Made by a program: the position numbers and the translations under genes
Assembly: GCF_006345805.1 (NCBI RefSeq)
Contig: NC_043016.1
Span: 25,048,001 to 25,112,000 of the forward strand
Length of the DNA stretch: 64,000 bases
Direction: 5' to 3'
DNA from: Octopus sinensis
Lineage: Eukaryota
The notes under the pieces: generated by a model
What the model saw: only the letters and a program-made list of their open reading frames with translations
The model's database searches: none
Told to the model about the DNA's origin: nothing
Part shown: positions 1 to 64,000 of the stretch, one piece after another
How the letters are laid out: each line of letters begins with the position of its first letter
Numbering within the stretch: the stretch's first letter is position 1

Positions 1-379
1 GCAGTCTTGGACAAATCTATTCCTGTCAAACTGTCCAATCCATGCCAGCATAGAGCATGGACATAAAAACGATGATGGAAAACTGAAGATTTGACTTTAA
101 ATGCTTGAAACAGAGTTAACTGATTTAAGGGAGATTTAGCTACTATTTCAAACCAGCTGATCTCAGTTGGTATATTGAAAGCTAGCAAATTACTCTTCTA
201 AAAAAGAAGTTGACAGTTTCAGTGAGGAATTTAGCATGTAATAGAGGTGCCCATCAGCATAATAGAGGTGCCATTCTCACTACCCTTCTGTTTATAATAG
301 TTCTTGAGGTTGATAGCAGATGAGTTTGAGACATTGAAAACTCTGATGATGTGGTGTTACTAATATCGAATAATATTAA

Positions 380-590
380 GGTGGCCAGCTGGCAGAATCG
401 TTAGCACGCCAGGCAAAATGCCTAGCAGTATTTCGTCTGTCTTTATATTCTGAGTTCAAATTCCGCCGAAGTCGACTTTGCCTTTCATCTTTTCAGGGTC
501 GATAAATTAAGTACCAGTGAAACACTGGGGTTGATTTAATCGACAGGCCCCCTCCCCAAAATTTCAGGCCTTGTGCCTAAAGAAAAGAAT
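380..590 (+). mobile_element. tRNA-type SINE, family 2 (head ggcggtgagctggcagaatcgttagcacg type)
   Basis: Same sequence recurs at about 21762-21960 (-), 36022-36230 (+), 48170-48290 (+) and 48839-48997 (+). It has a tRNA-like head and a B-box-like gagttcaaattcc. Confidence 0.75.
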
Positions 591-1315
591 ATTGAATAAT
601 ATTCAGCTTAAAGAAATGATGAACAAACTGAAAAACAATGCCTCAAGAATTAGAATAGCAATGACTTGTTTGAAGTACAATAATTGGCAAGGTAATGTAG
701 ATGTGTTTTGTACACCTTCAGACTTTGAATTATTTCATTTCATTGTGTTTTAAATATAGCAAATTAAAGTTTTAGACTTTTAATCTTTGAAAAGTTATTT
801 ATTACACAGATTTGTCAGAAGATATTTATATATGTATAAAAAAAAATGGAAAAAGAAATTTAAATAATTATTGAAATCTTGAAAAAAGATCTGGGTATTC
901 CTCATATCAGATAATTGCAGTTAGGGAATGTTGGCATATTCAGACACCTTAGTCATAATAATGAATGGAAATAACATGCATATGCATATATTACTGTCTG
1001 TAAATGGTTAGCAAATGAGAGGAGACAATATAGCATTGAAAGGACTCAGTCTAGCTATGGTGAGGACACGACAACCTCTCTAGTGCTGTTGCCACACTAA
1101 ATTGCACTCAATATCCTCTGTAAAGTGGTTGTCGATAGGGAATGCATAGAAACTATACCAAAAGTTTATGTTTGAATAAGACATGATCTCTCAACCAATC
1201 TAAGAAGACAATAACTCTGAATAACAGCTAACTCAGACCATTATGACCTGTGAAACCCACACCAGCATGGAAAGATGATGTAAAATGATTTTATATGTTG
1301 TCCTTCTTCAATTAA

Positions 1316-1532
1316 CCCTTTCATTACTGTATTTATTTTGAGATGCTCTGTGTTTTTTTCAATTATTTTAGATATAACAAAGAATTTAGTAAAATAACTT
1401 AGTTATCATTCAGCTAGTGTTAGAAACATAAATTGTGACTTTGGTTTGGTGGAAGATTTTAATTCAAAACTTATGAAAATAAGACGTACTACAGAGTCAG
1501 AGGCAATTTCAGCCAGGTTGGTAACAAAAGGG
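1316..1532. mobile_element. piggyBac-like MITE
   Basis: TTAA at 1312-1315 and 1533-1536. Termini ccctttcattac...gtaacaaaaggg. A close copy lies at 33099-33319. Confidence 0.75.
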
Positions 1533-2029
1533 TTAAAAGGACTTTTGTTGTCTAAGGAATATTTCCAGCAGCAATTTCAGATTCTGGAGTCAGTTATTTG
1601 TCAAATCCATATTAATATCACTTCTTTCATGAGTAGAAGTAGAAGCGAAAGTTGTTAAAAAAAAAAAGAAAAAAAAGTCATATGAAACTAAAAATAAAAA
1701 TTTTCTATTGTCAGTGTGTGATTTTTTTTTCATTTTGTAGATTAACCATTTTGATATCAACTTGCCTGAGCCCATTCTTGGTTCTACGAATCAAATTTCT
1801 TGTTTTCAAGTGATTTCACTTAAAACCTTCCATCAAAATTTCATGTTAATTTATGTTCCAAACATTAGTTTAATAAATTTTGGAACAAAGCCAAAAAATT
1901 TGGGAAGGGGATAAGTTGATTACTTTGATCCCAGAATTCAATTAATACTTAATTTATTGACTGAAAAGATGAAAAGCAGAGTCAACCTTGACAGAATTTG
2001 AACTCAGACTGTAAAGACAGATGAAATAC

Positions 2030-2270
2030 CAATCTATCCGCTCAGTCGAAGTCGACTCTCGGTTACTCGATGGATCAGTGTTCTCCAGCCAGTTCTATCC
2101 AGGGTCACTTCTTTCAGATTGGCTATGGCCATTCCCATGTCACTCTTGATGGTGTCAAGCCAGCGGGGTTCTTGGTCGGCCTCTTCCTCTCTTGCCACTG
2201 ACCATGCCGAGCGTGATGTCCTTCTCCAGGGATTTTCTCCACATAATATGACCATAATATGACTATTTTT
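2030..2270 (-). mobile_element. RTE-type LINE 3' fragment
   Basis: Translation RWLDTIKSDMG...DRTGWRTLIHRVTESRLRL matches the RTE ORF C-terminal pattern (GRP..RW.D.I....DR..WR). Confidence 0.75.
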
Positions 2271-3289
2271 GCATTTTTGCCCAGTATGCTAATGACTGCC
2301 AACTTGCTGCCACACATCAGGTGAATAATGAAAGTTATTTTACTAAATTTTTGTTTTTTAAAAAAAAAAATCAATTGAAATGAGGGAACTGTATATTTCA
2401 TATACACTGCCTTCATTTCAAGAAATATAGGAGAAAAGTGTTAAAAGACAATATTCATGAATATATTAAACAAAGTTCAATAAACACTGTTCAATATTCA
2501 TGAGGATAGTAAACAAAATTCTCTTTCTTTGAAAACAAAGTTGCAAGTCACTGCATATTGATTATCAATTAGGTCAAGAATGCCAAAAACGCAGTAGCAT
2601 TTAAACAATGTCAGAAGAAATATGTTGTGACCAGGTTAATACCTTAGAAGACAAAGTGAGTATTGAATTAAGGTTACTTTGATCTTAATTTTATACCACA
2701 ATTGTTAAAATCATTGTTTTAAATATCCATTTGGCTAATCAATGGTTGACTGCATTTCTGACAGTGAGTGTGACATTTACCTGTTTCAGCCCATCTGCTG
2801 TGGTCATGCTTGAGCACCACCATTGTTGTACTACACACTTCTACTAACACTAATTCTTTGGTTGGTTTTTAGGCAAATGAGAGAGTTCAATGTTGCCTCC
2901 TTCATTACCTTTATTGCCAAGAGTTAGGTTCATCTGGAATCTTAGATGACAAGATACCTAGTTGTCTCACGTTTACATCCTTCCTTGATATAGCATGGCC
3001 ATGTAATTAAGAGGTTCCCTTTGCAAGCATGTAGTTTTGGGTTTAATCTTATTGTGCAACTCCTTGGGTAAGTGTCTTCTACTATAGTCCTGGGCCAACC
3101 AATGCCTTGTGACGAAACTGCATGGAAGCCCAACATGTGTCTCCATGTCTCACTGCTTGACAACATATGTTGGTTGTTTACATCCTTGCAACTTGATAGT
3201 TTGGCAAAAAGAAATTGGTAAAGTAAGTGCCAAACTCAAGTTAATTCCTGGGATTGATTTGCTGGTAGCACATAAAAAGCACCCTTTGA

Positions 3290-3530
3290 ATGTTAGGCCT
3301 CACAGAGGTGATAAGTAACTGAGACCTTTGGCAATATGCCATGCTTGAGAAGACCCATTAAGCCAAGTGAACCCATTACACTCTTGGAGTGGTTGGCATT
3401 AGGAAGGGCATCCAACTGTAGAAACATTGCCAAATCAGACTAGAACCTGGTGTAGCCCCTACAGCTTTCCAGTTTCAGTCAAACCGTCTAACCCATGCCA
3501 GCATGGAAAACAGATGCTAAATGATCATGA
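3290..3530 (-). mobile_element. Abundant LINE/SINE tail repeat (tggatgcccttcctaatgccaacc family)
   Basis: Related copies at about 4130-4330, 27770-27990, 31560-31990, 38170-38880 and 44300-44490, often next to (GAT)n. Confidence 0.6.
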
Positions 3531-5277
3531 TCATCATCACTAACCATTAAGATAATTGTGCACGGCTCTGCTAGTAACCAATGAACCCATACACATCTGC
3601 AAATACTGCAGACTAAGCTTCCCCCCATTCACCACACCTGGCAGTGCATTTTGGAGCAGAGCTTAAATTTTGCATGAAAAAATTTTTTTTTAAATATCCA
3701 CACCTTCCTGTTTTTGTTTCTTACATTATGATGACAAGCATTGCTTTTCCAATTGACCCTCCCCACATATTTCACATGCCTTCAGCAAAGACTTCACACA
3801 GTCCTTATATCATTCATTCACACATACACACACACGTTTTGGTTCTTTTTACTAAGTGATTCTAAACAATGAGTGTGTGGTGGTGCTCTATGTAACTCAT
3901 GAATCTCCAATGAGAACTCTCTCTCTTACAACACATCATCTTGAAAAGAATGATGAACGTCATGGTTGATGGTGCACTGACTGAGAACAGGACAGGATAA
4001 TTATGGGAGAGAATTGCTCTGATTATAAGTATGCATGATCAGAGCTGATCTGGTACTAAACCAAAGCTAAATAATATACACACTAAATAATTAGAATATA
4101 TAAAAACCACTGTCACTGCCAACGCACTAAACCCATGCCAAGGCTGGTGTTATGTGAAAAGTACACAGTTCACACAGTAAAGCAGTTGGCATTAGGAAGG
4201 GCATCCAGCTGTAAAGATCATGCCAAAACACAGTGAATCCTGATGCATTCTCTAGCTTGCCAGCATCTGCCAAACTGTCAATCCCGTGCCAACACAGAAA
4301 ACAGACATTAAATAATGATGATGATGATGATGATGATTACATGTATTTTTTTTTATATAGGTCACATATTTTATGGATAAGAAAACTTCTCCAGTCCTGG
4401 CAACACAGCAAAATGCAACCAGGACACTATTATGTATAACTTAAACACACATTTCTCAATCACATAAACAAGATAGCCTCTATGCTACCTTGTGAGAGCT
4501 AAAACTGCTAGAAGCAGCAACTAAATTTCCCTCAAATTACACCCTGTCATCTTTAAAAGGAAACACTTTTTGACAGTGTCACTGTTGAACAATGTACCTT
4601 TAAAAAAAAAAACAATGATCACAGATGGAATGCATTTAATCTTGTCTGTTCAATCATAGGTATACAAATACATACATACATACATACATACATCTACATG
4701 AAACAAGGGAGAGAAGCTAAGCAGCAATTTGGTCATCACTACTGACCCACCATTGGAAAGGTTTTATGGTTCAGGGTTGAAACAGCCAATGGTTATTGGG
4801 TACCATATGATGATATCAATTCCTCCCAATCAAAGTTACATTCATCAAAGGTGAATGAAGAAGCATCTTCTTTCACAGATAATCATCACACACATCTGTA
4901 GAGCACAAGCAGCAATAAGAAATACACTATTAGGTTCATCAAGTGCAATATTGTGTGAACAAGAATTAAAAGGACAAGGCTATAATATATATATATGACT
5001 CTTCCCCTTTCTAGAAGGGAGGGGCCATATATAGCATTAATATAGTCAAGGAAACATAAACAACAATAATAAAGACAACATACAGGATAGGATAGGGGAG
5101 AGAGAGAGGGAAAGAGAGAGAGAGAAAGAGATTAAGTGTAACTATTGGTTTATACAAAACAGCAGTAACTAATTAAATTAAACAATTACAATAATTAACA
5201 CTGAGACTGATGTTTGTGTTAGATTTATAAATAGAAATAAGTCAAATTTAATTTTTGTATGAGAGAGATAGAGAGTG

Positions 5278-5312
<35 letters not shown>

Positions 5313-5659
5313 AGATATATGAAAGAAATGGATAACTGAGACATTCATGCCTTTCCAAAGGGCATTATTATTGTAAGAATATAAAAAAATGGTTGTGTTT
5401 TTGTTTCATTCCACACAGAGCCATTAAGAAAATATTGGTTACATGTTCAGCTTCCATACTTACATTGTCATATGGAATTTGTTGAAGCAGATTTTCTACT
5501 GCCAGATGCCCTTCCTTTCGCCAACCCTCACCTGTTTTCAAGCAAGGTAATATGGTCCCCATAGCTAGATGTTTCTCGCTGAAGACTGGAAAATAACATC
5601 ACTTGTATGACAGTAATGCTCATTTATAACTATCACATGGACAAGGCAGAGTAAAGAAA

Positions 5660-5970
5660 GAACCCCCTTCAGTCATGAATGACCATGGGATTGCACCTAG
5701 AAAGTTTCTCTCCAAGGTACATGTCTGGGCATGATTGTTCATGGAAGACCAGCAGTCGCCCATGCAAACCAGCCTCCACTCTCCACACCACAGATGTTAT
5801 CCAAGGGAAAGGCAAAGGCCGATACAGCTTGGTACAGGTGACATCACAACTCGTTTCTATAGCTGTGTGAGCAACGTGAAATAAAGTGTCTTGCTCAAGA
5901 ACACAACACACATCCCAATCCAGGAACTCACTACCTCATGATTGTGGGCCCAACACTAACCCCTAAGCAG
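5660..5970 (-). mobile_element. tRNA-type SINE, family 3 (ggtcatgaatgaccatgggattgcacctagaaag tail)
   Basis: Related copies at 10475-10625 and 39755-40000. tRNA-like head at the right end. Confidence 0.65.
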
Positions 5971-7149
5971 GGTCACGACAAGGTACACACAAACACACAC
6001 CTTTATAAATATATAAGATGGGCTTCTTTAATTTTCTGTTTACCAAATCCACTCACAAGGCTTTGGTCAGTTCAGGGCTATAGTAAGAGACATGTATGAA
6101 ATATGCTGGTTAGTGTGGCTGTGCTAAGAAGTTTTTCTTCCCAACCATGTTGTTCCTGATTCAGTCCCAGTTTGGCACCTTGGGCACAGTACAATCAGAA
6201 CAAATACTGCTAGGCATTCTGTTTTGATACTAACAATTCTGCCAATCCACTGCCCTTAGAATGAAATAATAATTTCTAATAGTTACAAGTTATTAGAAGG
6301 GGCAGTCATGTAAGGAGACAGCAATACAGAAGTATAGTGAGTTGAAAGGCAAAGCTGACTTTGGTAGGATTTGAACTTAGAGTATAAAGCCACAGAAGTA
6401 AATACTGCAAGATGCTTTGTTTCATTTTTATTTCTGCTAATCCACTGACCTACTCAGTACTATAGTAAGTTTCTTACATTGGACACTGGGTCACAAATTT
6501 GTAGGATGGACCAGTCATGTATAACAGGTTATATAGAGTTTATATAACTGTCTATGTCCTCCACTAAAACTAATATATTATAGACTCCCAGAAATTGACT
6601 GACACTATTTTTTAATAGACATTGGAGTAAGTCAATGTCACCCAGATTTGAACTCAATCTAAAGGGATGATTAAAATACTGTAAGGCATCCTCTTAATGA
6701 TTCTGCCAATCTATTACTTCAGCAATAACTAGCAATGACAATAACTTCTCATATTCTCTCCCACCCCACCCCACCCTCACACATTTTATGAAGTGATTAT
6801 TAACTTTAATATATCTCTGGATTTCATTTTATTTACCTCAAATACAAAAAAAAAAAAACAATTCTCAGTTTATCTCCAATATCTGTGCCTCGTTCATGCA
6901 TACTAACTTAACAGATCCAGTAGATCAAGCCCACTTTCTTTCCAACCTTCATACATCTTTCACATTTAATGCCTACATCTCCACTATACAGCATCACATT
7001 TCATAAACACACATCAAACAATCTACTCTTCACCCTACCCTATTGTAGTTGTGACTACTCTGTTTTCAGAACACACTCTACTACTGCTGATTATGTCACC
7101 TAAGTGACAGAAATTTCAACAACTTCTACAGAAGCAATTTATTTTACTA

Positions 7150-7480
7150 GTGTTTTGAGGGTTCATTACTCTTGTAACAACATGCTAAGCCTTTATTCAC
7201 TGACAACTTGCCTTTGATTCAAACATACCACTTAAGCATTATAGATCACATAAGGTTCGTTAAATTTCTACCTAATCCTTTTCTGCATATTGAGCAGTAC
7301 AGTCATTTCTTTGGCGGTATCAGAGTTCTATCTTTTCTACTAAATAAAACTTTAGTCCTAGTTTACTCCGAAGCCATTACATTCTAGATTTTGATATCAC
7401 ATCTGGAATGTTTGCGCTAATTTTTCCGCACTTTTTGCTATAAGAACTAGATAATCAGCGTTTAGGAATTCCCATGGCCC
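7150..7480 (-). mobile_element. Degenerate RTE-type LINE reverse transcriptase fragment
   Basis: With frameshifts it reads GVN*xKTKVLFSRK..TLIPPKK*..SICRKGLGRN. The same family occurs at 34430-35440. Confidence 0.55.
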
Positions 7481-8019
7481 AATTCTTTTAGCATCTAATT
7501 TCCCCCCTACACATGCTCACCACACACACGCATCACAAGCCAACAAAGAAGCCTCTGTATGGTCATTAAAACTGCTAGAAACAACTATGAAATCTTCCTC
7601 GAATTACACTCTACTAACTTAGGAAAGGAACAGAATTTTTAAATAATGCTATCCTAGGTACCCAAAATGAAGGTAGACTGGTCACAGCTGAAATTGTATT
7701 GATCATAGATTTGCCAAATCAAGGTTTACTTGGGGCTAAACAACATCAACTAATTTACCAATGTTAGCAATAGTCAGAAAAGTGTACAGTACAAAATTCC
7801 TTTACACAACTTACACCTTTGTACTGACTCATCAGTAATAGCCAGCATGTATGTTAATTTGTGTGCGTGTGTGTGTAGGGACATAGCTTAGTGTTGCACT
7901 CATGATTGTATGATTGTGATTTCAATTCCTTGACCAGGCAATGTGCTGCTCTTGAGCAAAACACTTCATGTAACTCCAGTTCATTCAGCTTCCTAGCCTT
8001 GGTTTAGGAAGGATCTTTG

Positions 8020-8031
8020 AGATATATATAC

Positions 8032-8078
<47 letters not shown>

Positions 8079-8081
8079 TAC

Positions 8082-8134
<53 letters not shown>

Positions 8135-8239
8135 CACACACACACACACATATATACACACACACACACACATATATACACACACACACATACATATACA
8201 CACACACACACATACATACACACACACACACACATACAT

Positions 8240-8308
<69 letters not shown>

Positions 8309-8581
8309 TATACACACACACATATACACACACATACATATACACACACACACACATATACACACACATATATACACACACATACACACATACATATATA
8401 CACACACACATACATATATACACACACACATACATATATACACACACATACATATATACACACACACACATACATATATACACACACACATACATATATA
8501 CACACACACACACATATATACACACACACACACACACATACATATACACACACACACACATACACACACACACATACATAT

Positions 8582-8614
<33 letters not shown>

Positions 8615-8785
8615 TATATACACACACATACACACATACATATATACACACACACATACACATACACACATACATATATACACACACATACACACATACA
8701 CACACATACACATACATATATACACACACATACACATATACACACACATACACATATACACACACATACACATATACACACACAT

Positions 8786-8822
<37 letters not shown>
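8020..8822. repeat. About 800-bp compound (CA)n/(TA)n/(TACA)n microsatellite
   Basis: Directly visible. It produces the spurious 275-286 aa ORFs in the track. Confidence 0.97.
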
Positions 8823-8823
<1 letters not shown>

Positions 8824-8958
8824 TTTATCATTAAAGCTGCAAAAACATCGCAAAAGATGCAGTTTTAATGATAAAGCATATTTCTCTACCTTCAGTACTT
8901 GAGTACTATTTTTGCCTACCTTGTTTCACATTTGTGCTTACTCAAGTGTATGTATGTG

Positions 8959-9000
<42 letters not shown>

Positions 9001-9371
9001 GATAGGCAGTGCCTATCTTGAATAAAATAGATCAATAACAACATTTTCCTTTCATGCAAAACATGCACCTAATTCAATAAAATTATGATGGTTACTCTGA
9101 TTACTATGCATAAAATGCAAAATATTTTTTTGTAGATAGACATAATTCGCCCCTGCCTTTCAATCTCAGTATTTAAGCTATGCATAATTCTGCTGTAGTA
9201 CACGTGCTGTGTACACTCCTACAACACCGTTTTCTTTATGGGCTATAAAGGTAGAAGTAAATCTGCCTTCAACTCAGTCACGTGCCTGTGTTTCACTTAT
9301 TTTTTTGTGTGTTTTACTACATAAAGGTTACCAACTGCTTACACTGAGTAATTACTGATGGTACATACCTG

Positions 9372-9411
<40 letters not shown>

Positions 9412-12400
9412 AGATAGAGAAAATATATGTGGTGTTAGAGAGAGAAACTATATATGGTGATGTAGATATGGAGTTCACATTGTTTATTATCATGCAGTCT
9501 TCAGTGCTATCTCACAGCATAGTACCATGACCAAGTGTCTTCTATTATCACCCGAGACCAACCAATGCCTCAAGAGTGAATTGGTAGATGGAAACTGTAT
9601 GAGAGCCCAGTGTGTGTGTGTGTGTGTGTGTACATGCATGCATAAATGTTTAAATCTTATGATCTGCATGTAATAACATTGAGCTACAAATAGCAATGTT
9701 TGTTGAATGTTTTTGTGATCAAATCATCCACTACCTCTGAATTTTCAAAGATGAATGAAAAAAATAAAAATAAAAAAATAACCCTTGTATGAAAAACAGG
9801 TAAGGGTTAGCAACAGTAAAAGCATTCAGATGTAAAATGAAGTCTCACTAATATGTGTATATATCTAGCCTATGCCGGCATAGAAAAACATGCAGAATGG
9901 ATAATCAATATAATTATTTAACCTACTTGAGACCATCCCTGAGTCTAGGATACAATTTTTCTGTTTTAAACCTTTAGCATTCAGATTATTTTGTTAGATG
10001 TAATGCTTATATATATTGCTTGGAATTACTCATACATTAATTTGTAGCTTATGATTTCAATGATGTGACTGTTCATTTTTAGAATGACATTGTAGGGTAG
10101 GTGTGAGAGGCAGGATCTGGCCAGTTTGAACCTAGAATAGGTAGAATATTTTGGCTGGATAGGGCCAGTTTAAAAGTAACCTAAATTAAAACTTACCATG
10201 AAAATTCCATGTTCATTTTTGTTCTCAACACCAGCTTAATAACGCCAAAGTTATCTTACTAACATCTTTATTTATTTCCAAAATTAATTGAAACAAAAGC
10301 AATGTATTTCAACAGAAATATCCTAGAGATATGACTTAGCCTTCAAATCTTTACATCATGTTCATCTTAGCTCTTTTGATATCAACTTGTCTTAGTCAAG
10401 CCTTGATTCTATGTTACAAACTTCATGTTTTAACCCTTTAGCATTCAGATTACTTTATCAAATATAAGGATAAAGACCCCCTTTGGTCATGAATGACCAT
10501 GAGATTGCACCTAGAAAGTTCCTCTTCCAAGGCACAAGAACAGGGAAGGTTGTTTGTGAAAGACCAGCAATCACCCATGCATACCAATCTCCCCTCTCCA
10601 CACCACTGATATTGTCCAAAGGAAAGGCAAATATATATAATACACATTACATTTTTTTCAACCACCAAAGTAACTTAGAACCTTTGAAAGGAACACTTTA
10701 TATTGCTCTAAAGAAGGACTAACTAAAAGTCTGAAAATATGTGTGGATGTTTAGGACAAACTTATGAAAATGCTTTGGTCAGGCAATGAGTTAAGCCAAA
10801 GGGAAAGGTTTTTCTTAATGGATCAACCAACTATAAAAACTAACCATCTAATATTTACATTACACTCTACCATACTAAGTATCGAAAATGTCATTTTGGA
10901 TATCCAAAATCTGGATAGTCATAAATTTAATGATACTTCATTTCATCAGAGATGAATGACAAATGACAACATCCCTATTATTTTAATTACTGTTTTCCCA
11001 AGCTGCCATGATTGGATTTGCCTATGTTTTATCTTTTACTTGTTTTAGTTATTGAACTGCAGCAATGCTTGAAAGGTTTCATCAAACAAATCGACTTTGG
11101 TATTTATATTTTTTAAAGCATCTTACTTATTCTACTGGTCTCTTTTGCCACCATACTTCCTTTGCTACCACTGCATAGCAATTCAATAACATCAACCAGT
11201 GATGATCACCTTTGCTTCTGTGTGTGTCCCCATTAAAATAATCCTTCAGTCTCTTGTCTGGATCTCCCAAACCTTTTTCTTTTCCAATTACACCCAGTTT
11301 TCAATCTCTTCATTAACAATATCAATCTAATTAACCAATGACTCTCATTTACTTACTTTGTGGCTAATTATTGAACGAATGAAATACCATTTTAATGTCA
11401 CCAATAATGAATCTTTTTGTTCTTATACCAAAGCTATTACCTTGCTGTTACCAAAGTTATCTTCCTTTGTAGGCAATGGTTTTTTGGGGTTTTTGTCAGA
11501 TGCAGAACAACTTTACAGACTTTAGTTACAGAAGCTCATAAATTTTGATAAGCTCTTATGTCATGAAGAGAAGAAAATGATGTTTTGAAACTTTATTTCA
11601 GAGGGCAGGAAAGAAAAAAAGAAAAAAAAAAGAGTATCTTAGACTCCTCCACAGTGAAAAAGTTTATCTAAATTTACAAATTCCCTAAATTTTCTCAGAC
11701 TATTTTTTAAAAAATTTAAATAAGAGCATACAAGACTTCATGAAATAATCAAGTAATGCTGTGTTTCAAGACATTAAAATTAAATAAAACCAATATCAAA
11801 ACTATGTGGAGGCACATGGCTTAGTGGTTATTGTGGTTTCAATTCCTAGACCAGACAATGTGTTGAGTTCTTGAGAAAAACATTTCATTTTACATTGGCT
11901 CCAGTCCACTCAACCGGTAAAAAGTGAGTAATCCTGCAACAGACCAGAATCCCATCCTTGGAGGAATGTATACAGCAAGGATTCCAGCCCCATGCTCCTT
12001 ACAGGGTAATGTAGACGAACCAATATAATAAAATCAATTCATCTATTTTCATTATTTTATTTTTTTTTTTTAGAAAACATGATAGCTTCCTGCTCAACCC
12101 CTATAAATGAAACACTGTGGCTTTGCACCTTTCTTTAATTTTTTTTTTTTTTTTAAGTTTCGAAAAATAAGTTGTGATGTTAAAAGGAAGTCAAGAACTT
12201 AGAGTTCTAAAATCCATCAAAATTCTGCTTAGAGGAATTGAATCCTTGGCCAATCCAGTAATATATCCCGCATTATTTCCAAGCCATCAACTAAACTATT
12301 CACTCATTAAAAGATGATGAAACGGCAGAATTGGTCAAGCATCAGATAGAATGTTTTGTGATATTTATTTTAATTCTCTAAATTAGTCAAACTGAATCAA

Positions 12401-13573
12401 AGTCAAACCAGGTACCTTACAGTAATTGTTCTAGTTCTTTGAAGTTCAAATTCTGCTAGAACCTACTTGAGCAATAGATTTAATCCATGGCCTGGTTTAA
12501 CACAACCACCTGGCACCTTCAAGCATTCAAACCAGGTTTCCAGTTTGAGAATACCTGACTTACTCCTTCCCTCTCTCCCAAGTCTTGAAGGCTCTGTAAT
12601 GAGTCATAAGTACTGCATTCTCTCCTGACTAGAAAATTATTAAAAAAAGCGTGTAAATGGCCGAGTATTCCAGATGTGTACCCTTAAAACACAATTCTCA
12701 AGTCCAGTCAGCAGAACACAAATATGCAATAAGGCTTAGATCTTTACGTTACAAGTACAGACCATCTGGCAGGGCTTCAAAGTTTCAACGTACACAATTT
12801 CGCTTACATGATGGAATTGGGTAGGTAAAAACATTTTCCCAAAATGCTACGCAGTGGGACCTCATAATCTGTAAACATTAAACCATTCCTACATCTAAAT
12901 GGAAGAACCTAAAGAAATTCTCCTCAACAAAAGCAGACGAGTTTTTAACAAATAAGCGTGGTTGAAAGAATCATCTAAAAATCTTAGGTCTTGGACATTA
13001 TTCTATCATGGTTTTTAGACGTTCTTCACGTCGCAATAAATCTTGGATGAAATTCTTCGGTGGAAAAAGAAAATAAAGATTGAAAGAACATAATGCAGTA
13101 GCACTTTTGTATTTAATTTGTCCTACTTCCGTAACCTACCTCTACATTCGAAACGAGAGGGTGGGGAAGTCTATATGACCACAAAGAAATAAAAAAAACC
13201 ACATATCAACACATAGAAAAAAACAATAGAATGATTACGCCTGAAGAATCTGATAAAAAAAAATTAGGGTTGACCTGGAACTATACATCAAAGTATTATA
13301 TTTCCAATATATCCCCTATAGTTCCAATATGCCCCCCCCCCACCTCCCGAAAAAAAATGAAGAATCTTATGTGAGAGAACCCGATTTCGGTCTTTATTCA
13401 TCAACTTCCAGTTATTACGACACGAGATCCACAAGAACCATTCTTCTCACCTGCTCTATTTCCAGATATTTTATCGAGAAAAAGATTCTGAACCTTCACT
13501 AAAGATAATACACTTGAGACACAAAACTGAAACCCTTCGTCCACAAGCTTCTCATTTACTAACCCTTGAGAAT

Positions 13574-13608
<35 letters not shown>

Positions 13609-14446
13609 TGAAATTATGTCTGCAGGATACACACACTCATTTATACACCTGTATATATATGCTTTATATAAATCTCCCAATATGAGAAAATGTAATTATT
13701 CAATCACAGTACAAATATATACTGTACGTCTGGGAGATATTGAATACTTTATTCAAAAGTGGTACTCTTAACTTGATTAAGATCACCATCTTAAAAGATA
13801 CTATTTCTTGAGGGAAACCCAACATGAAAACTTAACCCTTGAACAATACAGAGACCAAATATATACAGAACATACAGTTCAGAAGACGGTGCCCCATCAA
13901 AGCTCTGAGTGATTTTATATATATCACACACAAATAAATATACTATACAGATATAAGAGTATACTATATTACTTTTGATGTGTATATAATAAAGCCATCC
14001 ACCCCCTTCTTGAAATAATCAATAGTGAGTGTATATATAGTTGTCAAGCAAGAAGATTCTCTATAGCAGCAGTAGCAGAAAATATCAATAATACCGCAAT
14101 TGGTTGAGCTTTACTCTATTTTGTGTAGAACGTCTATTTCGTTGTTAGTGTGTGCATATCATATCTGTAAGATATAGGTATATGCCAAACATACATATAA
14201 AATTATTTGCGTGTAAATTTAAGTATATGTTCATGTATACATTATGCTCTCTCTCTCTCTATTATATATATATATACATATATATAATGGTAGCGACTTT
14301 TTTTTATAGAAATTTCACTACCAGTGGCCTAGCATGTATAAAAAGTCAATAGACAACGTATTCTCAATATAAAATAGTGTACAAGAGAAAACTGCCTTCA
14401 ATAAGCAGTTTTCTCTTGTGTTTAAATGTACACTATTTTGTGTGTG

Positions 14447-14480
<34 letters not shown>

Positions 14481-15861
14481 TGCGCTATATATATTTTCCG
14501 TTAATATCAATAATGTACGGCTACTTTATAAACGTGTGTAAACATATACACATTATATATTGTATTGTTAATTTGCCTTCATTAAACTCTAAAGCTGTAT
14601 GAAGATGATTTAGAGCGAATAATTACAGGGAAAACAATTCCGAAGAACAAATGTGCTGCTCCACACGCGAGTTCGAACATCAATATAGAGACAGTCACAC
14701 ACTTGTAGCAAAGAGATACAACGAATGTATATTAAGAAACTTCTGCTTGCATAAATCTTTTGCCATCCTCCCTATTCACCCTCCGCCGCAGGGTTCTCTT
14801 TCCCCAACTACTAACCTCCAACGGTTTTAAACTAAACAGAAATAAACTTAGCAACCAACACATATTCTGTAATCTTTCACTTCCCTAAGTCTTAAGGTTA
14901 ATGAATGAAAGACCTTTACACTTCTTAATCGGTGTAAAAAGAGTCATAAGGCACTGATCCATTTTCCGCTTCCTCATTCTATTGCTTGTCTCCAGAGCAA
15001 TTAATTTTAAAAACAAGAAAGAAAATTAAAACATTTATCGCAAACACTTTAATTCAAAAGGCGGGAAATAAATATGATAAAATAGATTATGAATAAATCC
15101 GAAACTAGAAATTAAAAGAAAGATTCTAATAACCGAATGCTGAGAGAAAGGTGATGTGCTTTTTGCAGTGTTGCATGCAAAAATGCCATGCAAAATAGAG
15201 TGCAGCTACAAGTGGGAATATTTTCCAAGAGCTTCAAGGAAACAGGCTCCCGGCGAGCGAAGTCCGCGGTGACCCGGTTCTTTTTCTTTTCCTTTTTTTT
15301 TGTGAGATACAATGAAATAAAAACAACCTGTTTTTCATTCCCACTTTGTTGCTGAGTCAAAATAAACCAATATATCAAAATAATTTGAATGGGAAAAGAA
15401 TTCTGCTTTTGACAGAAATGTCGAGATTAATGAATAACAAGAGACAGATATAAATACATGTTATATGACTGACAGATACATGAAGTTTAACATGTGTATG
15501 AATCCTACGCACGTAGAAATTTATTTACAACTGAACCATAAACACACTACCTCAATATTCTGGTTAATTAAAACATACATGTATACACACGTGTGAGTGA
15601 ATATTGTGAGCAAAACACGGTGTTTTGGCAGATTAGACATGGATGTAGACAGATATCAAAATAAAGTATGCATGAAGACAGACAAGCTTATAACACGAAT
15701 AGATAACGCACATGAAATAGATGTATTAGACAAGTAAGAAAAAAACGGTTGATATAGATATGTTTAAAGACTAAATAGATAGATGGACATATAAATGTTA
15801 GAGACAGACATACAAACATTATAAGAGATTATACATGAAATAATATTCAATGTTAACTCAC

Positions 15862-16087
15862 TTTCTGTGTCTACGGTAGGTACGGTCATTTCTTGAACTG
15901 TTACTCCATGTTTGGTATCGGGTCGGGGCACAACTTCACAACAGAAACGTTCAAATTGATGGCGGTTCTCGCTGACCGATAATTCGGAGGCCGGTTTTAT
16001 ATTTTCTTTCACCGAGATATCCCCCAAAGCATCGGACTCAATGAGTCCGACAGTTTTTTTAGCCTTCTCACCACCGGTCGCATTCAT
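15862..16087 (-). CDS. Candidate first coding exon of an unidentified host gene (MNATGGEKAKKTVGLIESDALGDISVKENIKPASELSVSENRHQFERFCCEVVPRPDTKHGVTVQEMTVPTVDTE, phase-1 intron)
   Basis: ATG at 16087, 75 non-repetitive codons plus 1 nt, then a consensus donor GTGAGT (plus strand actcac 15856-15861). CpG-rich relative to the flanks. No downstream exon was identified in the window. Confidence 0.55.
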
Positions 16088-17710
16088 CGTTCACGAATTG
16101 TTCCTATTGCAGTAGTAGTACAGAGCAGCAGTAGTGATTGTTGCCAACTAGATTCGAAACCTTCCTCTCTTTCTTTCTCTGTAAATGACTCTGCCTCTTT
16201 AGAACCTCTCTATGTTGGGTGGTAATGCTTTCTTTTTCACTAACTCTCTGTTTCTTTCCCCCTCAGTTTCACTAATTCTCTCTCTTTCTTTTCCCCCACA
16301 CTTTCACTAATTCACTCTCTCCCTCCCTCTATTCCCTCAGCTCCTGTTCTTGTTCTCTTTCTGTATGTCCCATTCTCCTTTTTCTATTTTCCTCTATTTT
16401 ATCTCTCTTCCCTTCCACATTTTTCTACAGTCCCCCCTCTCTCTTTCTCTTTCTCAGTCTCTCTCCTTCCTTCTATCTTTCCTTCGTTCTTGACAAATCT
16501 TTCTTCTGTTTTGAGGGAACCGGCTATTTTCAGTTGATTTCCATCAACACCAATAGACAGAAACGGACAGGAGAAACAAAATAAAGGTGAAAAACGTGCT
16601 AGACTAAAAATCAGAGAATGAAAAGACAGTGTGATAGGAACAGGTAACGCAGAAAACGAGGTAGAGATGCACTTAGAAAAAACAAGCGAAAGAAGAGTAA
16701 AATTATAAAATACAACAGTTCCTGGCTATCATACAGTTGATCTTACAATAATAAACTTGATTTTATAGATCAATTTTCCGGAATTTTGTAGATAACGAAA
16801 GTTTAGGTAGAAATATTTAAGGTGGTGGAGGAAAAATAAATATGCGTATATTTCTTTCCTATTAAGGAATTAGAATTTCTTTTTAAGACAAGATAAATAT
16901 AGAAAATAACTAACGGAATTTTTGGAGGGGAGCACCAGTTGCTCTGGTGTAGTGCATATAAATGAATGCAGTGTGTATATTTCTATTTTAATTTTTTCAA
17001 TTTTTTTCTTTTTTCCGTTTTTCTGTCTATTTTCTTGGTGTTCAACACATACATACCTATGCATACACCCATACGAACATGCAAATATGCATTCTTGCAT
17101 GCACGCACACATAGTAACTATGCATACACACATACAAACACATATGCATACACATACAAACATATATGCATACACATGCACACATACAAACATGCATACA
17201 CATACACGCATACTCGCATACACATACATGCATGCACACACACACATGCACACACATGTGACTGGTTGAATAAGCCATTTTATTATAAATTTGGCCCTAC
17301 AAAAAAGTGAAGGGATTATAGATGTTAGGTAGAAATAATAAGAAAGGGCACCAGTTGCTCGGAAATATGGGTAATTTAGGGAGTTTTTTTCTTTTCTTTT
17401 CTTAGTCCCTCTACATGGTCGCTCGACATGTTGGAAATAGCAGCCAAATTTTCAACTCAAGTGCTTTGCTGTCTTCAAAGAGAGCACGTTGAAAAATTAT
17501 TATGATCTAGTGTTCTTTGCTCATAAGAAAAAGACGTCACAGATGGAAGGCTTTTGATAAGAGGCCTGCTCCTTAAGGGCTGACCCAAAGGTAAACAACA
17601 TTGGCACCGTGGAAAGGAAAACCGAGCTGTTGTCAAAAACTATTGGAGTTGGCTCCCTTGATTGGGATTTTGAGATTTTAAACATCCCTAAATGCAGTTT
17701 TATCTTAGAA

Positions 17711-18100
17711 CTAGCAGTCTCGCCCGGCGTTGCTCGGGTTTGTAAGGGAAATAACTATATAAGCATTTTTAAAGATGTAAAGTATAATAGCCATCTCAAT
17801 ATGGCTAACCACAAAGGGGAGTATTACTGTAGCTTTTTTTCTGAGATTTAATAATACATTTTAGAGAGTTACTTCCCTTATATAATAGCAAAAAATGCAT
17901 TAAAAATGGGAAAAAATGATGGTAATTTTTTTTTTTAATCGTAGACTCATCGTAGACGCGCGCTAATACCCAGAAGGGCTCGATATGAATCACGACTATA
18001 AGATACCCGGTTTTGGTTACACTGCACCGCAAAATGTGGGAGTAGTTAGGAATCTAAATCGTAGGAGACAGACACACAACCTTACTTTTATATATAAAGA
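17711..18100 (-). mobile_element. Non-autonomous Helitron (390 bp)
   Basis: The minus strand starts TC(tttatatataaaag) and ends CTAG, with the subterminal hairpin cccgagcaacgccggg just upstream. Inserted between A17710 and T18101 with no TSD. Confidence 0.8.
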
Positions 18101-18254
18101 TTGCAAGAATAAGCTCAGTAATTCGATGATTTTTCATTTCCCCTGCGTTACATGTGTGTAGAAAAAGGATGTATTTTCCTTTTATAATGTGTGTGTGTAT
18201 GTGTGTGTGTTTGTGCGTGTGTGTGTGTATGTGTGTGTGTATGCGTGTGTGTGT

Positions 18255-18460
18255 GTATGTGTGTGTACGCGCGCGGTGGCGTCGGCGGACTTGGCAGTGT
18301 TTGGAGCATCTAACAACGTGTCTTGTGATATTTATTTGCAGCCACTTTACATTTTAAGTTCAATTTCCTTCGATCCCGGAAGATCTTGGTGAAGTTTCTT
18401 ACAAACACACTTCAACCTCCGACCCACAAACGTGCCGCCTATTTTTTTTTTCTGTCTTTT
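18255..18460. promoter_or_regulatory. CpG-rich TSS/5'UTR-like segment
   Basis: Unique sequence gcgcgcggtggcgtcggcggacttggc... with a local CpG excess in an otherwise CpG-poor window. Confidence 0.3.
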
Positions 18461-18566
18461 CGTCTGATTATAAATCGATTGGCCTTTGCTCCTTAGTTAG
18501 AGCTGGGTATCTCGTGCTATTCAGATACTTTCAACACTTCTCTCTCTCTCTCTATTTATCTATCTG

Positions 18567-18653
<87 letters not shown>

Positions 18654-19927
18654 CAACACACACACACACGCTCAAACACACACACACTCCCATTCCGTCA
18701 CCTACATTGTCCACACCACCACATATTAATGCTTTAACCTTTATACTCCAGCTCTTCTGAACCTCTGGAATTTCCTTCTTGTACATTCATTTACTTGTTT
18801 TATTTATTTATCATCTTCAGCTGTCGACTTGCTGCTCTTCAAGAGAAACCTTAAAACCAGGGGCGTGGGAAAGGTCTTGGCTGCCGTGTGCGGTTGCCAA
18901 ATTGGCCACCACCACCCACTTCTCTACACATAACATACCTACAATAAAGCGGATACGTATATTATAGAAAGACCGCCGTATTTGAATCCCTTTTCCTACG
19001 TTCCCCACTACATTAACCACATCATTTTCTCCAGTCTTGTAAGATGTGAGAAAACCGTGAGCATAGACTTCTTTCCTTCTGATTGAAAGCAATTAAAAAC
19101 AGAGATTCTATGACGAGTTAATAGTTACTCTCTGAAGCATCCTAAACGAAAATAGAATTACAAGAGACAAGAACACAAATTCATTTAGATAGTAATACAT
19201 ATAGCTACAACGGGAAATCAAACCTGAACTCCTCAACTCCTTGGAGAGCCCCATCCTTAAGGTATGGCTCATTGGACAATTGCCCAGGGGTCTCACAAGG
19301 TCTAGGAATCCAATTCTGATTTATGTATGCTGTGATTTGGTGTTAATAAATTCAAACTATAGGTCCCAATTGCCTACAACGCTGGTGAAGGTAAAGAATA
19401 TGCACACCCGGTGTTTAGGGTTAGGGCTACACTGAAAAATGGATAGTGTGCGTATTCTTTACCTCCGCTTACAACGCTGTTATCACGGCTCTTTTTCCGT
19501 TTACAATAATTTTTTAGGTGTGTGTGCATACACATGCGTGCACACGCCCATACCCATACACACACAAATATATAAAGACCTGGTAGGGTTTAAAGACAGG
19601 TAGTAAAGAAATAGTTATTTCCAATGCGGCACTCAACCCGAGCACTAGGCTATCAACACTCGGATTCCAGACAAATACCAAAATTCTTCAGGTGTAAAAA
19701 ATCCTGATTTCACGACGATATAACTATTGTGAGGATTCAACGAAGAGTAAAATATGTGATAAAGAATTTTTTTTGTCTTTGGATTATATGTATATTTCAG
19801 GTAGCGACAAATTCAAAGGAAGCAAAGCCCTGCCATATAGAATAAAGAATTCAAAGATAAATCTGTGTGAATAAATATTCAATCCATAATCGCTAGTCTG
19901 ACTAAATATATTTCGTCAGATTAATGA

Positions 19928-20327
19928 TTTACTCTTTTACTTGTTTCAGTCATTTGACTGCGACCATAATGAAGCAGCGCCTTTAGTTGAGCAACTCGAC
20001 CCCAGGACTTATTCTTCGTAAGCCTAGTACTTATTCTATCGGTTCTTTTGCTGAACCGCTAAGTTACGGGGACGTAAACACACCAGCATCGGTTGTCAAG
20101 CGATGTTGGGGGGATTCACACAAACATATATATACACATACATACATATATATATATATGTACATATATACGACGGGATTCTTTCAGTTTCCGTCTACCA
20201 AATCCACTCACAAGGCTTTGGTCGGCCTGAGGCTATAGTAGAAGGCACTTCCCCAAGGTGCTACGCAATGGAACTGAACCCGGAACCCTGTGGTTGGTAA
20301 GCAAGCTACTTACCACACAGCCACTCC
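19928..20327 (-). mobile_element. tRNA-type SINE, family 1, full length
   Basis: Head ggagtggctgtgtggtaagtagcttgc, tail gtaaaagag. Close copies at 23477-23854 (+), 53655-54036 (-) and 54154-54552 (+). Confidence 0.85.
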
Positions 20328-22150
20328 TAAAATATATGAGCGGGTGTGTAGGTGAGTGTAATTTGATACAAACTGGAGTATCGGGGGGAGGGGAGGGGAG
20401 AAACAACAAAAAGTACTTTAGAGTATTTCTTCCGACTTTTAGTCTGAGTTCAAATCTCACCGCCGATGTCTACTTTGTTTTTCATCCCCCACCGGAGCGG
20501 TTAAAATAAGTACTGGGACCATCGTCCCAGTCAAGTACTGGGACGATGGTGTTAACCCCTTCCTTCTCTTAAAATTGTTCTCGTGCCAACATTTGAAACT
20601 ATTTTTTGTCTGCCAATAAAAAGAAAACACACACATAAATAACCGCACGCACATACATCATTAGGTAGGTAGGTGTGATCAGGTAAGTATATGTATGTTA
20701 AAATAAGTGTATATGTGTGTGTTGGCAATCTTTCGGTATTAGCAGAGGCCTCCTTTTTATCTTCTTTTTCCAACCTAGTTTCTTTATCTTCGTCATAAGG
20801 GAATGTGTTTGGGTGGATTGACGTCGTCTACTAGTACCGAAAGACTGTCAGTCAGACTGACAGACAGACATATAGATGACGGCTATATCTTGTAATTGAC
20901 GGACTTTCGAACCGATATTTTTGTAATGTTTTTTTCTATTTCACTGAGTTTTGCATTTTGGGTGTCGATTTCAAGATAATATATCTTCTCTTCCTGAAAG
21001 AAATTTAGACAGATTTTAACAAATACCTGTCTTCCTTTCTCCATTTTCATACTGTTTCTTTCACTTATTTCTGTCTCATTCAGTCTAGTTTTTAGTACTT
21101 TTATATATAATAATATAAAATATATCACTATCTATCTATCTCTCCCTCCCCCCTCTTTCTCTCTGTTTAGCAACGCGTTTTCTTTCTGATATCTTGTCTA
21201 TCAATCAATCTGCCTTTTCATTGCTGCAAATTGCAGGTCTCCTCTATCTGCTAACAGTTCATGTTCTACTTTTGAGTCGGATGATCGATTTATAGATAGA
21301 TTGATAGATTGATTGATAAATTAATAGATCTGTAGATAGAAAAATAACAAATGGCTAATAGACAGATACATAACATCACTCCCCCTCCCTAATCTCCCCT
21401 AGTATCACCTTCTATCTCTCTCCATCATATATTCTTTTATATCAACTGTCAATTGACCTAATTATAGCCCTCTTAATTTAACATTGTCACATATTCTGTA
21501 TTATATAGATGAAGAGAGAGAGGATGAGGAGGAGAGAGGATGGCAGACAGACATGCCGACAGACAGAATTATTCGTATTTTCCGAAATAGTAAAATTAAG
21601 AGAGCATTATGTAATGCTGAATTTTTACTGAGTATAAGCTACATCCCATAGAAGAGGAAAGACTCAGTCAAAACAGTTTAGAGACCTGACTAGTTCATAT
21701 CTAGTCACCATCATTGCATTGTATCTATGGCCAAGATATTTAAATATCTATTTCTTTATTACACACAAGGGGCTAAACACAGAGGGGACAAACAAGGACA
21801 GACATAGGTATTAAGTCGATTACATCGACCCCAGTGCGTAACTGGTACTTAATTTATCGACCCCGAAAGGATGAAAGGCAAAGTGGACCTCGGCGGAATT
21901 TGAACTCACAACGTAACGCAGGCGAAATACCGCTAAGCATTTCACCCGGCGTGCTAACGTTATTTAAATATCAACAGCCCAGTCTAGCTAGCTGTAAGAA
22001 GTTACCACAATGTGGTATAGCTCACTATACTGTGTCCATGACCAACACATTTGACTATCAACAGTCCACTATCTGAGTAGGACCCACAGTCTGGTAGAGT
22101 TCAGTGTATTATATCTGTGACCAAGTTGCTCAACTTTTAACAGTCTAGTC

Positions 22151-22366
22151 CAGGGGTGGGCAAACTACGGCCCGCGGGCCGCATGCGGCCCGCCATAGGT
22201 TTTCATGCGGCCCGCCGAGAACTTTTATGAATCCCAACTTCTATGCAGATACTTCGTAACTGTACGGTAATTCACAATATTTTCACTTGATTTTTATAAA
22301 TGAGGCCCGCCAAGGTTCCAAAGACGCACTGTGCGGCCCGCGATCAAAAAAGTTTGCCCACCCCTG
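22151..22366. mobile_element. hAT (Charlie/MER58-like) MITE, 216 bp
   Basis: Perfect 16-bp TIR caggggtgggcaaact/agtttgcccacccctg. 8-bp TSD gtctagtc at 22143-22150 and 22367-22374. Confidence 0.93.
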
Positions 22367-22613
22367 GTCTAGTCTATCTAGCTGTAAGTAGGTCCTAGAG
22401 TGTGGTATAATTTACTTATTCATACTTATATTTTCCCAACTTTTTTTTATTGGTTTCACCTGCAGTTATCATCGTGTAACTTGTTCCTGGGTGAATACTA
22501 TTGGATTCAAACTTGCAACCTTTATTCTGAGAGCAACACTTATCAAAGAGGCCAGTATTCATATAATGTGTGTGTGTAATTACATATGTGTGTGTGTGTG
22601 TGTGTATTTATTA

Positions 22614-22645
<32 letters not shown>

Positions 22646-22651
22646 CATACA

Positions 22652-22737
<86 letters not shown>

Positions 22738-22739
22738 CA

Positions 22740-23365
22740 TGATGGCTGCCCCCTCGTTATCAAGTATGGCCATTGCACGAAGCTTAACTGTTATTGGTGC
22801 TGTCATCGAATGTGACTTTTTAGCCCAGCTAATATCTACAATGTCTTGTACAGAATTGGCAACTAAAACCTTTACCGGTAATAGCCGGCTGTAGTTGTAA
22901 CTGGGTTTCATGTACCTTTGCATGTCGCTTAAGTCCTCCTGCCGAATTACACTCTCTTCCACATGCCTGACAGATATGATTAGTATGGTATGTAACACCA
23001 CCACCAGTGGCCAGGTTGTCACTCATCTGTCTTGCTTTGTGACTACGAAGATGACTCTTGAGTCCAGCTTTACTGAGGCAGAGTCTTGAACAGACACTGC
23101 ATGTCAGCATCATAGGAAGACCCTTCCCATCTGGAAGTGTAACAGCGATGCCCTTCCTGACATCACTTCTTACTTTCTCATGACAACTCGAGATTTCTCA
23201 AAAGTAGCTGTCCCCTTGTGCACAATCCTTCATCTGCTATGATCAATAGCCATGCCCTCCCATGTGTCAGGAGAGGTGCAAGCATCTCTTAAGGAAACCT
23301 TCAGCAAGTCCTTATACCTCTTTTTTGGTTTATGTGGGGGGTGTTCTCCTTTAGCTAACTCTCCA
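22740..23365 (-). mobile_element. RTE-type LINE 3' end with multiple C2H2 zinc fingers
   Basis: GELAKG....KPKKRYKDLLKVSL...WE.MA.D.S.W is followed by CSVCSRLCLSKAGLKSHLRSH and CQACGRECNSAGGLKRHAKVH. Ends in a (TATG)n tail. Confidence 0.8.
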
Positions 23366-23417
23366 TAAAAGATATATATACATAGATGCAAACATACATA
23401 TATAAATATATATATAC

Positions 23418-23470
<53 letters not shown>

Positions 23471-23476
23471 GATGCA

Positions 23477-23854
23477 GGAGTGGCTGTGTGGTAAGTAGCT
23501 TGCTTACCAACCACATGGTTCCGGGTTCAGTCCCACTGCGTGGCATCTTGGGCAAGTGTCTTCTACTATAGCCTCGAGTCGACCAAAGCCTTGTGAGTGG
23601 ATTTGGTAGAGGGGAAACTGAAAGAAGTCCATCGTATATATGTATATATATGTGTGTGTGTGTCTGTATCGGCCCCCTAGCATTGCTTGACAACCAATGC
23701 TGGTGTGTTTATGTCCCTGTCACTTAGCATTTCAGCAAAAGAGAGCGATAGAATAAGTACTAGGCTTACAAAGAATAATTCCAGGGTCAATTTACACGAC
23801 TAAAAGCGGTAATCCAGCATGGCCGCAGTCAAATGACTGAAACAAGTAAAAGAG
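23477..23854 (+). mobile_element. tRNA-type SINE, family 1, full length
   Basis: Matches the copy at 19928-20327 in reverse complement. Confidence 0.85.
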
Positions 23855-24628
23855 TATATATATATATATATAATGAAGAAATAAGTGATATAGATATCCA
23901 CTTTATACAGCTCAACTGATTAGCGCTCTGACAGAGCTTCAGGAATATAAAATTAAGGAGGAGAGAGAACAAATTCAAAGGCCGATGTATATATTCATTC
24001 AATCCATATTAATGAAATTCTCCATGGTATACGAAGTAAATATATAGAAGCATTCATCTAAATGATATATAAAAAAAAATTCTAAGAATTTATAAATACA
24101 TACATATACACAGAAATTTATAAATATATTAAAATTCATAGGCATATAAAAATTTATAAACACATAAAAATTCATAAATATAAATATATAAAAATATAAG
24201 TCCATAAATGTACTTGCGAAGTTTGAATGTTCCAATTTGAATCAATAACGTGGATGATAAAGCAGACCAGATAACAAACACATGCATACATATATATATA
24301 TGATGGGCTTCTTTTAGTTTCTATCTGCCAAATCCACTCACAAGGATTTGGTTGGCCTGAGGCTATAGTATAAGATACTTGCCCACGATACTACACAGTG
24401 GGACTGAACCCAGAACCATGTGGTTGGGAAGCAAGTTTCTTACCACACACCCATTCCTATGCCTATATGTATGTATATGTATATATATATATATATATAT
24501 ATAATACATATTATATATGTGTATGTATATATATATATATATATGAGCGTCTAATAATACTATTTTTGTTCCACGTCCTCGCGTTGTTGTGTTTTTTTGT
24601 GTTTTCTTGTTTGGATTAACTAACTATA

Positions 24629-25880
24629 CGAGGGGCGTTCAATAAGTAATGCCCCTGACCCACTTCCCATAGCAGTAGAGCAACGACACTTGGCACAGTT
24701 ATTAGTCTTTTTCTACATAGGAACCACCCAGAGTTACGCATTTCTCCCATTGTTTGATACAGCTCTGGAGACCGTTTTTGTAGAAGACCCCAGCTTGGTC
24801 CTCCAACCACGACGTGACTTCAGAAATCAAGGCTGCATCATCTGGGAAACGCTTTCCTTTCAAAATCAACTTCATGGCTGGGAAGAGGTGAAAATCAGAG
24901 GGTGCAAGGGGAGGAGTTCGTAGCTGCTTCTGATCTGGCGACACGCGAGTTGTGGACCGGAGCGTTGTCCTGCAGGAGGAGGATGCCTTTGCTGATCTTG
25001 CCCCGCCTCTTGATTTTGATAGCTTCTCTTAATTTCCTCAAAAGTGAAGCATAATAGGCTCCTGTAATTGTGGTACCCTTTGCCAGGAAATCTGTCATCA
25101 CTACTCCGTCCTGGTCCCAGAAGACTGTGAACATAACCTTGTCAGCGGAGGGCTGCACCCTTGCCTTCTTTGGAGGAGGTGAGTCACGGTGCTTTCACTG
25201 CATTGACTGGGCTTTGGTCTATGGATCATAGTGATGGACCCAGGTTTTATCCTGTGTGATCAGTCTTTTGAAAAATTTTGACTCATCTTCTTGGCACATC
25301 TCCAAATTCATCCTCAAGCACTCAACGCGTTCTTGCTTCTGGAAAGGTGTGAGCAACCTGGAAATTCATCTGGCAGACACCTTTTGCATATGCAAATGGT
25401 CATGAATGATAGTTTCCACAGACCCGGTACTAATCTTAACCTTGGGCTATTTGGCGAATAGTTATGCGTTGACCTTCCAAAATGGCAGCCTCAACTTGAC
25501 GGACAGACGTCTCATCAATGACAGAAGGGGGCGACCAGATCTGGGAGCTGTTTCCACAGAGTTCCGACTATGTTTGAATTCACAATGCCAGCGTTTTACA
25601 AGGTCATACAATGGGGCATCATCACCATAAGTTACTTTCATTTCATCAAAAGTCTCCTGTGGTGTGCGTCCTTTCAAATACAAAAACCAGATCACTGCTC
25701 GACACTCAACAGGCTCCATTTCACACTTGACTCAGTTCAAACACCTGTAAATCAGAAACCACAATTAGTTCAGAGCTGTAATTCGCCACTTAATCTATAG
25801 AGGTATAAATAAGTGCACATGCAAAATTTCAGCTAGATCAAACAACTGCAAATGGGTCAGGGGCATTACTTATTGAACGC
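24629..25880 (-). mobile_element. Mariner (DD34D-type) transposon, near full length, inactivated
   Basis: Left TIR cgaggggcgttcaataagtaatgcccctgaccc after TA. Right TIR gggtcaggggcattacttattgaacgc. Transposase pieces MEPVECRAVI..., WVHHYDP, LLQDNAPVH and LAPSDFHLF, with stops and frameshifts. Confidence 0.93.
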
Positions 25881-26075
25881 ACACACACACATATATATAT
25901 ATATTAAAGTTAATGTCCAGTCACAGAGTGGTCAATGGCTTTGCAATGGTCTTGCAAAACCATTGGTCACTCTATGATTGGACATTTACTTTATTACTTT
26001 AATACTTTACTGTTCTATGCTTTAGAGTGTGCTTCTATTTCAGATATATGAAACATTGATGATATATATGTATGT

Positions 26076-26122
<47 letters not shown>

Positions 26123-26395
26123 CAAACATACATATGTATATATATAGTTAATCCAAACATGAAAACACAAAGAGAAAACAGCACCATGATGCAATTCACA
26201 CTGCCTGAAATTTGGAAACAACATGCTGTACTGCTTGGTCTTCGAGCCAGAAGCTCAATACAAACATTTCAAAGTGTTTGAGTGTCAATTTGAGGACATG
26301 TCCCGAGAGTGATAAAAGTCTAACATCCAGTCAACATCATGGTGATTGGAGTGATCACTATTATATTATATTCACTGTTTATTCACCACACCTTG

Positions 26396-26442
<47 letters not shown>

Positions 26443-27329
26443 ATAAAAATAGAAGCATGCTATTATAATAATCTTTATTTACCCCACAAGACGTACATTA
26501 CCAGTGTGTTTGCCAGAGGCTTTGGTTTTGGCATAGTGGAAATTACTCTCTCAAGGTACCAGATGTTAAAATGCCTAAAAGTCATGCACAGGTTTGACAA
26601 CTCACCTGAACCCCATTCAAGAGTGATGGACATCAATGTTTCGACATTTTCAACGTCCATCACTCCTGAATGGGATCTGGAGTGGGTTGTCTCACCTGTT
26701 TGTGACTTTCAGGTGTTTTAACACCTGGTGCTTTGAGGGAGTAATCTCCACCATGTCAAATCGCAGCCTACTGGCAAACACCACAAGGCATATAAACTAA
26801 GTATGTATGGTCGATAATGATATAAATACATATGTATGTATGTATACATACATAAATACACACACAAACACATGCATACATACAAACTTACATACATACA
26901 CCTACATACATACACACACACATACGTACATTCATGTATACATACATAGTGGTTACCTACTCCTTTTGCAGTATCTGACCACTTCTTGTACATACACCTT
27001 AGATCAACCATGGTGTGTGTGGCTTTTTAAACCAGATAATGTTTTGAAAAGACACCCACATAAATTGCAAATCTGCTTTGGACCACCAAGAACTGCAGTT
27101 AGGTTCTGATCTTTGTGGATCTTAAAATACATACATACATACACATACACACATAACTGGTTTCTTTTATAACCAGTTTATCTCTCAATTCATTTACACA
27201 TTGTTATTCGCAACCACTCAAATAGCACCTCCAACAAACCATGCTATGATGGGCCAGTCATCTCATACAATATTCTTGTTATCCAACACTGTATTAATCA
27301 TTAAGCAAAATAAGCACAGGCTTAGGATA

Positions 27330-28093
27330 CCAAGAGAAGGGAAGGGTACCACAGAAATGGTAAATGGTTTACAGAACATAAAAAAGAACTTTAAACTTGC
27401 TAAAATAAACATTATTGATTGTGCCTTCCCAAATGTAGACATTACCTTTCATGTATTTTTAACATTAATCATCACAAATTCCTCAGCTGAGAGTTCATTT
27501 TCTCAGCTGTATGATGAAAATCCCATCAGAACAACTATGCAAAAAGGCAGTATAGATGCCATATCTCAACTAAGTATAGAAGCAGATTTGTTATGTTGTA
27601 TTAATTTTGAGGATCTGATCAAAGACTTTGGAATTTAAAAAAATCAAGAGAAAACTTTACAAATATAAATGAAGTGGAAGTATACAAAACTAAACATTAT
27701 TTTCCATCTTACAGTTAATTCTACTTCATTTTGCAAAATAAAAATCATTATTTAATGTCTGCTTACCAAGCTGGCATGGGTTAGACAGTTTGACTGGAAC
27801 TGCACCAGGTTCCAGTCTGGTTTGGCACGGTTTCTATGGCTGGATGCTCTTCCTAATGTCAACTACTCCAAGAGTGCAATGGTTGCTTTTTATGTGCCAC
27901 CAGCATGGGCACCAGTTATGTGACACCGGCATTGGCCATGACTTGGTTTGACAAGTCTTCTCAAGCACAGCATATCACCAAAGGTCTCGGTCACTTAATA
28001 GTTTATTATTGTTTATATTTTGAATTACATATATATGGGGGCACAAAAATCCTTTAAGTGCTTAGGACTTCAATTGGTTTCAATCTGGCCCTG
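27330..28093 (+). mobile_element. hAT transposase C-terminal (dimerization domain) remnant with 3' end
   Basis: FPNVDITFHVFLTLIITNSSAESSFSQL...IRTTM...LSIEADLL...FEDLIKDF fits the hATC pattern. Putative terminus ggccctg at about 28093. Interrupted by a repeat tail at about 27770-27990. Confidence 0.7.
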
Positions 28094-28704
28094 CTGTTAT
28101 CAGGTAAAATTTGAGATGCTGCACACCAAATCACATGGTTGGTCATAACAACTTACGACTGTTTTCTTTTCTCCACCTCTACCTGAACAGTGTTCTTCAC
28201 CCTCCTCTATTTCAAGTGTAACCACACCAGTTTGTGCCCTCTTTGTTTTTAAGTTTCCATGTTTTTCATTTGATTAAAAAATGTTGTCTAAGTTGTTCAG
28301 GATTTCCTTTACACTACTAGATGTTAGAACCCTTGCTGGTTTCTTTGTTTGCCTAAACCATACCCATAGCATCAGCTCTTTAATAAATACAGCTTTTATG
28401 TTCTAAACATAACACTTAAATTTGGTAAGGAATTGGCAGAATGTAGTGTTATTTTGAACATAGCTCTGATAGTATGCTTATTGCAGATTCTCTGAATTTT
28501 CTCAGACAAAAACGTAGTGGAATTTGGTTTTTACTTCTGCTTTGAGCATGAGAATAGCTGTGAGTTAGGTATTTGTTATTCAGGAATGATTCTTTCAGGT
28601 AACTCATTTTTTTGAGTTAGCTAATATATATATTCGTATATATTGTTTTGTGCCTGAAGTTGTAGGTATTTAACAATTTAATTATGAAATAGTCAAATGG
28701 CATG

Positions 28705-28712
28705 AGCAGTTA

Positions 28713-28796
<84 letters not shown>

Positions 28797-28820
28797 GTAG
28801 ATAGATAGATAGGTAGATTA
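28705..28820. repeat. (TAGA)n microsatellite
   Basis: Directly visible. Similar tracts at 18555-18650 and 42450-42585. Confidence 0.95.
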
Positions 28821-29900
28821 TGTTATGCACACATTCTTCCATGTGCATGGATACATAGACACACACACACTCACACACATACACACACACACTCACACAC
28901 ATACACACACACACACACACACACATGCATGCATGCATAGTGAGAGAGATGCAGATAAAGCTACATATACATATATATATATTATGGAAATGTACTTGCA
29001 TAGCAAGTGACCTGATCTGAGATCATGTGCTGGAACGAAAACAACTGCAGCGTGGAAAGTGTTTATAAGCCATTTAAGAAACACACAAAAACCACAGAAT
29101 TTTGTCAGTGAACAGGTCACAGTCTCAAAGTGATGAAAATATTTTGACAAATTAAATTTAAATGTTGAGGTGAGTCTAACGGTTTTTGTGTGTTTCTTAA
29201 ATGGCTTATAAACACCTTCCACGCTCTCTGAACGAGAAACATGCAGCAACAGTATGATAGAGTAAAGCTTATTTGCCAACATGAAGTGGCAGTCCTGATT
29301 AGGACAAATATTGCTGTTATTTAGCCCCAGGAAAATATCATCTCCAGTTGGCTATTGAGGCACTAACTGGTTCCTTATATTTTCGGACAAGGGGGATGGT
29401 GTCCCCACTCAGCTCAAAGCAATATCTGTGTACCAATGGTTTCTGGGTTATTTCCCTACATCAGCACAAAATGATCACTTGGCTAGAGATGGCGACACTA
29501 GTTCTTGTTCAAAGTATATACTTTTCAAAGTGACACACACACACACGTTTATTAATCCCAAGAAACATTGTTTCAAGCTGGCTATGTGACACATTATGTG
29601 TGTCCTTATATTTTCGAACCAGGAATTCAGCATCCCTGCCCCAGCACAAAACAATATCTGTGGACTAGTTTCAGGATTATTGCTCTTCATCTACACAGAG
29701 TAGCTGCTAGGCTTGGTAGCATTGCTGAATTCATGGTTCAAACATATAGATATTAATGTGACACACTGCCACTGATCTATAAATAGAAATAATATTATTT
29801 CTAAATCTCTCAGAGAGAGAGAGAGAGACATACAGTAATGTTTCTTTAAAGTAAAATTTATTTGCCACATAACATGGCTGTCCTGGAAGGGATGTTGTTA

Positions 29901-30195
29901 CTGTTTATTAACCCCAAGAAACATTGTTTCAAGCTGGCTATGTGATACATTATGTGTGTCCTTATATTTTTGAACCAGGAATTCAGCATCCCCATCCCAG
30001 CACTAAACAACATCTGTGGACTAGTTCCAGGGTTATTGCTCTTCAAAGGTCTATGATCAGTGGCTGTATGCCACACTGAAATCTATATGTTCGAACCGTA
30101 AATTCAGCAACACCACCTAGCCAAAACAGCTACTCTGTGTTGATGATATACCGAATAGCCAGCTTGCAACAATGTTTCTTGGAGCTAATAAACAG
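29901..30195. mobile_element. Tc1/mariner-type MITE
   Basis: About 40-bp imperfect TIR ctgtttattaaccccaagaaacattgtttcaagctggctat / atagccagcttgcaacaatgtttcttggagctaataaacag, with TA on both sides. Confidence 0.75.
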
Positions 30196-30229
30196 TATCA
30201 ATGTTTAGCCTCTGCCTCATTCATTTTAG

Positions 30230-30800
30230 CTAAAGGCAGTCTACATCACTGTTTATGTGGAAATTATATGTGCTTGTTAGTATTTTCAGTTTTTTTTTAT
30301 TAATGGCTCAGATTTCATCAAGCATCCAATCAAGCAGCCCAAATGTTGGTATTAATACTGGCATTGCAAACACATTCTGGGCCACTGTTTTATTGAATGC
30401 AGAGAGTTCTGAGGTTCAAATTTTCTTTATTCAGTTGTAATATTCTTTAGTGACATGTGTTTTGTTACAGGTGCCACATTAAGATATATTTTCATCCACC
30501 CCTATATACCAGTATCATTCCTCATCAGATATTAGGGAAACAGTCAAACCATTGATGGAGGTATTAAAAGTCGGGTTTATAATTTCCCCCCCTTTTCACA
30601 ACCATATTAATGACATTTATCATGACCAAACTACAACGCAACGTCCTTTGAGAATATTGTAACAAGGTCAAGGCTCTTTTTCCTCTCATGCATATCCTTT
30701 GCATAAAGTTTTAAGTCATCCACAAAGAAACATTTTATAATTTTGGTGTTTCTGTTTCCTTGTGAACCAGTGAGATATCCTTCAGACTTCCTTAACATGA
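30230..30800 (-). mobile_element. R4/Dong-like non-LTR retrotransposon RT fragment
   Basis: FFVDDLKLYAK, FGHDKC and SELSAFNKTVAQNVFAMPVLIPTFG match R4/Dong RT motifs. Confidence 0.7.
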
Positions 30801-30803
30801 ATA

Positions 30804-30834
<31 letters not shown>

Positions 30835-31300
30835 TGTATGTATGTATGTATGTATGTATGTATGTATGTATGTATGTATGTATGTATGTATGTGTGTATG
30901 TAAGTATGTACGTACGTACATATGTACTTACGTACGTATGTATGTATTTATGCATTTATGTATGTATGCATGCATGCATGCTTGTATGTATGTATGTATG
31001 TTTCTATGTATGTATTTCTATATGTATGAATGGATGGATGGATGGATGGATTGATGGATGGATGGATGGACGGATGGATGGATAGATGTAGATATGAATG
31101 TATGTATGTATGATGCAAACTATATATTACTAAAAACAACTTTGTCCCTATACATGCATAAAAGACTGAAAAATGAAAGTGCTTACACATAATATGAAAA
31201 TTTCCTTCTGAAAGTGCAATTGTTATTCTGTTTCTCTAAGATTTTTTGAAATAGTTAACAATTTTTGAGAAAGAACTTTCTTCAAATGTGTGTGTATGTA

Positions 31301-31344
<44 letters not shown>

Positions 31345-33098
31345 TGTGTGTGTGTGTGTGTGTGTACAAATGCCGATCTCTAACTGTGGAAGGAACCTGG
31401 GAATGAGGTAGACCCAGGAAGACATGGGAGAAGGTGATGAAGCATGATCTTTGAACACTGGGCCTCATGGAGGAAATGACAAGTGACTGTGACCTTTGGT
31501 GATATGCCATGCTTGAGAAAACCTGTCAAGCCAAGTGAAATCACAATTATGGCCAATGCTGTGTTGTGTAACTGGTGCTCATGCCGTGACATATAAAAAG
31601 TACCCTTCAAATGTTGGCCGATATTTTATGCTTGAGAAGACCCATCAAGCCAAGTGAAATTGTAATTGTGGTCAAAGCCAGTGTCACATATCTGGCACCT
31701 GTGCCAGTGGCATGTACAAAGCACCCTCCAAGTTTTGGGCCTTATCAAGACAGTGACAAGTGGACAAGACTTTTGGCAATATACTGTGTTTGAGAAGAAC
31801 TGCCATGCCGGTACTTTGTAACAGGCACCCATGCCAGTGGCACGTAAAAAGCATCCACAACACTGTTGGAGTGATTTGGTGTTAGGAAAGGCATCCATGC
31901 TTTAGGAACCATGCCAAATCAGATTGAAAACTGGTGCAGCTCTCCAGCTTACCAGTTTTCAGTCAAGCCGTCCAACCCATACCAGCATGAAAAAAAAAAG
32001 GGCGTTAAATGATGGTGGTGGTGGTGGTGGTGGTGGTGATAATAGTGATGATGATGATGATGAGGAGGAGGAGGATATACATATGATAATACATTATAAC
32101 TAAAAGGCTCCAATTTCCAATATTCAGAGTTGCTTGTTTCTGATCATCAGTTGATAAACCAAGCTTCATTTTCTTTTGAATATCCACTGTCTGAATATTT
32201 TTTTGAAATACGAAATGAAAGTTTGAAGGAAGCTCTTATCATTACCTTTATTCATTTAAAAATCTTTGTGAATGACATGTGCAAAAACGACTGCTTCAGG
32301 CTCATACTTTTGATTTCATTTCTGCTTCTCATTTATTACAAACATCATAAACTCTATAGAAGCAAAGTCATGAAATTGCATTGCTTTGTCAGCAACATTC
32401 CAAAATAATACTTTTAAGGAATACTTTTAATTGTTGTTTTTAAAAACAATGAATGTATATGCCGGTGTATATACACGTGCACACACACACACACACAAAC
32501 GCAGAGGCACATTCACATTAAAACATATATGAATAAAGCTTATTATACATTTCAAACACTGTTTTTTTTTTTGAACCAGAACAAAATTCAAGGAGGTTTT
32601 AAATTTTTAATTTCATAAAAGATACTTGGCCTTGTGCTTACAAGGCATTAACAACTCATTTCTTTTATTCAACCTATTGGTGCTTTGAGTCAAAATTCTC
32701 AGTTTTTTGCTCAATCAAAAATCACACCACATCTATGATTTGAAGCTCCCATCCCTGTAAGGTTGTACTTTAGCTAAGATAGACCAGCTAATTTTGAATT
32801 CATGAGGACTTGTCTCACACAAGAACCATAGTTTTTCCAAAGCTGTACTAAATTCTCTGTTAGAGCTAACAAATCAATGTTTCTGCTTGTAATGACAGAT
32901 TTTGAATGTGTGTTCTGTTGCCCCAATATATGTTTTAGGTTTCAAAAAATATTCAGGCAGTGGATATTTAAAAGAAAATCAGGTTTGGTTTAATACCTAA
33001 TAATGAAAAAACCAGCAACCATCAGTCACTAGTCATTGCCTCTGTGAAACCCAAAGTTCAAAGATCATGCTCCACCGCCTCATCCCATATATACCATT

Positions 33099-33319
33099 CC
33101 CTTTTGTTACTGCATTTATTTTGAGAAGCTCTGTGTTTCCTTCAATTACTTTAAATATAACAAAGGATTTAGTAAAATAACTTAGTCGTCATTCAGCTAG
33201 TGTTAGGAACATAAATTGTGACTAAGGTTTGGTGGAAGATTTTAATTCAAAACTTATGATAACAAGACATTTGTATTACAGAGCCAGAGCTGGTTTCAGC
33301 CAGGCTGGTAACAAAAGGG
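33099..33319. mobile_element. piggyBac-like MITE, same family as 1316-1532
   Basis: Direct similarity to the first copy; ends gggTTAA. Confidence 0.7.
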
Positions 33320-34429
33320 TTAACTCTAATTTCCCATGCTGCCATGAGACAGACACTTTGAAGGATCTGGCAAGCTGCAGGGTGTGCCAAGCTTCAGTGT
33401 CAACTTTGACATGGTCACTGCAACTGGATGCCCTTCCTAACACCAATCCCCTTACAGTGTGTACTAGGTGCTTTTTTTATACCACTAGCAGAAGTAAGGT
33501 TGCCAAGTATGCTGTGAGGCAGAAAAGGAATGGAAAAACCCCTGTGAATATAGGAGAGGGAAGTTATTGGGAAAGAGGAGGGGGCTTTATGCAAGGTGCT
33601 GAGAGGCTAAATATGATGGAGGGACAAGCACAGATGTCTTGCTATAGGGGACACACATGGATACCCAACATTATATGAGGGTGAGTAGTAGTAATTGGGA
33701 AGAAGATAAAGAGATGAGTGAAGGAGTACCAGAGCGAACTCTCAGGGTACAAGGTGAGCCTAAGAGAGGACATGATGAGTGGATTCAGGGGAAAAGAGAG
33801 AGTGGGCAGTTTTACAAGAGTGTGGGGGTGTTTAGAGATGGGGTTAGAGGTGAATATAATGAATGAGCAATGGTGGATGTACATTAGTGGGAAATGTCAG
33901 TAAGGTGAGCAAGATAGCAGTGGATCAGGAGGCTAGATCATAAGGTAGAGGGCTGAGGTACTGTATAAAAGAGTGTTGGAGAGGGAGAGGTGGGATACAT
34001 AAAATGTGCATAGTGAGGGGGGCATGCTGGTGGATATGAGAGGCTGTTAAGAACGGAGCATGATGGTGGATATGAGAAGCTGTTAAGCAGGTATGTAAGG
34101 TGATAAGATGTAGTTAGAAAAGGGAGCTGTCTAGAGGCACAGAAAGGCGGTGTTTGGTAAGAATAATGTAGGAAAGGAAGGGAGGATAATGAGAATAAGG
34201 GACGGAATGCTCCAGGAGGGGAGGAGTTAACTGGCGGTGCAGGAGGAGCAATATGTGTCAATTCTGCTCTTAGGAGATCACAGCTGCTGGGTAGTGCCAT
34301 AGATAAAGGAGTGGTGGGGTGGGGGACACTGGGTGTTAGAGAATTGAGGCAAAGTGAGTTATAAGCCTATACAAGCTGTTTTTAGGACATTATTTTTACT
34401 ATGATGGATGGGTCTCAAGCACAGTGGAT

Positions 34430-35440
34430 CACCTATAATCTCAGTCTTTTGTCATCTCCTCTGTTAGGCTCAACATCTTGATATCCACCTTCATTGCTTT
34501 ATCGTGTTTTCTTAGGCCTCTCTCTTCCATAAGTTCCAATCCAATTTAAGTGATTGACACTTCTTTATGTAGCAGCTATCATTCATATATACTTCACATG
34601 ACCATACCAGTGTAGTCTTCTCCGTTGCTCACTGCATCTGATTCCTCTTATGCCTAACTTTTCTCTTAATAACTTAGCACTTTGTTCAACATGTACACTA
34701 ATATTGCACTCCCAACAGAGTATATTAGTTTCATTCTACTCTAGTCTTTGCATGTCCTCTGCATGCATGACCCTTGTCTTACTATCATCTAGCATTGCTA
34801 TTCATACACATGCATTATACAATCTATCCTTCACTTGGAGAGAGAGAGAGAGTGTGTGTGTGTGTGAGAGAGAGGAGAGAAAGAGAGAGAGAGAGAGAGA
34901 GAGGCAGACAGACAGGCAGGCAAGCAGAGACAGAGAGACTTTTGGGGGACAACATAGGTAATAGCTCTCTGAACTTCTTCCACTCTATTCTTATTGTAGT
35001 AACTGTATTTTCAGAACATCATCCTCCACCACTAACTGGATCGCCTAGGTATCAGAAAACACCTACTACCTCTTGGTAACTTCCAGGGCATTAGAGAAAA
35101 TCTGTGTCCTGCGTAACCTTAGTGTATATTGCTTCAATATGTCTTCCACATACAAACACTACTTATTCTGTTAACCTTCCTATGCTTCCACTGCACCTTT
35201 TGTGTATCCAAAGTTTGCATTAGGTACACCGTATGAAATTCCTGCCTTTGTCTTCCCAACATAATGACCAAGGTCATTTACATGAGGGGAGGTGATACTG
35301 CCTGTTTCCCTCCTTACAAGAACTTCGGTCTTTGCTAAGTTAACTTTGAGGCCTTTTGATTCCAGGTTCTGCTTCCATACCTAGAATTTTTCACCAGGCT
35401 GTCAGTAATAGGAACTGATTAAGGGGTTGTGGTATGAGAC
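34430..35440 (-). mobile_element. Degenerate RTE-type LINE fragment (RT end to C-terminus)
   Basis: WKQNLESKGLKVNLAKT, then LHWYGHV-like and RPKKT-like remnants, interrupted by (GA)n. Confidence 0.65.
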
Positions 35441-35772
35441 TAAATCACATTGACCAGGTACATGTTACTGACAGCTAGACAAGCTGATTGGTCAATTGTT
35501 GTCTGAGACTGAACGACATTGACCTGGTACTTATTTATGGCAGCTTGGTAACTGGAGTTAATGTACACAAAAATATCTGTCCTGAAGCACAATAAAATCA
35601 TTGCAGTGAATCTGATCATTTGCGTTGTATTATTCCAAGTAAACACTCACCCTTTTACAATTTATTCAAATTCTACTGAATTTCTCTATAACTCTGATAC
35701 TATGTCTAGAACCTTCAGCTTACCGATACTAGAATAACACCACTCACAAAAATACATGCATACACACATATG

Positions 35773-35818
<46 letters not shown>

Positions 35819-36454
35819 TTTATATATGTATGTAGATGCATACATGTAGTGTGTGTATGTGTGTGTGTGTGTGTGTGTAGTGTCTCTATTTCTCACCTTC
35901 TTTTATACAATTAGACAAATATACCAAAATAACATAGTGCCACCCATCCCCCCACAATTTCTCTCTCTTTCAAACAAACACACACATACACACATAAATA
36001 ACATAAATACATTGTTGAGCTTAAGGTGGTGAGCTGGCAGAAACGTTAGTACAACTGGGCAAAATGCTAGCAGTATTTTGTCTGCCGCTACGTTCTGAGT
36101 TCAAATTCTACTGAGGTTACTTTGCCTTTCATCTTTTCAGGGTCAATAAATAAAGTACCTGGGGTCAATCTAATTGACTGGCTCCCGTCCCCCAAAATTT
36201 TGGGCCTTGTGCCTAGGGTAGAAAAGAAATATGTTTTTGAGCTAATGAGGGAGCATTTGCATGGTTGTTGAATCTACTAAAAATAGCAGCCAAATCTCCA
36301 TCAGATTACATCCCATCATCTTAGAGAGAAACAAGTGTGTTGTTAATGTGGTCTTAGTTTTGCTGAAAAAAAGAAAAAAAATAGAATAAGAAGTGATGAT
36401 CATGGGTGGAGTGCTTTTAAAGGCAGGTTTGTTGGATCAGAGCTCACCTTGTGC

Positions 36455-36745
36455 TAAACAATAACACCACCACCACCAACAACAACAACAACATCACCAA
36501 CAAAAAAAAACAACAACACCACTAACAAGAAGAACAACAACAACCAAACAACTACAATAGAAGCAGCATCAACTACAATCACAACACCAATAACAATAAC
36601 ATCAGCAGGAACAATCATAGCACTAATAGCAGCAGCAGCAGCAGCAACAACAACAACAACAACAACAACAACAGCAGTGACAATAGCAGCAGCAACAACA
36701 ACTATAACAACAGAAACAAAATCAAACATTATCATTAACAACAGC
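36455..36745. repeat. (CAA/CAG/AAC)n trinucleotide low-complexity tract
   Basis: Directly visible. Confidence 0.9.
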
Positions 36746-38884
36746 AAGGATGTTATAGGTTCAAGCTGACAAATGATCTGGTTTTGTTATGTTTCTTGTT
36801 GTTTAGTTTCCTTTTCTGTAAACAGTAATCATTATCACATTCTCTCTCTCCACCCCTCACCTCTCACCCTCCCTCTTTCTCTCCCTTTCCCTCTCTCGCT
36901 ATCTTTCTCCCTCTTGCGCCCTCACTTTCCGTCTCTCCGCTCTCTTTCCCTCTCTCCCTACCCCTCTCTCTCTCTCTCTTTCTCCCCCCCTTTCCGTCTC
37001 TCCGTTCTCTCCCTACCCCCACTCTCTCATCTGCTCCTCCATTTTATACAATTAGACAAATATACCAATTTGTGTGTGTGTGGAAGAATCCACATCTACA
37101 CACACGCACACATGCGCGCACGCACACATGCGCGCACGCACACATGCGCGCATGCACACACATACAAATTGGTGAAAGGACATTGAACATAGTGAGAAAA
37201 TTATTGATCACATGTTATTTATTACACAAACAATTTTTGGGGTTTTTTTTTGTATTTCTGCTGTTGTTGTTATTATCATTATTATTATTATTATGATCAT
37301 GTTCATGATCATCATCATCACCATCATTATTTTCTTTCTCAAATGAATGGAAGTTCGAATGCAGTGTGATTGACAGATCAATAGTATTTACAGTCATGAT
37401 CGATTAGAACACGTCTAAAACGCCACCACGTCGAGCCTCATGAATGCACCAAAATTCTGCTTTTTTTACTTCTCTATCACCCATCAACCATTCCCCCATC
37501 TCCCATCACCCATCGACCATCCCCCATCTCCCATCACCCATCGACCATTCCCCCATCTCCCATCCCCCATCCCCTATCCTTCTTCCTCCTCCTCTTTCCC
37601 CTACCATCACCACACCACGCCACGCCACCATCACCACCCTGCCCCTTTCACCCTCCACCCAATTATTGTTCTCGATTTTGTTTTACAGAATAAAAATATA
37701 TTCGACCATAGTCTGGAAGTTCAAAAAAGAATTATACTAACGTTTCGTGTACCATTTCCAGCTCTCTATATATGTCTATCTTTCTGTCTATTTTTCTCTC
37801 CCTCTCTTTTTCTCTCCCTGTCTCCCCATCTTTGTTGTTGTTGGATTTTAAAAATTTCTTTTGCAGTGGAGGAGGGTTTGTCTGATTTTAGTTCATTATA
37901 TTTCCTTTTATCATATTTTATTGAACTATTTTGCTATTTTATTCTTTGTGTTCAATAATATTGAAAGTGTGTATACACGTTTTATGCGCCTGTATTTCTA
38001 TAAGCGTATGGCTTAGAGTTAGAGAGGCAATCATGAAAATCATACACTAATGTTAATGCTAGTTGCCTTGTTACATGCAAATATTTATATATACATGGGT
38101 GTGTGTATGTGCATGCATGCATGCATATTTGTGAATATGTATGTATCATCATCATCATCAACATCATCATCATTTAACGTCTGCTTTCCATGCTAACATA
38201 GGTTGGACGATTTGACTGAGGTCTGGTGAACCAGATGGCTGCACCAGGCTCCAATCTTGATCTGGCAGAGTTTCTACAGCTGGATGCTCTTCCTAATGCC
38301 AACCACTCCAAGAGTGTTATGGATGCTTTTACGTGCTGCCGGCATGGGGGCCAGTCAGGTGGTACTGGCACTGACTTCGCTCAAATCTTTTTACACATGC
38401 CACCAGCACAGGTGCCAGTTAGGCAATGCTGGTAACGATCATGATCAAATGGTGCCTTTTACAGCCACCGGCATGGAAGCCAGTTAGCCACTCTGGCAAC
38501 GATCACGCTTGGACGGTGCTCTTAGCACCCTACTAGCACAAGGCTCAAGTACCAGTAAGGTGACACTGGTAACGATCATACTCGAATGGTGCCTTTTATG
38601 TGCCACTGGCACGGAAGCCAGTTAGCTGCTCTGTCAACGATCACACTCGTATGGTGCTCTTTGAACCCCGCTAGCACAGATGCCAGACATCGAATTTGAT
38701 TTCGATTTCACTTGCTTCAACAGGTCTTCGCAAGCAGAGTTTAGTGTCCAAAGAAGGAAAAGGTACGCATAAGTGGGCTAGTTACGCCCCTGGCTTAGGC
38801 CACAAGGTTATGGTCTCATTTGGCTTGCTGGGTCTTCTCACGCACAGCATATTTCCAAAAGTCTTGGTCACTAGTCATTTCCTT

Positions 38885-39125
38885 GGTGAGGCCTAAAGTT
38901 CAAAGGTTGTGCTTCACCACCTCATCCCAGGTCTTCCCAGGTCTACCTCTTCCACACGTTCCCTCAACTGCTACGGTGTGGCACTTTTTCACACAGCTAT
39001 CCTCATCCATTCTCGCCACATGACCATACCAGTGCAGTCGTCTCTCTAACACACCACATCTGATGCTTCTCAGGTTCAACTTTTCTTTCAAAGTACTTAC
39101 ATTCTGTCGAGTATGCACACTGACA
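38885..39125 (-). mobile_element. RTE-type LINE 3' ORF fragment
   Basis: ERRLHWYGHVARMDEDSCVKKC...GRGRPGKTWDEVV. A related copy lies at 43100-43480 (+). Confidence 0.8.
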
Positions 39126-39540
39126 TTACGTTGGTTAATCTGTGGTTTTCACCATTTTCTAATTATTTGCATTGGTTCCTGATAAACTCTTGTTACCTGC
39201 ACTCTACATGCATAGTGTGCCTGCACACCAATGCCTAGGGATAATACAAGTAATAGATATCAATAGTATTACGGATATTTTATCCCTTAGTCAGTTATTA
39301 TAACCACAAACTCTGTTTTTTCCGGTCTTTCAAAATCTGATCTCGTGTGTACCGTTGGCGATTTTTTTTCCTCTGTCTTCCCTTCTCGGGATCTTTCCAT
39401 CTCCTATGATTCCAACGAAGAGCTCCGCTCGAAACGTTAAACCCTCCTCTTCCCTTCTTTCCCGAGCATCCAATAATACTATATTTGTTCCACGTCCTCG
39501 CGTTGTTGTGTTTTTTTGTTTTTCTTGTTTGGATTAACTT

Positions 39541-39571
<31 letters not shown>

Positions 39572-39608
39572 GTTTAGGCATGTAATTTTCAGAAAAACAG
39601 CATTGATA

Positions 39609-39683
<75 letters not shown>

Positions 39684-40143
39684 TAAATCCAAACAAGAAA
39701 GCACAAAAAACACAACGCGAGGCGTGGAACAAATATAGTATTATTGAATGCTTTCGGTCATGACTGACCATAGCATTGCACCTAGAAAGTTTAACTCCCA
39801 AGCACAAGTCCAGGCAAGATTGTTTATGGAAGTCAGCAGTCGCCCATGTATACGGCCTCCCCTCTCCACACCACTTATCAAAGGGAAAGGCAAAGGCCAA
39901 AACAGCTGGCACCTGTGACGTCACAACTCATTTCTACAGCTGAGTGAACTCACAACCTCACAATCGTAAGTTCGACACTCTAACCACTGAGCATGCACCT
40001 TCACACACACACATATACATATACATATATATAAATATATAATATATATATATATATATAATATATATATATAACATTATCATAGTTCGATACCAAAATT
40101 AAAAATAGTATTTGGTATCGAACTATGATAATGTTATTAGAGG

Positions 40144-40236
40144 CTGATGATTGGGGTCACATTCTAAGAAAGGTTCCTGTAAACACTGCATGCTTAAGGA
40201 ATCGTAAAAGAACCTCAAGAAACACGTGTAGCTGAG
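40144..40236 (+). ncRNA. Type I hammerhead ribozyme-like motif (weak helix I)
   Basis: CTGATGA at 40144-40150, helix II ttggggt/acctcaa, GAAA at 40219-40222, then CACGTGTA with a GUA triplet ending at 40230. Confidence 0.55.
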
Positions 40237-41339
40237 AAATGAGTAGTAAGTATTAATTAAGATTCTTTTATATAATGTGATGAAGATGATACTATCTCTA
40301 AATAACATAATAATATATATATATATCTGTAAAATAATATGTGACAATTATTCGGAAGCCAAGCTAAAACTCTGAGTTTCAGGTGCCAAGGTTGAAATCC
40401 ACACCACCATCTCTTCGGTTATATATATATATATATATATATATATGCATATATTATCTATATATATAAAATTGAGAATGTGTGTCTGTCTGTCTGTGTG
40501 TTTCCTTAAAACTTGAGAACTACACAACCAATTTCATTCAAATTTTACACATGCCTTACTTAGGGTCCGGGGAGTGTCATCGGCCAAAAAAAAAATGTTC
40601 AACTTCTTGCCTAGAGCGAGAGCCCATAGCAATATCATAATCTTCTCACTATTTCAGTATTATGTGTTAAAAGTGAAACAAAAATTTCTCTATTTTATGT
40701 CAGATACTATCACTTTAACTATAAAAAATTAGAGATAATAATAACAATTGAATTATATGTAGTAAGTAATAATTAAAATCAAAATAAAGTATAATATAAT
40801 AGTAACATAAACAAAAGTAAAAATAGCAATTGGTATAAAATTGCATCAATGACTTGAACTTGAATAAGTGGTTTCACATGAATGAGAAATAAATTAATAA
40901 AAAATAAAATTAGTGTGCAGAAATGGAATAGTCCAGATAGAGCTGTGCACATACCTTTTACCATGGCTTTCACATTATATTATCTGCTAATTAGCTAGCA
41001 TTAAGTAATCTATATGAAGTTTGGCTGTATGTAAGTCTGTTCTCGGAACAACTGCTTCTACTGAGTACTGCTGTTGGTTTATTTCATACATAAAGGGACT
41101 ATAGCTTCAACTGTGTACTGCTTTTTGATTCACCGTAAGGTTGTTTTTATTATTATTACTGTTTAACTATAGTTATCACGTTTGTTGGGTCCTCGTAAAG
41201 GGAAACGTTGTTGTGTTGCATTTGTTAAATGTGTAAACAATTTTAACTTGTAACCCTCCCTCTTTGGAGAAGGAGCTTTGGTTATTGTTTCAAAATTGAA
41301 TTGTGTCCCTGTTTGGGGAAATTGACAATATTTTCACCG

Positions 41340-41950
41340 TTTATATGGAAGCATTTTGTTTAGAATGCCTTTGATAGAAGAAAGTTCAAAAATGAATTTC
41401 ACTGCAGCCGTCAGCGGGTGCGAACTCATCGAAATTAAAAAGGAAGAAATACAAACCTATTTCGGATTGATCATCGACAAAGATGGTGAATCTAGGATAA
41501 CACCACCAAACCAATAAAAAATTAAATTAAAGGAAAGATTATTGTCTATAAAGTATACAATGTAGAGAAAAAAAAGATTTGAACACCTGGAGGAAAGCAC
41601 CATTGAAAAGTGTCTTAGTGCGACTATGAAAGATATCTAACCAGAGGCGGTAAATTCGCCACAATAGAAGCAAGGTTCGAGTCAATGGAGCGTGCATGGG
41701 AGTACTCAACTCGAACCTTGCAAAGTGGAAATATTTTATTTTTACCTTTATATCTGGGACGTAGGACGTCTCGGATAAAAATTAAAAATTGTCCCCCCAG
41801 AAGTAGAGGTAGGCTGGATTGTAGTCACACTTCTATACAAGAGGGAGGACAAGATACAATTGATCGAAATTGCAAGAGACAGGCCTACAATTCCAGTCTG
41901 TTATATATTTTGAGTATTGTTATCACTAGCGATATCAAGATATAACTTTG
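41340..41950 (+). mobile_element. Decayed non-LTR retrotransposon ORF1-like remnant
   Basis: Frameshifted peptide ...TRGGKFATIEARFESMERAWEY...RIKIKNCPPEVEVGWIVVTLL... resembles the RRM-like part of L1/Tx1 ORF1. This is pattern recognition only. Confidence 0.4.
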
Positions 41951-42447
41951 TATTTTGTATTTTATGTGTAGATGTATATATATAGATGTACATGTAATAT
42001 GTACACATATATATACACATATATACATGCACTAGCCCTATGACCTAGCAACGACGGGTCATAATGCTAGTATATATATATATATATTAATATTTCGCTT
42101 AGGCATAGTGAGACAACAACTTGGTATAGACCTCAGTATACATATGGTCCAGAACACAATGCTGTATGAGTATAGAGTGGTAATAGAAACAAAGAAATGA
42201 CACAGGGAAAAAAAACTGTTATGTAATGAACATCATTAGCTTACAGTTGTTTCTTCTATAAGATGTTATCCTACTCGTCAGTTAAGAGGTCTACCACATC
42301 CTATAGCAGAAATAGGTGTAAGCTTAAAATTTAATCACATAACATTTGGTCTTTCCAGTGTCATCTCTTTATTTTCTATATCCTATCTATAGATATATAT
42401 ATATATATATTATATATATATATATATTATATAATATATATATATAT

Positions 42448-42483
<36 letters not shown>

Positions 42484-42484
42484 G

Positions 42485-42540
<56 letters not shown>

Positions 42541-42618
42541 CAGATAGATAGATAGATAAATAGATAGACAGACAGACAGATAGATGTATATGTAAGAGAC
42601 CAAAGTGTATATACGCCG

Positions 42619-42654
<36 letters not shown>

Positions 42655-45651
42655 CAAAATGGGACAAGAACTCAAAACATCTGGACAGCTAGGTGATACA
42701 AATGAGGACAACAAAACATCCAGATAGACGATACAAAGAAAACAAGGACGGGTCAATCAGAGTTTTCTTTCCTCAGTCAAGTACCAGATTATGCTCGCAA
42801 TTTCGGTTGATTATTCTTGAGATTACTCCAATCTGGCCAGCCCCAAGGAAAAACTAAGCTAAGAGCATTAGATTCCTTGGAAAAAGGAGACAATGTTACA
42901 CAAATATAAATACAATAAAAAATACAATAAAAATAATAACAGGACATAACACCAGACTTATATGTATGTATGTTGTGAATATACATTGTGTTATTCGTAT
43001 AATTGTGATTGTTTTAGAGTAGATAACACTAATTTTAAGGTTAATAAATGCCCCTTCACCATTCTCTCTCTCTTTCTCTATCTCTCTCCTGTTATATAGT
43101 GAATCGCGGGCCATAAATGCAGAGGACATGTAAAGACTAGAGAGAAATGAAGCTAGCATGCTCCATTGGATGTCCAATGTCAATGTACATGCACAACAGA
43201 GTGATAGTGTATTGAGAGAAAAGTCAGGCATAAGAGGAATTATATGCAATGTGCAAGAGAGAAGACTGTGCTAGTTTGGTCATGTGATACATATGGGTGA
43301 ATACAGTTGCATAAAGAAGTGCTACTAACTTAAAGTGAACGGAACTTATGGAAGAGAGAAACCCAAGAAGACATGGGATCAAGTATTGAGAGCTGATCTC
43401 AAGATGCTGAGCCTTATGGATGAGATGATAAAGGACCAAGACGTCAGGCTTTTTGCTGTGCACAAGAAGACACATCCACAACAGAAATGATATCATAAAA
43501 CTACCTTGGTAAATGCTTGTATGTAATTGGGTTCTGCTCACCACCCCTTTCATTCTTTTTGCTTTGTCAAGCATTTCTCTATCTATGGTGTTATCCTGTT
43601 ATCATAATCACCTGAGAGCAGAATAGGTGCATTACCTCCCTTAACTCTTCCTCTCACCCCAAAACCACTTCCATTTCTCATTATCTTTTTACTGCCCACT
43701 GTTTCCACCACTCACCTCCTTTCTGTGCCTTCAGCTATGCTCTATCTCCCTCTGCTCTACTCCACCCTTAACACTTCCTTTATCTCCTATCACTCCCAAT
43801 GCCTGCACATATCTAACATACCCTCCACACACACACACACACACACGCACACACATACACGCACACACGCACGCACACACACACACACACACACATACAC
43901 ACACACTGAGCCACACCTATATCTCTCACCATCACTTGCTACAGTCACCTCTATCCCAACTCTAACCATCTCTATATTTTTATGAAACTTCTCCCTCTAT
44001 CACTACTCCTCACTCACCCAGTCCAATCTTCTGTATCACTTCACCTATATTCCCCACCCCACTGCACCTTGAGAGTATGTCCACCACCATCTCTCCCCCT
44101 TTCTCCCTCTTCATCTTTCTCTCTAAGTCTCTCTTTCTCTCCTTCCTTTTCCAACTGGGGTATCCCTGTATCTCTTCTTCAGCAAGACACCTACCTCTGT
44201 CCTTCTATTATACTTTTTAGCTTCTCATCAACTAGCACAAAGCCCCTTCAGTCAATACTATTTCCCCTTCCAGTCGAGGAGTCTTTGTCTTGCAAGTTAC
44301 TTGGGACCCTGTTGGTGCTGGTGCCACATAAAAAGTACCCAGTACATTCTGAAAAGTGGTTGGTGTTACAAAGGACATCCATCCATAAACAACATGTCAA
44401 AACAGACAATAGAGCTTGACACAGTCCTATGGCTTACCATCCCTTGTCAAACCATCCAATGTATGTCAGCATGGAAAACAGATGTACATGATGATGATGA
44501 TGATGATTATGATAATGATGATGATGATGATGCATGCAATATCAGATGTTATATAAATCATCAAAAGAACTTCAATGTAGCAAACAAACTACTTCAACAA
44601 AATCCTTTCTATTTTTTAAAACTAGGGTTTACCCATGAAAGGAGCTTTTACATAATAATGTTTAGGGAATGATGGACTGCAACTAAATGAGATTTTCCAT
44701 TTAGTTGGTGAAAGAAAACGAAAACCTAGTGGTAATTGTTTGTGACTGTTTGAGGAAAGGGGGATATAATTTAAAAACTTAAGAATATTGATATATTTCT
44801 GATGAAATCTCTTGAAAGACATTGTCTTTGTTTCAATGAATTTTGAAAATAATAAAGAATACAGTAAAATAACTTTGTCATTATTAAACTGGTGTTTGGA
44901 ACATAAATTAACATGAAATTTTGATGGAAGATTTAAATTCAGATCACTTTCACCCTTTTGTGTCCACACTGCCTTTATTTCAATTAATTTTTAAAATAAT
45001 GAAGAATTTAGTAAAATAACAGTCATAATTTAGTAAGTGTTTGGAACATAAATTTACATGAAATTTTGATAGGTTTTATTTTAGATCACTTTAAAACAGG
45101 AAGACTGTATCATGGAACTCAGTGTGGTCTCTGATTAGTTAGTTGGTACCAAAAGGGTTAAGAGAAAAACTGATCTGTTTTTACTTTCAAGGTGACATTT
45201 ATGATCACATTTTCAGTCTTATTAGACCTCATCAGCAAAGGATATTCAAACTTGAAACTGTTTAATCGGTCAACAAATGATTTTGTAAACAGGAAAAAGA
45301 GAGCCCATTCAATTCTTTAGGTCTTTTCCGCACCAACAAACTCCCTACTTTAAAATAGGGATAACATGAGCCATTGATGAAGTTTCCCTTAAGTAGTCTA
45401 TGTAGAATCTTCCCAACATGATCATGCAGTCCCTATTTTAAAATAATGTATGTTTTTTATAATGTAACAGCCAGATCTCTCTCAACAAATTCCCTACTAT
45501 CTTTAAAATAGGAATCATATGAGTCATTGATGAAGCTTCCCTTAATTTAGTTTTACAGAAGCTTCCCCAAGCAAACCCTATTTTAAAATAGTGCATGTTT
45601 TTCCTAATATCACAGTCACATCCCTTTCAACAAGCTCCATAGTGGCTTTAA

Positions 45652-45866
45652 CCCTTTAGCATTCAGATTTCTTTGTCAAATATATTGCTTATTTATTCAC
45701 ATTATTTTGAACTGATCTTGTATTATTTTGTAGCTTCAAGATTTCAATGGAATATACTTTTTGAATGACATTGTAGGGTAGGGGTGAAAGATTGGATCTG
45801 GTCAGTTTTAACATTAAAAAAAACAGAATATTTAAATCAGATATTGTTGGAGTGAATGTTAAAGGA
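45652..45866. mobile_element. piggyBac-like MITE, family ccctttagcattcag
   Basis: TTAA flanks. A related copy lies at about 9967-10170. Confidence 0.65.
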
Positions 45867-46856
45867 TTAAGATAGGGACCACATGAATCAGTAAGCTGCT
45901 ATGCAGTTATCTGACCAACTCATTATATTTGTCAAATATTCCTCAATAATATCTCTTCTGTCTTTAAAATAAAAATAAAAATAAGTCTGGAAAGAGGTTT
46001 CTGGATGGCTACTTAATCTGCCAAATTTAACAATTAGATCTTGAACACATGTTTAAATCTTAAATTCTTAGGACAGTACTTTTACAATAAAATAAATAAA
46101 TAAATAAAATAATTTAGTCATGAGTAGACATGCCTGTTGGATTCTTTGTGTTGTGAACTACTTTTCTGCAGTGGCATTGTATATGTGACTAAATAATTTA
46201 GTCTGTAGAACTATGTACTGGCACTTACTTTAACGAATGAATGTGCACATACACACTCACACATTTAAATGCTCAATTAATTGTGCACACATACAATGTT
46301 TGATGTTGTTGTTGTTCTTGTTATTGAGTTGATCCGGTGAATGTGAGCAGACTAATGGTAGGTACCTGCCTGCAATTATCAAAGAATCATTTAATCATTT
46401 TCTTGCAACCAAGGCAATATTTTATTCTTCTTGTCGTTCATGTTTTGTTAATAGCATAGGACACAAAACATGCATTTCCTATTTTAAAGACAAGAGTTTG
46501 TTAAAAGATTAGACTATTACTTTGATTGCATTTGGGGGTTCTACCACTGTCTCATATGATCTCTATTTTAAAAATAACTTGGACTCTATAACAAGAGATT
46601 TGGTTTATCACTTCTTAAGCTCTACATCTCTGGCTCATGTAGTCCCTATTTAAAAATGCTAAAGGTTATTATTTCAGTATGTTACATTAAATAAGGTCAA
46701 GTGACAGGGTGGACAACACAAGTTGAAATTACTTTAAATGAGTATCAGCTAAGGAGAAGACAGAGTAGACATAATAAAAAATGGGTAGCTGCTGTAATTG
46801 ACATAGCCAGAGACTGCAACAGATAAATTAACCTTAGACAAATACATCATCATCAC

Positions 46857-46889
<33 letters not shown>

Positions 46890-48085
46890 AACAATCATCA
46901 TCATTATCATCATTTAACATTCATTCTCCATGCTAGCATGGGTTGGACAGTTCAGCAGGAAAAGGCCAACTGGAGAGTCACCCAGATTCCATTTGTCTGT
47001 TTTGAGACAAATAGCTATAAATATAGATGTATCAAATACCATACAATATAAATTATTGGTCTGTTAAAATCATTTTTGCCTCAAGAGGATGTGTAACAAT
47101 TACCAATGGTAGTTGAAACCATGAGAAGGGGAGATCATCTCAACACTCAAGAGTTCTCCAAAACTGATATACTGTTAAGGAAAAGGATGGGCTTACTCTC
47201 TGTATATGAGAGATGAGAGAACAGTCATGAGGGCATGTTTTTGCCTCAATAGTGATCATCAACATGGCAACTGCCTGACCTTACTTTCAGTAACCAAAAG
47301 GACTTAGACTTATACAAAAATGAGTTGAACACATATTTGGCTCAAGTAATATGCATGGCATGTCAACTTTGGAAAATTCTTGATTCTTGAGATTATTCCC
47401 CACCCTCTTCTCAAAGTGGCACTGGCCTTAATTACCATTTGATAATTATGATACATCTCCTAGAAGGAGACATAATTTTAATAAATCAAGAATTTATCTT
47501 GTACGATATTTGATACACTTACATTTGTATATGTTATTCAAATACATGCTACAGGCCATTTTGAGTTATCTCTCTTAGCTCACTTTTGTTTCATTTAATT
47601 CAGATTGGTTATAGGCAGTACAACAGAAATAGTGATTTCTGCCTATACTTCAGTCAAAAATAGAAGAAAGATTATTACTGTTATTATTAGGTGATCAATG
47701 GTGCCAAGACTGGTGAGACTGAATGGATTGACTCTGAGTATGGTTTTCTAATCAGGAGGAAAGAAACTGGAAGAGGGCACTTTCCGATGCCTTTGGGAAG
47801 GTAAAGTAATCCAGGATTTTTGCATTAGGTTTACCCTGGATTTCCTGAAGTGGACTGTCCCACTATTGGACATTCTAATTATTTATTTATTCATTATTTA
47901 TTTATTTAATTTCTGTTACATATCCTTTGTTATATCCCTTAATGTGGTAATATCTCCCTTTGACTGATGTAAACTCCAACTGTTTTTGTCTTCATTTTTG
48001 TTCTTGTATCTTTTGTTTTGTGTACTGTAATTCATCCTTCAATATTGTCATTCATGTCTTGAGCACTTGTGGCCAATAAAAGAAA

Positions 48086-48168
<83 letters not shown>

Positions 48169-48291
48169 TTGAGGCAGTGAACTGGCAGAATTGTTTGCAC
48201 ACTAGGCAAAATGCTTAGTGGCATTTCGTCTGTCTTCACATTCTGAGTTAAAATTCCACTGAGGTCAACTTTGCCTTTCATTCTTTTGGGA

Positions 48292-48780
48292 TGCCGCTGT
48301 AGCGAAAGAGGTGGTATGGTGGACCCGTTTGAAAGGGCTATGGTCAGACACTTTCCTCTTTGACCAAGGCCTCATCAACTTTTTCAAGTTTCACTTGAAA
48401 AGGAAGGTGAGAGTAGAGAGGGAAGTGCTGTCTGATAGCAAGTTTACTGAAAGGTGAGTAAATGTCGCAAGAATGGCCAGTACAAATGGACCAATTCTGA
48501 GGATACACCTGTAGTATAAAAAAGTATTATAAAAGGAGAAAGGGGCTCTCTACCCCGCTTTTGACCAAGCTCCCATGGCTTTTATGGGTTTTACCACGAG
48601 TAACCTTTCGAAGCGCCCCCCTCCATTGGGAATTTCAATTGGTATATTTTCGTTGTTATCTCTAGAATTTTTACACATTTTTTTGCAAACAGACAAAACC
48701 CTTTGTAACTTTCGTCCTGTGTTTTGTCCCTTTACGTTTTAATTAATTTTTGTCAGCCCTTGTGGCCAATAAACGAATAA
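48292..48780 (+). mobile_element. L1/Tx1-like LINE 3' end
   Basis: AVAKEVVWWTRLKG...FFKFHLKRKVRVEREVL...FTER*(W)VNVARM (48296-48514), then a 3'UTR, AATAAA at 48768 and an (ATT)n tail. Confidence 0.6.
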
Positions 48781-48782
48781 TA

Positions 48783-48841
<59 letters not shown>

Positions 48842-48996
48842 GGTGACAAGCTGGCAGAATCTTTAGCACACTGGGCAAAATGCTTTCAATTTCCACCTTT
48901 CAGAATTGATAAAATAAGTACTAGTTGAATACTGAGGTCAATGTAATCAACTACCCCGCCCCCTCTCCCCAAATTTCAGGCATTGTGCTTATAGGA

Positions 48997-49002
48997 GAAA
49001 GG

Positions 49003-49082
<80 letters not shown>

Positions 49083-49090
49083 TATCATTT

Positions 49091-49148
<58 letters not shown>

Positions 49149-49173
49149 TACTATTATTATTATTATTATTATG

Positions 49174-49214
<41 letters not shown>

Positions 49215-49224
49215 CATTATTATT
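48997..49224. repeat. (ATT)n microsatellite
   Basis: Directly visible. Further tracts at 48085-48125, 48780-48840, 49985-50007 and 50914-51022. Confidence 0.95.
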
Positions 49225-49899
49225 CAGTAGTTTTATTTTTATAGTGTGCTTTCACTTCACTACCGAGCGCAGCTCTGTGTGCCTTAGGTATGTGCTGTGA
49301 TTTGTTGTGATGCTCCGATGGTTATTGTATGGAAAGTGTTCTGCGTAGGATGTGTGCAGTGCCTAGTAGTGCAATTTTCTGTATGTTATATGTGTTTGTA
49401 AGTCCTGGTGTTTTTGTTACGTATTTGTCTGAATATTTTTTTATCATGCCTAATGCACCTACTATGATAGGAATTGTTTCTGTTTTTAGATTCCACATTC
49501 TGGTTACCTCTATTTCCAGGTCTTTGTATTTTGAAAGTTTCTCCATTTCTTTTAGAGACACGTTGTCATCTGCCGGTATTGATACATCAATTAGAAAGCA
49601 TTTTTTTCTTCATGATCTCTGACAACTATATCTGGTCTGTTGGCCTTAATTTCTCTATCTGTGTGTATCGGCATATCCCAGAGTATAGTTGCTTTCTCGT
49701 TCTCTGTGACCTTTTCTGGTGTGTGCCTGTACCATCTTTTTTCTGTTGTTATTCCATAATGTTGGCATAGCTTCCAGTGTATGTAGGTTCCAACTCTGTC
49801 GTGTCTGTGAATATATTCCTTCTTAGCCAGGACTAGGCAGCCAGAGATAATATGATTTATTGTTTCTTGTCCATCTCCACACATTCTGCAGTTACTTGT
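49225..49899 (-). mobile_element. R4/Dong-like non-LTR retrotransposon 3' end, copy A (CCHC knuckle plus REL endonuclease)
   Basis: CRMC...HIISGC...RHDRVGTYIHW, ILWD..I.TD..I.ANRPDIVV, KLSKYKDL, IVGALG, ALLGTAHILRR. Confidence 0.9.
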
Positions 49900-50007
49900 T
49901 AACTGCAGAATATGTGGAGAACAATGTGTCCAATTCTTCCAATCATCATCATCATCATCATCATCATCGTTTAACGTCCACAAATATTATTATTATTATT
50001 ATTATTA

Positions 50008-50912
50008 CTTTTTCTTTCTTCTTTCAAATTTGCTTCCATTTCTTGCCGAGTGTCTTCCCGACTCCTAGGGCAAAGAAACTCATAGTATACATTGGTAGGC
50101 CATTAAACCAAACTCAATAGTTCGTTCATTTAAAAAAGATTTTTTTTTTTAAGTTAAATTAAAATACATGAGCAGCAACAGTTCTCACATCGACAATGCT
50201 CTTCTCAATACGTGTGATGTACCAGTTAAGACAACCTTTTGCACTTCTTGCAGGGATGGTAAGCCAGGGTTCATTCTCATATAATTTTCGGTTCCCTTCT
50301 TGATCATTCCTAGTGCTCCTACGATCACTGGTATTGTAACCGCCTTGAGATGCCACATTTTCTCAATTTCAATGAGTAGGTCTTTATATTTTCTGAGCTT
50401 GTCAAACTCTTTCGCTGAGATATTATGATCACAGGGGATGCTCATGTCGATCAATAAGCAAACTTTATTGTTTTGGTCTTTCACAACAATATCTGGTTTA
50501 TTGGCCTTGATGGTTCGGTCTGTATGTACTGGAAAGTCCCACAGAATGGTTACATTTTCTCCTTCAGTTACAGCCTCAGGGTGGTGATTATACCACTTGT
50601 CGGCAGTTTTGATATTGTAATGCCAACTTATTAGCCAGTGTAGATATTGGCCAACTCTGTCATGTCTTAATTTATACTCCACTGGTGCTAAGACTTTACA
50701 TCCAGAGATTAGGTGGTCCACTGTTTCAATCATGTCGTTGCAGAATCAGCATTTTGGGTCTGCTCCATTTTTCATCACATTGGCCTGGTAGTTCCGGGTT
50801 AATAGGCTTTGATCTTGAGCAGCCAGGATGAAACCTTCGCTCTCTGCTTTTAGCCCTGAGCTCCATAGCCACTGATGGGTTTGCTTCTGGTCAACATCAG
50901 CTTGTTTGCTGC
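50008..50912 (-). mobile_element. R4/Dong-like non-LTR retrotransposon 3' end, copy B
   Basis: LAAQDQSLLTRNY, HLISGC, RHDRVG, KPDIVV, KYKDL, IVGALG. The 3'UTR ends in (AAT)n. Confidence 0.9.
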
Positions 50913-50922
50913 GGGTCACATA

Positions 50923-51830
<908 letters not shown>

Positions 51831-52804
51831 GCTTATTACTATTATTTGTGATTGGAAGAATTGGACATATTGTATTGTCCTGTACCATTACCAATTTTTT
51901 TTTTTTAGACCCTTAGTGGTTAATAAAGAAAACATTACTGGTCTTAACTACTCCAGCTTTCCTCAAAACTGTTGACCTTGTGTCCAAATTATCATTATCA
52001 TCATCATCATTATCATTGTCATCATTGGCAGTGACATCAGCAGCAGCGGCAGTGGTGGCAACATCATTGTTGTTGATTACTTTTTAGTCCCTCATGTAGG
52101 CTGTGGCAACATCATTGTTGTTGATTACTTTTTAGTCCCTCATGTAGGCTACATGTTTATCAGACAGCAACAGCCTCATCATGATGACTGGTAACTTTAA
52201 CAGATTTGTTAAATAACATCGTAATGGCTACTCTTACTTACACTGGAAGATATAACCATGATACAAGATATGAAAAGGGATTGGGGCTTCTCTAATGCAA
52301 ATGATCTGACCACTTAGAATAAAACAAACTTCAAAAATGCGGTTAGCTACTTGATCACGAACCAGCCAAATAGACTTCAATGTCATCAGGAAATAGACAG
52401 AGGTCTTATTACAAATGCTAAGTGTTTCCTCTGTGAAGAATGTACCAACATTAGACTAGCAATTATTGACCTCAGGATAAGAGCTAAACACTTAGAGACA
52501 AAAGACAAACTGGAGGAATATGGTATGGAAGCTCTAAGTGCTAATTATGGTAACTCCCAAATACTATGTAACACATATGTTGAGAGAGGGGGAAGAAGAA
52601 AAGCAGAGAGGAGGAGAGTAGGAGGAAGAAGAGGAGGATTCTGATATAAATGTCTGGCTAAGAAGCTCACTTTGCAACCATGAGGTTTCAGTTTCTGTCC
52701 CACTGCATAGCATCTTGGGCAATTATCTCCTCTTATAGCTCAGAATGAATTTGGCAGATGGAAACTGTGTCGAAGCCCAACACATGTATGTAATATATGT
52801 GTGC

Positions 52805-52839
<35 letters not shown>

Positions 52840-53654
52840 TAATATTTAGTAGAAGCAACAGATTGGTGAGAGTTTGTGTTTTGGCACTTATCAAACTAGT
52901 TCTATTAGTTTTTAGTTCTATGTTTCTTGTTTGCATTACCATACCTATATATATATATATATATATATGTATAGACAGACAGACAGATAGATAGATAGAT
53001 GGATATATCTATGTATGTATGTATGTATGTATGGGGCTGTACACATGTGTATGTGTGTTTGTTCTCCCTATCACCACTGCTTGACAACTGGTGTTGCTTT
53101 GTTTATGTTCCTATTACTTAACTGTTCAGCCAAAGAGATGATAGAATAAGTACCATACACACAATAAGTATTTGGATTAATTTGTTCAGGTAAAACCCTG
53201 ACTGAGAAACAGATGAAAAGATAAAACAAGTTGGTTTAAGGTGACAGAGTTTCTAAAAAGGGAAACAACACCTTTACTAATAATTAAGTGATTATACTTG
53301 ATATGTTGAAAAGGAGCAGGCAGAAAAAAATCTATATTGCATACCGATACCAACAATGGGTATGCAAAAAGAGCAGTGGGATACCAGGCAGGCTGACAGA
53401 GAAGACAGTATTTTATTTATAACAGATGCAGAAGAATAATTAGCTGTAAGGTTACATAAGAAATGAATTCTATAAATTGCTTGCTAGAGAAGACTCACCA
53501 GAAGTAGCTATCAGCATCTGTTATATAGGGCAGTGCTAGTCAAAGTGGTGGTCTGCAGACTGGTGCCAGTCTGCAAGCTGTCAGCTGCTGGTACACTACG
53601 AGTTTCTAGAAAAGAAAGAAGCATTATAAAATGCTTATAATATGCTTTACTCTC

Positions 53655-54036
53655 TCTTTTACTCTTTTACTTGTTTCAGTCATTTGACAGCGGCCATGCT
53701 GGAGCACCGCCTTTAGTCGAGCAAATCGACCCCGGGACTTATTCCTTGAAGCCCAGTACTTATTCTTTCGGTCTCTTTTGCCGAACCGCTAAGTTACGGG
53801 GACGTAAACACACCAGCATCGGTTGTCAAGCAATGCTAGGGGGACAAACACAGACACACAAACACACACACACACATATATACGACAGGCTTCTTTCAGT
53901 TTCCGTCTACCAAATCCACTCACAAGGCATTGGTCGGCCCGGGGCTATAGCAGAAGACACTTACCCAAGGTGCCACACAGTGGGACTGAACCCGGAACCA
54001 TGTGGTTGGTTAGCAAGCTACTTACCACACAGCCAC
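53655..54036 (-). mobile_element. tRNA-type SINE, family 1
   Basis: Matches the copy at 23477-23854. Confidence 0.85.
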
Positions 54037-54153
54037 GTAATATTGTATTATTTGTTTACAAAATAAATAAGATTTAAAAAATTGTCGACTTTTATTATAT
54101 TCATTATATATATTGTTTCCGGTATAAATTGATATTACTAAGAAATATTACCA

Positions 54154-54552
54154 AGTGGCTGTGTGATAAGTAGCTTGCTTACGAACCACATCATCCCGGG
54201 TTCATTCCCACTGCATGGCACCTTGGGCAAGTGTCTTCTACTAAAGCCTCGGGCCGACCAAAGTCTTGTGAGTGGATTTGGTAGACAGAAACTGAAAGAA
54301 GCCTGTTGTATATATGTGTATATATATGTGTGTGTATATATGTTTGTGTGTCTGTGTTTGTCCCTGCCAACATCGCTTGACAACCGATGCTGGTGTGTTT
54401 ACGTCCCCAAAACTTAGTGGTTCAGCAAAAGAGACCGATAGAATAAGTACTAGGCTTCCAAAGAATAAGTCCTGGGGTTAATTTGCTCGACTAAATGTGG
54501 TGCTCCAGCATGGCCACAGTCAAATGACTGAAACAAGTAAAAGAGTAAGAGT
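54154..54552 (+). mobile_element. tRNA-type SINE, family 1
   Basis: Matches the copy at 23477-23854. Confidence 0.85.
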
Positions 54553-54975
54553 AAGTCGCTGGCACATTGGAAAAAAAAAAAAACTGCTGGTATGCCACAT
54601 CAGATATTTTGGGAAGCATTGATCTAGAGGTATTCAATGGATGCTATGAAAACACAGTATGCAGAGTAAAGATGATAGTGGAGGAAAAATTTCAGGGAGC
54701 TGTGACTTCTGTAGATGACAAAACAAGGCTATGAAATGAAGAGCAGAATTAATAATGTTTGTTATAAGAGGTGTAATGTTGCATGATTGTGAAGCTTAGC
54801 CAGTGAATGTGGAGAATATGTATTGAAATGAGATGAAAATGTTTCGCTGAATGTTATGTGCTGTTAGTAGCATACACAAAATGAGAAAATTGTATGCGAC
54901 TGTTTGGATGCTGGTGAATTGGCATGGCTGAATGGACATTGAACCTGTTTTGGCAATAGCCTTTTTTGGCACTAG

Positions 54976-55047
<72 letters not shown>

Positions 55048-55050
55048 CAA

Positions 55051-55081
<31 letters not shown>

Positions 55082-56094
55082 CACACATGCATGCGTATAC
55101 ACACGCACCCCCCACACACACATGCAGAAATATACACATCCAGAAAGAGACAGAGAGGTTACAATTTAATAATTGGACATGATTATCAAGCATTTCCCCT
55201 CTCCTTATACACATAAAGAGAAATATGCTCATGTGTATATAGAAATAGAGAGAAATAGAGGGAGGGAAGGAGCAAGAGAAGTACTGAAATGTCTGATGTC
55301 AAATAAGTCATCATCGAATCAACAGTGCCAGATAGGCAGTACAAAAATGACTGCCAAAACAGCTCATACCCTAGTATACATGACCAGTAGAGTGCAAGTG
55401 TTCTAAGAGAAAAACCCAGTATTAAAAGCTTCAGCCATAGGGAGCAGGAGAGAGAACTGTACTAATATAGACATGTCATACATTTGAATGCTGATTGTTA
55501 ATTGAAAAGGTTTCAAACAATGCAAGCTGAATGTGTCTGTTTCTACAAAAAGACCAAAGATGATGTGGGAAGAAGGGATGAAATCTAACAGCAAGATGCT
55601 AAGCATTTCAAAAAAGATGACAAGAAACTGCAATAATTAACGAGAAGTTTCACTAGAGAGAATTCATCTAACCCATGCAAGAACAGAAAAATAGACATAA
55701 CAATGATGCTACTACAATTGCTGCTGCTACTTCTGGTGATGACAATGAGGATAACAATGATGATGATGATGACAATGATGGTTATAAAGATGATTTTTTA
55801 ATTAAGATGTTTGATCAAAAAAGTTAATTTCCAAACTATGTGGTTTGGGGTTCAATCCCACTGTGTGGAACCTTGGGCATTCAAAGGCATAGGCCATTCA
55901 CCAGGCCATTCAAAGCCTTGTTAATGCCTTGTGTGTGTGTGTGTGTGTGTGCGTGTGTGTGCTTGTGCATGTGTGTGCGCACTTATCATCATCACCACCA
56001 CCACCACCACCATCACCATCATCTTTGGTATTTTAAAGCAACCAGAGATGTTTCTGCATTTTTTGTGCTTATAGATATGGTATTAAGATGAACA

Positions 56095-56970
56095 GGACTA
56101 TTGACAGTTAAGTGTATTGGTTATGGACACAGTACAGTGGACTATATCACACTGTGGTACCTACTTATAGACTGGATTGTTGGCAGTTAAGTGAGATTGT
56201 CATAGATACAGTACAGTGAACTATACTTCACTGTGGTACCTACTTACAGCTAGGTAGACTGGACTGTTGACAGTTAAGTGAGTTGGTCATGGACACAATA
56301 TAGTGAACTTTACTACACAATGGTACCTACTTACAGCTAGGTAGACTGGGCTGTTGACAGTTAAGTGTGGTGGTCATGGACAGAGTACAGTGAACTATAC
56401 TTCACTGTGGTACCTACTTACAGCTAGGTAGACTGGACTGTTGACAGTTAAGTGAGTTGGTCATGGACCCAATATAGTGAACTTTACTACACAATGGTAC
56501 CTACTTACAGCTAGGTAGACTGGGCTGTTGACAGTTAAGTGTGGTGGTCATAGACACAATATAGTGAACTATACTTCACTGTAGTACCTACTTACAGCTA
56601 GGTAGACTGGGCTGTTGACAGTTAAGTGAGTTGGTCATGGACACAATATAGTGAACTTTACTACACAATGGTACGTACTTACAGCTAGGTAGACTGGGCT
56701 GTTGACAGTCAAGTGTGTTGGTCATGAACAGAGTACAGTGAACTATACTACACTGTGGTACCTACATACAGCTAGGTAGACTGGACTGCTGACAGTTGAA
56801 TATGTTGGTCATGGACAAAGTATAGTGAACTATACCACACTGTGGTACCTACTTACAACTAGGTACACTGGACTGTTGACAGTCAAGTGTGTTGGTCATG
56901 GACAGAGTACAGTGATCTATACCACACTGTGTGCTTATTTACAACTACATGGTCTATGATGCTGTTGACA
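56095..56970. repeat. Tandem repeat, 87-bp unit, about 10 copies
   Basis: Unit starts at 56175, 56262, 56349, 56436, 56523, 56610, 56697, 56784 and 56871 (period 87). The consensus unit has stop codons in all six frames. Confidence 0.95.
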
Positions 56971-57423
56971 ATAAAACGTCTTCTACATGGTAAGTTTTAT
57001 GAGTTGCAGTTAAATGTTCTATACAGAGACATATCTGAACTCTACTGATCAGGTTTATTGACATTTAACTAATACAATTCACAGCTTATTCAGTTGTCTC
57101 TGAGCTGAACCATCAGTTATGTAGGTTTGAAGTAATGTATGAAGTGTTTTGCTTAAAAGTTCAAGGTAATGTACTAACTGTATTGCTTGCTTCTCAACAA
57201 CTCCTATCACACTAGCCATCTCAACTTTAAATGCTTTGGCTGTTATAGTCTGTACTTCCCATCACTACTATCTTGTGTTCTTTTCTTCTTTTTCTGCATT
57301 CACCTTTTGCCAGTTGGTAATTTTTATCTATATCATAAAGAATATTGTCTCTATGAAAATAAAATATGTGAATGTATGTTTATATGAAGGTGGTGTGTGA
57401 AAGGACGAAAGGACAGGCAACAA

Positions 57424-57482
<59 letters not shown>

Positions 57483-57757
57483 CCATATCTGTGTAGTTAA
57501 GAAGTTTCGTTTGCAACCACATTGTTCTTAGTTTGATATCTTACACTAAGCAGTATTTTAAGGGAATGTCTTCTGTTATAACCTCATGATTGACTACTAT
57601 CTTATCAGCAGAATTTGCTAGGTGGAAACTGTGTGGAAGTTATTTGAAACACACACACACATATATATATATATCTACACATACATACATACATACATAC
57701 ATACATACATACATACATACATACATACATAAATACATACATACATACATACATACA

Positions 57758-57791
<34 letters not shown>

Positions 57792-58017
57792 CATATATAT
57801 ATATATAATGTGAAATAGAAAGATGAATAATCTTGTAGTAGATTAATCAAAAGTTTAACCGATACCTTAGTAGCAAAAATCACAGCAGTAAACAGCACGG
57901 TTGGAGGTACAACCATCTGGCGTTGCAACCGTGCGTTGGTGCGGATAATTGAAATTAAAACATTATTGGTGAATTGAAGAAATGGAGCTGAACGCAGATT
58001 GAACAGAAATCGTTTTA

Positions 58018-58107
58018 TTTCATTCTACACGTGTTTCGAAAGGCACAAAAAAACCAAAATCCGATTGAATAATGGGACCATATTGTGTTTTTCTCTTCAG
58101 GAAGAAA
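58018..58107 (-). ncRNA. Type I hammerhead ribozyme motif, left arm
   Basis: Mirror image of 59773-59862, with one extra helix II mismatch at 58089. Confidence 0.72.
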
Positions 58108-58701
58108 AAAGGAAATCTGTTGGAAAAACAAAAACAGAACAGAGGCGGAGCAAAAACAAATCGAACTACGCTCCTAAGAGCCCATGGCGAAACTGTTTAT
58201 CAGTGTATGTTGAGAACCGGTGGCTGAAGAATTCAACGGGCCAGGCATCGGTCAATCATGTGGGTGAGGGCGTATAGATGTTCTTAGTGACCGAGAATAA
58301 AGTTCTGACTATTTAAGGAATATTGGATGTTTTATAAGGGGCGAGAAAAAAAACCTACTTAGAGACGTGTGTGTGTGTATACTGTTCTATATATGTGTGT
58401 GTTGGCGTAGGGGTAGAAAACATTTTTTGTGTACGTGTGTGCGTTTGATCGTTCGGCTGTCAGTGGCTACTGCCGAGAGAACCGTTGGGTGGCAGAAAGA
58501 AAAAAATATATATATATTATGTTTTATGTGTGTGTGTGTTCATCTAAGCCTGCCTTGTCAAGGAAACCCCCCGCTGTGAAAAAACCAAGCCCCGTTTGTC
58601 TTACAGGAGTAATTCCCCTTGCAGTGGTTAATCGTAGATATCTTAAAGGCTATTTCAGAATTGTTACCAAGGGCTATGGGTGCCGGTATTATTTATAAAC
58701 G

Positions 58702-58967
58702 CTATTTAAAAGCCAGATAAGTGTAACGCCGCCAATGGGGGCATCGAAAAGCCGACTGTAAGAGCCCGTTTACCATCCGGCCTCTGGCAAACAAAATATG
58801 GAAGAGTTCGGAGACACAAAGGTTGCACTGTCTTCTGCCCCTATCAAATGGGAGGGCCACCGACAAAATTGACCATTCCAGCCTATAGCTTAAGTTCGTA
58901 TCCTTCAGTCGCCATATTAGCTTACTGAGTCCTGTGGTCTGGCGCTTGTTCATGTCCCGAAAAGTTG
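58702..58967 (-). pseudogene. Penelope-like GIY-YIG endonuclease C-terminal remnant, left copy (includes the spacer)
   Basis: TFRDMNKRQTTGLSKLIWRLKDTNLSYRLEWSIL...CNLCVSELFHIL...CPHWRRY fits the PLE pattern T.LSK.IW.LK....W.I....C.LC..E...CRH. Confidence 0.8.
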
Positions 58968-59179
58968 GGCGACTGAAGGATACGAACTTAAGCTATAGGC
59001 TGGAATGGTCAATTTTGTCGGTGGCCCTCCCATTTGATAGGGGCAGAAGACAGTGCAACCTTTGTGTCTCCGAACTCTTCCATATTTTGTTTGCCAGAGG
59101 CCGGATGGTAAACGGGCTCTTACAGTCGGCTTTTCGATGCCCCCATTGGCGGCGTTACACTTATCTGGCTTTTAAATAG
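58968..59179 (+). pseudogene. Penelope-like GIY-YIG endonuclease C-terminal remnant, right copy
   Basis: Identical peptide from RLKDTNLSY to the stop codon. Confidence 0.8.
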
Positions 59180-59772
59180 CGTTTATAAATAATACCGGCA
59201 CCCATAGCCCTTGGTAACAAATTCTGAAATAGCTTTAAGATATCTACGATTAACCACTGCAAGGGGAATTACTCCTGTAAGACAAACGGGGCTTGGTTTT
59301 TTCACAGCGGGGGGTTTCCTTGACAAGGCAGGCTTAGATGAACACACACACACATAAAACATAATATATATATATTTTTTTCTTTCTGCCACCCAACGGT
59401 TCTCTCGGCAGTAGCCACTGACAGCCGAACGATCAAACGCACACACGTACACAAAAAATGTTTTCTACCCCTACGCCAACACACACATATATAGAACAGT
59501 ATACACACACACACGTCTCTAAGTAGGTTTTTTTCTCGCCCCTTATAAAACATCCAATATTCCTTAAATAGTCAGAACTTTATTCTCGGTCACTAAGAAC
59601 ATCTATACGCCCTCACCCACATGATTGACCGATGCCTGACCCATTGAATTCTTCAGCCACCGGTTCTCAACATACACTGATAAACAGTTTCGCCATGGGC
59701 TCTTAGGAGCGTAGTTCGATTTGTTTTTGCTCCGCCTCTGTTCTGTTTTTGTTTTTCCAACGGATTTCCTTT

Positions 59773-59862
59773 TTTCTTCCTGAAGAGAAAGACACAATAT
59801 GGTCCCATTATTCAATCGGATTTTGGTTTTTTTGTGCCTTTCGAAACACGTGTAGAATGAAA
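59773..59862 (+). ncRNA. Type I hammerhead ribozyme motif, right arm
   Basis: CTGAAGA at 59780-59786. Helix II gaaagacacaa/ttgtgcctttc. GAAA at 59843-59846. Palindromic helix III acacgtgt. GUA ends at 59854. Helix I tttcttc/gaa(t)gaaa. Confidence 0.8.
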
Positions 59863-59915
59863 TAAAACGATTTCTGTTCAATCTGCGTTCAGCTCCATTT
59901 CTTCAATTCACCAAT

Positions 59916-59983
<68 letters not shown>

Positions 59984-60144
59984 CATAAATGAGGGCAAAG
60001 GAAAAAATTTCTAATGCCAAATATGCCGAAAAATTGGACATATTGTCCATTAACCATATAATTTTAAGGTATTTTTTAATATGCTGGCCATTGATAAAAT
60101 TTTTTTCGAAAAAATATTTTTTCGAAAGAAATTTTATCCTCATT

Positions 60145-60185
<41 letters not shown>

Positions 60186-61244
60186 CACACACACACACAC
60201 ACACAATGACCCCGAACCCACAAGAGTAAACAAGAGAGACGGAGACAGGCAGAAAGAAGGAAAATTCCACTTATTCTTTTAAAAAACACAATATTCTTTT
60301 AAAAAATTTTCTTTTAATTTTTCCAAAATTTAATTGTTTTCCATACTTACAGTTGAAAAAGTCTCAAAGACTGAAACCAGTACTGAAATGTTTGTTATAA
60401 AATTATTTTAGCATTTTATATCTTGACTTTTTTTCCCATATATATATATTAGCTGATGTACCCAGTAATTCCTGGGAAAGCAGGGCTTATCCCTTAGTTC
60501 TGTTCTCATAATTGTTTTGCTAATCCAATAACAACAGTACAAAGTATGTAGCCCTTAAAACGGTTTTTGTGCATTTACAGAGAACAGGGAACTGTCTTAC
60601 ACAGGATCTTGTTTTTAGGAATTCCCAATAAGTTATGAATACCCAAGTTATGAAGTCAGTTATGTAATAACATGAAATTAGTTACCCAATAGTAAGAATT
60701 CAAATAAAGTAGCCCTGAAAAGGGCTTTAATGTGTTCCCAGAGTATATAGAACTTAAGAGGAAATGCTAATAAGGTATTTATACTAAAAATCATGAAGCA
60801 TGTTACATAATAACAGGTTAATCAGATATTAGACAATAACAATTCAAAGTAAATAACTCTGAAAAGGGCTTTTGTGCGTTCCCAGAGAATATTACCCTCA
60901 GCAGCAATAGTGTTGGTATATTTATGAATAAGTCACTCACTGAAATAAGTGGATCTATTGTTTAGGAAAATACTATTTACATGTTTAAGGGTTGTACTGG
61001 ATAAATTGTGGAAATAACTCTAAGAGTTCAAATACTAAGAAATAAGCATACTCAATTTGATTTATACCAAATGATTTAGGAAAATGAATGGATTATTTCC
61101 CTTGGCTGTTAAAAGGAAATATATTAGATATATATCAGGATACCTTCCAAGGGCCCTATTATCGATTTTTTTTCAACAATCTGAGTTTGCCATGAGGTTT
61201 CCAGACATGAGTTCTATTCAAATGTCAAGTTTCATCAAAATCAA

Positions 61245-62074
61245 TAAAATTTTTTTGTTATTGTTTGGTTTGGGTTTAAAAGTTCAAAGTGAACTAAACC
61301 TTTCATGTCCCACCAAACAGACAACAACATCTTATGTGGGTGAAGACATTTTTTTAGCCTTGGGTGCCAGTGTTTTTCCTTTCCCTGCTTACTATCTTCG
61401 GTGCTTGACATTTTTATAGAGAACCAATTTCGCATCACCAGTCACTATTCAGTTCAAAAAAGGTTCATTCGTGAGACGTGACAGCAAAGAAGAGCACACA
61501 TTCACTCTCTGTGCACAATTACACTCGGAAAGTTTGTGAGGAACTCATTGACCCAATTTGCTGGCTTTTCCAATGGTACACAAGTGTCGATGAATGATTG
61601 TATGACCAAATTTAAGCTTCTCTGCTAATTCCTCAACAGTTACAATGGGATTTTGTTCCACCAGAGTTTTCAGAACATCTTTGTTGAACTCTACAGATCT
61701 TCCAGGATGAGGTGCATCTTCTAGGCTGTAGTTTCCAGCGTGGAATTTCTGGAACCACTATTGACACTGGCTTATGCTTATTGTCTGATCCCCATATACT
61801 GCATTAATATTCCTTGCACTTTCCATTGCATTGTTGCCTTTATTGAAGTCATAAAGCAACATATGCTGAATATGCTCCTTTGTCACTTCCATTATAGCTT
61901 TGAAAAACATAATTGTTAAAATCAAACTGCACTCTTCAAAATTTGCATTAAGAATAAGCACAAGGTAAAATTACTACCTGCTTTTATAGTAAGTTGATGC
62001 AGGTAGTTTATCTCATCCCTCTCTGACTTTCAGTTCATGCAATTGAAAAACGCATTACTTATGGGATGACCCAA
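61245..62074 (-). mobile_element. Truncated mariner transposon, second family
   Basis: TIR aaaaacgcattacttatgggatgacccaa followed by TA at the right end. Peptides EHIQHMLLYDF, LGQ*VPHKL (WVPHEL motif) and KMLLSVWWDMKG. Confidence 0.85.
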
Positions 62075-63229
62075 TATATACAGTGGGCTTCTTTCAGTTT
62101 CCACCTACCGAATCCACTCACAAGGCTTTGGTTGGTTCAAGGCTATAGTAAAAGACACTTGCCCAAAGTGCCACACAATGTGACTGAACCATGTAGTTCG
62201 GAAGGAAGTTTTTTACCACATAGCCATACCTCTGCTATTATTTTGTCTAGGTTTTTATTTAAGTATATCAGCTGAGCAAAAATCTAATGTTACTGAACAA
62301 ATAACAAAAACAGATATTTCAAATACATTTTATGGTGGATTACACTTCTAACAGTTCAAAACCAGTCACCAAGAGGAAAAATGAATAAACAAATGCTTTA
62401 ATATTATACTATTTATGAAAAAGAAAAGGAGGACTAACAACAATTAATCTAATAAATAATAAATATGCAGAACAGAGAAAATAGAGAATTGAATCTGAAA
62501 GTAAACAAAAGTCTGTGTCAAAAGTTCAAACAATAATACAGGGTCAAAGTTCAAATTCTCCACTACCACCTCCACCATTATCACTGCTGCTACCACCACC
62601 ACCACTTCTGCCAATGCTGCTACCACCACCCAATATGTCACCCTGTCAAAAAATAAAAAAAAGCTGATGTAAAGGAACCACCCACATTCTCTGAAGACTT
62701 GCCAGTAACTAATTATCAACATATTCAATGGATTGTATCAGTGAACAGGTTGTGGAAGAAGGATGAAACTTTTTCACACTTCATAATAGACTGTACAAAT
62801 GTAAAATAAATGTAAATTGAATATTGCAATGTTTAACTGTGTGTTCCAAAATGGGTATAAATGAGTTCTCCATAATGTAATTTTTTTTGTACCCATGCTT
62901 TTGTGTATGCATGTGTGTGTGTGTTTGTGTATGTATTTATATATGTATGTATATGTGTATACGTGTATCCATGCATGTATGTATATGTATATGTGTATGT
63001 GTATGATATGTGCATGTGTACAATATGAGCATCTACATATAATATGTATCCCGAAATTGCAAAGATAATCTGGAACTTGACTGAAGATAGAAAACTCCGA
63101 AAGATATTCGTCCTTGTTTTCCTTGTATCGTCTGTCTGGATATTTTGTTTTCCTTTTATTTTTGTTTCACCTAACTGTCTGGATGTTTGCTTTCTTGTCC
63201 CATTTTTGTATTTTATATATATATGTGTG

Positions 63230-63277
<48 letters not shown>

Positions 63278-63374
63278 TACATATATTCATACATACATAT
63301 GTATGTACATACATACATACATACGCACACATGCATGCATGCACACACATACATACATGCATACATACATACAT

Positions 63375-63926
63375 GGTGGCTGCCCCCTCGTTATCGAGTA
63401 TGGCCATTGCACGAAGCTTAATCAATGTTGTTATTGTGCAATGCCTGTGCAAGATTTTTTTTTTAAAGTGAGGAAAGGCTGTGCACTGAGTCAATCCTAC
63501 TCACTAAGCAACAGCAGCCATAATCCGAAAAGAAAAACAAGTGAACATCATCGGTAACCACTGAGCCGCAGGTTTTATGTCGGAGTTATCCCAGTTACAC
63601 GAGTTACCTTCTCCTAGAAGGATGCCCTAACAAAGGCTAGGAGTCCTTCACTCCCAATGGTTTAACCGCGCGATTGGGTATTCAGTCCGATTATTTCTAT
63701 GTCCCCGCACATGATACAGCCTTAAGACATTTATTGGATGACCGTTGACTCTCAAAAGTTCCTCCGCCCTTTGACGGGTTTTGTTTTTCATCCCGCGAGG
63801 TGTCCAATAAACACCCTCCTCACTAAGCAAGCTTGGTGGGGTTGCCGGTTTAGTCGCCAATGACCTGACCATGCAACCGGTTGTACTGGGTTACATGTTA
63901 CCAGTAGCACTCGAAACTGACCTAAC
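63375..63926 (-). mobile_element. Short retroelement: RTE-like 5' region joined to the 3' end of the 22.7-kb RTE family
   Basis: 63379-63421 is nearly identical to 22746-22788. 63555-63926 resembles an RTE 5'UTR. (TACA)n on both sides. Confidence 0.5.
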
Positions 63927-64000
63927 ATAACATACATACATGCATACATACATACATACATACATACATACATACATACATACATACATACATACATCCT

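What the first reader, a model, noticed from the sequence alone, without database searches (positions are those of the whole stretch)
57808..59924. 1.97-kb near-perfect palindrome made from a Penelope-like retroelement end, embedded in TA microsatellite
Seen: arms 57956-58913 and 58968-59924. I count 4 transitions and three 1-nt indels (about 99% identity), with all substitutions in the outer 300 bp. The 54-bp spacer continues the minus-strand GIY-YIG frame (TFRDMNKRQTTGLSKLIW), so the left copy is longer by 54 nt at its 5' end and about 148 nt at its 3' end, and the right copy is its inverted duplicate. The right end stops directly at (TA)n. CpGs are well retained. Established: Penelope-like elements carry pseudo-LTRs that can be inverted in truncated copies. 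Inference: a young insertion made by fold-back or template switching, able to form a cruciform or about 950 bp of dsRNA.
Basis: partly seen in the sequence, partly recalled or inferred. Interest (0 to 1): 0.88.

Follow-up and report, generated by a model that had tools for sequence, protein, structure and literature searches.

The report
Head-to-head Penelope-like retroelement insertion
The 2-kb palindrome is real: two 5'-truncated copies of a Hydra-clade Penelope-like retrotransposon lie head-to-head in a TA microsatellite, which is a clean, young example of an insertion form already described for this element class.

Summary
The arms are 57956-58913 and 58968-59924, with 4 transitions, three 1-nt homopolymer indels and a 54-nt spacer. 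A 148-nt extension sits on the left only, and (TA)29 abuts the right arm.

The minus-strand peptide is the last 87 codons of a Penelope-like element (PLE) ORF. It aligns to the C-terminus of about 700-aa RT+GIY-YIG proteins (hhalign 98%, E 1.4e-13). Those proteins carry every motif published for the Hydra clade: RWK, DKT, CxCX5C, and CxxC/CxH around E and N. That clade is reported to insert into (TA)n.

Each arm also carries a type-I hammerhead-ribozyme motif 601 nt after the stop codon. The nearest related lineage shares its unusually long helix II.

The right arm ends at a terminus conserved in that lineage. The left copy runs 148 nt further, which matches the one-sided PLE "tail".

CpG o/e is 0.9-1.1 in the insert and 0.1-0.2 in the flanks, so the insertion is young.

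Head-to-head inverted, 5'-truncated copies with a tail on one side are a published PLE hallmark. This is a new family member of a known kind, not a new phenomenon. Fold-back self-priming and two-strand priming cannot be told apart here. Read-level confirmation was not possible.

The parts
57679..57808 (.). Left target flank: (ACAT)32 running into (AT)n
   Evidence: TRF and the sequence itself.
57809..57955 (-). 148-nt 3' extension ('tail') present only on the left copy. It contains a hairpin and an ATG at 57916 that opens a frame running to the element end.
   Evidence: It is unique in the window. CpG o/e is 1.13, like the arms and unlike the flanks. The RNA fold has z = -2.56. The ORF is listed. 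It has no homology to the N-termini of relatives.
57956..58913 (-). Left arm: the 3' part of the PLE copy, sense on the minus strand
58020..58106 (-). Type-I hammerhead-ribozyme motif of the left copy. It reads CUGAAGA, a 56-nt helix II, GAAA, C-ACGU-G, then UA, with predicted cleavage between 58026 and 58025.
   Evidence: Rfam Hammerhead_1 aligns end to end at 14.9 bits, which is sub-threshold. The pattern and the generic descriptor are unique to the two arms. The same architecture occurs in L083 and L001.
58702..58965 (-). Last 87 codons plus the stop codon of the PLE ORF (C-terminal half of the GIY-YIG endonuclease: CxxC, E, N, CxH)
58914..58967 (-). 54-nt spacer, which is 54 further nt of the left copy's ORF
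58968..59924 (+). Right arm: inverted copy of the same 3' part, sense on the plus strand. It carries the endonuclease remnant at 58970-59179.
59774..59860 (+). Hammerhead motif of the right copy, with predicted cleavage after 59854. The arm ends 70 nt further on.
   Evidence: The helix II variant with G at 59791 pairs better, and helix II appears in the minimum-free-energy fold.
59923..59980 (.). Right target flank: (TA)29

Best explanation
This is one recent retrotransposition event of a Hydra-clade Penelope-like element (RT plus C-terminal GIY-YIG endonuclease) into a compound (ACAT)n(TA)n microsatellite. The event left two 5'-truncated copies joined head-to-head. Each copy keeps the end of the endonuclease ORF, a 601-nt 3' region, a hammerhead-ribozyme motif and the sequence beyond it. 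The right copy ends at the lineage's usual 3' terminus, 70 nt past the ribozyme cleavage site. The left copy ends 148 nt further on, which is the optional PLE 'tail'.

Shown: the anatomy, the family assignment, the TA target, the youth of the insert and the conserved terminus.

Inferred: how the inversion arose. There are two sub-models of roughly equal weight. (i) The first cDNA, primed from the left DNA end, folded back 54 nt from its tip and copied itself, and the endonuclease resolved the intermediate at the tail boundary. (ii) Both cleaved DNA strands primed cDNA synthesis, one from each of two RT start sites, and one cDNA then switched template onto the other.
For: Family: phmmer finds 1473 relatives, and 125 of the best 150 carry CxxC..E..N..CxH. 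The window peptide aligns without gaps, keeps all invariant residues, and stops where the relatives stop. hhalign against 20 full-length relatives gives 98% probability and E 1.4e-13. Their consensus has RWK, ADKT, YRDDG, CxCX5C, a VIY..YIG (GIY-YIG) motif pair, CxxC-E, N and CxH, which is the motif list published for the Hydra clade (PMC8557442 section 11). Pfam GIY-YIG passes its cut-off in P0207 and P0151. An AlphaFold model (pLDDT 89) has TERT as its best PDB match, E 8.8e-9.

Target: (TA)n lies on both sides. Relatives also abut (TA)n.

Ribozyme.

Termini: L083, from the nearest lineage, ends 10-25 nt after the same TCCATTTCT motif as the right arm. In the metagenomic relatives, the distance from the ribozyme to (TA)n falls into two classes, 31-63 nt and 103-112 nt.

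Architecture in relatives: tandem units occur, inverted 5'-truncated fragments lie at 5' ends (L043, L062, L073), and L058 has a 50-nt fold-back with a 5-nt spacer.

Literature: inverted 5'-truncated copies and a one-sided tail are described (PMC8557442, PMC3846280). A PLE protein cleaves and extends both strands and uses two RT start sites that delimit the tail (PMC11167929).

Youth: CpG o/e values and 0.4% arm divergence, with 2 of the 4 changes at CpG sites.
Against: No second copy of this family could be found, so its consensus, its true 3' ends and the status of the 148 nt as element sequence rest on CpG content and analogy. The hammerhead scores below Rfam's threshold, and its cleavage activity is untested. 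The 601-nt gap between stop codon and ribozyme and the 148-nt tail are both longer than in relatives (140-250 nt, and about 65-70 nt implied) and longer than published tails (30-40 bp). Neither sub-model explains both the close 5' ends (54 nt apart) and the unequal 3' ends without an extra assumption. The fold search of the endonuclease domain alone was not significant; the top hit was Hpy188I at E 0.63. No reads were available to exclude misassembly.
Confidence: 0.8

Rival explanations
1. Assembly artefact: fold-back chimeric long reads or a mis-join created a palindrome that is absent from the genome.
For: The three indels sit in homopolymers, as long-read consensus errors do. PLE tandem and inverted structures are known to trouble assemblies (PMC8557442, PMC3846280). 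No reads were available.
Against: The arms differ by 4 transitions, two of them at CpG sites. The structure is asymmetric, with 148 nt on one side only. The arms stop at element ends and at (TA)n rather than carrying flank sequence into the repeat. The two flanks are different unique sequences. The right arm ends at a terminus conserved in an unrelated sample.
Confidence: 0.06
2. DNA-level inverted duplication after insertion: a single 5'-truncated PLE copy was later duplicated in inverted orientation by replication template switching or hairpin-capped break repair, without reverse transcriptase.
For: A short spacer (54 nt) and near-identical arms are typical of fold-back inversions (my own knowledge). 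A 1-2 nt TA microhomology lies at the right junction.
Against: The duplicated segment would have to begin inside the ORF and end exactly at the lineage's normal 3' terminus, without including any flank. Head-to-head pairs with a tail on one side are produced routinely by PLE integration (PMC3846280). Relatives show the same kinds of junction.
Confidence: 0.1
3. Two independent insertions of the same family into the same microsatellite in opposite orientations.
For: (TA)n is a preferred target, so repeated hits are expected. A second TA-flanked small element sits just to the right.
Against: No TA repeat or other target sequence separates the two copies, because the spacer is ORF sequence. The two 5' ends are only 54 nt apart. 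The arms are 99.6% identical in substitutions.
Confidence: 0.03

Closest known systems
Hydra clade of Penelope-like elements (Craig, Yushenova, Rodriguez and Arkhipova 2021, PMC8557442)
   Same: The endonuclease is a C-terminal GIY-YIG with CxxC and CxH around the catalytic E and N. Relatives carry RWK, DKT and the CxCX5C linker. Insertion is into (TA)n. A hammerhead motif lies downstream of the ORF. The hosts are aquatic invertebrates.
   Different: The window copy is only the last 87 codons plus the 3' region, so the RT, the linker and the GIY/YIG motifs cannot be seen. The nearest proteins are at most 49% identical. The 3' region (601 nt to the ribozyme) and helix II of the ribozyme (56 nt) are much longer than in the roughly 2.4-kb metagenomic relatives.
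Inverted pLTR structures with a one-sided 'tail' in Penelope/Poseidon elements (Arkhipova et al. 2013, PMC3846280; Frangieh et al. 2024, PMC11167929)
   Same: The copies are 5'-truncated and arranged head-to-head. The extension is on only one of the two inverted ends. The pLTR reaches past the ribozyme towards or into the ORF start.
   Different: The tail here is 148 nt rather than 30-40 bp. Both copies are severely truncated, so the whole insert is one palindrome rather than a full element with an inverted pLTR. The clade is different.
LINE-1 twin-priming inversions (Ostertag and Kazazian 2001; my own knowledge, not checked here)
   Same: A second priming event on the other DNA strand during target-primed reverse transcription yields an inverted segment.
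   Different: Twin priming joins different parts of one RNA, giving an inversion and not a palindrome. Here both arms copy the same part of the element.
Long inverted-repeat (hairpin RNA) loci that feed small-RNA pathways (my own knowledge)
   Same: About 950 bp of near-perfect self-complementarity; the central 454 nt fold at -429 kcal/mol.
   Different: There is no evidence of transcription across the locus. Both copies point outward, so a hairpin transcript needs an outside or antisense promoter.

Membership tests
Penelope-like elements, Hydra clade | C-terminal GIY-YIG endonuclease with the conserved E and N | tested here: met
   The window peptide aligns to columns 620-704 of 718-aa relatives and keeps the invariant E and N. 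Pfam GIY-YIG scores above its cut-off in relatives P0207 and P0151. The GIY and YIG motifs themselves are lost through 5' truncation.
Penelope-like elements, Hydra clade | CxxC and CxH motifs on either side of E and N | tested here: met
   The peptide reads CNLCVSE...VNG...CPH. All of these residues are invariant in alignments A1 and A3.
Penelope-like elements, Hydra clade | Linker with CxCX5C and no internal CCHH | not testable with these tools
   The linker lies upstream of the truncation point. The proteins the peptide aligns with do have it, as CNCRxxxxC.
Penelope-like elements, Hydra clade | TERT-like RT with RWK and DKT motifs | not testable with these tools
   The RT is absent from the window copy. 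The relatives have RWK, ADKT and YRDDG, and their model's best PDB match is TERT at E 8.8e-9.
Penelope-like elements, Hydra clade | Insertion into (TA)n | tested here: met
   (AT)n lies at 57790-57808 and (TA)29 at 59923-59980. Relatives do the same.
Penelope-like elements, Hydra clade | Hammerhead ribozyme motif in the pLTR region | tested here: met
   All core nucleotides, helices I-III and the palindromic loop III are present. The descriptor matches only the two arms, against 0.01 matches expected per shuffled window. The architecture is shared with L083 and L001. Caveats: the Rfam score of 14.9 bits is below the cut-off of 34; Rfam also misses textbook copies in relatives; activity is untested.
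Penelope-like elements (general) | 5' truncation, tandem or inverted copies, optional tail at one end | tested here: met
   The two copies are head-to-head and the 148-nt extension is on the left only. These features are described in PMC8557442 and PMC3846280.
GIY-YIG nuclease superfamily | GIY-YIG fold of the endonuclease domain | tested here: inconclusive
   The domain model has pLDDT 86.6. The top PDB match is Hpy188I, which I know to be a GIY-YIG restriction enzyme, but at E 0.63 and probability 0.16.

The most novel reading that the evidence does not exclude
The palindrome may preserve, in one young locus, both alternative 3' termini of a PLE: 70 nt and 218 nt past the ribozyme cleavage site. 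That would make it a genomic footprint of symmetric, two-strand target-primed reverse transcription by a dimeric RT-endonuclease. It would also show a tail 4-5 times longer than any described, possibly containing the start of the element's ORF.
Probability: 0.3. Interest if true: 0.45.

Novelty: new member of a known kind. Interest (0 to 1): 0.25.

Why it matters
This is a tidy natural specimen for an open mechanistic question: how Penelope-like elements make inverted copies, and why only one end carries a tail. The insert is young and barely mutated. It has clear ends in a simple target and carries the ribozyme on both arms. A genome-wide census of this family could help separate fold-back self-priming from two-strand priming. 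For genome annotation it is a warning that such palindromes are real insertions, that they may be unstable, and that they could yield hairpin RNA if transcribed through. It does not reveal a new kind of element.

Tried and rejected
- The 87-aa peptide alone gave nothing in Pfam, in the word-indexed protein search or in PDB sequences. Only the exhaustive phmmer search found relatives.
- Exact-sequence look-ups of four window ORFs found no public contig. The source genome and other copies of the family were therefore out of reach.
- blastn of the element against the window found only the two arms.
- Rfam scans of the region found no significant hammerhead. Rfam also failed on relatives with textbook hammerheads, so I used a motif descriptor instead.
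- Profiles A1 and A2 gave no meaningful PDB sequence hits.
- The frame opened by the ATG in the tail has no detectable similarity to the N-termini of relatives.
- The endonuclease-domain fold search was not significant.
- Host identification from a LINE ORF was ambiguous: Penaeus, Octopus and Exaiptasia all gave hits at 57-73% identity.
- A second hammerhead-like pattern at 42242-42281 has no helix I and is probably chance.
- L001 has GAGAC in place of GAAAC, so it is a decayed ribozyme.
- Two independent insertions was rejected because no target sequence lies between the copies.

Full report
**Observation.** The inverted repeat is present as described.
- A gapped alignment gives arms 57956-58913 and 58968-59924 with 956 aligned columns.
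- There are four mismatches, all transitions, all 134-286 nt from the outer ends.
- There are three 1-nt indels, all in homopolymers.
- The 54-nt spacer (58914-58967) continues the minus-strand reading frame, so it belongs to the left copy.
- The left copy has 148 extra nt (57809-57955) next to an (ACAT)32/(AT)n tract. The right arm runs straight into (TA)29.
- CpG observed/expected is 0.91 in each arm and 1.13 in the 148 nt. It is 0.10 and 0.20 in the flanks and 0.38 for the window.
- The window holds no other copy of the element.

**What the coding remnant is.** Pfam, a word-indexed search and PDB sequences gave nothing for the 87-aa peptide.
- An exhaustive phmmer search found 1473 relatives. 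Of the best 150, 125 carry CxxC..E..N..CxH. All eight of those at least 250 aa long have a CxC..C linker upstream (CxCX5C in seven, X7 in one). Four also show an RT YRDD-type box.
- The window peptide aligns without gaps, keeps every invariant residue, and ends at the family's natural stop.
- Full-length relatives of about 700 aa have a consensus with RWK, ADKT, YRDDG, CNCRxxxxCPL, a VIY..YIG (GIY-YIG) motif pair, CxLCxxEK, LNKR and CxH. This is the motif list published for the Hydra clade of Penelope-like elements. The same paper reports that almost all Hydra families insert into (TA)n (PMC8557442, section 11).
- hhalign of that profile against the window peptide gives 98% probability and E 1.4e-13 over columns 620-704.
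- Pfam GIY-YIG passes its cut-off in two relatives.
- An AlphaFold model of a relative (pLDDT 89.3) has telomerase TERT as its best PDB match (E 8.8e-9), followed by other reverse transcriptases. This fits the known PLE-TERT kinship.
- A model of the endonuclease domain alone gave only a non-significant top hit, Hpy188I at E 0.63. I know Hpy188I to be a GIY-YIG enzyme.

**Architecture of relatives.** I fetched 80 metagenomic loci.
- They show tandem units of about 2.4-2.5 kb, inverted 5'-truncated fragments next to 5' ends (L043, L062, L073), and in L058 a 50-nt fold-back with a 5-nt spacer.
- Many carry textbook type-I hammerheads 140-250 nt after the stop codon: CUGANGA, helix II, GAAA, C, a 4-6-nt palindromic loop, G, then UA. 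Rfam misses these even in E-value mode.
- Where the copies meet (TA)n, the distance from the ribozyme cleavage site falls into two classes: 31-63 nt in 11 loci and 103-112 nt in 3 loci.

**Ribozyme in the window.** Each arm has CUGAAGA, a 56-nt helix II, GAAA, C-ACGU-G, then UA. The coordinates are 58100-58026 on the minus strand and 59780-59854 on the plus strand.
- Rfam Hammerhead_1 aligns to it end to end, but at only 14.9 bits.
- A pattern search found only these two sites, and 0 of 100 shuffles had any match. That pattern was partly shaped by the sequence itself.
- A generic descriptor built from the relatives' features, apart from a longer allowed helix II, also matches only these two sites. 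It expects 0.01 matches per shuffled window.
- The long helix II is not special pleading. L083 and L001 come from the protein lineage closest to the window element (45-49% identity). They have the same layout, with a helix II of about 50 nt and a 4-nt palindromic loop (AUAU). Their helix I pairs through different bases.

**The two 3' ends.** The right arm ends 70 nt past the predicted cleavage site, and the left copy ends 218 nt past it.
- L083 ends, at a (TATC)n tract, 10-25 nt after the same TCCATTTCT motif that precedes the right arm's end. The right arm therefore ends at a terminus conserved in the lineage, not at a random break.
- The extra 148 nt match the PLE "tail", an extension found on only one of two inverted pLTRs (PMC3846280). 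That tail has been attributed to two RT start sites (PMC11167929) or to endonuclease resolution of the intermediate (PMC8557442).
- The tail is CpG-rich like the arms and folds into a moderately stable hairpin, z = -2.56.
- An ATG at 57916, 109 nt after the cleavage site, opens a frame that runs to the element end. This recalls pLTRs that include the first ORF codons (PMC3846280), and the spacing matches relatives (about 100-155 nt). It has no detectable homology, so this point is inference only.

**Age.** Four substitutions in 956 nt, two of them CpG to TpG, and retained CpGs against strongly depleted flanks indicate a recent insertion. All four substitutions lie in the outer 286 nt (post hoc p about 0.008). 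This remains unexplained.

**Mechanism.** The anatomy fits a single PLE integration into (TA)n.
- Fold-back self-priming explains why the 5' ends lie only 54 nt apart. It is favoured in PMC3846280 and is seen in L058.
- Two-strand priming from two start sites explains the unequal but canonical 3' ends, and has biochemical support (PMC11167929).
- Each model needs one extra assumption, so I weight them about equally.
- Both copies point outward from the centre. The self-complementarity itself is not in doubt: the central 454 nt fold at -429 kcal/mol.

**Rivals.**
- Misassembly is unlikely because of the arm differences, the asymmetry, the element-defined boundaries and the distinct flanks. It cannot be excluded without reads.
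- A later DNA-level inverted duplication would have to end by coincidence at the conserved terminus.
- Two separate insertions are excluded because no target sequence lies between the copies.

**Verdict.** The structure is a new family member showing a known hallmark of Penelope-like elements. Its interest is modest: it is a clean specimen for studying how these elements integrate.

**Limits.** The source genome is not in the searchable collections. The host remains undetermined; it is a microsatellite-rich invertebrate whose LINE relatives occur in Penaeus and Octopus. No family consensus could be built.

Noticed in passing
window 32616-32942 (minus strand): An old, stop-riddled endonuclease fragment of a different Hydra-type PLE family (YIGATEHTFK...LNKRNELLMPCKHKAKYLL). 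This element clade therefore has a long history in this genome.
   Followed up: partly
window 49591-50733 (minus strand): Two ORFs (130 and 182 aa) that look like LINE reverse-transcriptase C-terminal regions. I searched the 182-aa ORF; its named relatives are in Penaeus indicus and P. chinensis, Octopus sinensis and Exaiptasia at 57-73% identity, so the host was not identified.
   Followed up: partly
window 56095-56931: A tandem repeat with an 87-nt unit (about 9 copies) and a 174-nt higher-order period, about 900 bp left of the palindrome. It has no hammerhead motif.
   Followed up: no
window 59981-60146: A 166-nt unit with weak terminal inverted repeats (AATGAGG core) sits between (TA)29 and (AT)16(AC)12. 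It may be a small TA-targeting MITE in the same microsatellite. It is single-copy in the window.
   Followed up: partly
window 42242-42281 (minus strand): The pattern CTGACGA...GAAAC...GTA resembles a hammerhead core, but helix I does not pair. Chance expectation is 0.09 per window, so it is probably chance.
   Followed up: partly
loci L003-L082 (metagenome contigs): Hydra-clade PLEs are abundant in marine metagenome assemblies, as tandem units of about 2.4-2.5 kb. Their 3' ends at (TA)n fall into two classes, 31-63 nt and 103-112 nt past the ribozyme. This suggests two alternative termini in that sub-lineage too.
   Followed up: partly
loci L048, L050, L053, L058, L061 and others: Rfam hammerhead models fail to report clear minimal hammerheads of this clade, both at the gathering threshold and in E-value mode. 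Rfam-based annotation would therefore undercount PLE ribozymes.
   Followed up: yes
window-wide, for example 7985-8868, 57424-57479 and 60147-60205: Compound (CA)n, (TA)n and (ACAT)n microsatellites are very dense. Window CpG o/e is 0.38, which points to a methylated, repeat-rich invertebrate genome.
   Followed up: no
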